Assembly (NCBI GenBank): GCA_037447605.1
Contig: CM074810.1
Coordinates: 2,080,880-2,144,879 of the forward strand
Source of the DNA: Zygnema circumcarinatum SAG 698-1b
Lineage: Eukaryota > Plantae > Zygnematophyceae
Direction: 5' to 3'
Length of the DNA: 64,000 bases
Shown piece by piece: positions 1 through 64,000 of the stretch; within the stretch, counting starts at the first letter, position 1, and each line of letters opens with the position of its first letter. The translations under genes and the position numbers were made by a program. A model generated the notes under the pieces. It saw nothing but the letters and a program-made list of their open reading frames with translations. It had not been told where the DNA came from and searched no databases.

Positions 1-221
1 CCAACCCTGGACCGCCACCTGTCAGTGCGCTGCTCTCCTTGCTGGCACGCTTTCATATGCAGCATGGTTAGGTAGTTGGACGGAACAAATGAAGAGGATG
101 CTCCTGCAGAGAAGCGTAGCAGGGGGGCGTGTGGGAAGGCATGGGGCCATGCTGCGTGGGCATTCTGTGTTGTTGCATGGTCCATGGCCGACGGTCTGAT
201 CTCGGTAGTGCTCTCTCTCAG

Positions 222-1383
222 AGTGTGGCACGTGAGGAGGGAGAAGGTGCGGAGTCTCCGTCCGACGTGGACCTCCTCCGCGCGCCGCTGCCCGGACTGG
301 CCGGCATCTGCGCGGAGCTGCTGAGAGAGGAGGGGTGAGGGGGGGGTGGACTCTGTCATGGCGATGGCTTGCATCATGCGTTTGTCATCTCCTGTTGGAG
401 TTCTCGTATGACTGACTGATGTCTCTCGGCTTCTGCGGCATAGCAGAAAGTCTTCGCAAACTTTTTTCAGTTTCATGGAATGGAAAGTAACGGTTTTCTC
501 CATTTCTAGCTAATGGAGTCAGTATCCCAACTGTTTCCTTTGCTCCTCTCAGTTGGGCACTGTAACTGTGGATGAATTTTGTGAAGCACGGCAGTGTCCT
601 TCTATCTGAATGTGCGGGTTTGGATCACGTCAATGAAAGCAGCTCTTCGTTTTGAATTTCAGCTCTGAGTGCATACAGAGGCTGAGTGTGTCGGTTCTTG
701 TGAGGATTTTTGGGAGCAGGATTACGGGTGTGACACTTGGCAGGCAGGCAGTGGTGAAGCGAGTCGTTTCGCAGGACCTTGAACTCTGGCTATCGAATGT
801 AAGTCGCGAACTCCTCGGCACTGGTGATCATTCTCAGTATGACTCTGCACTTTTCCAGGGCACTTGTCTCCACCTCTCCCATGTTCACTCTCGCCTGCGG
901 TGCCATCGCCATAAGAGCAGTAGCATATGGGGGGGAATGCAGGCTCAGCTGGAGAGCGGGGTCTTCACTCTGTTGGCGCGGGCCGGCCGGCAGGTAATCG
1001 CAGTCCTCGGAAATTAGGGCAGCGGAGGGTTCGTCGTCATGGTGTCCCTATTGGGTCCTCACTGCTGTCTGCTGGGGAGTAGCAGACAGGAATAGAGTTC
1101 TATCAGTACAGTAACCGATACCCGATTCGACAATGGCTGTGTCTTCTTTGTCTGCGGAAATGCCCCCCCACCCCTCTTTTCCCGTCTTAGTGCTCCCAAA
1201 ATCATCTACTTGAAGCAGCAAAAGTAAGGGTGGACAAGTGAGGCTCTCGTTGGCTATTTAAGCTTTGCTCAATAGCTTTCGGGTTGCGGGAGGGTGCAGG
1301 TGCAGGAAGTGCAGGTCGCCGCAACGTTGGACCGCGAGGGGATGAAGACGGCCGTGCAGCGCGTCACGGGCAGAGTGCCGTAG
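222..1383 (+). CDS. 3' exons of an unidentified protein-coding gene that begins upstream of the window
   Basis: Four GT-AG-bounded segments (222-334, 720-798, 943-993, 1300-1383) join in frame: ...SVAREEGEGAESPSDVDLLRAPLPGLAGICAELLREEG|ITGVTLGRQAVVKRVVSQDLELWLSN|AQLESGVFTLLARAGRQ|VQEVQVAATLDREGMKTAVQRVTGRVP*. Family not recognised. Confidence 0.55.
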
Positions 1384-1910
1384 GACAAGGCTGAATGGGA
1401 CTTTGCCAGGGCACTAGTGAAAGAGCAGTCTAAGCGATGCAGGCACCCTGCGCAGATGGTTTTTGGGCAAGATCCTTAATATGCTTGGAGTGTGTTCTTT
1501 TGGGCCTTCCGACTCTTTTGTGTTTCACTCGCTCTCCGCTGACTCAAATGAACGCGAAAGATCGTCCAGCTTTATTTTCTCTCCCTACAACAAGCAATGA
1601 GCTGATTCCTCAAGGTCGCTCTAGCGGCGTTAAGGCGGCGGCAAAACCATGTCCGTGAGCAGCAGCTCACATGCATTTTCACTTCCGTGCAAGTTGGCGC
1701 ACACATTTCCTCTTATTCACGAGAGCAATCAAAAAATGACAAAAAGAAATTTCTCACTACGCTCTTTATTGCCATAAAGTGCTATTTACAATTGGTCCAG
1801 GTGTCAGTCCCCTACATTTAATCCTTATCAGCGTCATTCTAAGGTAAACTCTGGCACCCCCCCCCTCATCATGGACTACCGGCACGAGGCGAGATGGCTG
1901 CTAGGGGTTC

Positions 1911-4555
1911 TCACGCCTGAGTCTGAGGTTGAGGCTGAGACTGCAGCTGAGGTTGAGGCTGCGTCTGAGACTGAGACTGGAGCTGAGACTGAGGCTGAGG
2001 CTGAGTCTGCGGCTGCGTCTGCGGCAGAGCGGAGGCGGCGCCATCCGAGGGCGCATTGGCAGCGGGAGGAGGGGCGTGGCGTGCGTCCCGGCAGGCGGCC
2101 TCGAGGGTCTCCATGGCCTTGTCGAAGGAGAGGAAGCCCATGAACCAGAACTGGTGCTCGTCGCTGGTCACGAGCTGGATGTACTTTTCGCGCGCCTGGA
2201 ACTGGTTGTGCGTTCGGTTCACGGCAGCCAGGCGGATCAAGGGGACGTTCACCTGCCACGCGGCAGTCAGGATGGGTGGGCGGTCAGTGAGAGAGTGAGT
2301 GAGTGAGCGGCGCAGAACTCCCCTCTGCCCGAGCAGAAACCCAACAACGCCGTCCCACCCCACCGCCCGCCCCCGCCCCCCCCCCCCTTTCTTCCTGGCA
2401 CTCCATACGCCGCAGAATCGGGCTCTGCCTGCGGTGATATTCGCAAGCAAAGCACGCGTTTCTCTGCAATTCTGTCACAGCTTGTGAATGAAGAACCGGC
2501 TCGCAAGCCCAGATGAGATAAAGGTTGGAGCAAGTAGCCCCAATACGAGCCTGGGCGGCGAAAGGGTATTTAGAATCCACCCGGGAAACGTATGACGTCA
2601 AGGAGCTCGCCGGCCTAATCCAGCTTTTATGCAAGCAACCAAGGATGTCACACGACACAACCGTCTATGGTCTACTAATCACTTCGGCTAATAAGATACG
2701 TCTGAATCCCAATCGTCACAAAACAATAATGGCAATTTCGCAAATTGGTTCAGTCAAGCATCGAGCACAACAGGTCGATTCCCCCAGGCTAAAGAGTTCG
2801 CCCATCGGTCGCCTAAAAACCACATCCACTTTCGTATGACTGACAACGACCATGCTGTTGGACCGTCCCAAGAGCCAAGCGACTGGCATTCTTGCCAAAA
2901 ATGGTCCCGTTGTATGACCCATGCCGGACCTTCAAGCAGCGCAGTTTTCAGAGGAGGCGAACCAGTGACTTGTAAACGACGGAAAAACTCCTGAGACGTC
3001 CACGAATACCTCCCCATCGCACAAACCTATCTTCAACAAGGCAGCTCACACGCCAGACCGAGTTTACAAGCAAAGCGTTTTGAATCCGCTGACCTTATAG
3101 AAGCTGGAAGTGACCTGCCCTGGGCCGCTTGCAAACTGCAGAGGGCGATCGCTGATGAAGTTGACGGCGGCGCTGGAGACGAAGAGGGTCCCCGGGACGG
3201 CCCCGGTGGAGGTGGAGAGGTGGCAGACGAAGTAGTTGCGGAACATCTCCCCCGCCGGCGGAGCGAAGGTTTGCCGCCAAAAGGCCTCCGCGCTCTGCGG
3301 GGTCGACAGCCGCAGAGTGTTCAGCTTCCCCACCGCCGTCTGCGCCACGCTCGGACCCGTCGACACTGCCCGCCCAGGACCAGGACAAGGACCCGCTCCA
3401 AGACTCAGCCTCTCGTTCTGAAGCTAGGGCTGCTGCGACCATTTGGTGCCATTTGAACAGGAATGGCAGACAAGCAAATAGGTGATAAGCGCGACCTTGC
3501 AAACTTTTGGTTGTTTGTTTGATCATCTCTCTGGTTTGTCATACTGTTGAGTGTTGTTTTCATGGAGTTAGATGAGACAAAACGAGAAAATGGAGATGGA
3601 GAGAAAAGATGTAAGGCAGTGGCCAATGTGTATTAGCAACAGCTAGTCAAGCCATGACCTGAACGCCTGCCAGGCACCTTGCTTTTATGGCACTCATGGT
3701 GACATGCATTGAAGTACTCACAAGGGAGCCCAGGGACAATACACCCCCCATATATGTGCCCGGTTTTGTTCTGTTTCTTGTTATCATTGTTATTCGTTTT
3801 TTTGTTCTGTTACGTGTCTGCCTGTTTCCCCGGAAGTCACAAGACACAAGCAGCACAGGGCAGGCAGAGCGGGGACGCACAGTGCCCCCAGAGGCCGTCG
3901 AGGAAGCCCTCCGCCTGCTTGCCTGCGCGGTTCATGCGGTCCGTCAGCTGCCCCATCCTTCCTGCGCAGGTCAGCCGCCGCACAGCCGCCCAGAACGCAC
4001 GAATATGAGAGTAATTTCTTGGGTATTAATCTCACTAGCTACTGCCGCCGATTGGTCCGCTATAGCTGTGGTCATTCAGCCGTACACCCTGGCCTGCAGA
4101 GGCAGGAGCAAGGAAGGCCTTCACAAGGAGAGGAGAGGTAGAGACAGGAAAACGATAGAGAGAAAAATAGAAAGAAAGCCGAATTGCGCACCAGGGTTCT
4201 TTGCAGGGGTGGTCTGCACATATTGCTGGTCCCCTCCCTGTACTGCCGCCTGCGAGTTGCCGGGATGCGCTTCTGCAGGACCATGGCGAGCCAACAAGGC
4301 GCAAGAAACGGTGAGCCCATGCGCCGCCGCTCGCTATGCTAGGCTTGGACAAGCCAGCTCACTATCACACGTTACATCCACTTCGTGATTTTGAACGCTG
4401 CCCAGACCTAAACAGGCGAATAGAAGGGCACATAGACAGCAAGGGGCAGAGGGGGTGGGCGCACCTGGCGGAGAGGGCACGCCTGCGGCAGGGTCGGAGC
4501 CGCCCGGCTGCGAAGGCGGCGCGCTGGAGGGCAGGTTCGTGTAGGGCGACGCCAT
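1911..4555 (-). CDS. GEM-like: GRAM-domain protein, GEM/GER (GL2 expression modulator-like) family, 288 aa, 5 exons
   Basis: Exons 4555-4465, 4272-4192, 3961-3881, 3365-3094 and 2252-1911 total 867 nt with consistent phases. Motifs LWGHLSTGPSVAQTAVGKL, FVCHLSTSTGAVPGTLFVSSAAVNFISDRPL, FYKVNVPL and EKYIQLVTSDEHQFWFMGFLSFDKAMETL match the plant GEM-like GRAM signature. The tail is Q/P/T-rich. Confidence 0.92.
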
Positions 4556-4875
4556 GGCCGCGCGCAGTCAGTCCCCTCGCTCGCTCGCCGGCAGGGAGGG
4601 AGGGAGGGAGTGAGGGAGGCAGGCAGAGAGGGAGGGAGGGATGGAGGGAGGGAGGGAGGGAGGGAGGGAGNNNNNNNNNNCCCCCCCCCCCCCCGGGCCG
4701 CCACGCGGCGCCCTCCGGTGGCCCTCCCTCGCGCGGGCCGGCGCTGTGCGCCACGCGGCGCCACGAGACGTCTCCGGCGGGGGTAGAAGCTTCGGCGAGC
4801 CTGCCGCGCCGCGTCATGCGCCGGGCGGCGCAGCGGTACTCTGCGTCCGTACGGTCCTGCATGGCGCGGGCCTCT

Positions 4876-6304
4876 GCCACGTGGCCCGAGATGGCGGGCC
4901 CGGGGCAGCATGGGGCCCAATTCGCGCAGGTGCGGCTTTGGCTCGGACCGGTTCGGACCGGACCGGACAGATCGGAGGCGCCGACAAAGCGAGGCTCTCT
5001 CCATTGGGGGCTCGCCACGTGGCCATGCCGGGCCTGAGGCACGGTCCAGCCCTGCGGGAGCAGCGCCGACCGGGCCGGCACCGCTGACGTACGCAACACG
5101 TCAGGTGAAAGGTTGAAACTTTGCGTGCTTGGCGGAGGCGCAGCGCACAGCGTTCCCTCGCGGTAGACCGAAGGCGGGCGGCCGGGCGGCCGGGCGGGCG
5201 GCCGGGCGGGCGGCCGGGCGGCACTCACTCTGGATGAACGCATGCATACAAGCATGCAGGAGGGAGGGAGCGAGGGAGGGAGAGAGGGTTGGCTCCCAGG
5301 CTCCCAGGCGGTAGTAATAATGTCGTAGTAGTAGTGCAGGGATAGCAAGCACTGGCGGATCCAGGATGTTTGCTAACCCCCCCCTAACTTGTATATGTAG
5401 GTCCGCCACTGATAGCAAGGGACAGTGGCGATGGTGCAGGCAGGCTTGGGCTGCATGACCACAGCAGGAGTGTGATGTTCCCGGCCAGGCACCCGCCCTG
5501 CCCCACACAGTTGTCGACCGTACTGCTGCTGCGCCCGACCGTCCGCTGCGAGCCGCGCGCAGGCAGGTGGGGTGACGGGCTGTCCCCGTTGCAAGCTTGC
5601 TTGGTTCCAGAATGTGCTCACAGTCCGCCTCGTCAAGCGATTACCGCGTGCGATTGTTGCGTCTCAAGCATGTAGAGTTACCATATAAACACGTCTAATG
5701 TTGTCGTAGGACAGGCCCCATTGTCATTTTATTACACTTGGTTCTATTGGTTCTTGAAACCCGAGGGAGGTTGCTTAGACGTGGCGCGCGGCTCAAAGGA
5801 GCATCATTGCCTGCCTCCCTCGTCAACGTCGACGTCGACGTCAACGTCAACGTCAACGCCACATTTGCCCCTCGCGCCAAAAATTGATCATTGCTGCCCG
5901 CCCGCCCGGCCCTGCATCCCCCCCCCTATTCGTACTGTACCTTTATAGTACGAATGTCCGCTCCGTAACGGCATTCCGGCCAACCCCCTGAAAACCCTAA
6001 AATAAAGTCTGACCGGCAAAAAAAGGTGTGTATCTAGATAAAAAAAGGTGTGAAAAGTGCGCCCCCCGGCCCCGCCCCGCGCCGTGCCGCCAGCAGGGAG
6101 GCAGCGGGCCCCCCCGGCCCCGCCCCGCGCCGGCAGCGGGCCCTCCCGCCCGCTGCAATAAGAGCGCCCGTCCGCCGTTGACCGCGCCGCGCCGCCCAGT
6201 CAACGGTGGTCCGACCTGGCGGGCGTGCCACGAAGCTTTGGTCCTCCTTCCTCCGAGGACGCGCCGGCGGAAAGGTCGTGGATTGGACCGCGGATGCCAC
6301 GTGG
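4876..6304. promoter_or_regulatory. Cluster of G-box/ABRE elements in the divergent GEM-like/syntaxin intergenic region
   Basis: GCCACGTGGC at 4876-4885 and 5014-5023, ACGTGGC at 5779-5785, GCCACGTGG at 6296-6304, and a tandem ACGT/CGTCA hexamer array at 5821-5858. Function is inferred from motifs only. Confidence 0.5.
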
Positions 6305-6661
6305 TGCGCCGCGACTGGCCCCTTGGTCCGGCTTTGGTTCGAGTTACGGCTGAGGACGTCCTTTCCTGGGCGGCATCGTACGACAGTGTACGGTACTGTA
6401 CGACGCCGTGCGGTATCGTACTAAGGTGTACGAAATGTACGGCATGCGGCCCGGCGGGGCGGTACATAGTAACATAGCGCTTCCCGTCCCGTGCCAGGCC
6501 GCGCCCTCCGCTCCCTCCTTCCGCCCCTCCCCGCTTCCCTCTCCGCCCCGCCCCGCCCCGCCCCTCCCCTTTCTTTTCTTCCCGGGCGGCGTGTAAGGTT
6601 AGGGCTCCGCCACGCCACGCCCACCCGCCCGCCCGCCCGCCAGGGCAAAGCGGCTGCCGCC

Positions 6662-7591
6662 ATGAACGACCTCTTCACGCGCTCGTGGACGCCGTTCAAG
6701 CAGCTCCCCAAAGAGACGCCAGAAGAGCAGGATGTGGAGATGGCCATGAGCCACAGCCAGGTTTTCGCCACGGAGAACATGGGGGGCTTTCAGCAGAAGG
6801 TGCGGGCCATCGAGCAGGACCTGAAGAACGCGGCCCAGCTCCTTTCTCGCCTGGAGGCGACGCACGAGAAGGCGAAGTCACTGGTGAAGGCCGCGGAAGT
6901 GAAGAGCGCGCAGCAGAGCATGCAGGGCGACATGCGGCTGATGACCGGCGTGGCCGCGCAGACGAAGAAGAAGCTCGAGGAGCTGCAGAGGGAGAACGCA
7001 GAGAACCGCGCGGTGGCCGGGTGCGAGGTGGGGTCCGCGGTGGAGCGATCGCGCAGCAACATCACGCGCGGGCTGGCGGGGAGGCTGCGCGAGACGGTGC
7101 AGCGCGCGGCGGCGCTGAGGCAGCGCGTGGACGCGGACGAGCGCGAGGCGCTGCGGCGGCGTGTGTTCGCGGTGACGGGCGCGGAGCCCGCTGAGGAGGA
7201 CGTGGTGGCCATGGCGGCCGCGGGCGAGGGCGAGAGCGAGCGCGTGTTCGAGCTCGCGGTGCGCCGCCAGGGAGGGCGCGGGGCCGCGGAGGCCGCGCTC
7301 GCGGAGGTGAGGGAGCGGAGCGCGGGCGCGCAGGAGGTCGCGCGGAGCCTGCTCGAACTGCACGACCTCTTCCTGCAGATGGCCACGCTCGTAGAGGCGC
7401 AGGGCGAGGCCGTGGACGACATTCAGGCCAACGTCGAGGGCGCGCTCGCCTACCAGACGAAGGCCACCGCCCACCTCGGCACCGCGGTGGCCATTCAGCG
7501 GAACACCAGGAAGTGGAAACTCTACGGGGCACTCATCGTCCTCGTCATCATTGCGATCCTTGCCCTGGTCATTTGGCTGGCTGTCAAATAA
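6662..7591 (+). CDS. SYP1: Plasma-membrane-type Qa-SNARE syntaxin (SYP1 family), 309 aa, single exon
   Basis: Uninterrupted ORF from the ATG at 6662. It has an N-peptide MNDLFTRSW, Habc helices (DVEMA; ERSRSNITRGLAGRLRETVQ), a SNARE motif (VRERSAGAQEVARSLLELHDLFLQMATLVEAQGEAVDDIQANV), QRNTRKW and a C-terminal TM anchor. Confidence 0.95.
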   Translation: MNDLFTRSWTPFKQLPKETPEEQDVEMAMSHSQVFATENMGGFQQKVRAIEQDLKNAAQLLSRLEATHEKAKSLVKAAEVKSAQQSMQGDMRLMTGVAAQTKKKLEELQRENAENRAVAGCEVGSAVERSRSNITRGLAGRLRETVQRAAALRQRVDADEREALRRRVFAVTGAEPAEEDVVAMAAAGEGESERVFELAVRRQGGRGAAEAALAEVRERSAGAQEVARSLLELHDLFLQMATLVEAQGEAVDDIQANVEGALAYQTKATAHLGTAVAIQRNTRKWKLYGALIVLVIIAILALVIWLAVK

Positions 7592-9292
7592 CGAGCTGCT
7601 CAACGGTCATGTGCTCATCGCACGCACGAGTTTCGGGCTGGGATCGGTTGCACGGTTTAGAATTAATTTATTTAATATATGTTGGAAGTGTCATAGATAC
7701 CCCTTTTCTTTTTAGAAAAGTTTTGTGTGTCGCCAATCTGCAAGCCCTGCCAATAATTCTTGGCTGCGCCTGCTTCAACAGTGAACAGTGAACCCCCGTT
7801 CTTTGCGAACGCTACAATAGCCTAGCGTTTATGCTGGCCGATGGGCGCTGGAGAAACTGCAAAATTGGGTTTTTGTAAAATAACATAAGGCGGCAATTAT
7901 CTTTCTCTGTTTCACGTTGACAGTATCCCTTTTTAGAGGATGTTGGGAAGCAAGTTTTATTTCCTTGTGTGCTGACGATGTCCCTTTTAAACTGTTCCGC
8001 GAATGTTGCCCTAGTGTTTTTCCTAGGCAGAGCTTCGCTGCCCTTTGCGGTTAAGTTTGAGAAAACACGCAAGGTGTCCGCCTTCTACACAAGCGAACAA
8101 ACCGCAGACTGGCTGACTGAGTGGCTGACTGGCAAACGGAAGGCAGATGGAAAGCAGCTCTGGCAAACGGAGCCTCAATATCCTTTCCTTTCCTTGCCTG
8201 AAAGTGAGCGAGCGCTAACAAACACGGCCGTTGCTTGCACCGCGACGAGTGATACGTGAAGAGCTGCTGATGACATTATTGCGAACACATAGTGTGAGGA
8301 GGACTGTTATTAGACTCTTACGAAGAAGGCATTTGAATGACGGTACCCGACTGCACACTGGTGTGACGACGCTCAACACTCGCCGGCAACTGAGTAGAGC
8401 GCTGATTCACCCCCGCATGCTGACAGGCGGCAGTCAGTCCCCTCTCATTATCAGCCAAAGCCGGCACAATCCCAGCGAGAGGAGGGTGGTTGCAATGACA
8501 TTGCGCTTTCTATAACGGCAACATGAGGAAACGCAAACAAAAAACGCGGACGGTTCTCGGAAATGCTGAATCCAATGATTGGCTAAAAACGAGCCCTTTC
8601 TGTACACCGCTCATGACGAGCGAGCTCTACTCTTGGAACTCTACAAGTTGCTATCATTATTTTGCCAGAGATGGCCTGCACTCAAATTTGCCGAGCGTGG
8701 GACAACACCAAAGCTAAGCGCTATTCCCATTCTGATTCATGCCACGTGCCTACCCAAAAGCTTTTGTACTGCAAAGCCTCAATCTACATTCTCTCAAGCC
8801 TTTCCCGGTCCACTTCATTTTTACAAACGGCAAAAATTGTCCTACACCTTTTGTCAGGCATGCTAGCTGCAACCGCAGCTTTCGCTTTACCTGGAACGGT
8901 ACGACTTTCACTATATTCCCCAAAACGTGCAACATGAGCAGAAAAATAAATAAATCGAGGATGCCAACAATCAGACGTTGGCGGGCCCACTGAACTCTTT
9001 GATTGCCGCCGCGTACCGCTGCCTCCTGCACCACGCTTGAACGATCGGCGCGACCGAGTCCGCAAACAAAATGAAGTAGCTGCTCCAAACGAACACACAA
9101 GAACCAACCAGGTCAACACCTCGACAACAAGAGAGGCATCACATGACGTGAGAGAACTGAAACACAAGCCATAACCTTTGGCTTCCATATTCTTTAAATC
9201 TTTCTTTTACTCGCAAGGAGCCAGCAGCAGCCTGAGGTTGACTATGTTAGGCTTCTGAAACGACAGGAGGGAGGGGCAAAGGAGGCAGCCTA

Positions 9293-12200
9293 CTAGTACA
9301 AAAACTGCACCCCGAGCGCCGCAAACTGTAAGGCCAACAGCGCCGCGCCCAGCTTCTCCTTCTCCTCCTCCTTCTCGCGGAGGAGGAGGAGGAGGAGGGC
9401 GATGCACGAGCCCACGTCGCACGCTTCGACGAACACCTCCACCGCAAATGCCGCCGGCCGAATGAATGGCTGCAAGCCGACAGTTGGGACGGCTTAGATA
9501 TCGGTACAGACGGCAGTGATTCAATGACTATAAACTGAGGCAGATTTGTACAGGCCCACCTCATCCCCAACCCTTACTCCCTTACTCCTTCCCAATCATC
9601 CCTTCCTCCAAAACCTACCTTCCCAACATTTCGCCACTGACCGCTTCCGCCCAAATGTAGACATGGAACAGGCATAAGCGAGGAATATGGCAAGATAACC
9701 AGAAGGCAGCACATACAACAAACTCTGCCAGTACGTTTGCAACGTCTTTGCTGCGGACTGGTGGCTTGTACATACCCTCAGGGAGACGCACAAACAGAGA
9801 GTGGTTGCTCGTAACGAAAGAAGAAGCCCGACCTGCCAGAGTAGATGACTAGCCAGAGAGTTACTGGATGGCAAACACTTGAGTTCCAGTTTCAAAAGCA
9901 AAACCTCACACGGTTAGTCATGCCGCCGCGGCAGAGTTCGGTCAGTATAACGAGAGTGGTTCCTCATTGTCCCGGACAGCTTCCCAATCACACAATTCAG
10001 GATTTCTTTCCTTTCCTGCATGACCTGCACCAGCGAGCGAGCGAGCCTAAAACCCTAAAAACCTTGAAACCCCTAAAAACCCTACAAACTCTAAAAACCC
10101 TAGAAAGCCCCTTGCCGCACCTGTACGGCACTGTTCGCGGTCGGGTCGTACGCCGCGATGAGAGCGGCCGCCATCGCCCTCGCCAAGAGGCTCACGCTCA
10201 AGTAAAAGGCGCGCCACCCCCCCCGCCCTCCTGCAAGGACCTCCACCTTCGCCTCGCCATCGAGAACGCTCTCCTTCATTTCCTCCCCCCCTGCTTTCTC
10301 CTCCGCCAGGCCGAGAGTCCGCCATGCCTGCTGCTGGTCCAAGCCTGTCTCAGGCTCATCGTCCGCAGGGCCGATTTCGGTAGCTGCTCCTCTCTCACTC
10401 GGCTGCTCCTCCAGTAGCCCCAAAATCCTCCAATGCTCCGCCATGGCAGCAGAGCTTACAGGATACGGGGAGGCTACCGGTTTTGGAGATGGCTTCAGAC
10501 CCTCGTCCTCCTCCTCCAGTCCCAACAGCTTCCACTGCTCCGCCATGGAGCCACCGCTGCCGACCGGACCGCCGGCAGCAGGGTTCAGTTCGTCAGGGTT
10601 CAGACCCAGCAGCCTCAAGTGATCCGCCATGGACCCTGCTGCGGACGGAACGGAGATAACAAGCTTGGGCTTCTGCCGCATGCTTCGGTTCCGAGAGGAC
10701 GGAGCGGTCGGAGAGGAGGAAGCAGGAGGAGGAGGAGGTCGCAGGAGTTGGCCGCTTCTTGTGAGGAGGCCGGAATGGTCGCTGTCGGAGCACTCCATAT
10801 CCGAAGCGACTTCCTGTATGGTCTCCAAAATCGGCATCAGCGCCTTTAGGGACTTTAGGGCTAAGGGCGATTCCGCGGTCGAGGCAGGGCCGTCCGCAGT
10901 CTCCCGCGGTGAGCCCGAACCGCCACTAGATGCTGCGCTTGTCGTGCATCCTCCGTCGTCCGATGACGAGGGGGCAGCAGCAGCAAAAGGAGGGTGTGAG
11001 CGAAACATTCGGAATAGTCCTCCAAGTCCGAAGCTTTGGAGGGGCAAGCATGTGAAGAGGGCAGTTCTCCATGTGGTCCTCAATGCAGGGCTTTCGGGCG
11101 CCAAGGGATCGACTCCTCTGTAGTCTTCGAAAAGAACTCCGTACTTTGCAATCAAGTCCTTGCGCTGAAAGTTCCAGTAGGCTGTGTCCGCAGTTCTGCC
11201 AAATACAAATTTGCCCAAAAAGTCTTGCTTGCACTTTTCTTCCTCTACATAAATAGCCTTGTTATCGCCCTGCTCCAATTTGCGGTTCGGGGACACAGTC
11301 ACAATTTCATGCATTAGTGTAACGCAAGTAACAAGCGTATGCAGTATTCTTGAAAACGAAGAAACCCGATGCATTGACAAAGAAGGGGTGACCGAGAATG
11401 TAATGGGAAAGAAATCCCACAATAAGAAAAGATCCTGGAAATACTTTAAGAAGGAAAAACAAGAAAGAAAGTCGAAGAGATTTACCTGAAAGAGAAGCAT
11501 CCAAGTGAGAAAGACACAGAACGCGACAACACTGACAACACAGATGATGAGAGGAATAGCGATGGCCATGGCCGCTCCGCTGCCTGCAGCCAGCCACACA
11601 GGTCAGCAAATCTAAAACCTTTTAGACAGAAGCTAGACCTCGCAGGAAAACTGGAGATCAAAGAGGACAACAAGCCGGCCCCTTTGTCAAAAGATTCCGC
11701 TGTTCTCCCTCTGCAGCAGCATGGCGGGCAAAAAATGGGGCGGGGGGGAGGGCAAGCCCTGACTGCAGTGCTCGCCTGAACGGGCTATCAGTGCCTACAG
11801 TAAGCGCTAGCGCAAGATTCTGTCCCACATCTCATAGTGCTTAGTGCATAGTTTGCTTCAAAGAGAATTCTTAAATGGGAATGAATTCGTATGCCAAATG
11901 GTCATAGCATTTGCCTATCGGAGGCCGATGGATACTGTGGAAACCACGTGCCAGAGCTGCTTTTGGTAACTCTAACGAAAGTTGCTTACCACTACGTAGG
12001 AGTCGTACGGAAAGAAATATCAAAATTGGCACTGTGATGTAGGCAAACATGATTTGCAGTCGGGGGAATGCGAGAACGGTGGGGGCCTCCATTTGGGAAC
12101 GTCTGAGGACAAGGTGGAGGAGGCACTGGAGGAGACAGAGAATGACGAAACCGAGAGCGAAATAGAACAGGCATTGAATAGCCAGAATAAGGCTGCCATC

Positions 12201-15200
12201 AGGCCATCACGAGTTCCAATAGAGTGTTAATTGTCAACCTTACTCGAAATTCCACCTGTTATCAAAATGGTATGTTGTGTCAAAACATCCAAAGCTTTGA
12301 CGTCACTCCCTAAAACAATGAAAAAGGAAAATTGCCACAAGATGGAAAGAGAAAGGCAGACTTACCAAACAAGTAAGCAATATGTTTTGACTAAAATTAT
12401 TGCATAGGACTGCCAAGTTGGCAGAGGGCACAAGCAGCCTGCCTTAAGACAAAAGACTTACGCTGGATCACCGTCTCCAAGCTCCTCCTGAAGGTAGTTG
12501 CTGACATTATTACGGAAGTTAACCTGCCACAGAAGAACACCAATTAGGTCCAAAGCGTTCCCCCATACAGAATCAGACGAAGTACATGACATTTCCAAGA
12601 TTATCAAAATAGAGGCCGAGCGCTTACAGCTGATACTACCGCAGCGAGCTCTTGCATCGAGAAACTCTGAACTGACGTCGGTGTGGAGACAGAGGAAGAA
12701 GAGTTGGATGGCGGAGGTGATGGAGTAGACGACACTTTCGTTGCTCTGTGAATATCACAGAAAGCCGAGCAAAAACTCAGCTCCAAACACAAGCCCACAT
12801 CTGCCTCTTTGTATAAGCTCACTTCCAACACCTTCAACCCCATCAGTCTCATCACAAAACCCACAGCGCACGACCCACAATTGCAGTGATCCCAAGTCCC
12901 TGGGGTGTTCCAACCCTTGCTTTCAACCATCCCTGCGAGGAGGCAGGCGGGTTTACCGTATGCTCTGAGCAGAGGGAGGCGGCGAGGTCGCGAGCGCGAA
13001 GGGCGGCGGCGGCACGGCCGCGGCCCCCGTCGCGTTCCCGCCCGCGCCCGCGTACGCCCTCCGCCTCCTCCGCCCTTGATCGAACGGCGCGGGGAGGCGG
13101 AGGAGGGTCCACTGGAGCCGATCGACCGCGGTCTGGACCGCGGCGGGGAGGAGGACCGAGGCCGAGGAGAGGAAGGCCAGGGACTGCAGCCGGGAGATCG
13201 CGTGCTGCACACGGCGAATACAGGAGATTTACAGGACAGGACGCTTCAGAAAGACTTTCAGCTCGTTTCTGGGAACTTGAATCTTAGGGATCTTAGTGGC
13301 TTTTAGGAATTAAGATTTCTCTGGATTCGCGGACGTTATTTTGGCACACTACAGCCCTTTTGGGTACAGTGTTTAGAGGAAGGACGCACGAACCATCGCA
13401 TTGGAGGTGCCCTGGGTCGACCCCCCTTGCGGGATGCCGGCAGCTTGAATCAAAACCGGGCAGGCTATGGTCCCTGCTGCCAGGAGAGCACCTGCCGCAC
13501 TAAAGAATGTTGCCAAGGCCTCCATACTCCTCGATGGTTGATCTGCCAGAATGGTGCAATACCTACACCATTAGCATGGCGCACAAAAAAGTATCTTCTT
13601 CTGCAGGTTCATCTCCCTGAATGCACTCTGTTATTGTCTTCAGTTCAAACGATATTCAGCCATGCACCTAGGAGCGACAGGTTGTGATTGTGTACATTGC
13701 ATGATATGGAATGGCTTTGAAGCAAGCGTGGGATTATTGGCGAGGTCGAGAACTCCTCCCGCTGTAACTGTAACCTCAGCCATGGCTCCCGGCTGCAGCT
13801 CCAGGTCGAGTCCGAAAATTCCACCAAACTTAGCCTCACGTGGAATACCATATCTGCACACATGTACATGACTATTAGTTGTTATACGGTGGACATGATC
13901 ATGCTTTTGGATCCCCTACGCTTACAGCAAGGAGAACAAGGGTCATAGCAGCCTTGGCTATAATCATCTTGCACGAGGAATGGCTGCACTCACCCTAGCA
14001 ATGCACAATTCGTGAGATTTAAATCGTCCTTCGGATCAAAGCCGTAGACTGCCTCGCCGAAACTGAGTACAAGTGTGAACACCAAGCTGCTGGTTTGAGC
14101 TTTTTCGCCAGGCAGAAGGAGGAACTTTGGTGCTGGGGGTTGGTTGTCTGCCATGGCGACACAATGCATGGGTGAAGTCAGTGGAAAGCTTTCAGGCAGC
14201 CAGCCCAAGCAGGGAGCAGATCTGAAGCGCTCAAGCAAAAACAGCGCCAACCCAACAGAAAGGAATGTTGAAGATTATAATTCACTCACTCCAACACACC
14301 TGATGCAGTTAAGTCCAAAAACATTAACAAAATGGCGTCCATCTATGCACAAAAATGAGAATATAAAACCTGTGGAGACCCAGCAAGAACTTCCCACCAC
14401 ATGATGTTGGCATGTTTGTGATTGATTGGGAGATGCGGGCTCACCGACAAGGATTATGCTTTGTGTTAAAGTCAGCTGATTGGGAGAGCTGCTTGGAGCA
14501 TTGGCTGAAGGAGCTGCCAACGACACCGACACAAGCGTGGGCGTAACTTCTCCCTTAGCCATTTCAGTCGGCTGGACCTGCGGCACAACACAAGGGCTCC
14601 CCTGCCCCACTCACACGCTGCGCTGCAACAACCCCTGTGCATCTACCTGCTTTCAAGAAGGGGTCCAGCCCTTGAGCAGCAATCTTCGTGTTCCTATTTC
14701 TGCCCTTCGAAAGTCACAGTCGGCCCATTCCCTGTGTCTTTTGCATGAGGCTAAACCGCTAGCTTCTTTCTTGAAGACGGCAGCTAGTGAGCTCACCAGT
14801 AGGCTGTAGGTTGTGGCATTGGAGGCAGTGTTGTTATTGACCTACATGAACAATCGAAGGAGAGACGTCAGCACAATGAATTAAACGAATACATTCATCA
14901 CCTTCCACAACACAATCTTGGCAGAAATTTTCAGCGCGTAAAAGGTGCTATGACAAAGAAGCCGAAGGGACGAGGGAGGATCTTACCGCGGGTGTCGTGC
15001 AGCTCGGCGATTGAGCAGAATCTGAATTGAGAGTGAGCAACGAACCCCCCACAACGTGAATCATGCTCGGTGTGACGGGAGTGGTCGGCTTGTAGTTCAG
15101 ACAAAGAGTATACGAAATGGGAGAAATTTCATTCCAGTACTTCAACTTCGCTTCCTGTCCGCTTATGTTGACAACAATTGAAGGGACTTGTAAAGGAACA

Positions 15201-18200
15201 GCAACGGCTACTTCAGTGGAAGGATCTGCAGGGAATCAGAGACAGGAAGAGAGATTTCACAACAATTAAATCTTTTGTCCCTAAGAAACTAATTCAACAG
15301 ATCTCATGCGGTTGTGTAATTAATCGACAGGTGACTGCGGCAAGCACTTCATCGTCGCTTACAGCATAAGCATGAGATACCTGGCCATCCTTCCACACAT
15401 AGTCTCCGCCACTCACCAACTGTGAAGGCAAGCGTATGCAAGTCCGACAATAAAATTGTTTTCGAGAAAGTCATTAGTCGAAACAAATGGCTTCCATTTC
15501 CAAGTTCGTTGTAAGTCAGAGTCAAAGGTGACATCCTTCCAAAAACAGATTCTCCACAATCGGTTTTCGGTTCGGAGTCCAACTGTTAGGAAAATCCAGC
15601 AGACGATCAAGATCAATTCAGCTCTCAGTGTTAGCAGATGCGTCAGTTGAAAGGTTTTAGTGCCAACAAAGACGACAGCTACAACCTAAAACTTGGGCAA
15701 ACGTGTACGCAATTTTGAAAATCAAGGGAATGACATCATCTGCAAACACAAGAAACGGGAGAGTGCAGCTGGAAACCTGGCAAGTGAAAAAGCAGCCCCC
15801 CGAGCATTGCGCTGCAGCAAACGAGCCAGCAAGGCTCCATATAAATGTGACAGAGGAGTCCTTGATATAGTACTCATTGTCAACAAGAAGCCTGTAGGTT
15901 ACGGGTGCAATAGTAAGCAAGTCGGGCGTGTTGGTTAAGTTGACAGGCGAAGGTGGGGGTGGAGGGACGGAAAAAGGTGAAGGGGAAAGTAGAGGGGACG
16001 GAGACGAAAACAAAGGGGGTGGTAAAACTTGAGGAGATTGCGATGGTTGCACAGAAACAGGGGGAGGTGGAGGTGGCTGTAGGGAAGGAGAAGGAGCGGG
16101 AGACAGACGAGGAAACGGTGGAGGTGGCTCCAACGATGGAGATATCGGAAACAATGGTCGAAATGGAGAGGGTGATAGCGAGGGAGTAGGAATGGGAGTT
16201 GGTGGATGTGGCAAAAAGGGTGACGGCAAGGGAATAGGCGCGGTCAAGGGAGGGGAAGGAGCAGCTGCGGGAACAGGCGAGGGAATAGGGGCAGTTGACG
16301 GAGGAGGGTAAGACGGAAGTGCAGGGAAAGGAAAGAAGGGGAAGGGGGCGGTCGACAGAGGAGAAGGAGCAGATGCGGGGGAAGCGGAGGGGACGGGGAA
16401 GGACACAGGAGGGGAGGGAGGAGATACGGGCGAAGGAGTGTGGACGGGGGCGGTTGAGGCAGGAGAAGGACCAACTGCGGGCGAAGGGGAGAGGACGGGG
16501 GCTGTCGATGGAGGAGAAGGAGCGGACGAGGGTGAAGGGAAGGGGACGGGAAAGGAGACAGGAGGGGACGGAGGAGACGAGGGCGAAGGGGAGGGGACGG
16601 AGGTGGTCGGGGAAGGAGAAGGAGAGAATGCGGGCGAAGGGGAGGGGATGGAGGTGGTCGGGGAAGGAGAAGGAGAGAATGCGGGCGAAGGGGAGGGGAT
16701 GGAGGTGGTCGGGGAAGGAGAAGGAGAGAATGCGGGCGAAGGGGAGAGGACGGGGGGGGTCGAGGGAGGAGAAGGTGCGGATGCGGGAAATGGCGAGGGG
16801 ATGGATGGGGTCGGGGAGGGAGAAGAAGAGAATGCGGGCAAAGGTGGGGAGACGGGGGCGGTCGAGGGAGGGGAAGGAGCAGATGCAGGCGAAGGCGAGG
16901 GGACGGGGGGGGTCGTGGGAAGAGAAGGAGAGGATGCAGGCGAGGGCGATGGGACGGGGAAGAAGACAGGAGGGAAAGGAGGGGTAGGAGGAGATGCAGG
17001 CGAAGGCAAGGGGACGGGAAGGAGAAGGAGCAGATCGGGGGACAGGAGAAGAAGTAGCAGATGCAGGCGAAGGGGAGGGTACAGAGGGGGTCAAGGGAGG
17101 AGAAGTAGCGGATGCGGGCGAGGGCGAGGGGACCGGGAAGAAAAATGGAGGGAAAGGAGGGGTAGGAGGAGATGCAGGCGAAGGGGAGGGGACAGGGGGG
17201 GTCGAGGGAGGAGAAGGAGAGGATGCAGGCGAAGGGGAGGGGATGGAGGTGGTCGGGGAAGGAGAAGGAGAGAATGCAGGCGAAGGGGAGGGGATGGAGG
17301 TGGTCGGGGAAGGAGAAGGAGAGAATGCGGGCGAAGGGGAGGGGATGGAGGTGGTCGGGGAAGGAGAAGGAGAGAATGCAGGCGAAGGGGAGGGGATGGA
17401 GGTGGTCGGGGAAGGAGAAGGAGAGAATGCAGGCGAAGGGGAGGGGACTGGGAAGAAGTCAGGAGGGAAAGGAGGGGTAGGAGGTGATGCAGGCGAAGGG
17501 GAGGGTACAGAGGGGGTCAAGGGAGGAGAAGGAGCGGATGCGGGCGAGGGTGAGGGGACGGGGAAGAAAAAAGGAGGGAAAGGAGGGGTAGGAGGAGATG
17601 CAGGCGAACGGGAGGGGACAGGGGGGGTCGAGGGAGGAGAAGTAGCAGATGCAGGCGAAGGGGAGGGTACAGAGGGGGTCAAGGGAGGAGAAGGAGCGGA
17701 TGCGGGCGAGGGCGAGGGGACGGGGAAGAAAAAAGGAGGGAAAGGAGGGGTAGGAGGAGATGCAGGCGAAGGGGAGGGGACAGGGGGGGTCGGGGAAGGA
17801 GAAGGTGCAGATGCAGGCGAAGGAGAGGGTACAGAGTGGGTCAAGGGAGGAGAAGGAGAGGATGCAGGCGAAGGGGAGGGGACATGGGGGGTCGAGGGAG
17901 GAGAAGGAGAGGATGCAGGCGAAGGGGAGGGGACTGGGAAGAAGTCAGGAGGGAAAGGAGGGGTAGGAGGAGATGCAGGCGAAGGGGAGGGGACGGGGGG
18001 GGTCGAGGGAGGAGAAGGAGAGGATGCAGGCGAGGGCGATGGGACGGGCAAGAAGACAGGAGGGAAAGAAGGGGTAGGAGGAGATGCAGGCGAAGGCAAG
18101 GGGACGGGGGGGGTCGGGGAAGGAGAAGGAGCAGATGCAGGCGAAGGGGAGGGTACAGAGGGGGTCAAGGGAGGAGAAGGAGCGGATGCGGGCGATGGGG

Positions 18201-21200
18201 GTGGAACGGGGGTGGTCGAGGGTGGAGAAGTAGCGAATGCGGGCGAAGGCGAGGGGATGGGGAAGAAGACAGGAGGGGAAGGAGGGGAAGGAGGAGATGC
18301 AGGCGAAGGGGAGGGGACGGGGGAGGTCGAGTGAGGAAAAGGAGTGGATGCGGGCGAAGGCGAGGGAATGGGAAAGAAAGCAGGAGGGGAAGGAGGGGAA
18401 GGAGGAGGTGCGGGCGATGTGGAGGGGATGGAGACGGTCGGGGATGGAGAAGGAGAGAATGCGGGCGAAGGGAAGGGGATGGGGACGGTCGAGGGAGGGG
18501 AAGAAGCGGACGCGGGCGACGGCGAGGGGACCAGGAAGAAGGCAGGAGGGGAAGGAGGGGAAGGAGGAGATGCGGGAGAAGTGGAGGGGACAGGGGCGGT
18601 CAAGGAAGGGGAAGGAGCAGATGCAGGCGAAGGCGAGGGGAGGGGGGGGCTCGAGAGAGGAGAAGGAGCGGATGGGGGCGAAGGGGAGGGGAAGGGGGCG
18701 GTCGGGGAAGTGGAAGGAGCAGATGCAGGCGATGGGGTGGGGACGGGGGGGGTCGAGGGTGGATGAGTGGAAGCGGGCGAAAGGGAGGGAACGAGGGGGA
18801 TCCAGGAAGGAACAGAGGCGGATGCGGGCGAAGGCGAGGGCATGGGGAAGAAGACAGGAGGGGAAGGAGTGGATTCTTGCAAAGGGGAGGAGACGGGGGT
18901 GGTCGAGGGGGTCGAGGCAGGAGAAGGTTCGGATGCGGGCGAAGGCGAGGGGACGGGGAAGAAGACAGGAGGGGATGGAAGAGATGCGGGCGAAGGGGAG
19001 TGGACGGGGGCGGTCAAGGGAGGAGAAGTTACAGATGCGGGTGAAGGGAAGGGGACGGGGGCGGGCGATGGGGGAGAAGAAGCAGATCCGGGTGACGGGG
19101 AGGGGACGGGAGCTATTGAAGAAGGGGAGGGTGGAGGTGTGGGCAACGATGTGGGTGCAGGTGAGGTGATTGGAGCGATGTTAGGAGAAGGTTGAAGGTG
19201 TAGCGAAGGTGCGGGTGAAGGTGATGGCATAGGAGCGATGTCGGGAAGGGAAGGAGGGGATGCGTCTGAAGGTGTTGGTGAAGGTGAGGGGATAGGAGCG
19301 ATATCGATAGGGGAATGAGGGGCTGCGGGTAAATGTGTGGTTGAATGTGAGGGGACAGGAGCGATTGCAGAAGGGGGGGGACGAGATGGAGGTGACGATG
19401 GAGGTGAAGGTGAGGAGATAGAAGCAATGAAGGGAGGGTAAGGAGGAGGAGATGCCGGTAAAGGTGTGGTTGAAGGTGAGGAATTAGGAGAGATGTCGGG
19501 AGGGGAAGGAGGAGGTGTGGGTGAAGGTGAAGGGTTAGGAGAGACGACAGGTGGAAAAGCAGGAGGTGCGGGTGAAGTTGAGGGAATTGGAGCGATGTAA
19601 TGATTGGATGGAGGAGGAGATGCTTGTGAAGGCGTGTGTAACGGTGATGGGATAGGAGCGATGTCGGGAGGGGAAGCAGGGGATGCGTATGAAGCTATGG
19701 GTGAAGGTGATGGAATACGAGGGATGAAAAGAGGGGGAGGAGGAGGTGCGGATGTAGTTGTCCGTGAAGGTGAGGGGACAGGATCGTTTAAAGAAGGTGA
19801 GGGGTCAGATGTGGGTGGCGATGTGAGTGAAGGAGAGGGGATAGGAGCGATGCCGGGAGGGGAAGGAGAGGATGCGTCTGAAGGTGAGGGTGAAGGTGAG
19901 GCGATAGGAGTGATGTCGAGAGGCGAAGGTGGTGGTGCAGGGGAGGGTTTGGTTGAAGATGAGGGAATAGGAGCGATGTCGGGAGGGGAAGGAGGAGGTA
20001 TGGGTGCAGTTGTTGGTGAACGTGACGGGATAGGAGGTATGACAGGTGGGGACGGAGGAGGTGCGGGTGAAGGTGAGGGGATAAAAGCAATATCTAGAGG
20101 CGAAGGAGGAGTTGAGGGTGAAGGTGTGGGTAACGGTGATGGAATACGAGCGATGTTGGGAGGGTAAGAAGGAGGAGATAGGGGTGAAGGTGTGGGTGAA
20201 GGGGAGGGTATAGGAGCGATTACAGGAAGGAAAGGAGGAAATGTGGGTGAAGGTGTAAGTGATGGTGAGGGGATAGGAGCGATGGCAACAGTGTAAGGAG
20301 GAGATGCGGGTGAAGGTGTGGGTGAAGGTGAGGGGACAGTAGGGGAAGGAGGAGATGCGGGTGAAGGTGTGGGTTTAGGTGAGGAGATAGGAGCAATGAC
20401 AAGAGGGAACGGACGCGCTGGAGAAATGGGCGAAGGTGGTGGTAGAGAAGGGGAAGGACGATGGGATGGAGGGGGTGAAGGAGAGGGGGGAAGAAGTCCA
20501 GGTGAAGGTGACTGTATGGGAGGGGGAAGAGGAGGGGAAGCAGGGGTTGAAGTGGACGGGGGAGGAGATGTGTGTGAAGGGAAAGGTACACGAGGGGGAG
20601 GAGGAAGTGAAAGGGAACGGGGAGGAGATGCGGGCGAAGGTGACGGTGCAGAATGGGGAGGAGGGAAAGGTGGGGGTGATGAGGAAGGTGGAGGAGATGC
20701 GGGTGATGGTGATGGCCCAGTAGGAGATGTAGTTGAAGGCGACGGTACAGGAGGGGAAAGAGAAGATGTGGGGTAAGGTGATAATTCAGGGGCAGCTGCA
20801 AGTGAAGGTGATGGCGCAAGTGATGGAGGGGGGGAAGGAGGAGGGGAAGGCGGAGAGGAAGATGGAGGGAAAGGGGCCGGGGAAGTTGGAAGGGATGAAG
20901 GTGTTGAAGCTGAAGGCATGGAAGATGCGGCTGAAGGTGACAAAGCAAGAGAGGGAGAAGGAGATGCAGGAGAAGCTGCCGGTGAAGGTGGTGGCACAGG
21001 AGGGAACGGGGGAAAGAAAGGAGGGGCGAAAGGCGGGAATGCGATTGAAGGTGATAGCGCAGGAGAAGGCAGAGGGTGGTAAGGAGAAGATGAAGGAGGA
21101 GGGGAAGGCGGAGAGTAAAAAACAGGGGAAGGAAGAGATGCGGGCAAAGGTAATGGCGCAGAAGGGGAAGGAGGATGGGACAGCGAAGAGGCGAGTGAAG

Positions 21201-22989
21201 GCAATGGAGAAGGAGGAAAAGGAGGAGGGAATGGGAGAAATACAAATGGCGCAGGAGGGGAAGGGAAGGGGGAAAGAAGAGAGGGAGGGGAAGATGAGGG
21301 TGAAGGTGAAGGTGATGCCGCAGGAGGGAAAGAAGAGGAAAGAGGGGGAGGAGTAGGAGAGTAGGGAAAAGATTCGGGTGAAGGCGATGGCGCAGGAGAG
21401 AAAGGAAGAAAGGGAGGGAGGGACGGAGAATTAGCATGTGAAGGTGACGCTACAGGAGGGAATAAAGAAGTGAAAGGAGGAGAGGATGGGGGAAAAGGAT
21501 TTGAGGATAGAGGGTGAGCAAGAGGGGTCAGAGAAGTTACGGATGAAGGTGATGGCACAGGAGAGGGTGAAAGCAGAGGAGGAGGAGGGAAACGAGGAGT
21601 TGAGGGCGAAGGTAATGCAGCAGGAGGGGAAAGAGGAGGGGAAGTAGTAGGAGGAGGTGAAGGAGAAGTTTTAGGTGAAGGTGATGGCTGAGGAGCAGTC
21701 GCAGGAGGAAAAAGAGGTGATGTGGGAAGGGGGGAAGCGGAATTTCTGGGTGAAGGTAAAGACGCAGGGGCAGTCACAGGAATGGGAGGATAAGCTGTGA
21801 TTGATGGCGACAGACGAGGGGTAACTGCAGCTGGAGAAGGAAAGCTTGTGGCTAAAGGTGACGGAGTAGGGGAAGTCGCAGGAGGAAAAGTTGACTGTGC
21901 TGGTATGCGGGCAGCCCCGGGCTTGACGGGTGAAGGGGAGGAGGGCGAGGCAGCGGCAGGGACAGGACGGTAGAGGTTGGGTGCCTGTGATGGCGCAGTG
22001 GCACTAACAGGAGAGAGAGGAGGAGATGCGGGTATAGGCGATGGCACAAGCGCAATTGGAGGATTGGAAGAAGGAGATGTGGGTAAAGGCAACGGTACAG
22101 GGACATGGGTAGGAGGTGAAGCTGCTGGTAGAGGAAAATTAAGAGGAGGAGGAGGAGATGATAGGGACGGAAGGAATGCAGTGGTTGGATTAGAGGTGGA
22201 AAGAGCGGGAGGGGACGAGAGGGATGCGAGATCACGTGTGTTTGGTCCATAGGAGAGTTTTTGCAGTAAAGTTCGCGAAGCCCCCCGCGAGCTTCCCTCC
22301 GACGAGGCCGCGGCGATTCTGAACGTTCTCGCGGAGGAGGAGGCTTTAGAGGGCGACTGGGCCGCTGTAAAACAGAGCAGGTCCTGTAAGCTGACAGGTT
22401 CAAAGAAGACGCTGATTCCGCATTGTGTGCACGGGTATTTCCTTCTGTGCAGCAGCAAGTTGTGTTGAGGGCGGGCAATAATGAAGGCCTAATGTTTAAC
22501 TGTCAGAGCTTCGTGATTGCACTGCTTGCAAAATTGCTTTCATAAGGAATTGAGTTCGTATGGCACTGTTACCGCGAAAGGAATTCGAAGATTTGCAGAA
22601 TTTTGTGCTTAAAGATGGTTTGGAAGGAGAAAGGATGAAGTTAAAGTCCAAAACAGTACCCAGAATTTGGTGCAGGGTCGTAACAACAACTGGGGTGCAA
22701 GCACGTACCTCTTTCTGCCTTGCCATACGCAGAACCGCTTGAAATAAAAAAAAGGAGGATCCAAACAACGCAAAGAAGGTCTACAGAGAAAGCAGCTCCA
22801 CCTGAAATGCCCCACAGCAAGCGCACAACGAGAGTCAACGGGAAGGGAATGAGCTAAGCGCTGATGCTTCAATCGATGCGCGCGAGCCTGCGCGGCGCCT
22901 ATCGTGCGCCTCTACATAATTGTTCCCGAGAACCTGCTCACGCCCTTGTTTTGCTAATTTCAGGCGCTGAACATACTGTAGCTGAGCAT
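9293..22989 (-). CDS. Giant (~3,280 aa) membrane protein: signal peptide, Ser/Pro extensin-like stalk, Ig-like beta domains and multi-pass TM domain; one +1 frameshift near 17.0 kb
   Basis: 18 GT-AG exons with consistent phases: 22989-22977, 22801-22709, 22364-15777, 15582-15417, 15225-14987, 14841-14797, 14577-14445, 14147-13994, 13853-13696, 13542-13394, 13204-12957, 12745-12640, 12523-12462, 12192-11990, 11583-11486, 11269-10121, 9832-9776, 9469-9293. The N-terminus [31 protein letters not shown] is signal-peptide-like. The C-terminal ~1,050 aa resemble, from memory, the uncharacterised Arabidopsis AT3G48200 family ([30 protein letters not shown]...LP...[25 protein letters not shown]). Confidence 0.85.
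15900..22250 (-). repeat. Coding tandem-repeat array of Ser/Pro modules within the giant exon
   Basis: A 51-nt unit encoding [17 protein letters not shown] occurs about 4 times at 17230-17440 and again at 16580-16740. 60-nt units encoding [20 protein letters not shown] recur between 17100 and 18100, and IAPIPSPSP modules recur at 19100-20400. The + strand is strongly purine-rich. Confidence 0.9.
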
Positions 22990-23995
22990 ATAGTGTCGCA
23001 GTGTGATGAGAACTATGCTATTCTGGTCATCACGATTGTGAACCTAAACACAAATGTGCAAATGATTTCACTGAGGGCGGACCAATCCGGAGCGCGGCGG
23101 CTCACCCGGCGGCGCCCTCCCGCAGCCCCGCACGCGCTGCCGCCCGCCCGGCCCGCCCCCAGGGCGGCCGCCCATGGCCCGCCGTCCAGGGCGCCGCCAC
23201 CTCCCACGCGCCCTGCAGCTCGCCTCTCGGCCCTCTCTCTCTCTTTTCCTCCGATGGCGCTCGGCAGCGAAAGACACCGAATGCTCTCTATCCCCACCTC
23301 GTTGTGCTTTTCCCCCCCTACTCTCCTCACCCTTCTCTCGTCGCGCTGACTCTTTCTCCCCTCTGCCGCTCTCACGGACTCCCCGTCTCTGTCCGTGCCA
23401 CACCGTTCCCTTTTCCCGCCCTTTTTCCGTCAGTTCCGTGAGCACTACGGAATGGAAGGAAAGTGGCGGCGACAGATGCACTGCGCGTCACGTAGACGCC
23501 TCAACGTCCCTGGAACATGCCACGTGGCATCTCCTCCGGCCGCCCCCTGTCTGCGCGACGCTGCAGCCGACCGCCATGCCCACCTCGCGGCTCCCTCCCA
23601 CTCTCCCTCCCTCCCCCACAGCCCGCCGCGTCGCGGCCTCCCCGTCCCGTCCCACCCCGTTCCCGCGTACGTCCTTCCGTACGGCGGGCGGGCACCGTTG
23701 CCCCCAACGGCTCTCGCCCGCCCGCCCGCCCGCGACCGACCGACCGACCTCCGCCCCGGGCCGGGCCGCGGGCGGGCTCTAGGACTAGGACCGCCCGCGC
23801 TGACCGCCCGCCCGCCCGTCCGGCAGGTCAACGCCCCACCGACCAGCGCCACGTCGCGCCCCCCTGGGCCGTACGAGACGCCAACGGCGGCCTGTGGCGC
23901 CGCTTGTCGCCTTCCCCGCCCGCCGCCCACTGGGGGGCCCTCCGCGAATCACGACCAATCGCGCGCCCGCCTTCACGCGTGCGCCGACATTCTAC

Positions 23996-24673
23996 GCATC
24001 GTCAAATAAGGGAATTTTTAAAAATTCCCTTAAAACGCTTGCGCAAACTCATATTTTTCCCTTAATAAAAGCCGCCCCATCATTATGGACAACAAATAGA
24101 AAAACAACTTAATGAGGCGTGTACGACGTGCCCGCCCGTTGGCCGCCTGCTTGCGGGCGCCTGCCTGCCTGCCTGCCTGCCTCGCCGTTGGCTTGCTTCT
24201 TTTCAAGCCAGAAACGGCGGAGAGCGAGGAGGAGAAGGTTGTGAAGTTCCAAGGACACGACAACACGCGCGGTCGCAAGGTCACTGCTCGGACTCACCAA
24301 CAGCAGACCTTGCGTACGGGTCTCAATTGAAGGGCTTGTGCATAACTTTCAGTTGTTGGCGTTGCCATGGGTTGGTTGACCGGCAAGTCGATGCTTGAAG
24401 CTGTGGTGAAGTTCATGGTTGCTTCATGCAGCAACTCCTTGTGGTGAGGAGCATTAGGGGTGTGTCCACTGGTGGAGGCACTCATGATGGGATCAAATTC
24501 GAATGCTACTATGAGACAAGAACTTCGCCCAAAGTACAACAATAGTACAAAAACAATACGAAAAGGTATCAATAAAGTACAGAAAGGTACAATTCCCTTG
24601 AACGAAACACAAAATTTTCCAATAGTAGTGGAGTTAAAACGGGTTTTGTGGGAATTCCCTTATTTGACGATGC
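23996..24673. mobile_element. Putative non-autonomous TIR element (678 bp)
   Basis: Perfect 21-bp inverted repeat GCATCGTCAAATAAGGGAATT (23996-24016) / AATTCCCTTATTTGACGATGC (24653-24673). No target-site duplication seen and no transposase. Confidence 0.5.
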
Positions 24674-24708
24674 CTGCTCTGCGGGTCCGAGAACTTTTTG
24701 CCGTACTA

Positions 24709-24785
24709 TATCGAGATATCCCTAAATATATCGGGATATTCCAGTGCTGTATCGGGGTATTTCTCCACGTATCGGGGTATTCCCG
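24709..24785. repeat. Four phased copies of TATCGRGRTATYYC at a period of about 20 bp
   Basis: Copies start at 24709, 24729, 24750 and 24770. Confidence 0.75.
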
Positions 24786-25736
24786 CTCTGCCGCCCCGCG
24801 TCCACGTCTTCGAGAGTGCGCAAGCGCGCAGGGCAGTGCAACAAACCCGGCTTCAGGCGCACCCGTGTGCTTTGACCATCAAACAGCAGCTGCAGGGGAA
24901 TGGAAGCTGCAGCAGCAGATACACATATTAAGTTATTTACTCCATTTTCACCGTGACATTCCACCACTCACGCTTGTCGTCGAACACGCAGCCCAAAGGT
25001 TTAGGTTGTCACAAGCGCCGTTCAAGCCCTTTTATCACATGGACCTGCGGCCGTTGGACCGCAGTTTCCCAAGCCCCGGTCCAGTCCGTACCATGTTCAG
25101 TGCTTACGCTGTTTTAGAGTGGATCTATAAATACAGTACAGTACCAGTCTTTGGGTCATGAGGTCTGTGCCTTCTCCCCCACCCGGTCTTTGGATCTCAC
25201 TGTGAGAGTACGGAGGCCTTGTGAGCCCGCTGCCAGCCCCTGCTCGCGCGGTCAATGCCAGCGCTTTGCCAGCGAACGGGACCGGGAGCCGGGCCAGCCA
25301 GTGGCGTGGTACCACGTGGCAAGGGGGTCAGCCTCTGCCGGCAGCCAGAGAGGTTGGTCAACGTGATCGCCGGAGACCAGTAGAAGCTCTCGGTGACACG
25401 TGTGGAGAACCCTCATGAGAGTGAGGCCGTGGCTGTGCACACGGTGGGAACAGTGCCACTCGCGCACAAGTACTTTGGCGCCTAAAGGATGTGCAATGTG
25501 TGTGTGAGAGGGTGTGTGCAATGTTGCACAATAAGACTGGCACCGCAAAACTGAACAGGTTGAGAAATTGAGAAACGAGTTTACTTAATTTCTTAATTCT
25601 CAATCTTGTTGAGTAGGGTTGAACTTTAAACACCCGAGGTCGAAATATTTTCAATTTAATTTTAAATTAAAAAAAAGTTCAAAGACTCAATACGGTCCAC
25701 GTAGGACGCCGTTTTGCAGGGCGTTTTGGACTCAAT

Positions 25737-26030
25737 AGGGCGTGTCAGACTTAACAAAATGTTACGAATATCGAGTTTTTAGTATTACGAGAATCGAGGT
25801 TACTAAGTACTAAAAATCATCGCGCCCCCGAACCTAAACCGAACCGAACGGAAGTCAACTGTGCTAAGTCAACGGGTCAACGTTGCGAAGATTGACCCGT
25901 GGGGTTTACTGAAATTGCATTTCTTCGCACGATTTTGTTCGCACCCAAAAGAGGCGCCGAAATGGACATGCGAAGAAAATACTGGCGAAAATCGCGTCAA
26001 CGTGACGTCATGGTTGTTTTCCCGGCTTCC

Positions 26031-26062
<32 letters not shown>

Positions 26063-26327
26063 CGTGACGCGCAACACGACACAACGACAAGCGGTCTCCG
26101 CGCGCCGCGCCGGCGCTGTTTCTAAGTCTGAGGGCCCCGCGCGAGGGCGAAGTTGCGAAGACGGCGTTTGGAGAAGTGCGAAGACGGCGATCGCGGAGTG
26201 CGAACAGGACCGCGCCGCGAGTGCGAAAAACTACGCTCGAGAATTTTAGTTTTACTGACGTTGACTCGAAATGTTACGAATATCGAGTTTTTAGTATTAC
26301 GAGAATTTTTGAAGTCTGACACGCCCT
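25737..26327. mobile_element. MITE, PIF/Harbinger (Tourist)-like, 591 bp
   Basis: Perfect 16-bp TIR AGGGCGTGTCAGACTT / AAGTCTGACACGCCCT, flanked by a 3-bp AAT duplication (25734-25736, 26328-26330). A ~37-bp subterminal direct repeat AATGTTACGAATATCGAGTTTTTAGTATTACGAGAAT lies near both ends. The homologous empty site is at about 40318. Confidence 0.8.
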
Positions 26328-26330
26328 AAT

Positions 26331-26425
26331 ATATTCGGTCGCACTTGTGGATTCCAATTTTTGCCCACGTTGGTCCGTGCGATCCGAGGGATCCGGTCAA
26401 CCCGGGCCCCATTTTTGCCGTACGA
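26331..26425 (+). repeat. Dispersed ~95-bp repeat, copy 1 (host of the MITE)
   Basis: Aligns at roughly 80% by eye with 40325-40410 (TTCGGTCGCAC...GGATTCCAATTTT...CCGTGCGATYCGAGGGATCCGGTYAACCCGGG...CCATTTTTGCYGTACG). Confidence 0.8.
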
Positions 26426-26520
26426 CAAATAGACCATGCGCTAAAAACCCTTCCGCTTCCCCTTCTTGCCAGTCTGCATGAAACAGTAAAAACACAGACA
26501 CAACCAGTGTGCGCCCAGCT

Positions 26521-26600
26521 CCTCGTGGTTCCCCATGATGCTGATTTTGTCCATGTACATTTGATGGCATCATCGCCAGCGTGAGATCGATGCCATTTTC
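26521..26600 (+). repeat. Dispersed ~80-bp repeat with a conserved hairpin; second copy at about 63020-63090
   Basis: CCTCGTGGTTCCCCRTGAT...TTTTGTCCATGTACATWTGATGGCATC...CGTGAGATCRATGCCA is present at both loci. Confidence 0.75.
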
Positions 26601-27585
26601 TCCATTTTCAAATAGTCGCATTTGCAAGAATGAGTGTTTTACATGTATGGTCGACGTGCTTCAGAATACAAAGCTGGACGGGCGCAGCAGCAGCAACAGC
26701 CATAGCCTCCTATAGCAGCCCAAGGACGGCGTGGGCGGATGAACAAGCGCGCAAGGTCTGCCAGCCGGCCAGCATCCACGCTTCAGTCTGCTCTGTCCAC
26801 GCACACTCCCGTAGTTTGGTTTGAACGAGTCTGCTGAAATGAAACAATCCTTTGAAATATGCCGTTGCTGATGCGCCGTGAGACTGCCTTTTTTTTTTGT
26901 TTTTGTTTTTAACTGTTGAAATTGGTCACCCACGGCAGACAAAGGTTAGTCAAGGTTACAAATTACACCTTTCCACGCATTTCACACCTTTTTTCTCAAT
27001 TCGTACTGTTTTGGCTGCAGATATCAGTACCGTCAAATCACTAATTTCGGCATCAGATTCACAGAAGCTTTTTGTTTTCCGTTATGGAAGACTTTCTAAG
27101 GTTGACACCTCCTACCCTGATGCGCCTTCTCACCAGTCGAGAAAAGCGTGCCTCCATCGCTGCTCTATCGTACTCAATAGCCTGTCTGTCGGCTCAATAG
27201 CCGATGTAGCGGAGATCAGCATTTTATAGCGATACATAAGCACGACAGCTGTCAACATCGGGCAAGGTGGGCAAATTAGACGTGGTGTATAGCTACTAGC
27301 GGAGGGCTCAGGCAAAACGTCGACATCATATATGGCTTCAAGCAACCGGAATAGGTTGTACAAATTCCTAGTACAGCCAAGGGAGAGACGCCACCGATAA
27401 AATATGCTGATCGTATTGTTTTGTCACGAGAGATCCCGCAGTTTCAGTTAGGCTATGTGGAATCAATTTCCTATCGCAAAGACCAAAAAAGAGCTCCGTT
27501 CGTTAGAGGCCATCGTCGGCTCCTGACTGCACCACCCTGCAGCTGCACAGCCCAAGCATTCTCCCAAGAGCCGGAGCCTCTTTAT

Positions 27586-30500
27586 TCAGACGCTTTGGAA
27601 AGTCCATCCAACAAAGTTCTCCACATCTTTTTTCCCGTCCAACCCCGCCCGCTCACTGCTGAACAAGCACGAGGGCGTCTGCTGATAAAATGCGAGCGGC
27701 ACTTGCTTCACACGACGACTCATCTGCGCCAAAACCGAACCGAAAAAAGAAATGAACGACTGTCACTACAAACTCCAACCTGGGGGATTTGGGATTCGTC
27801 CTAAAGACAGTCGGAGGACCCCAAACCAGGTTCCCCGATACGTCATGATGGGAAACCCACTCGAGCCTTTCCCTACGTTGCTTCAAGTGTTCTGTACTAT
27901 ACACCTTTGAGGTTCAATACAGTGTTTAATACTGGATTTAATACAGTAGTATACACTGTATAATACTCAGGTGCTAGTCTCAATCTCTGCCTAACTAGCA
28001 AGAAAACGAAGAAAAGACGTTAAATACATATAAAGTACACTGTATTTTAAAATGTGGTATAATACGCACGTATCATACAGTGTCTTATACAGGCGTTTGA
28101 TACATACGGATCACTAGTCGCTTCACAGTCAGAGGAGTTGGAAAACTTGGCCATCTGCAGTTTCGCCAAGAGCAAAAAAAAATAAAAAGTAACAAAAAAT
28201 GCTGGAACGCACCTCCTCCGATAAAATAGTACCGTAGGAGCCGCCGCTGAAGTCTGACATGGTGACTTCTGATGTTTTAGCACGTTGTGTCAAGTCAGCT
28301 TCCAATGACCCGACGAATCTGCACGCCATGTTGGTCCCTTAGTTCATTTAGGCTTGTGAAAATTTCCCCCCCTGAGTTTCCCACATACGACTCCCCTCGA
28401 CAGCATCCCATCCCAGGGCGAGGCAGAAGGAGACCGGCCGCTCCCTCAGACCCTGCTTCTCCGTTCATCCGCTAAGGGAGAGGAGCAGGCAGCCCAAGTC
28501 CCTGCCGGCAGGTTTTGAGAGAGAGAGTTTTGGTCTGCTGCCCACCTGCTGACGGCGGGGCAATAATGGCTGCGCAATGCCTCAATCTCCCATAAAGAGC
28601 TGCCTGCGGGGCCCCAGCGACCAGGACTGTGAGAGCCGGAAGGACAGGAAAAGCAACAGATTACGACCAATTCAGGAATTGTCATTTGAAAAATGGCGCC
28701 ATCTTATTGTTCATAGCTCCTACCTAATATGCCTAATTTTGCAGCCGCCGCTTATGACACAGAATTTGACTGCAGTGGAAGTCCAGGAGCGCTTACTGAG
28801 CGAGTTGCAGCGAGACGGGTCAGCCTCAAGGGGGTCGTACGGGTCCCGCCCCCCCTGCCCCTGCCCCTGCCCCTGCCCCTGCCCCTGCCCCTGCCCCTGC
28901 CCCTGCCCCTGCCCCTGCCCCTGGTCCTGGTCCTGGTCGCGGTGCAGCAGTGTGCACGCAGCGGGGTGGCGGCGCATTGCGTTGTGCAGCAGCGCGGTGG
29001 CCGCGAGCGCGCCCGCGGGCGGCGCCCCCAGCGCTGTGCGCGCAATGCGCTTCGCGAAGGCGGCCGCGAGATACGCAGGGAGGTGCGCCGAGTTCAGACA
29101 CGCGTCCAATAGCTGCACAGAAAAGAGGGGGGGGCATGCATGCATGCCTCAGCGCTGCCTCTGCCTCTGCCTCTCCAGGGCTTCGCTGAGGAAATGGAAG
29201 ATGGCATTCGACAACTTCCTGACCGTGGGCGGTAATCAAATGCCTAAAACTCATGATGAAATGTTTTCACAACATATCGACAGAATGCACATGGAAAATC
29301 GGCCTCCAGCAAATTCTACAGCCTGCTTGCAATCCCGTGAGCTTTTCCAGGTCTGGACAACAATCCTAAACCAAAACCACCATGCGACGGAGGATTGTGT
29401 TTCCTAACCTCAAAGAAACGGGCTCGATACTTCGCCGAGTAAAGGGACGAGTCGAGCATGGCATAGAGCTTCTTGTAAAAGTCGGGACACTCGAGGCCGT
29501 GCCGCGTCATGAGCACGAACAGTCCGCTCAGAGCCATGGCCGCCACCGCGCCCCCCACGTTGTACGAGTCCGTCAGAAAGTCACTGCGCGCGGCAAGGCA
29601 GCAGGAAGGGTTCGAGAAAGTGAGGATGGAAGGAGAAGGTCAGAAAACAATTAAAAACCATAAATCTAACAAAGCAGTAAATGGCTAAAATCCTATGAAT
29701 ACAGAAGACTTTCAATCAAAGTTCATCAAAAGGCTTATAAAACGGCTTCAAAAGGGCAGCGTGGCGATGGACGTAACATCTTGTTTTCCTCGAGTAGTGC
29801 GAGTGCGACAACTGAATGGTCAAGCACCAACTGCCCTTGATCGGCACTGCCAAGTCTCAGTAACGCCCTACGATTATCCTGAGAGAGTAACGAGGAGTTG
29901 AGCTATGTTTTGCAGCAGAAACTAGCCAGACATTTCAAGTGTTATGTCCATGTGTAGTGAACCCACCTAAGTAAGAGAGGACTGGGCATGTGAGGAATTA
30001 AGTCACGGTGCATCCCCACTAGGACCTGCACAAAGATTTTCCACTGTCATCATTCATGCGACCCCACTGGCATCCTCATAACACTTGTGCACTCCTGTGC
30101 ATTAAAACACTTCACTCTCAGGAAAGCAGTGACACAATAGAATAAATAGCAGCAATAACCGAGAGGCATTCGGAGGTAGAGCAGCAGGGAGCGACATACG
30201 GTTGGAGACGGCAACAAGACGACAAAAACAAAGACAGAACAGAAGCAATGTACACCACGCAGAAACGACAGTGCCGGCCATGCTGACCATCTTGTAAACG
30301 TCGATGGGCAACGGCATGCGCAGAAAAGCGAGCCAACACTGCTGCAGGGCCTGCCGCTGCTTCTTCAAACTCCACTTTGAAGGTGCGGATGAGCCTTCCG
30401 CCACCTTATCCGCCCGCTTCCTCTTCTTTGCTCTCCCCACCGCGGGTGCTTCCTCGCCGGACCCTTCCCCCTCTGCGCACCTCCGCACGGCCCGACCCCG

Positions 30501-33500
30501 AACCCTACCCGCTCGCCGTGAGAAGGCAGCCGGCCCAAAGCCAAGCTTTAGGGTTTAGGAGGGCTTTGGGCACTCAGAGGGAGCTCGTGTCTGTTTGCAA
30601 CAACTCCTCACCTTTCCAGTATAAAAAGCGCGCGTGAAAGCATTCAGAAGAAGAAATGCAAGAGGTATGCATTAGCACATAAACAGAAATCGTAAGCCTA
30701 CGCGGTCAAGCTACTAATCTGCAGAGTACTGAGGTTTCCAGTACAGCATAAAAAAGCCTAAAGATTCTGCACGTGCCAAATGATGAAAAGCTTCTAAAGA
30801 CCATATAACAAATATCTGAGCGCTACGATCCGAACTTTGATAAGGGATCGGAATCCACCATTGGAAAGACACCACACGCGCGGCCCGGCATCCTCCTTCC
30901 CCCCCCCCGCGACCTCCCCCGCGAGCCTGCGCGGCCCTGAACCCCCCTCCGGGCCGCCCTCCGCGGGAGAAAGAGGGGGCGGGGGGGGGACGGCGGCGAG
31001 CAGACGGTACACACGGCGCGCAAAGCCGTGTACGCTGCCCTCCCCCCCCCCGCAGCACGCGGCAAAAAAGGATTCACATTCTCCTTCTCCCTACACCTCA
31101 CTGCATTCCTCCACTTCCCTGTCCTTCCCTTTCCTCCTTCCAACCATAGCCCTGACCTCATCTCTCAAAGCCTCCTGCTGTCTCCCCCTCTCCTCTCTCT
31201 CCTTCAGGGTACTATCGTAAGACATACTACATGGCACCTGGCAGTACCTGGATGGCCGAGTGTGACGACTGCTGCCATCTCTCTGTTCGTCTTCATCGCT
31301 TGAGAGCTGCGTGACATCTGCAGCCCACGAGAGTGCGTTGAAGCTACAGCCATGAAACTCGGTCAGAGCGGAGTGCGGCCCTTGAGAGCATCATCGCCCA
31401 TACCTCCCTCCTCGCGCCGCCTCTCCACGAGCTGCTGCACGTTGGCGTAGGTGAAGCGCCTGAGGCAAGGAGAGGGGGCAAGGCGCGACTCAATCACAAG
31501 GCAGAGCGGCAACCAAAGAGATACCCACAATTTGGAAATGCGTTCAGTCCCATCATTGAACAAGGAGTACTTAGAAAGGTGAGTGCAGCATCGGCCAAAG
31601 CATGTGTTCGCCTTTCAGTTCCATTTACATTCCTAAAAGCTTTATGCTTTGGGCCTCGGAAGTTCTAGAGTTCTTAAAGGTTAAGCTACTTGTTGCTCTA
31701 TTGATGGACGCGCTACACATTGACAGTCCAGAATTCGGCACACATTGAACCATTCGTTATTTCCAGTGGTCGTCCAAGTGTGGAGTGACATAGAAATGGT
31801 CATTGCCTACTCCATGAATGGAACTGTCAACAAAGTCCTGACCAACAGCATTCTGTTTGTTCACGGATAAAATACAACAAGCGGCACATCATCGGAAGTC
31901 CACAAAGCTCAGAAATGATCGCATACAAAGTTGAAGCAGAAACTGGGGAACTTGTGGGAAACGAGCTATCGAGCTATTTTGAGGTGCGGAACAAGTGGTG
32001 AACCTGTTCTTCCTCAATCGCTCGATAAATTGCTCTAGACTTTTTCATGATTTTGGATTGTTTGAGAAGGGCAAATGCATAGGCAGAGGCAGCACCTCAC
32101 ATCCCAGCAGACAAAATAATCTTCCACAAGTTTTGAGAGCACCGCGTCGCTGACATGTCGTGACATGACCTGAAACCAATGAAACCAACAAAGAGACGAG
32201 AGAAATAACTAAAGAAATTATTGGGAAACGCCAATTAATTTTTTTTCATGCGTCTTCTAGGTAATCGGCAAGGAAAGCTCATAGAAACTCCAAGGCCTAG
32301 CGTCACAAAAACAGGAATCTGACATTTCACAATTATAGCTCCTTATCATGCAATGGAAAGAAGGATATTACGCATCTCTAACAGTAAGGCAAAGCCACAG
32401 ATTACATCATTTATATTCTAGCCGTACCTCGAGACCAGAACGATTTCTTCCTTTCCAAGCATAAGAGGAGCAAGAGCACTCACGAGTTTTGAGCAGAGTT
32501 GAAGGAAGATGCGATTATTGAATTCCCCGGGCACCTCGCACCGCACCAAGTCCATGACGGAGTCCAAAGCAAGCCTCTGCAAACACATGCAAACGAAAGC
32601 TGCCGTGTCAGATGAAGCCAAGTAGTCGACGGCAGATTTGATTCTCCTAATGGAGAGAGTATTGCGAAAGCCCCAGTCCCATGGGCAGCAAAACCTCCGT
32701 AACATACGACGAAATGCAGTTATTGCAGAACCAATTGCGATATGCTTTGAGATTTCTCTTGCCATAGTCAGCATCTTCAACCACATTGACAAGAGGCCAA
32801 CCTGTTTTGACGATGAATGCCTACTTTAAGCCGCAATAATCCTGTCAGCATTGAGAGCATTAAATCATTTAAGTGCGCATCACGGTGGCTGGATTTCCAC
32901 TAATAGGAGCGTGGCTTGCTTCCGGAAACATCAGTACTGAAAATCTTCGAGATCCATGAATGAATGAACGGTCTATAAGGTCCAAGATTCAAAGAATTTT
33001 CTAAAACTTGTCTTTTCTCTCCTTCCTTACTTGCAAAGCAGGGGAGGCATCCTCCCCTACAATGAGCCCGTAAAGAGTATGCAGATAGTCCCGATATCTT
33101 GCTCGCAACCATACTTGATACACTACTGCAGCGTCTTTAGAAGTTTCTTTTTTGGGAGTGCCTTCATTCTCTCCTTCATTTGCTCCACTTTCTGCAAATT
33201 CAAAAACAGTTTAGAGTAGATCGAATTCCTTAAACAGATCGATATCGATGCAGCGAGAAGGCGACACAACTAGAAATGCGCGAAAGGAAGGTTTTGAAAG
33301 AGTATTACAACAACTTTATTCGACTCAAAACAGAGTTAGTAATTGTTTGGGGGGTGCGATGCATGTTGAAGTGCATGCAAATCAGAACAAAGATGGCATT
33401 GGCTAGAAGCACATGAGGCGGGTCTAAAAATCATCAGGTGCTCCCAAACCATCTGTGCCGAATAAAACTGCATCAAATCATCGCCCTTTAGAGAAGTGCC

Positions 33501-34486
33501 TGACAGCCGTCCAGTAGCAGGACTCACTGAGGGCGAACGTCATCGACTCATGACCGATGACAATTTTTCATGAACCCCCGCGACCTTCCATGGACTTAAA
33601 TGACCATAGTAGCATATGTTCTATGGAAACGAGTCATCATTGTGATTGTAATTTGTGCCGCTTCTGTATTATATACATCGCACTTTAATAGACTTCAATT
33701 ATTCAAGGTTTTGATTATCTTGTTTATCGCTTTGCAAGTGCTCTCGGTCGATTGTTTTAGCTTATTCTTTCTTTTCTTCAATTCTTTTCGTTTTGGACAT
33801 TTTGTCCGTAAATTTTTCTTCAATTTTCCTGGTTTGAACCTAAATCCAGTTCCGGTTTGCAAACTGGTCCTGGTTTGTGCAGCAATAAGTATGGTTATGA
33901 CCACCCAAACCCCGTCCGCCTCAGACTCGCCACTCCGAATAAGACTTTACGTACCTAAAGGAGGCTCGGAAGACCTTCAAACCCTAAAAACATCCCTTCA
34001 GACTCTAAGAGCCTAAAAACCGTGACCTATCAATCTTTAAGACCTCGAAACTCTTCATTGGCCAAACAAGCCCTTCCGGCCTGGGAAGCCCAGCTTGAGG
34101 TGTTCCTGGCCTCGGACTCGAACACAAGAACAGGAGCCCAGAAGTTTTTGCAAGAGCAGGTGAGGCTAAACCACCAGATTCGGCTATACACTAGAGCAGA
34201 ATCACGATTGTGAGTTGGAGCATGCGGGGTTGGGCGCACCTGCTGGGATGCGAAGCGGCGGCGAGAGTTCCCCGGTGCGGAGCAGCGAGCGGAAGAAGGC
34301 CTGCAGCGCGCACAGGGCCTCTCTCCGCTCCGCCTCCGCCCCATGCTCCTGCCCCTGCCCCCGCCCCTGCCCCTGCCCCTGCTCCCGCCCCGGCGCGCGC
34401 AGAATGTCGAGCAGCGCCGCCGCACTGTTGGCGTTGGCGCGCGTCCGCAGCAGCTCCTTGCCCTCCCGCGCCGCCGCTCCCGCCAT
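27586..34486 (-). CDS. NOC4: Nucleolar complex protein 4 homolog (CBF/Mak21 domain; 40S biogenesis)
   Basis: About 13 GT-AG exons from 34486-34240 to 27723-27586. Diagnostic segments: ALQAFFRSLL, VYQVWLRARY, CWLAFLRMPLPIDVYKVLVGMHRDLIPHMPSPLLLSDFLTDSYNVGGAVAAMALSGLF, CPDFYKKLYAML, KYRARFFELLDACLNSAHLPAYLAAAFAKR, SSLWEIEALRSHYCPAVSR, RRVKQVPLAFY...GWTF. Confidence 0.95.
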
Positions 34487-34639
34487 GGCTATGGCCGTCG
34501 CCGCCCGCCCCGCCCCGCGCTCCCCCTTCCCTGCGCTCGCCCGCGCCGTCCGTACAGTCCGTACCGACGCGGCCCTCCCTCCCTGCCTGCCTCCTTCCCT
34601 GGCTGCCTTCTGCCTGCGCCCCTCGCTCTGCGCTACGCC

Positions 34640-37600
34640 ATGGCGGCCTACCGCGCGGCGTGCACGGGACGAGCCCTGGCGCTCGCCCGCCTCGCGCGGA
34701 CAGACGCCGCCGCGGGAGGCCTGCCACCTGTGTCCGCGCTAGACCGCAACATCGCTCTTTCTTCCTCAGCCAAGCGGACGTCGTCCCCTTCAAGGACGTG
34801 CTTTTTGAGTGGACGTCAAATTAGTGGAGAACCGTCAAAAAATATTTCAAACAGGAAGGGCTACTGTGGCGTCATGCCTGCAAGAGCATCCACTGCAGCT
34901 TCAGCTGACGGAGATGATGAAAATGGCACTGGGCATAGTGTGCGGGCCAAGCCGAAGCATAATGGAAGTAAGGAAGTAACAAAAGACGAGAGGCTTTGGA
35001 AAATAAGGGAGGAGATGGAAAGGGCGAATGGAGGCAAGGGCGTCGATGCATACATTGTCCCGTCGGAGGATCCGCACCAGGTATTGCAGAACCCGTCCTT
35101 TCCCTTACCTTGCTTCAACACACTTTACGAACGTTGTTCCATGTCGGCTTTCATGTCCGCCATATTATTGCGACCTACGGAGCCAAAAGCCTGTAGGAGA
35201 CGCCGGATTCCGGTTTGTTTTTGCTAATTTATTTCAGTGAAGCTCACAGAGGCTTTGTGCGCTGAGATACATAGACAATCGTACAAGCAGGGAAAAACGA
35301 CGGAGGATTTTTGTGGAAAGTGGTGGATTTTCATGAGGGAATTCAAATCACTGACCCAATTGAAAACTTATGTAGAACTTTGTAAGGAACAGATTCCCGG
35401 GTTTTTTTTTTCCTTTGCAGAGTAATGTGAATGAGAATGGGCTCAACCTGGTCTTTTGTTCCGTTAGTTGCCACTATTTATTCCTTGATCAATAAGGTTA
35501 CACGTTCCCTTGAGTTGATTATTTTTTCATCTAAATTCACCTTTAACATTGGTGATGGCACTTGCAGAGCGAGTGGAGTTCAGAATGCTTCGCGCGGCGA
35601 GCTTTCGTCTCACGCTTTACTGGCTCAGCTGGCACAGCTGTCATCACCAAAGAACATGCGGCTTTATGGACAGACGGTCGCTATTTTCTGCAGGTTGCCC
35701 GCTGCTTTTAATTTTATCCCCTGTCCCTATTTCTCGTGTTGAAAGCTATTCTATGAATTTGCGGTCCTGAGGCGCTCTTCAAGTGGGTATTTTCCGCAGG
35801 CATCGCAACAGCTGGGGCCCGAGTGGCAGTTGATGCGGTCAGGGCAGCCTGGAGTGCCAGAGATTGACGTTTGGCTAAGGGACGTTTTGCCCCAAAGTTC
35901 TCGAGTTGGAATCGATCCGGTATTTGCTTATTCCCACTGCTGTCTCCCATAATGCCTACGCCTATGCCCAAAATAGAATTATTAGATTTTCCCATGTTTT
36001 TTTCAAGGAAATGCTGAAAAGAATTGGACCTGCCAACTTTACATGTATTTTCACTCTTAACGCTGCTTTTGCAGTTTCTTCATTCTGCAAATTCAGCCCG
36101 TGACTTGGCGGCAACTTTATCTCAAAGATCTTCAACCTTGGTTCCCATCTATGAGCACAATCTTGTAGATTTAATATGGGGAATTGATCAACCGCCGTTG
36201 CCATCAGCGCCTCTTCGCGTGCATGAGCTCAAGTATGCAGGAAGGGAGGTTTCTGAAAAGCTTTCTGAGCTTCGGAAAGAGCTGGTCGAAGCAGGAGCAA
36301 CTGCAATAGTGGTGCCATTATTGGACGAAGTTGCATGGCTATTCAACTTGGTAAGGTTCGGTCAGAGTCTAGAAAGTGGTTTAGACCAGATCCTTTTCAA
36401 CTCAGGTGCATAGTGGAGGCCCATGCAAGGAAATGGCGTAATATCAAATTCAGTAATGGGAATTGGACTTGACTTTCTCCAGCGCGTGAGTTTGCTTGCT
36501 TTTCTTCTGAACTTTATTCTCCTTTGGAGAGGCTATCGACCGGCTATAGGGTTACCCTGAAGGAGAAACGGGGTCGTAGGATATCAGGTGGGACATTGGT
36601 TTTCACAACTCATCACCGCTTGTCGCAGAGAGGTGGCGACATTCCGCACTGCCCGGTCACTATTGCGTACGCCGTAGTTCATCTCGACGCTGCTTTTCTC
36701 TTTGTGGATGAGGCCAAAGTGACCTCAGAAGTTGCAGCTCACTTGGAGGGAGCAGGAGTTTCAGTGAAGCAATACAATTGCCTTATTCCTGAACTAGAGC
36801 AGTGAGTCAAGTCCGAAAACCCACATAGCTCCTTTTCCCTAATCAAGGCTTTTGATGGTATCTCAAGTACTAATTTGTTCCTGCTATCCCGTTGTGATGC
36901 ATAGGGCCGCTGCAAGTGGAGCAAAGCTGTGGGTGGACCCTTCCCGAGTCAGCACAGCTCTGGTAACCGCGTTTGACCGAGCGTGTGGTGTATACTATGA
37001 ACGGACAAGCGGGACAGCCACTGAGCATGGGACGGAGAATGAATCGGTCGAGGCTTCAGAAAAGAGCAGGAACGGACCGCTCTCCATTCTCCGGCCATCT
37101 CCCATAGCAATGGCGAAGTCGAGAAAGAATGGTGCGGAGCTGGAGGGCATGCGGCAGGCGCACATAAGGTGATTTTCTCGTTGGTGTAAAGATAGGTATT
37201 TGTAACCAATTACTTGGCAGCGTCTTCAGTATTCTGTATTTTTAGCTGAGACTGCGGTGTGGACAGGGATGGCGCAGCATTGGCTCGGTTTTGGGCATGG
37301 CTGGAGAGCCACGTGGCAGCAGGGCAGGCAGTTACTGAGGTGAAGGTTTCAGATTGTCTTGAAGAGTTCAGACGGCATGAGGAGGGCTTCTTGGACACCA
37401 GCTTCGATACGATTGCAGGTAAATCTGCTCATGTGTTGAGCGCGAGTAGTGGCACTCGTGTAGCGGTTATTGGTAGACCTGAGCAGAAACATCGGGAATA
37501 GTATTCTTTTGAGCTCACTAGTTTTGCTGTCCAGCTTACTGATTTTGTCCTTATCTTGCCCCGAGATGGTGTCCTTTGTTGGTGAAACCTCCAACAGTTT

Positions 37601-39394
37601 CTGACGTGAAACAAGCTGTTGGTATAGGCTCGGGCCCAAACGGAGCTATCATACACTATCGTGCCGAGGAAGCAACATGTGGCGATGTGAATGACAAGAA
37701 GCTTTTTTTATTGGATAGCGGTGCCCAGTATGTGGATGGGACCACTGACATCACACGAACAGTGCACTTTGGACAACCGAATGGATATCAAAAGAATTGC
37801 TTCACGAGGGTGTTGAAGGTATCAGTCCACTCGGATGCCTTACATTTCCACCAAGGCAGGGAAACGGCAATTCATATTGTGAAACTAAGTTTGAAACTGT
37901 GGCTAACAAGGGAAGATAAGCGCTTGCACAAGCTCATTCGTTCTTTACCCTAGAATCTGAAAGAGTTGTGCACTTGGGGAATCAAGACGATAGTTCAGAA
38001 AAGTGCAGCTTCCTGTTTTTGTTGAGCCCGCCTGTTTTCTATGCTTTCCAGGGACATATAGCTCTCGACCGTGCTGTTTTCCCCGAAGGGACTCCCGGGT
38101 TTGTCCTCGATGTTTTGGCACGCAAGGATTTGTGGGAGATCGGGCTCGACTATCGCCACGGTACTGCGCCGCGCCCTCACTTGTGCATGGACTGCACAAA
38201 TATTTGTCACTCTGCAGTAGGTCGTTCGGTCTAGGCCGTTTGTGTGCACTTGCGGAGAAGCAAAACAGCATTTGTTGACAGATTCAGTTGCTACAAGCAG
38301 TTCATCAGCGGAATGTTGTGGATGCTGTAATTTGAGTGTGCAGGGACAGGCCACGGAGTGGGGGCTGCTCTGAATGTGCACGAGGGGCCGCAAGGAATCA
38401 GCCCTCGCTTCGGGAATATGACAGGCCTCTTTCCGGGCATGATTGTCAGCAACGAGCCCGGATATTATGAAGACGGGTCGTTCGGGATTCGTATCGAGGT
38501 ATGGGGTCGTACACTTTCTCATTGCAGCTCTAATGTTGGAGAGGTTTACAACCTACTGGGTGTATCCACATTGCTAAGAGTGTTTCCTTAAGTTTGTGGA
38601 TCATAATTGCAAGAACAGTGATCAAGTACGCATTTTTCGAGGGAGGTCGAGGAGTTGAGGGTATTAAGGAAGTGCTTAGTTGCTGCTTCCAGAATTTACT
38701 TATTGTGAAGGAGGTTGGAACGCCCAATAATTTTGGTGGGAACTCATTCTTAGGGTTTGAACGCCTCACCTTTTGTCCTATTCAGGTATGAATCTAGTAG
38801 CTTTTTCGTTTCCTTCCTTATGCTTTGTCTGTACACTCATTGACTGTATGAAATCCAGGCTCATTCCATAACCTAAAAGTACTGCGGTTATGACTACAAA
38901 TTTGGTTTTTTTACTTTCCAGCCTCATTGTTTGCTTCTTCTCATGTGGCTGCAGCCAATGGTTGATGTGCATCTAAAGGATGGTTTTGGTAACGCTTGTT
39001 ATAGTGGGACGTGGCTGTTCCCTGTGCAAACAGATAAAGATGATTGACTTTTCCATAATGTCTGATGAGGACGTGGATTGGCTAAACCAATACCATGCAG
39101 AGGTTTGGAACAAGGTATGTCCCACTGGCCCGCAGTCGTCCTGTTTGTGAAGTATAACTTCGCGAGTCGTAGTTGTTGCGTTTGAGGCAGTTGGAGTTCC
39201 GCACTGCACAACACATGCGCCTCAGTTTTGTGTTCTCTGTTTGCGACAACGGCCAGGTGTCACCGCGGTTGGAGGGGGACGCCCTCGAGTGGCTCAAGCG
39301 CAGCACCCTCCCCGTGGGCCGGCCCGCGCCCCGCCCTGCTCCTGCTTCTGCAGCGGGCGCGCTCCCTCAGGAAGAGGCGCTGGCTGCCGGGTAG
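34640..39394 (+). CDS. APP: Xaa-Pro aminopeptidase P (M24B) with a probable organellar transit peptide
   Basis: About 12 GT-AG exons, the first at 34640-35080 and the stop at 39392-39394. Motifs [70 protein letters not shown] and [20 protein letters not shown] retain all metal ligands. The ~110-aa Ala/Arg/Ser-rich N-extension resembles the plastid APP2 type. Confidence 0.96.
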
Positions 39395-40186
39395 GTCGCG
39401 CACCGCGCATTACGCACGTGCCTCACGGGGCGATAAGCGCGGAGCAGACTCTCATTCTACCAGCCAAGCAACTGGAAGCTGCGTTGCGTACACAGAGCAA
39501 AGTTGTACTTGGCTGCTTGCAATGTACATAATTCGTTTATATTTTCTAGGAAGCTTGGTCCATGCTTATTCACTCTGGTTTCCTCCTTGCCCGCTGCGTG
39601 TGATGATCTCGGAATGCTCGCTTAGCTTGTCCATCGGATGCCTATGTGATGATGCGCTGGAGAATTGAACTGTTAAAGCCACAGCAGCAAATTGAGTTTG
39701 TAGCAGCGCACTCGTGCCGTCCCCACACTTCCTCTGGCAAAATTCTTCACCTGAAATTTGGAGTTGACGATTATGGAAGCCTTCGTCAACGGTCAATAGC
39801 TGCGCATGAATGCTTGAATGCTATGAAGGCTTGGCTGCTCGAGATGCGGCCAACCGCAAGGAGCGCGCATATGCCCACAGTGACGCGGCCGACGGCTTTT
39901 TTCCTATGGCTGTTAAGATTTTTGGTTGCCTTATGCTCGTTTGGGTGCCATCCTTCGCCAGCGCGTGATTGCGCCCATCGCTCCTTCGCGATGCGCGCAC
40001 GGCCCCAGAAGGAAGAAAGCCCTCCTCTCCTCCTCCGGTGATCCTCGCTACTTCTTATCGACAGCGCATTTCCATCTTCCGGCATTTTTTGCGTGAAGCC
40101 GCGGGTGGTTGGTGGGGGCTTTCCGCCGCTCCCTCCCTCCCTCCGCGCCATGTGCCGGCGATAGCGTAGCTTTCTGCTCCTAGCTA

Positions 40187-40276
40187 TTTTTTTTAGGGTT
40201 TTTTAGGGTTTTTAAAAACCCTAAAAACCCTAAAAACCCTAAAAACCCTAAAAACCCTAAAAACCCTAAAAACCCT
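40187..40276. repeat. Interstitial telomere-like tract: two T-rich AGGG units facing seven perfect AAAAACCCT units
   Basis: T8AGGG, T6AGGG, T5, then (AAAAACCCT)x7 at 40214-40276. The inversion centre is at 40213/40214. Confidence 0.9.
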
Positions 40277-40304
40277 TTTCGATTTAAGAAGCGAAAAGTT
40301 AAAA

Positions 40305-40410
40305 ATAAAAGTTCAAAGACTCAGCATGTTCGGTCGCACGCGCGGATTCCAATTTTCGACGTTTGTTCCGTGCGATTCGAGGGATCCGGTTAACCCGGGC
40401 GCCATTTTTG
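40305..40410 (+). repeat. Dispersed ~95-bp repeat, copy 2 (MITE-free version)
   Basis: Shares AAAAGTTCAAAGACTCA with 25673-25689 and the body with 26331-26425. Confidence 0.8.
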
Positions 40411-41232
40411 CTGTACGTACCTCCGGGTCCACGCGCTTTTGCGATCAGCTAAAATCTAATTGTTGATCGGTAGACCCAAGGAAAACTCACACTGAACACG
40501 AACGGTAATTAATTGTTCTATGTTCTATTAGTTCTCCATAAAAATTGTATTGAGAAAAAAAACAGGAATTCATTTCTCATTTCTCAAAAGGAATCGTGTT
40601 CACAAATATATGGTTTTTGCGTTGCCGTAGGCAAAAGCTTAGTCATCGTTTTGATCCGTACGACGGGTTCGATTATGTTGTCAAAGATTAATTTAATGAA
40701 AACGGGGTATAGTTGCCGCGAGTCTGACGTTGCCACGTCGCGCGTCCTGATTGGTTGTGCGTTTCGTTGGATCGAATGCGCAGAAAATGGGGTATATCGC
40801 GTTCCCATTCTGTCATTGCCACGTGTCGTTTTCTATGTACGACAGCGTTCGTTTTGAATGTTTTACGGGACGTATTGTTGTAAATAGGGTATGTGTCGCA
40901 GCGTGTTTAAAGTGGCCACGTGGTGCATTCTAATTTGTTAAATCGCACCTCGCGCAACTGAACAGAACACAATATTAAACAGCTTATGTGTTCGATCAGT
41001 TTCCGTTTCAGTTCACTTCACCTAATTAAGGTTCGAAGACATTTCTATAAAAAGGCAACGCACGAGGATCTTGATCCGCAGCCTGTTGTTTCTTGAGAAA
41101 CTGGTTTTGAAAGTTCCTTTTTTGAGAACCCAAAATCTTAAATTTCTTTTTCTCAACCTGTTCGGTTTTACGGTACGGTAAAAAGATAAAAGAATTTTAT
41201 TTTTATATATTACATTCATAAATCTAGACATC

Positions 41233-41305
41233 TCCGTTGTAGTCTAGTCGGTTAGGATACTCGGCTCTCACCCGAGCGACCCGGGTTCAAATCCCGGCAA
41301 CGGAA
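41233..41305 (+). tRNA. tRNA-Glu(CTC): tRNA-Glu (anticodon CTC)
   Basis: TCCGTTG/CAACGGA acceptor stem, D-loop TAGTCGGTTAGG, anticodon arm CTCGG-CTCTCAC-CCGAG, T-arm CCGGG-TTCAAAT-CCCGG. Nearly identical to plant nuclear tRNA-Glu. Confidence 0.97.
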
Positions 41306-41334
41306 TCGCTCCCTAGGAGTGGCTAGAGAACCCC

Positions 41335-41347
41335 TTTTGCGCTTTTT
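41335..41347 (+). terminator. Pol III oligo-T terminator of tRNA-Glu
   Basis: T4 at 41335-41338 and T5 at 41343-41347, 30-40 nt downstream of the tRNA. Confidence 0.6.
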
Positions 41348-41604
41348 AAGGCGCCGCAACAAAACGTTTCGCGCGGCGCACGACGTACAATCGGGGACCC
41401 GCGATGCGTGCCACGTGGCGCACTCATTCGTTGACAGGAGATGTCACGCACGCGCGCACGCTCCCGCCGTTGACTTTCAGATCAAGGTTTAAGTTTCACT
41501 TAAGCTTCAGATTATTAAGGTTCCCCAAATTACAGTGCTAAAGTTCGTTCCTAACTACGGTGCCGTATGACACAAAGCAAAGTTTCGAATCGTGTCGAGA
41601 CTGT

Positions 41605-44600
41605 CTACGCGTCACTCGCTTTGTTTCCGGAGGCTCTCAAGCGCACTTGCTCGCCCTCCTCAAGATCGTCACTTCGAGAAGCGCCTCTTCGAGGTTGTGA
41701 CAGTTCCACCATGGCGCTTCGGTCCTCATCTTCCTCACCTTGGAGGAAAATGACATCGTCCTGAAGATGCTCCCAACAAAATAAGAAATACAAACGTCAT
41801 TAAGACATAACATGAGACTGGCAATGGTGATTCAAAGGCGAAAAAGTGCTGACGTCTCCACTGACACCTACACTTCATGTTGCTCGACCATCCCCTGCCA
41901 TCTTCGCCTCTTTAAGAGAAGCACAGAAACGGAAAAAAAAAGGTCGTGGGAGGAGGGGGAGAAGGGAGGAATGGGGTGGGGGCAGAGAAAGAAGAGGTGG
42001 AGGAGCAGTGAAGCAAAAGACAAATTCGAACCTGTCGGGAATTAAGCACATGAAAAACAAAGGCGTAAGGACGAAAGGTGAAAGACGAGGGGCAACCTGT
42101 TCAGCTTCAATAAACCTTCGTGCTTTTCTGCGAGACCAGAAATAGTAGAGAGCTCCAATAATGAGAATGATCAGCACCAATGTTGAGAAACCCGCGAGAA
42201 CGGCGATATAAACCTGAAGCATGATGGGAATACGGTGAGGAAAAGGAATAGGAATAACCGCTTCTTTAGCCAAGCTACAGTTTCTTTCTAATTCTACATG
42301 CTAGAATCAGAAGCTATTCTGTATGCACGAGAGATTTCAACTGGAGAGGGTTTCTACTGAATGAACTTTCTGCCAGCGAGAAGCTTACAGAGTTGCTAGC
42401 AGTGACCACGGCGCTGCTCAGCGGACTCGGTGTTCCTCTCTCTGCAAGTGCCACAAATGGGCTCAGCATTCACTACAGTACAGCACACTCGAGCCCTCGC
42501 GGAGGACAATGCGCATTACAACTACTGCATGCCTACCGCAAACACAGCAGTTTGCTGGCTGTTGTCTAAAGATGCAATAAGTAATTAGCACAACAGAATG
42601 CGTGTAAGATTCACCTGACGACGTTTTCACAGCACAGTTGGCGCTGCCCCTCCATTCACTCGGGCAACTACATGCGCCAAATACGTTACATTCACCCCCG
42701 TTGTGGCAGTACAACCCTTCATCACCGCAGGGAACTCCTTGTTTGTCGCAATGCACTCCTCCCCACGGTTCTGTGCAGTTTCCGCATGTGTACTGTTCAC
42801 CTTGTACGATTTCTACGCAGTATGCATAATTGGCACAATAAAAGCTGTCGGAATCAGCGCACAACTCCGCACGAGTTTCACACTGTGACCCTCTGCACCG
42901 CATTCAAGGTTTGCAAACAACTGCATAAGGACCAAGTCATGATGCCAGAACGCACATCCCCTACACATAGAATTGGAACAAGCTGCATGACCCTCTGGCA
43001 ACTAACCACAAATCTCCTCCTCAATCTCGTCATTTTCTCAACAATCTCATCTCTCTCGCTCTTGAATTGGATTAAAAGGTCCCAAAAATCTTGAAGGTAC
43101 AGTAAAGGGCGCTCCTGGAAGGTAGCCACTGAGGGAATCCCAAGCTAAAGTAATGCTGAAAGGAGCACGACATTGAGTACTACTTTGTCAATAGAGCAAA
43201 CACACAAACAAGAGAAAAGCCGATAACCAAGGCAAAGCAAATCAACCAACCACTGGTTGTACAGCGAGTACGAATCAATCAGAAAGGAGGAGTGACCTTG
43301 AGTACACAAAAGACATGGACACAACCTTGACAACCAGGCCGGAGCTTCACAAGGAGTTGCCTGACGGCTTACTTTCTCCAGCCTCCGCCTCCCTCTTGTC
43401 AATCTCTAACATGCACTGAGACTTCATGATATTTTTCTCTCAACCCCGTTTCAAACATGATTGAAAAACAAAAACAATATAATCCATAATGCGTTGTTTC
43501 ATCATTATGCATCGGAATTCATATGTACCATCGCTTCCCTTGAATTAATGACGCATTCAACTGCCCGGACTTGTAGTGACAGTTGCTGGGAAGATTAATG
43601 TGGTATAGAACGAGCTTCAGAAAAACTTGTTTCAGAACGATTCCTAACCGTTTCACAAATCGCTAGAGTTACTTGGAGGCCTTGAAGACTAGTGCTGAAA
43701 GTTAATTTGCTGACAGAGCGTACTTTTTTGGTACGAACTTCTATGCTAAGCTCAAGCTACGGCAAACCGTCCTGCCTCCTTTTGGATGTGCCTCAGACGT
43801 GAAGCATTCATACATGGAAAGTGTGCGGCCTGCGTCCATATGAGGTTTAGTAGAAATATAGCTCCATGAATTGATTATTAGATAGAGGGGAAGGAGCGTT
43901 CCGTAAAAGACAGTTTGCGGCCATCCCGTCTGAAAGAAGCAAATTTTGAGTATGGGCTTGTCAGTCTGTGGCCGATTTACTGCTGGGGGCTTACACGCAA
44001 TGCTATGCGCGCTCCGCATTCTCCGTTGACTTCCGTTTTACACTTTCAGACATTTAAGCAAATCTCAAGGAACTTGCTCGTTGTCTCTGTTTTTGAAAGG
44101 ATTACCTTTGTTCATTTTGCACTTAGCTCAAATCTTGTCTATCGCGCTACATGATATTTGTGATGACTCTTGTTTGTGAAAACGTTGTGCACACTCGCAT
44201 AAGCTGTACTGTGTAGCATGCTAAAAGTCTTCTGTGCTTTACGAGATTTACATTTTTACAATCGAAGGACATCTCGACAATACTATGATCTAAAGCAAAC
44301 GCGAGCAATGCTAATCGTTTAACTTGTCAACCTCCTCGCAGAATGGCTCATCAACATTCCGCTTCATGACCTGAACCATGTTGGTTCATACGCAACCAAC
44401 ATAAATGTGCAGAGTATTCGAAAGAGCAGGAATACGAGTGATTCTATGAAGTTTGCGTTTTTTCTGCTTTTTGAATTACAAGGCGATAAATGATGGATAT
44501 ATATCAAACACAGTGATCTAAGAGGAATATCGAGTTCTTAAGGTTTTTAGAAGGTCAAAGTATGACAGTGATACTAGGGATATAGTGAACGGCAGGGATG

Positions 44601-44795
44601 CACGTACCGGAAGAAGACAGGGTGCAGCGCGGAGGGCTCCGGGCAGTGGCAACGCGCGGCCTCGCACGTGCCGCCATTGAGGCAGGGCGCAGCACAGCCC
44701 TGCGCGCAGGCGGACGGCACCACCGCCGCCACCGCCAGCAGCAGCAGCGCCACCGCCACCACCGCCTTCGCCTCCGCCCCTCGCGCCATGGCCAT
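41605..44795 (-). CDS. Single-pass type I membrane protein with three EGF-like domains, 263 aa, 5 exons
   Basis: Exons 44795-44608, 42892-42615, 42441-42389, 42213-42097 and 41760-41605 total 792 nt in frame. Signal peptide AKAVVAVALLLLAVAAVVPSACA; EGF-like units CAAPCLNGGTCEAARCHC..C, C..FYCANYAYCVEIVQGEQYTCGNC..C and C..YCHNGGECNVFGACSC..C; TM VYIAVLAGFSTLVLIILIIGALYYFW; stop-transfer SRRKARR; acidic tail. Confidence 0.88.
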
Positions 44796-44939
44796 GGCAC
44801 TGCTCTCCCTCCCTCCCTCGGAGTCCCTCCCTTCCCCGCACTTCCGCATATCGCATCGTATCGCACGGGGTGGTGTACTCGGCAACGCTGTGCATATGGA
44901 CGCTCGTATCGTATCCCGAGTAGCGCGCCACCGCCGCCA

Positions 44940-45235
44940 GCCCTGTCCCGCCCCGCCCCTCCCCCTCCCCTCCCCATAACCTCCCCTGCCCTCCCCTCCA
45001 CATACCCTCTCCTCCCCTCCCCTCCCCATAACCTCCCCTGCCCTCCCCTCCCCTCCCCTCTCCTCCCCTCCCCCTCCCCTCCCCTCCCCTCCCCTCCCCT
45101 CCCATCCCCCTCCCCTCTCCCTCCCCTTCCCTCCCTCCCTCCCTCCCCTCCCCTCCCCTCCCCCTCCCCTCCCCTCCCCTTCCTCTCCCCTCCCCTCTCC
45201 CTCCCCTTCCCTCCCCTCCCCTTCCGTCCCCTCCC
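44940..45235. repeat. (CCCCT)n polypyrimidine tract between divergent genes
   Basis: About 290 bp of imperfect CCCCT/CCCT repeats between the EGF-gene ATG (44795) and the kanadaptin ATG (45307). Confidence 0.9.
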
Positions 45236-45306
45236 CGCGGGTGCAGGTGCAGGTGCAGGTGCAGTGCAGTGCAGTGCAGTGCGCTGCCGCTGCTGCTGAG
45301 AGAGTC

Positions 45307-48300
45307 ATGGCATCCATGGGGCCCCCTCCGCCAAAACCTCCGCGCCCGCGCCTGCCCTGTGCACCGGCCCAGGCCCAGGCCATGGATCCTCCTCCGCCAC
45401 CTTGTACGGCTGAGGCGGATCTTGTAGGATCAGCAACAGTAGCTGTAGGCGGCAGCTGTCAGCCGCCGGACCAACACGTGACAATTGGCAGAAGTACGAT
45501 GGCGATGGCACCTCCTCCTCCTAGGAAAAAGCTAGGAACGGATAGTAAGCTGCAGGCAGCGATAGAAGTGAGCTTTACGTCAGGATCAAAAGAAATAGAA
45601 GGATTAGTACACGCGGACAAGTTTGGGAATGGCAAAGCTGAGGAGAAGTTGCTGGAGGCTGCGCGGAAAAGCAATTTGCGGAATGCAGAAGTGCGAGAGG
45701 AAGAGGACGAAAGGGAGAGAATTCTCGCTGTTGGAGCTGGTCATTTGGCTGAGAGTACTCCAGAAGCCGCCGGTGCTGCAAGTGTCGATGTAGAAGACGT
45801 CAGTGTGCTGGCTGGAGGGAAGGATGGGTCTTCAGCAGTGCCAAACAGGGAGGAGGGAGCAGTTGAACCTTTGAACCCGAGTGCAGATGAAGAGAAGGGA
45901 CATGCGTCTGCTACAGGAGCTGCAACTGCTAAAGGTGTGGCGGCGCCTTATGTTGTTCCGCCATGGAGTGGCGCTCCAGACGTACCGTACAAACTCGAAG
46001 TGCTCAAGGAAGGCATAATTCTGGATGTTTTGAATGTGTAAGTAAGCATGCCGATATGCATATGGATGCCATTTCGTTTGCACCTGTTTTTCTTTGGGTA
46101 CAGTTTAGGGTTGGGAGGCTTATCAAATTTCCTTAGAATTTTATCGGACGGCTGTTGTCCGTATCGAGTGTGGTAAGGATGCTATTGCGGCGAAAAAAGG
46201 AAGCAATTTGCAAAAGAAAGTTTACTAGAATAGTCGGAACATCTGGTTCACGATTTGACAGCAATGAAGCATAGGGAGATTTTTTTAATGCAACTGAAAG
46301 AGGAATGTGCGCAATTAGCACGCGTCAAATCTGTTGGTGCCTGGGAGTATATGGGATAACCCCAACTCCACGGTACTGAAAGCATGCTGCCGTCTCCACT
46401 TGTTCTAAAGCAACAGGGCTTAAACATTTGGAGGGCCAAGCAAGTAAACAGCAAGCAAGCAGGGCCGAAAAAACCCTCAAACCCTAAAAATCCTAAAAAC
46501 CCTATCTATCTTGGATGACCTAATACACCTAATATACCTATACATGCTAGCCCATTCAACACTAACTTCAAGATTCTATGAACTTAATGTCCTGACTCAA
46601 CTTTTCCACTATTTGATCCAGAACATTCTAAACGGACTATGAACTAGTACTGGTATTTCACAGGTTTCAGGTTTCTAGGGCTGTAACTTTGCTAGCGCTT
46701 CTGCGGCTACTGTTTCATAGGTGGTTTTATTCCTCCTGGACATGCCAGAGTACATTCATGATTTTCCAGGCGTGCACCGGATACGCTTTTAGGAGATTTT
46801 CAGTCTTTAGTACAGCACCGGTTTTCAGATGTGACCTCACTCAGATTGAGGGACGCCATGCACAGGTCCAAGAAAGGCGCGTACATGTTTGGCCGGAGCG
46901 ATCGGTGCGATTGTGTTTTGGAGCATCCGAGTGCATCGCGCTTCCATGCTGGTTGGTGGTACTTCCTTGGCCCTTTCCCTCTTCAGGATTTAGGCGCTGT
47001 GCCAGTGTCAGATGCTCATCCACTCCTTGACATGGTCTTTCGGACTTGTGTTTTATTGGCTTTTCTTTGGCTTATGGTGTCTGGGATTCTAGGTTACAGT
47101 GTTTTTTTACATTCTAGTATATAGGTTTCATACACTGCATTTTGTTTGGTGGTCTTATCTCGGTGAAGCTCTTCCACTGTCAGGGTGAACCGATGAAACA
47201 CATTGTGAATTTTTTTTAATGACTATTGGAGGAACAGGTTGCACTTTATCTAATCAACTTTTGTTTATCAAATTTTATGTTCTGAGTTAAGTGATGCTTA
47301 TGTTCACTCAGGATTAGGACCATGATTTTGCCATAACTTTTGCTTTACATTGGGGATTATAGCTACGTCCAGAGTAATTATGCTAAGGACTTGGAAAAGT
47401 CATTTTCCTGCTCTTGAGGACATGTGGTTGTAAAAATGGAAACGTTTCCTATATTGTGTCAGTAACGTGGCTCTCCTTACATGGTCTGTGGTGCATCAGT
47501 CCTGCAGTTTCGCAGCACGGGCGAAGCCTTCGTGTTTGACCTTGGGAGCACGCACGGAACCGTTGTGAACAAGCGTCAGGTGGCCGCCCTGCCTTACTGA
47601 ACGCGCGGGGTTTTCATTCAAATAATTTAGGGAGCTGTCAGAGTCTCTCCCTCGTTTCACTCACAACATAAGCACTGAAGTATGAGAGAAAGTTATTACT
47701 TTAGATTTATTATCAAGGGGAACAGTCAAGCTTCTCAAAAAGAGAACCATTTCGTCACTTTCCCAAACCTTTCCTGTTTCTCCTTGTTCCTTCTGTCTGA
47801 GATGATCTGGTTATCTCGTTTCCACCACTGATACTTGTAGTGTTCTGTATCCTTATTCTCCGATTGTTTGGAGGGCATTAGCGTGTGTCTTATAGTTCTT
47901 TGTATTGGGATGATTTGCTACAGAAAGGAATGCAGACGAAGATGTCTGCTTTATTTGAACGTCATTTATGCACTGCGAATGTTCTCCGTAAGCTTTTCGG
48001 GGTCACAGCTTTTGAACTTTGGTTTCATTTCGTTTTCCTAACGTGTTTAGGAATCTGCGCCCTTTCGCTGAGATGAGGTCTGGCGGCGTTGACAGGTGAA
48101 GAGCCGCGTGTACGTTCCTTTGAATGTTGGCGACATTCTCAAGTTTGGGCAGTGAGTTTTCGCATCCTCCTCTTGTTTACGCTCACCTTCTGGAGGATTC
48201 ATCTGTGAGGAGTGCGATCATGTCGTTTGATAGAACACCATTGATGCTTTGGTCTTGCTGCATTTGTCCTCTGCACATTCAGTCTCAACACTGCAAAGTT

Positions 48301-51300
48301 AAAACTGCTGAAAGGGTCATTGGAAGCGCCTATTGATATATGTTCCATTCGTTTTGCAGATCGTCAAGGCTTTACGTCCTGCAGGGCCCTGCAGAGCGGA
48401 TGCCCGAAGTGAGCCTGCCTTTCCCCACCTTCATCCCTCGCAGGCGCACATAACCCACCTCGAAAAGAAGCTCTGAACGCTTCAAGGATCATGCTTTCCT
48501 GGGTCAGACGTGGCTGTTCAACACGACGTTGATCTGAAAGTGGACCCGTCTTGATGATCCTTGACCCGCAGGAGGGCCTGTCTCGTGCGGAGAGGACGGC
48601 CCTGCGGGCGGCGGAGGCCGCGCGGCGGCGCAAAGAGGACGAGGAGGCGGAGGCGCGCGCCGCCCACAGCCGGGGGGGGGGCGACGTCACCGTGACGTGG
48701 GGCATGGGCGAGGACGCGCAGGCGGACGCGGAGGACGCCGAGGTGTGCTGCCCGTGGACGAGGAAGGGGCCGTTAGGAGCCCATCGAGCTCAAGCTCGTT
48801 GGGGGTCCTTCGGAATCGAGTTTCTCCATGATTCCTACTTTATATAGGAATTTTAGGGTTTCGAGAATTTACGTTTCTGGAGGGAAAGAATTACAGAATG
48901 GGGTTGGTTGGGGATGTTTTGGTTTGTGTTTGCAGCCGGAGGAGGAGGTGACATACGAAACGTACAAGGGGAAGCTGACAGACCATCAGGAAAAGGTTTT
49001 CGAAAAGTTGAAGAAGAAGCAGGAAAAGGTGAGGATACAAGTACAAGTCCTTAGATCGCAGTGGGCACTTTTGAAGCAAGGGTTCAGGATGTCTGAGATG
49101 TTTGTAGTCTTTAATTTTTATAAGTAAAACGTGATCAACGTAAAGTAACCAACGTTGAGTTGCAACTGGCCGTGAACAAAGCGTGATATTTACAGGTCCG
49201 GTAGGTTTGACTTTGCCGATTTGCATAATTGCGGGCTGATTACAATCCCATCGACAAGTTGTTCTTGCTTTGACAACTTTGCATTTTGAGGGAGGATGTG
49301 CTTTGTTTCAGCTCCGCAACTTGCAACTTGAAATAGATGCAATCCAGGCAAAGGAGTTTGCACAAGGGGGACTTTCGCAGGGCCAGCAGACACAAATTTC
49401 TCGCAATGAGCAAAGAATTGAGCAGGTCAGTTGCACAGGGTGACTCATTACTGTCGCCTGACATTTTCGCCTCTTCCTCAAACCTTTTCTGCCCCCACTC
49501 TTTCTACGTCTGTCCCATTCTCTGTATAGCCGTCCTCGCCCTCTTCTCAACCCTTCCCTTGTCTCCTTCCCTTTATTGTCAACTTCCCCCTCTTTTTTCC
49601 CTTTTAGGGCTTTTCTTCCTATCCCCCTTTTCTCTTGTTCGACGTCGTCTTCTCCCTCTCTTTAGCGTTCCCACTACCTTTGTATCCATTTGTGGACACC
49701 TGTGCTTCAATGCTTCAACTTGGCTTTTTTTTGCTTTTGTTCATTGTTCCAGCGTATGGTTTGATCTTTTTCCGTGTGCTGTGTGTTGGCAGCTCATCGA
49801 GGAAGCCGAGAGTTTGGAGGAGACTCTGAATGACAGCATTCGAGAGAGTCTCGGAGCTAAAGACGGTGCTGCTGACGGTCAATCCGGGAAAAAGAAAGGC
49901 CGCGGCAGTAAAGGACAAGCGAGTGATGACGAGGGCGCCGACAGGTAGTGCCTGTCCTCACCCTCTTCGCGATTACTCGAGTGCTGTCCAGCGAAGTGGA
50001 AGAAGCATTTTCAAGGTTCTGCTTGGGACGGATTCTGCGGAAACCCTTTTCACATTTCTTGGAGCGGTCATTGTTGTCCCTTTCCTGTTTTTATGAGCGT
50101 GAAAGCCGGACGACTGCATGATGGTACAACACGAACAAGTCACGCGTTCAACTGTTATTATGCAGTTCAATGCATTTGTAAAGGCTGCTAACCCCTTCTT
50201 CAAGGACGTTCGTGAAAACAACGGAGGTAGTCCTGAAAGCAATTATGGGTTCTCTTGAAACGCTAACGATACGCAAGGCGATGTTTGAGTTGGAGTGATG
50301 ATGCAGTGATGACGACGAGTTCTACAATCGCGCCCGCCGTGTGACAGACCGGGCGGCAGCCCAAACAGTGGAAACTGCGGAATCCCTGTTGGAAAAGCGG
50401 AAAGCGTTGCAGATGGAACGGGAGATACTGCTGGAACGAATCAGAGATGAAGAAAAGCGGATGGCTATGTACATAGGAAACAAAAAACCTGAAGCTCAAG
50501 TAACAGCAGCTAAGGAGACGCCAAAAGACGTAGAAGAGATGAATGGGGCCGCTGATTCCCTCGATGCGTTTATGTCTAACGTTGCGTCTGAAATCGGTAA
50601 AGAGCAGTTTTTTTATGGACCACAAATTGCTGATGATCCCCGCAAGCCCCAGTTTTTTTTTCATAGACTTTCCACTTCAGAAAGTTTTCTGTACCTGAGT
50701 CTTCCTGAGCTTCACTCAACGTCAGTGTCCGACGCTGCTTTCTGTGGCCAATAAGGAGCACTGCACTCTTGTGAATCAAATCTTTTGCGCATCATAAGCA
50801 CTTAGTATGTCACCTGTATTTTTGACGAGTTGAATGTCTTGTGTTTTGTGTCCAGAAAAGGACAAAAGAGTGTACCTTGAAAGAGATCTTCGAAGGTTGG
50901 AAGCGGAGTATGAGAAGTTAAAAAAAATGCTCAAGATTGCCGATCCTGGAGGAGAAGCTGAGAGAAAATGGAAAGAGAACGAAGGAGACGCGGCTGGTGA
51001 GATGTTAGATAGACAGGAGTTGCGATTGGGAGAAGAAAATCCCCGGGGAAAGAGTAATGAGGGAGCTGAATTGAAACCAGAGGGGACTGGTGAGGGAGAT
51101 ACGGGAAGAGCGGAAGGATTTGAAGAGCGTGGGAGAGGAAGGCATCAGGCAGTCAGCAAACAAGGAAGTGAGGAAATGGAGGACGGAGTCGAGAGCAATA
51201 AGGAAGGTGATGCGACGAGGGAGGAAGGAAAGGAAGGTTTTGCAGTTACAAAGGTGGGAGAAGAGGAAGAAAGCCTGAGCCAGGAATCTGGGCAGGAAAA

Positions 51301-51795
51301 TTCTAGGACTAGTAGTCTGACTAGAGAGAAGGCGCAAGTTAAATTGGAGGTGGTGCAGGGAGACGGGAACGAAGAGCGAGAATTAGACGGAGAGAGAGGA
51401 GGAAGGCATTTGGAGGTGTCAAGAGGTGCAATACAAGGAGAAGGAACACATAAAGAGGAAGTTGTGAGAGGAAAGAGACGAGACAAAAAGAGGAGGAAGT
51501 TGGGGCCAGCAAAGCCTCCACAGCTAGTGAACGAGCAGGAGATTGGCGAAGTAGCGACCTGGATGCCTCCTGCAGGTCAGAAGTTCGGGGCTTCGGGGCT
51601 CGGGTTTTAAAGGCCTTCCTTGGGGATGGCGTTGGGTGTGAGAGTCTCGTTTCGTAAAGCTGGGAGTGCCACCTCAGTACTTTTTTTTATAGAAAGCCCC
51701 GTGCAGACTCAAAGAAACCCGGTTGCTCTCAATCGTTGTGTGCAGGACAATCGGGGGATGGCCGTACGGCGCTGAATGAGAAGTTCGGATACTGA
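45307..51795 (+). CDS. SLC4A1AP: Kanadaptin (SLC4A1AP)-like FHA-domain nuclear protein
   Basis: About 12 GT-AG exons, the first at 45307-46037 and the stop at 51793-51795. Motifs: MGPPPP start, APYVVPPWSGAP..YKLEVLKEGII, FHA GAYMFGRSDRCDCVLEHPSASRFHAVLQF..FDLGSTHGTVVNK..GDILKFGQSSRLYVLQGP, TWGMGEDA, LQLEIDAIQAKE..GGLSQGQQTQISRNEQRI, DDDEFYNR, and the C-terminal WMPPAGQSGDGRTALNEKFGY*. Confidence 0.95.
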
Positions 51796-52246
51796 TCTGT
51801 GGGTGTTGTCAGCATCTCGTAGTGTAGGCGAAAGGAGGCAGTGCAAGTGCAGGGTTGTCTGAGCATGCGAATCATGCGAGCGTACTTGCTTATGCGAATA
51901 ATGCTGGCGTCCATGCCAGATAGGGATTCTCGCCCGTGAAAAGTCGTACGGCGGAAATGGGGCCCGAATGAACAGGCTCCCTGGAATTGAGCTCAACCTA
52001 CTTGGCAAAAATTAGAATCTATACGTGTGACTGAACATATTGGGACTTTGAACTTTTTTAAATACTTTTTGCCTTCTCAAATTGAAAAAGTTGACTATTA
52101 TCAAACAAAGTCTAGCCGCGGCTCCTCAGGTCTGCAGGTTTCTGCTTCTCACTGCCTCGTGTTTCTCAGGCTTCTCTCGCGCCGCGCCTCAAGGCCAAGG
52201 CTTCGCCGCTCTCGTAAGCTCGCGGCTTCGCCGCGGGCCGCCGCCA

Positions 52247-53444
52247 GGCTCATGCCTCGCCTTGTGCCTCGTGCCTGCGTGCCTGCGCCTGCGTGCCTGC
52301 GCCTGCGTGCCTGCGCCTGCGTGCCTCATGCCTGCGTGCCTGCGCCTTGTGCCTCGTGCCTGCGTGCCTGCGCCTTGTGCCTCGTGCCTGCGTGCCTGCG
52401 TGCCTGCGCCTTGTGCCTCGTGCCTGCGTGCCTGCGTGCCTGCGTGCCTGCGCCTGCGTGCCTGCGTGCCTGCGTGCCTGCGCCTTGTGCCTCGTGCCTG
52501 CGTGCCTCATGCCTGCGTGCCTGCGTGCCTGCGCCTGCGTGCCTGCGCCTGCGTGCCTCATGCCTGCGTGCCTGCGTGCCTCATGCCTGCGTGCCTGCGC
52601 CTGCGTGCCTGCGTGCCTCATGCCTGCGTGCCTGCGCCTTGTGCCTCGTGCCTGCGTGCCTCATGCCTGCGTGCCTGCGTGCCTCATGCCTGCGTGCCTG
52701 CGTGCCTGCGCCTTGTGCCTCGTGCCTGCGTGCCTGCGCCTTGTGCCTCGTGCCTGCGTGCCTGCGTGCCTCATGCCTGCGTGCCTGCGCCTTGTGCCTC
52801 GTGCCTGCGTGCCTGCGTGCCTGCGTGCCTGCGCCTTGTGCCTCGTGCCTGCGTGCCTCATGCCTGCGTGCCTGCGTGCCTCATGCCTGCGTGCCTGCGC
52901 CTGCGTGCCTCATGCCTGCGTGCCTGCGCCTTGTGCCTCGTGCCTGCGTGCCTGCGTGCCTGCGTGCCTCATGCCTGCGTGCCTGCGTGCCTGCGTGCCT
53001 CATGCCTGCGTGCCTGCGCCTGCGTGCCTGCGTGCCTCATGCCTGCGTGCCTGCGTGCCTGCGTGCCTCGTGCCTGCGTGCCTGCGTGCCTGCGTGCCTC
53101 ATGCCTGCGTGCCTGCGTGCCTGCGTGCCTGCGCCTTGTGCCTCGTGCCTCGCCTTGTGCCTCGTGCCTCGCCTTGTGCCTCGTGCCTCGCCTTGTGCCT
53201 CGTGCCTCGCCTCGTGCCTCGTGCCTCGCCTCGTGCCTCATGCCTCGTGCCTCGTGCTTTGTGCCTCGCCTCGTGCCTCGTGCCTCATGCCTCGCCTTGT
53301 GCCTGCGTGCCTGCGCCTGCGTGCCTGCGTGCCTCATGCCTGCGTGCCTCGTGCCTGCGCCTGCGTGCCTGCGCCTGCGTGCCTGCGTGCCTCATGCCTC
53401 GCCTCATGCCTCGCCTCGTGCCTCGTGCCTCGCCTTGTGCCTCG
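52247..53444. repeat. ~1.2-kb GC-rich satellite of 6-8-nt monomers sharing a GCCT core
   Basis: Mosaic of GCCTGCGT, GCCTCAT, GCCTCGT, GCCTTGT and GCCTGC monomers, with a recurring higher-order block GCCTGC-GCCTTGT-GCCTCGT-GCCTGCGT. Confidence 0.95.
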
Positions 53445-54941
53445 TGTGACAGAAGAGAACACATTCAAGCTTGAAGCACAATACACATAATCTCACAAGA
53501 TCAACACATAACTCATAAACACTTCTTTATTTCATCTGAGGCCTCATTACAAATCACTCCATCCTTTCTTCTGTCTTCTCTCTTCTCTCTTCTCTCTTCT
53601 CTCTTCTCTCTTCTCTCTTCTCTCTTCTCTCTTCTCTCTTCTCTCTTCTCTCTTCTCTCTTCTCTCTTCTCTCTTCTCTCTTCTCTCTTCTCTCTTCTCT
53701 CTTCTCTCTTCTCTCTTCTCTCTTCTCTCTTCTCTCTTCTCTCTTCTCTCTTCTCTCTTCTCTCTTCTCTCTTCTCTCTTCTCTCTTCTCTCTTCTCTCT
53801 TCTCTCTTCTCTCTTCTCTCTTCTCTCTTCTCTCTTCTCTCTTCTCTCTTCTCTCTTCTCTCTTCTCTCTTCTCTCTTCTCTCTTCTCTCTTCTCTCTTC
53901 TCTCTTCTCTCTTCTCTCTTCTCTCTTCTCTCTTCTCTCTTCTCTCTTCTCTCTTCTCTCTTCTCTCTTCTCTCTTCTCTCTTCTCTCTTCTCTCTTCTC
54001 TCTTCTCTCTTCTCTCTTCTCTCTTCTCTCTTCTCTCTTCTCTCTTCTCTCTTCTCTCTTCTCTCTTCTCTCTTCTCTCTTCTCTCTTCTCTCTTCTCTC
54101 TTCTCTCTTCTCTCTTCTCTCTTCTCTCTTCTCTCTTCTCTCTTCTCTCTTCTCTCTTCTCTCTTCTCTCTTCTCTCTTCTCTCTTCTCTCTTCTCTCTT
54201 CTCTCTTCTCTCTTCTCTCTTCTCTCTTCTCTCTTCTCTCTTCTCTCTTCTCTCTTCTCTCTTCTCTCTTCTCTCTTCTCTCTTCTCTCTTCTCTCTTCT
54301 CTCTTCTCTCTTCTCTCTTCTCTCTTCTCTCTTCTCTCTTCTCTCTTCTCTCTTCTCTCTTCTCTCTTCTCTCTTCTCTCTTCTCTCTTCTCTCTTCTCT
54401 CTTCTCTCTTCTCTCTTCTCTCTTCTCTCTTCTCTCTTCTCTTCCTGTATTCTATATCTCAAGGCAGCACTTCTTTTCTACTCAATATCTAAGTTTCCGT
54501 GACCTCAATCCCCTCCTTCCCCGAAAGCACCATACATTTATACGCTACTACCGACAGCTTCTCCTCCTACTTGATATTCTTTCTTCAAGCATGCACCTTC
54601 TTGAACTCTCTCACACGCGCGGTCTCTTTCGCCCGTACACATGTCCGTACCATCGTCTGTACAACCGTCCGTACAACCCGCAGCATCATCATCTATCACA
54701 ATTCCCCCTCTTGATGCAAGGGTTGGACAACTCATGCATTCATCAATCTTACAAGTTTGCAACATCTACCAATCATTGGTCCTGTCCCTACATTGGTCAT
54801 CATATCAGCTGCCTGCTTTGTCGTATGAACATACTTCAGCTCAATCTCCTTCTTGGTCACTAACTCACGAATGAAATGGTACTTCAAATCTATATGCTTT
54901 GTCCTCTTGTGATAAACTGGGTTCTTAACAATGCAATGCAA
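53445..54941 (-). mobile_element. 3' end of a Ty1/Copia retrotransposon: RNase H C-terminus, PPT and 3' LTR (53445-54700)
   Basis: The minus strand encodes IVKNPVYHKRTKHIDLKYHFIRELVTKKEIELKYVHTTKQAADMMT. A polypurine tract AAGAGGGGGAAT is followed directly by TGTGATAGA (54700), and the matching inverted end TCTGTCACA is at 53453-53445. Confidence 0.88.
53574..54441. repeat. Perfect heptanucleotide microsatellite (TCTTCTC)x124 inside the Copia LTR
   Basis: 868 bp = 124 x 7 nt, with no interruptions seen. Confidence 0.95.
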
Positions 54942-54942
54942 C

Positions 54943-57900
54943 TGTAGCGAAACGCTACAGTCACCTACGGGAGATGTACTTAGGGCGCTTTCCGTCTTGG
55001 TACTCTCGCCCGAGCGCCGGCCGAGCGGTTAAGGCGCCGGGCGCCATCTGGGACCCAAAAGGTCTTGGGATCGAACCTTGCAAATATTGCAAGGGTTCGA
55101 TATATGCCGACATAGATATAGTCATGGCTGGATGTGGTCGGGATCACGGAATCACCACATCTTCTTACGCTTTTGGTACGCAGCCATCGGGCCCCGCATG
55201 TTTTACGGTTACCGCTGGTAATGCGACGGGTTCCCGACAGCCGGATCTCGCTACCGCTGCTGTAGATCCGACCAGTGCACCGACAGACGACGGCGCTTTC
55301 GTCAGCGGGGCGTACATGCCCGCTGAATGCGGCAAGCATTCCGCGACGTTGTATTCACCCCCACTCCATCCCGTCGAGATGGACACGCATGGTACCATCG
55401 GACAACCTCGCCTAACCTCCATGCCGGGTAGAGGTTCAACGGGGAAGGCAGGCGAGGGTGACGGTCGCCACCCAACCAACGTAATCGCATACGGCCGCAG
55501 ACCGCCTGTGGTCAGGCCACCCTCCTCGCTTCTCTCTCCTCGACCAACTCCGGTGCGCTTCATCGAAAGTGCAATTCCGCTACAGTCGTATAGCTGCAGA
55601 TTTTACCGTGACATTTGCATCGCCGCCAAGGCGAATTTTGACAGAGAACTCAAGGGTCGCGGCGCACTTCACCCGGCCGAAAGCAGAGTGGACCCGGCCT
55701 CGGCATCTCCCAAGACTGGGCCCCTCGACGAGGTGATGGAGGAGAATCCCGAGATCAAGGGCCGCCCATGGAGGCCTGGGCCTCGAAGCCCACCTGGATG
55801 ACCAAGGTCATCCTAAGTGAATGCCGCCTCCTCCGGCGGCCACCGGGAGCCGTTGGCCCCCGCGCATCTCCGATCCCATGATCGGGGCCCACATTACGGT
55901 GGGCGCGTCCTTGAAGATGAAAAAGAGGATCGATGATCTGGGAACGGGCGTAAGGCAGCAGCGCGTCTCCACCATGGCTTGTTCGAGGAAGGTGGACGAC
56001 ATGGAGCTCAAGGGTCCGCCGCCTGGTGGACACGCTCCAAATGGACTTCAGGGGCCTGGCGGAGAGGCTCCAACGGATCGAAGAAGGTATGCCCCGAACC
56101 CCCCCTCAGGCTGTAGAGGCAGTGGATGCAGCAGGTCCTGGGGAAGGGGTTAGGCATACCACTCTTGCTTTGCCCCATCAGCCTGCACACCCGGGCTGCC
56201 GGAGGGTCTGCAAGTCCGCGCCTCGTGTCACTGGGAGGGGGAGTCACCCCATGGGGAGGGCCACCCACCCAGGCGGGGCACCCCTTGCCAGGCAGCTGGC
56301 CGGGCTGGAGCAGATCCCAGCCCCTCGCAGTCCTCACAACCACTGGGGATGCCAAACGAATTGGGCCAAGGGGCCCCGCCCTTCGGGTGAACATCCTATA
56401 CGACTGCTCCATCGAGCGTTGGATCAACCAGGGCTCACCTTCTCGCCATGGACTGCCCCCCTCCAGTGAGCTCCTGTGACCGAGCATTGCAGGCAGCCTG
56501 CAGAAGATCAGACCCAGGGCCTCTTGACGATATAAAATATGATCGCATAAGCTTCAGATGAACTTCTCACACTTCAAATTTCTGCATCTGGCTTTCAGGT
56601 CGGGGAGAAATTCCAGAACACGCTCGAGCTCTGATCGTTGAGCTGCTTTGCCAGCACCTGTCGGCCAAGCGGGTGCCTCAAATCACCACTCACAAGCCTG
56701 GACAGCTGAGTTCTTCTTCCACTCAGGATGGCCTTAAACCACACCCTGAGGAAGCATCTGGATATCCAATCTACCGGACTCCCCAAACTTGTGGCACCCC
56801 CCGCCGACTCAAAGCTGCACTTTGATGAGCCATTCAGCCTGGCACACGCCCTGCAGCCATGCACCTTTTGACCCATACAGGTTGGCCATGATGTGTCAGG
56901 AGTCACTTCACTTGCCAAGATGGCAAGAAAGAGCAAGCGAGGGCTCTGACGTGCCCGCCCAGCCACTGATGTGATATAAAGTTGACTCCAAAGAGATGGA
57001 GCGAATGATGGAGATAAGTGCTTCTGATGTACAGGGAGGGAGCAGGTTGGGATTGCCCCTCAAATTGCGAGGCAGAGGAAGGGTAAAGGGCACCCAAACC
57101 CATTGCCACTGTGGGGTGCTGCTGTGGACATGTTGATGAGGCAGGGTGGAAGACTGTCTGCCAGGAACTAGGGGACATTTGTTTCTTAGAACCTTGGACA
57201 TTCTTAAATTGATTGGCAGACCTTTGGGAATGCACGATCTCTTTGTGTGTGATGCACTCCCTGTTTCCATTTCCCTCTCCCCTGCCACTATAGTGACTCC
57301 TTCTGGGTTTATGGATGTAGTGATGAATGGTGATTGGCATGTCTTTATCCTCAATGTCATGGGCGATGATGTTCTCATGCAATGTGCCATGGATGCTTTG
57401 CATGTCATGGGAAACACCTCCCATATCCTTGGGCTGCATGTGCTGGTTCCTCAGCACATGGCAGTTCGCACCTTTCCCAACGCCACTTGGCGGGTGGTGA
57501 AACAGTTGAGGAAAGGGCACAAATTGGTGCAGACGATGGAAGGATCCACCAGTTCGCTGGTTGGATCNNNNNNNNNNTGCATTCACCCAGAGATTTGGGT
57601 TGACCACAGATCCCCATTCAGAAAGTGTTACTTTCGGGGATGGACGCAAGGGCCAGATCTCTGGCATCGTCACACTCAAGATCAAGCTCCAATCCTACTC
57701 CGGGGCAGTGAAGTGTCTTCTGACACAACTGGCCCCTGGTACGGATGTTATTTTAGGGAGTGCTTGGTTAACCATGGTCAAAGCCCAATTGGACTTTTCC
57801 ATCCCACACTGCATTCTGCACAGTGGGGATAGGCGCATCACACTGCACCCTGGCAAACCCACATCCACTGCTATCACGCAGGTTGATACTCCTTATCTCT

Positions 57901-59775
57901 GCTCGGCTATGCAATTGGCCAAAGCAGTTAAGGAGGGTTGCACCTTGTTCATGGTGCATGTCATGGCAGCCACTGAGGATGTGCATGACGAAGATCAGGA
58001 ATGGCAAATCACATCCACGGATGTGCTCTCGGCCGTTCCACCCAAAATCCAACCTTTGTTGGATGAGTTCAGGGATGTCTTCCCTGATGACCTTCCAAGG
58101 GGTTGCCCCCATCGAGAGGGGTGGGGCACACAATCCGTCTTGAGCCTGAGCAAAAGCCGCCTTGGCGGCCGATCTATCGGTTAAGTCCGAAGGAAACCGA
58201 GGAAATGCGTAAGCAGTTGGCAACTTTACGTGAAAAGGGCTGGATAGAACCCAGTCAGAGCCCCTTTGGGGCGCCCATCTTGTTCGTTGGGAAGAAAGAT
58301 GGCTCGTTGAGGATGTGCATTGATTATCGCGCACTCAACAAGATCACCGTAAAGAACCGTTTTGCTTTACCACGTATTGATGATCTGTTGGATTGTCTCC
58401 ACGGCGCCAAAGTGTTTACTTCACTCAATCTATCAGGGGTACCGTCAATCCGCGTAGGGTTTGAAAACCAATGTGCCGGAACCGCGATTATGGACGCCGA
58501 TCGTCATCCCAAGTCTGCAGGTGTTACCCTCAATGGCTGCTGCTGACAACTGCAGCTGTAATGAGCGGATGTCATCGGCATGAGCAAGTTTGTTTTGGTT
58601 TACCTCGATGATATCCTTGTCTTCAGTAAGACGGAGGAGGAACATCTTGAACACGTTCGGAAAGTGTTTGAGACCCTGAGGAAACACCAATTTTATGCCA
58701 AGAGGAAGAAGTGTCACTTCATGCAACGCGAGTTGCTTTATCTTGGGCATATCCTCAATGATCAGGGTCTTCGGCCTGATCCTGCCAAAGTTTCAGCGGT
58801 AGAAACTTGGGCGCCACCGACTGACTTGCATCAGTTGCGATCGTTCTTGGGTTTTGCGAATTATTTTCGTAAGTTCATCCAAGGGTTTAGTAAGTTGGTT
58901 ACTCCTTTGACTAATTTGACACGTTCCGGTGTCCCCATTGTCTGGACCCCTGAATGCCAGGAAGCATTCGAGGGTGTCCGCCATGCACTTGTTACCGCAC
59001 CCACTCTCCGTTTAGCGGACCCGTCCAAGCCTTATGAAGTGGTTTGTGATGCTTCGGGATTCGCCTTGGGTGCCATCTTGTTTCGTGATGGCCAACCTTT
59101 TGGCGATGAAAGTCGCGAAATGAATCCCGGGCCGAAATTTAACTATTCGCAGAATGCACGTAGAACCGCTGTAGCTGTCCACTGGCGGTTACGCGTGCTA
59201 TTTAGAGGGGCTTAAAGCGGCCACGTACCGGGTCACCGACCACGTACTGCCGACGCCTTCACCCAAACAGTATCTCGCTCAGCGGCAAGTGCACGCCGTC
59301 CGAAGTTCTCCAGCGGTTTGATCGCCGCTGGGTTTATCGCCCGACGCACAATGTAAGCGCACTTTAATCGGCGTACCGATCTTGCCCTCGATGGTGCGCC
59401 GCCGACTCGAGTGTTGGTGGAACGAGATGACAGAGGTGAGGGGCCGGCCAACCCCGAGTCTCCGTCTCCAGTATGCTTTGTCATAGATCCCTCCACCAGT
59501 GACGTAGTCGACCCTCCTGCTCTCTCTAATCTCAGACAGATGATTCAGGAGGGGTATACTGGTGATCCTTTGTTCCTGGATGGCCAAGGTAATGGCTATA
59601 AGGACAAAGTGGTGTCTAAGGACGGATTCTGGTACCACGGCCAGCAGTTGGTCGTGCCCAAGGCCGGGACTGTACGGCAGCTCATTCTGGGTGAGCTACA
59701 TGATCCTCCGTACCGAGGTCACATGGGAGTTGCCAAAACCCTTGAGGCACTGCTCCGAGAGTTCAGTGTTGTACG
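54943..59775 (+). mobile_element. Degenerate Ty3/Gypsy retrotransposon, truncated at the 3' end and inserted into the Copia element
   Basis: Begins TGTAGCG at the point where the Copia RNase H is cut. It has gag remnants (DGLKPH), a protease tail (DVILGSAWL), RT ([45 protein letters not shown]; VLVYLDDILVFS), RNase H (VVCDASGFALGAIL) and an integrase Zn region (ELHDPPYRGHMGVAKT). There are multiple frameshifts and a 10-N gap at 57568-57577. Confidence 0.92.
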
Positions 59776-60270
59776 GGGCTAGAGACCGTAACAACGTTTT
59801 GGTGCATAAGTCTCTAGAGGATAAAAGAACTAGACGCGAACATGAAAGCGACAAGGCTGGTCGCGCGAACAAATGTGACGCGATAAGTTCTGGTACCGTG
59901 ACGTGACGAAACAACGTTTCGAGCATACGACATGGGCGCGCGCGCGGGCGCGCGAACACTAAGGTCGGAATGGTACGGACGCGAACCAGACCGGACTCAC
60001 GCGGCACTAAGTTCAGAACTGTACGGACGCGCGCGCGAATCGAGATCGAACTCGAAGAGGCAAGTGCTTAAGGTGGCCCGCTGCAAGTGCGGCGCCCAAA
60101 GGCGGCCGCGCCAGAGGAGCCAACGCCCGAGGCGGTGAAGCCTGAAGAGCCAAGCGGATGCAAGAAGCCGCCGCCAAACCATGTCAGGGTTTGCGGCGCT
60201 CCCCAGCTACATAAGGGGCTTGTGTACAGGGTCTGATTAACCTCTCGCACTATACACTCTTCGGTGGGTG

Positions 60271-61010
60271 TGTAGCGAGCCAAGGCGGGGCCTTTAGTCA
60301 GGGGAAAGGGTGTGCTGCAAGTCTGGGAATAGAAAAGTGGGGTAGTGCAAGCTGCATTGAGTAGAGCGCTTCTGCTAGAATCTGTTGTACTTCACCTCAA
60401 AGAAAATACAGAGTTTTACGCCCGGTGGGGCTTTCTCTATCTAAGTGTTTGAGTCATACATCTGTCTTGAGCATTCCCTTCGCGAACTGCTGCTACGAAG
60501 ATGTCTGCTACCTCAGAACTCAGTGGAGGACTCTCTGGCGAAGGTGGTTCCACGGTTGAATCGCCTACAAGTGGTATCAGAGCTGATGGTGACATTCGGC
60601 ACACGATTCCCATATTCAAAGGTACTGACTACAGCGATTGCGCGGGCATGATGACCCTCCTGTACTCGCAAGGGATCTGGTTCAAGATTGAACGGTCCAT
60701 CGCATTCACCGAATCGGTGACTCGCCCATGGCCGCACGCACCGGGCGACGCGGGATCTAAGAAGGACGCTTCGCGAGGCTACCTACTCTCAAGCGTCGAG
60801 GGAACCTCGCCGTAAGATGCTCCCGAGCTCAAGACCGCGACACCCATGCGGCGCAGTCGCCAACATCTACGACGTCATCGATATCAACGTCAAATTCGAG
60901 CTCTACGATGAGCTGATGCAACTAAAGATGGCCCAGACCGAGGACTTGACCACCTACGTGATTCGTTTCGATGAACTGATGGCGAAGTTCTTGATCGCCC
61001 AGCAGCCCAT
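60271..61010 (+). mobile_element. 5' fragment of a second Copia element: LTR (60271-60569), tRNA-iMet PBS and degenerate gag
   Basis: LTR with TGTAG...CTACA ends, PBS TGGTATCAGAGC at 60572-60583, and gag-like IPIFKGTDYSD and LYDELMQLKMAQTEDLTTYVIRFDELMAK. Confidence 0.8.
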
Positions 61011-61639
61011 TGTGTGTTAGTGTTAGTGTATGATAGTTAGACATTACATTGGACACACTAACTTGTTGTGGTACTCAGTTGTTGAACATGAGATCTGCTA
61101 GGCGTAGTGCTTCTAGATTTAGTGATGTCGGTGTTTTGACTTAGGGCGGCGCGCCGCTGAAAGCGGAGTTCAAACGAGCGCGATGATTGGTCGCTACGAC
61201 GCTGAAAAGGGCCGCACGGACGCTGCTATACTTGATTTCCACGCGCTGGGCGCAAAACGGAGTTTAAAGTTGGCGTTTAAACGGCTATTGGGAGATACTT
61301 TGGCGCGACCCACGCGCCACGGACCACTCGCTGCGATGTGGGTCCGTTCGTATGTGTACGGGTCATGTTTGCTGGCTTAAGATCGCTAAGGGAAGGTCAA
61401 GGAACGGTTGAACTGCATTTGACGATCAGCATTTGACAGACAAGAAATCCAGGCTGGGTCGGTGTCGCCGCAGTTTCCATGGCAGGCCACCTCCGTCGCT
61501 ATTCCCCTGGAGTGCGCCCACCGCAAACTCCTCGTGCATGTGGGGTCGTGTACGCAGGCGTGACGTGACATGTGTGTCACGTCACGGGCGCCATATTATA
61601 TAGTGCATAGTTTTACTATGGGAAAATAACCATACTAGT

Positions 61640-62645
61640 TCTCGCTCTTATTCTCAAAGCCCCGCCAGGTCGGGCCGCCAGTCAGCTTCTCACTTGTGTC
61701 GTGGAGGTATGAGCAAGCAGGGACTTTACCTTGTAAGCAGTGGGAGAACTTCATGTGGGTGGACATCTTATTATAAAGGAGTTTTAGAGTCGTGAGCTTC
61801 TCTTCTCCCCTACACTTCTCTCGACTGATTCTCACGGTGGCTTATCTCCGGTGTTCATTCTCATGGGAGTTATGGGCTTATGAGTGAATTGAGATAGAGC
61901 CTGAGAGCGTAAGAGTGGGAATGTCTACACGGTGGGAACACGAAGTTCCTCGTGGAGGGTGACAGGTGCTGCTCTGAGCAAATGGGGATCAGTCCCCCAC
62001 GCCACCAAGTGGTATCAGAGCCCATGGTGGCGAGGTGGACCACGTGAAGTTCAGCATCCCAGCGTTCGACGGCCAGGACTACAAGGGGTGGAGATGGCGG
62101 CTGGTCCCCTTGCTCGTGGGCAAGGGGTTACTCGCTACGCTTGACGGGCATTCATCAAGGCACCGGTGTCGCCCGGGAGGGAGCCACGGCGATAAAGAGT
62201 CGGAGTTCACACGGCCGCCGCATGGATGGTTGGCGATAACAAGGCCCTTACCCGCATCGCCATGAGTGTGAGGGGAAGTCCCTCGTCTATGCTGTATGAT
62301 CTCAGGACCTCACATGCTATGTGGAGGTGCTTAGAAGAGATGTATGATGTAAAGGATAACGTGACGATTGTCAGCCTTACACGCTAGCCTAGGAAAGATG
62401 ACGAACCTCGCATGAGAAACCATAGGGAATATGGTCAGATTTGACACTCTAATGGAGAGGTTCATGCCTTAAACCGCTAGAGGGGGACCATAAGATCAGC
62501 CAGCTTCTGGGACCTACCGTCGGTTTGATGTGGCAGCGCGCTCTTAGACAAGTATCAACGAACTCCATGATGACCCTTGAGCAAGTGAAGCGGCGATCAA
62601 GGAGGAGGATACAGTCCAAGACGCTATGCGACCGGAGAGGTGCCG
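61640..62645 (+). mobile_element. 5' fragment of a third Copia element (LTR start uncertain), PBS and degenerate gag, ending at an assembly gap
   Basis: ...CACCA-AG-TGGTATCAGAGC (PBS 62010-62021), followed by the Copia gag N-terminus SIPAFDGQDYKGWRWRLVPLLVGKGLLATLDG. Confidence 0.75.
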
Positions 62646-62745
62646 NNNNNNNNNNNNNNNNNNNNNNNNNNNNNNNNNNNNNNNNNNNNNNNNNNNNNNN
62701 NNNNNNNNNNNNNNNNNNNNNNNNNNNNNNNNNNNNNNNNNNNNN
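62646..62745. other. Assembly gap (100 N); 10-N gaps also occur at 4671-4680 and 57568-57577
   Basis: Runs of N in the sequence; continuity across them is not guaranteed. Confidence 1.
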
Positions 62746-64000
62746 ACTTCTAGTGTTGATCATAATGTCACCTTTGGAAGTGCTTTAAAGTATTTATTTA
62801 TATCACAACCTCAAAATATTATTATTTTTTTTAAGGCTTTGTGTTTCAGTTGTATGAAGGACACCGAATTTTTTCAAGTACTAAAAAATATTCACGGATG
62901 GCAAAAAATATATAAACCTATATATGTCTCACCTTCGCAGCTGCTTACTAGGGCTGCGGTGTTATAGCCTTCCGCTCCTAGTTTTTTTCGTTTAGTCCTT
63001 ACGTCCTTTGAGACCAATCCCTCGTGGTTCCCCGTGATAGTTTTGTCCATGTACATATGATGGCATCGCCATCGTGAGATCAATGCCACATCATTCTCTC
63101 GTTATGGTTTAGGTTATCCGTGTATTCCGCATGCATGCATGGCATAGCGTGGGATACATCACGGCCCCATAATGCATACATGGCCAAGCATCACCTGGAT
63201 ACCCGAGAAGAACATTCCATCATGCATTTGGAGTTTGCAGTCATCTTCACTCCTGAAATTATTTCCCAAAAGAAGCCCAACATTCGAAATTCTGTAGAGC
63301 CCGAGTCCCATAAGAAGACTGCCCAAGCACAAGGAAAAGAGGAGAGAGAGGTGTAGAGATGGCGAAATAGCAGAAAAGGAAAGCGAGAGGAGGGGGGGGG
63401 GGGGATTAGGAGAGGGGAGAGCGAGGGAGGAAGGGAGAGGAAGAGAGGGAGAACGAGAGACACCAGATAGGAGAGGGATAGTGAGGAAGTATGTGAGAGG
63501 GAGACAGAGGGAAGAGAGCGAGGGGGAGGAAACGAGGGAGGGATGGGGAGTGAGGGCGAGAGAGAGAGAAGAGTCCCAACTACCTCCCTCCCCCCCCCTG
63601 CGGCCACTGATATATATCTGAAATTGTAAGTTGCTCCACATTCAAAGGCGCCGCGGCTCGATCGGAGCCGGCCCGCGCGGAAACGGACGGCGGCGATTCG
63701 CCGATGGACAGTGGGCGGACGCTCCGCCGTCGGATGCTCTCGCCAGCTGCGGGCCGCTCCATGTGACTCGCTCCGTTATTCTGCACGGCAGTTTCGCAGT
63801 CGAGCACGGCACTCGCACATGTGAGTCGATCCCGCCGGATTGCGCGGGTTCCAGTGAGCAATCCATCGATCGCCACGTGCCGGTCCCATTCTGACGCTTG
63901 AGGGACGCCGCAACCGCCTCAGGACACGCCCCACATCGCTCGGCGGCCAATCACAGGACGAGGCCGAATGGCTCGCGCAGGTGACGGCGCCGATATTTGT

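Follow-up and report, generated by a model that had tools for sequence, protein, structure and literature searches.

An 18-exon gene was located on the minus strand at 9293–22989 of the window, which is a 64,000-nt stretch of contig CM074810.1 from Zygnema circumcarinatum SAG 698-1b; all positions given below are window coordinates. The gene is real and transcribed. Thirteen GT-AG introns between 15776 and 11270 were defined by spliced contigs from four RNA runs, in which the transcript was abundant (contig depth of 30–180). The last ~440 codons (1,314 nt) of the Ser/Pro exon and exons 4–16 formed one open frame of 1,418 codons. The features of the locus are given below, all on the minus strand, with the evidence for each.

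22977–22989, minus strand: exon 1, the ATG plus 10 nt, with donor GTATGT (sequence only, predicted)
22709–22801, minus strand: exon 2, the hydrophobic core of a signal peptide with small residues at -3/-1 (predicted)
15777–22364, minus strand: exon 3 (6,588 nt), the (Ser-Pro)n rod, then ~57 aa at the start of the globular ectodomain (ORF, composition, RNA)
19205–20407, minus strand: 63-nt (21-aa) tandem array within the rod (TRF)
16337–19110, minus strand: nested 51/111/162/324-nt tandem array within the rod (TRF; translation)
17010–17062, minus strand: frame break, an aberrant repeat unit with a local duplication of period 27/28 (sequence)
13696–15582, minus strand: exons 4–9, the beta-rich ectodomain (introns by spliced RNA contigs; in frame)
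15582–15417, 15225–14987 and 14841–14797, minus strand: exons 4, 5 and 6 (RNA)
14577–14445, 14147–13994 and 13853–13696, minus strand: exons 7, 8 and 9 (RNA)
13394–13542, minus strand: exon 10, the first transmembrane helix, TM1 (RNA; hydropathy 1.9)
12957–13204, minus strand: exon 11, the LQSLAFL..VLLP..LQW segment, a run of five Arg and a low-complexity Ala/Pro tract (RNA; hydropathy 1.65)
11486–12745, minus strand: exons 12–15, a Ser/Pro-rich linker and three strong TM helices (RNA; hydropathy 2.2–3.1)
12745–12628, 12523–12462, 12192–11990 and 11583–11486, minus strand: exons 12, 13, 14 and 15 (RNA)
10121–11269, minus strand: exon 16, a structured stretch, a helix, an acidic loop and a TM helix (RNA)
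9619–9832, minus strand: exon 17, two hydrophobic helices (in phase, GT-AG; contig overhangs)
9293–9492, minus strand: exon 18, two hydrophobic segments, the last at the extreme C-terminus, with the stop at 9295–9293 (sequence only, predicted)

The exon structure from the 3' part of exon 3 to exon 16 was established by RNA, and the 3' end of exon 3 and its donor at 15777 were fixed by contigs that extended into the rod. Exon 1 joins exon 2 in phase to yield a predicted signal peptide initiated by Met, and exon 2 (acceptor TTTCAG, donor GTACGT) ends in phase 1, as required by the acceptor at 22364. Exons 1 and 2, which would supply the ATG and signal peptide, are predictions, as is the junction between exons 17 and 18. 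For the splice from exon 16 to exon 17 (10121|9832) the support was indirect: contig overhangs (81 and 106 nt) coincided with the break points of a k=31 graph that were predicted for this junction. A retained intron 16 would stop the frame at 10100–10102, and a minor GC-AG alternative donor was observed at 12442 in the RNA contigs. No other minus-strand gene claims exons 17 and 18, because the adjoining gene is a convergent, syntaxin-like ORF on the plus strand. A paralogue of the C-terminal model was not found within the window by tblastn. The architecture described in the first-pass annotation, in which a signal peptide, a Ser-Pro rod, a Cys-containing beta ectodomain and a multi-pass region belong to one transcription unit, was supported by these data. 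The possibility that the rod and the ectodomain are separate genes was checked and was rejected, because the same exon of an RNA-supported transcript holds both.

The rod is coding sequence. Its S/P frame had 0 stops in 1,780 codons, compared with 18 and 15 in the other two frames, and 500 composition-preserving shuffles had a mean of 16.9 stops and a minimum of 7. The 2,137 aa of the rod comprised 38.5% Pro and 24.5% Ser (78% P+A+S+T) and contained 322 SP, 85 SPSP, 58 AP and 49 TP. According to its sequence features (P+A+S+T above 50%, clustered SP, AP and TP, and a predicted signal peptide), the rod is classed as an (SP)n HRGP/AGP-like module. The dense SP, AP and TP dipeptides and SPSP runs were like those of arabinogalactan-protein and (SP)n HRGP glycomodules, whereas the multi-pass membrane domain replaces the GPI-type architecture of classical AGPs. 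The extensin label initially attached to the stalk was abandoned: Ser-Pro(3–5) blocks were scarce (1 SPPPP and 11 SPPP versus 322 SP), and the Tyr cross-linking motifs of classical extensins, such as YXY and VYK, were missing (0 YXY; Tyr 0.6%, Lys 0.3%). A polyproline-II rod extends by 0.31 nm per residue, and 429 residues correspond to 133 nm (PMC11015965). If hydroxylated and glycosylated like other HRGPs, the Zygnema rod could reach ~0.6 µm as polyproline-II.

An independent reconstruction from the sequence likewise gave 18 exons with canonical splice sites, so that the exon number of the first-pass annotation was upheld, but its uninterrupted product of ~3,280 aa was not. The 18 exons total 10,030 nt, which is 3n+1, and hence no single ORF spans them. 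The S/P reading changes frame at ~17022–17010, in a local repeat unit with 16 nt more than its sister units, and the ORF assembled from the predicted ATG runs for 2,196 codons to a stop at 15880–15882. An intron cannot remove this break because the sense strand is devoid of AG from 17449 to 16503. Rescue by splicing was also rejected on other grounds. The 932-nt contigs of three runs, which were taken to be colinear beyond 16199, appear to pass the AGs at 16266, 16476 and 16503. Frame-restoring GT..AG pairs made up one-third, the chance expectation, and the frame-restoring donors up to ~2.4 kb upstream of the break were all non-consensus (GTTCGC, GTCCCC). One contig (X1) ties 22240–22264 to 15895 within one RNA. 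A stalk-less isoform with the join 22240->15895 was rejected: a single contig has this join, which lacks GT-AG, carries 3 nt of microhomology and does not keep the frame.

If the break were real in the strain, the gene would encode a secreted Ser/Pro glycoprotein of ~2,196 aa with an out-of-frame tail of ~380 aa rich in Cys, Phe and Leu. The ectodomain and the membrane module would then be untranslated, the locus would be a null allele or pseudogene of very recent origin, and the transcript would be a likely target of nonsense-mediated decay. The surplus of 16 nt, unlike a single-base homopolymer slip, is consistent with this reading, as are the position of the stop upstream of 15 exon junctions and the gap in usable acceptors between 17449 and 16503. 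However, the abundance of the transcript in all four runs is unexpected for a target of such decay. Past the break, 357 S/P codons and 1,168 more codons over 15 exons (1,525 in total) were free of stops, and an old pseudogene is therefore unlikely. Moreover, misassembly of long tandem arrays classically yields aberrant units. Six 31-mers sampled from 16975–17064 were found in 0 of the 24 listed runs, the DNA runs among them; this blank look-up is weak evidence, and the repeats may be missing from the indexed contigs. A real break was thus judged doubtful, and the break is probably an artefact of repeat assembly or of strain. Frame breaks can occur in the giant Pro-rich repeat exons of this assembly, and gene models with such exons need read-level checks.

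The ectodomain below the rod was ~350 aa long and contained 7 Cys and 6 N-x-S/T sequons. In the Pfam search, exon 8 gave a sub-threshold match to Big_12 (E=0.12; 13 bits, with the cutoff at 27), and the single-sequence AF2 model of exon 5 was all-beta at low confidence (pLDDT 55). The ectodomain is predicted to be beta-rich and may hold Ig-like domains of the bacterial (Big) type. Autoproteolysis of the adhesion GPCR or PKD1 type was considered but found no support, since the HL|T and Cys-pair motif was absent just before TM1. By inspection, the 60 aa before TM1 contained one Cys and no HL[ST], and no GPS or GAIN match was obtained in Pfam.

The membrane module had 9–11 helices according to hydropathy and AF2. 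The predicted order was TM1, then a weakly hydrophobic helix and a ~120-aa loop, next three helices and a long loop, and last a helix, a short helix and a helix, the outer two of this final set being 43 aa apart. The LQSLAFL..VLLP..LQW segment of exon 11 was moderately hydrophobic and is possibly a second TM; 8–9 further hydrophobic helices followed TM1 and this segment. The helices were interrupted by a ~350-aa loop that was mostly disordered and acidic. In exon 16 (single-sequence AF2 model, pLDDT 42), a structured stretch of ~65 aa and a 30-residue helix were followed by a disordered acidic loop of ~260 aa and then a TM helix. Four MA[ED]HW[RK]LLGL..EE motifs were present in this loop. The confidence of the AF2 models of exons 5 and 16 was below that needed for a fold search.

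The relationships of the module were explored with several searches. A Pfam search of 27 exon or ORF pieces (E<=1–10; exons searched singly, with lower sensitivity) returned only noise (DUF5005 at E=0.1, B12D and Psg1) in addition to Big_12. The stretch of exons 15–16 matched no plant protein by phmmer against 1.84 billion representatives. The sole match, P0001, was a bacterial protein with nine ~113-aa tandem Ig-like repeats and an RTX-like tail, its score inflated by the repeats; a profile of these repeats performed no better on the spliced protein than on shuffles (rank 4 of 1,000), indicating a chance match. Word-indexed searches with the rod N-terminus, the first ectodomain segment and the TM3–TM4 exon were blank under a length filter that leaves out full-length relatives of single exons. 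The ESM Atlas neighbours of three pieces were at chance level (MRS2/CorA-like 0.79, others <0.6), those of the LQSLAFL exon were unrelated proteins, and a PDB sequence search of exon 16 gave no match. On this evidence the module appears to be an orphan with no relatives detectable in exon-wise searches.

Two identities for the membrane module were weighed. The AT3G48200 family consists of uncharacterised plasma-membrane proteins of land plants, and the C-terminal part of the Zygnema protein may resemble them, as proposed in the first-pass annotation. In that case, the C-terminal ~1,170 aa would be an algal orthologue of the family to which an HRGP rod was added N-terminally. In published lists, AT3G48200 figures among uncharacterised transmembrane proteins, and its C-terminal 'omega' region is hydrophobic (PMC6726743; PMC9664069); the Zygnema protein likewise has a hydrophobic segment at its end. 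However, phmmer of exons 15–16 recovered no plant protein, its single match was due to chance, and the three word-based searches were blank, so this orthology was considered unlikely. A TRP/polycystin-like cation channel (PF06011 FLC/Pkd2 or PKD2 type) gated by tension on the rod was regarded as more improbable still. The helix pattern permits such a topology, which could consist of an extra N-terminal helix, S1–S4, a cytosolic insertion, S5, a re-entrant loop and S6, and positive charges may follow the putative S2 and S6. An extra helix has a precedent in PKD1, which puts its N-terminus outside through additional helices, and MST3 and seven other Chlamydomonas proteins pair poly-proline regions with PKD2-like domains (PMC11015965). 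Nevertheless, PF06011, TRP_N (PF14558), PKD_channel and Polycystin_dom were unmatched at E<=10 for every exon searched singly, and neither the PDB nor the Atlas yielded a relative; these tests were insensitive because all of them were done piecewise. The would-be TOP-domain loop was low-complexity Ser/Pro/Ala instead of a folded sheet, a 350-aa insertion in the S4–S5 linker would be unusual, and the putative pore loop lacked an acidic motif like that of a selectivity filter. The kinship with the TRP fold drawn in the first-pass annotation found no support in these exon-wise tests.

The closest known architecture is that of MST3 (Mstax) of Chlamydomonas reinhardtii, in which a hydroxyproline-rich rod is joined to a PKD2-like membrane domain, and which has seven related proteins (PMC11015965). 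The claim that the architecture was undescribed should be restricted accordingly; the proteins described so far belong to chlorophytes and not to streptophytes. Both MST3 and the Zygnema protein are green-lineage surface proteins in which an N-terminal extracellular polyproline-II rod of hundreds of nm would be continuous with a multi-pass domain, and both have a large non-membrane intracellular region. MST3 is ciliary, its PKD2-like domain lacks S1 and is completed by SIP, and its C-terminal tail has 1,600 aa. The protein of the streptophyte alga differs: the searches detected no PKD/TRP signal in it, an internal loop instead of a tail makes up its intracellular mass, and it has in addition a beta-rich ectodomain of 350 aa and one more helix in first position. 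Fungal FLC and S. pombe Pkd2 share with it the signal peptide, a beta-rich luminal or extracellular domain and many helices, but they have no HRGP rod, their HMM was unmatched on the exon pieces, and their first domain is ML-like, whereas the Zygnema protein has three Ig-sized segments. A functional model for coupling between the wall and the membrane is provided by yeast Wsc1/Mid2, plant PERK kinases and class I formins, in which a Ser/Thr/Pro-rich, O-glycosylated stalk embedded in the wall is combined with a membrane anchor. All of them are single-pass, and their stalks have ~100–300 aa. In contrast, the Zygnema stalk has ~2,100 aa, its anchor has 9–11 helices, and a kinase, FH2 or other known cytosolic domain is lacking.

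On balance, the reading somewhat favoured here is that this one gene encodes a cell-surface glycoprotein serving as a tether between the plasma membrane and the matrix of the wall or mucilage, and that the cell makes the full protein of ~3,340 aa, the frame break being an artefact. A cleavable signal peptide would lead into the (Ser-Pro)n HRGP module of ~2,100 residues, which, once hydroxylated and glycosylated, would form the ~0.6 µm polyproline-II rod, the part embedded in the matrix. Below it would lie the ~350-aa beta-rich, Cys-containing and N-glycosylated ectodomain, followed by the orphan module of 9–11 helices, split by the acidic loop with its four W-x-x-L/LLGL motifs. The module would serve as the anchor and possibly as a signalling or transport part. 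Since the searches yielded neither a homologue nor a family or fold for it, the proposed function was derived from the architecture. A bolder version, a streptophyte 'rod on a channel' in which an unrecognised family of 9–11 helices conducts ions or recruits cytosolic partners through the W-x-x-L/LLGL motifs under the pull of wall or mucilage on the rod, was given a low probability. If true, mechanosensing of the kind seen in Chlamydomonas MST3-PKD2 and yeast Wsc1 would have arisen convergently here, with a membrane fold unrelated to theirs.

To our knowledge, the sensing of wall or mucilage strain by walled green cells is an open question, and the plant candidates known to us are single-pass proteins with short Pro-rich stalks. 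With a multi-pass anchor and a rod whose length could match or surpass the thickness of the wall, the Zygnema protein would be a direct and testable candidate for a transmitter of force from wall to membrane in the lineage ancestral to land plants. Alongside MST3, it would point to the combination of an HRGP rod with a multi-pass anchor as a recurrent design of the green lineage.

The studied region held a minus-strand eukaryotic gene with introns, and its plus strand was extremely skewed, with G exceeding C. The largest element of the gene was a 2,192-codon open frame (22458-15880, minus strand) that encoded almost entirely Ser/Pro-rich peptide. Contigs of four public RNA runs from the same organism (X1-X4) were aligned to positions 10200-16199. 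The same 13 joints were present in all four runs, and once their cut points had been adjusted within the small range permitted by the alignment tool, all of them showed minus-strand GT..AG ends. The donor of the Ser/Pro exon was located at 15777. Joined to the 3'-terminal 1,314 nt of the Ser/Pro exon, the RNA-defined exons formed one open frame of 1,418 codons in translation, and chance cannot account for an open frame over its ~1,060 non-repeat codons. The Pro-rich rod and the Ig/TM parts were not separate genes because the rod shared an exon with the initial ~57 residues of the globular ectodomain; hence, the fusion proposed in the first-pass annotation withstood the separate-genes test. The count of 18 exons was also reproduced by an independent model. 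A minor alternative GC-AG donor was observed at 12442-12461, 19 nt into intron 13; it broke the frame and had a contig depth of 5-12, compared with 92-110 at the main junction.

Exons and rod repeat arrays of the gene, with the source of each
22989-22977, minus strand, predicted exon 1, donor GTATGT, sequence-based prediction
22801-22709, minus strand, predicted exon 2, donor GTACGT, sequence-based prediction
22364-15777, minus strand, exon 3 (Ser/Pro exon, 6.6 kb), acceptor from sequence and donor from spliced RNA contigs
19205-20407, minus strand, 63-nt array in rod, TRF
16337-19110, minus strand, nested 51/111/162/324-nt array in rod, TRF
15582-15417, minus strand, exon 4, spliced RNA contigs
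15225-14987, minus strand, exon 5, spliced RNA contigs
14841-14797, minus strand, exon 6, spliced RNA contigs
14577-14445, minus strand, exon 7, spliced RNA contigs
14147-13994, minus strand, exon 8, spliced RNA contigs
13853-13696, minus strand, exon 9, spliced RNA contigs
13542-13394, minus strand, exon 10, spliced RNA contigs
13204-12957, minus strand, exon 11, spliced RNA contigs
12745-12628, minus strand, exon 12, spliced RNA contigs
12523-12462, minus strand, exon 13, spliced RNA contigs
12192-11990, minus strand, exon 14, spliced RNA contigs
11583-11486, minus strand, exon 15, spliced RNA contigs
11269, minus strand, 5' end of exon 16, spliced RNA contigs
9492-9293, minus strand, predicted exon 18, sequence-based prediction

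The arrangement predicted for exons 1 and 2 had good acceptors and was the only one found with a Met-initiated signal peptide in phase for the acceptor at 22364. At the other end, exon 16 stopped at 10121, before the donor GTGCGG. The contigs leaving 10200 had overhangs of 81 nt (X4) and 106 nt (X2 and X3), which were the exact divergence and re-convergence points predicted in a k=31 graph for a splice from 10121 to 9832 alongside intron retention. Because the overhangs fitted these points and the colinear sequence held no repeated 30-mer that could account for a contig break near intron 16, exon 17 (9832-9619, minus strand) had good indirect support. Intron 16 appears to be kept in part of the RNA (10100-10120), in which case the frame ends at 10100-10102; this retention would delete the last four or five helices. 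A telomere-repeat-like 9-mer array (AAAACCCTA, 6.4 copies) was present in this intron at 10049-10106. The downstream neighbour was a convergent plus-strand syntaxin-like ORF, and thus no other minus-strand gene claims the 3' exons. This single-exon ORF (6491-7591, plus strand) encoded a tail-anchored product of 366 aa and contained a GC-rich stretch (7000-7499, 76% GC). Elsewhere in the window, long simple arrays at 52027-53490 and 53554-54462 read as ACLRACVP-type and EERREKR-type repeats, an ORF at 58580-59215 was reverse-transcriptase-like, and short N runs occurred at ~4700 and ~57300.

With the frame break left out, the rod was 2,137 aa long, with a composition of 38.5% Pro, 24.5% Ser, 8.8% Ala and 6.2% Thr and with 322 SP, 85 SPSP, 58 AP and 49 TP. 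Its N-terminal third was degenerate. Extensin motifs were scarce (11 SPPP, one SPPPP and no YXY), which ruled out a classical cross-linking extensin; because of this SP-dense, SPPP-poor, YXY-free composition, the rod is classed by its sequence as an (SP)n HRGP/AGP-like glycomodule. Stop codons are rare in C/T-rich DNA, whichever the frame. The Ser/Pro frame had no stops in 1,780 codons, compared with 18 and 15 in the other two frames, and 500 block shuffles gave a mean of 16.9 stops and a minimum of 7; hence, selection holds the rod frame open. In the rod protein MST3 of Chlamydomonas, 429 residues correspond to 133 nm, i.e., 0.31 nm per residue (PMC11015965); by analogy, the present rod would be ~0.65 µm long if fully extended. 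A contig of X1 joined 22240-22264 to 15895 and omitted the entire 6.3-kb rod. This junction had no GT-AG ends, a 3-nt microhomology (ACA) and was out of frame with the ectodomain, and it was probably a reverse-transcriptase template switch. The contig does link both ends of exon 3 in one RNA.

The first-pass annotation was largely right, and part of it was supported by RNA, but its clean single ORF was wrong for the current assembly. The 18 exons summed to 10,030 nt (3n+1), and the Ser/Pro reading kept a single frame between 22364 and ~17022, then continued in the next frame between ~17018 and 15777. The repeat unit at the switch had 16 nt more than its sister units in an alignment, and TRF identified a local period-27/28 duplication at 17010-17062. 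Because the 16-nt surplus shifts the frame, the assembled sequence gave an ORF of 2,196 codons from the predicted ATG, which ended at a stop (15880-15882) after ~380 codons out of frame. Intron removal as a repair of the break was rejected: there was no sense-strand AG between 17449 and 16503; 932-nt contigs in three RNA runs started at 15777 with exon-level depth and, if colinear, reached ~16708, beyond the AGs at 16266, 16476 and 16503; and the GT..AG pairs that restore the frame made up one third, as chance predicts.

A break that is real in the strain would yield a truncated protein, as the assembled ORF reads, and we consider this rather unlikely. Six sampled 31-mers from 16975-17064 were found in none of 24 runs, among the runs listed, which included two RNA runs expressing the gene and several DNA runs; this is weak evidence, since it fits an assembly error but also fits repeats missing from the indexed contigs. 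The strongest argument that the break is artefactual, or else a lesion of very recent origin or confined to the strain, came from downstream, where 357 Ser/Pro codons and 1,168 more were intact over 15 exons, and from the abundance of the transcript. The ORF is probably intact in vivo and would then encode ~3,340 aa.

The C-terminal 1,168 aa were spliced in a script for analysis. The first ~350 aa contained seven Cys and six N-x-S/T sequons, and four of the Cys formed a C-x3-C-x3-C-x9-C cluster. Exon 8 had a sub-threshold Pfam match to Big_12 (E=0.12), and the AF2 model of exon 5 was all-beta at low confidence (pLDDT 55). These data are consistent with the proposed beta-sandwich segments, short of proof. 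The membrane part began with TM1 and the LQSLAFL..VLLP..LQW segment (hydropathy 1.65), followed by an Arg5 run and a low-complexity Ser/Pro/Ala tract of ~100 aa. After these came three strong helices, then a stretch of ~65 aa with alternating hydrophobic residues in exon 16 and a 30-residue helix. The ~65-aa stretch looks beta-prone by its residue pattern, and the AF2 model did not confirm strands in it. A ~260-aa disordered acidic loop came next, with four copies of [SA]MA[ED][HQ]W[RK][LI]LGL..EE spaced over ~10290-10640 (exon 16). Three of the copies had a W-x-x-L core after an acidic residue (LIR/AIM-like) and two fitted [DE]xxxL[LI]; the motifs could serve in partner binding or sorting. 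Four to five hydrophobic segments followed the loop, the last at the extreme C-terminus. A contig in X3 and X4 met GC-rich low-complexity spots at 10721-10738 and 13086-13106. Each of the two matches covered just 18-21 nt, and the contig ends were long and unmatched; the contig is probably not a back-splice but the product of a different locus that has a similar GGAGG-rich sequence.

All searches for relatives were run exon by exon or on stop-free pieces. The channel reading of the membrane module was unsupported and has a low probability, since no exon or stop-free piece, searched singly, matched TRP (PF06011), TRP_N, PKD_channel, GPS or any other Pfam family at E<=10. When the stretch of exons 15-16 was searched with phmmer against 1.84 billion representatives, one match came up, a bacterial Ig-repeat protein, which was rejected as a relative because a profile of its repeats scored the spliced protein no higher than shuffles. 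Three word-indexed searches of protein pieces found no relative, a PDB sequence search had no match, and three Atlas look-ups of pieces gave no usable lead. The suggested resemblance of the C-terminal part to AT3G48200, an uncharacterised transmembrane protein (PMC6726743, PMC9664069), is putative; it is unsupported and has a fairly low probability. By these piecewise sequence tests, the gene is related to nothing detectable.

For MST3 (also Mstax), a hydroxyproline-rich PPII rod of great length that runs on into a multi-pass membrane domain was reported in 2024; SIP completes the PKD2-like domain of MST3, and through this domain the mastigoneme is anchored to PKD2 (PMC11015965). Seven more Chlamydomonas proteins with large extracellular regions have such domains, and all but one are poly-proline-rich (PMC11015965). 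The gene studied shares this rod-on-multi-pass-domain design. However, it belongs to a streptophyte alga, had no PKD signal detectable in the piecewise searches, and has an extra ectodomain and an extra first helix; moreover, its putative cytosolic mass is internal, whereas that of MST3 is C-terminal. We class the predicted product as a multi-pass membrane module that anchors an HRGP rod. Glycosylated stalks also occur in wall-stress sensors such as yeast Wsc1/Mid2, plant PERKs and class I formins, all of which are known as single-pass proteins with short stalks. By analogy, these sensors would be the functionally nearest models for the gene.
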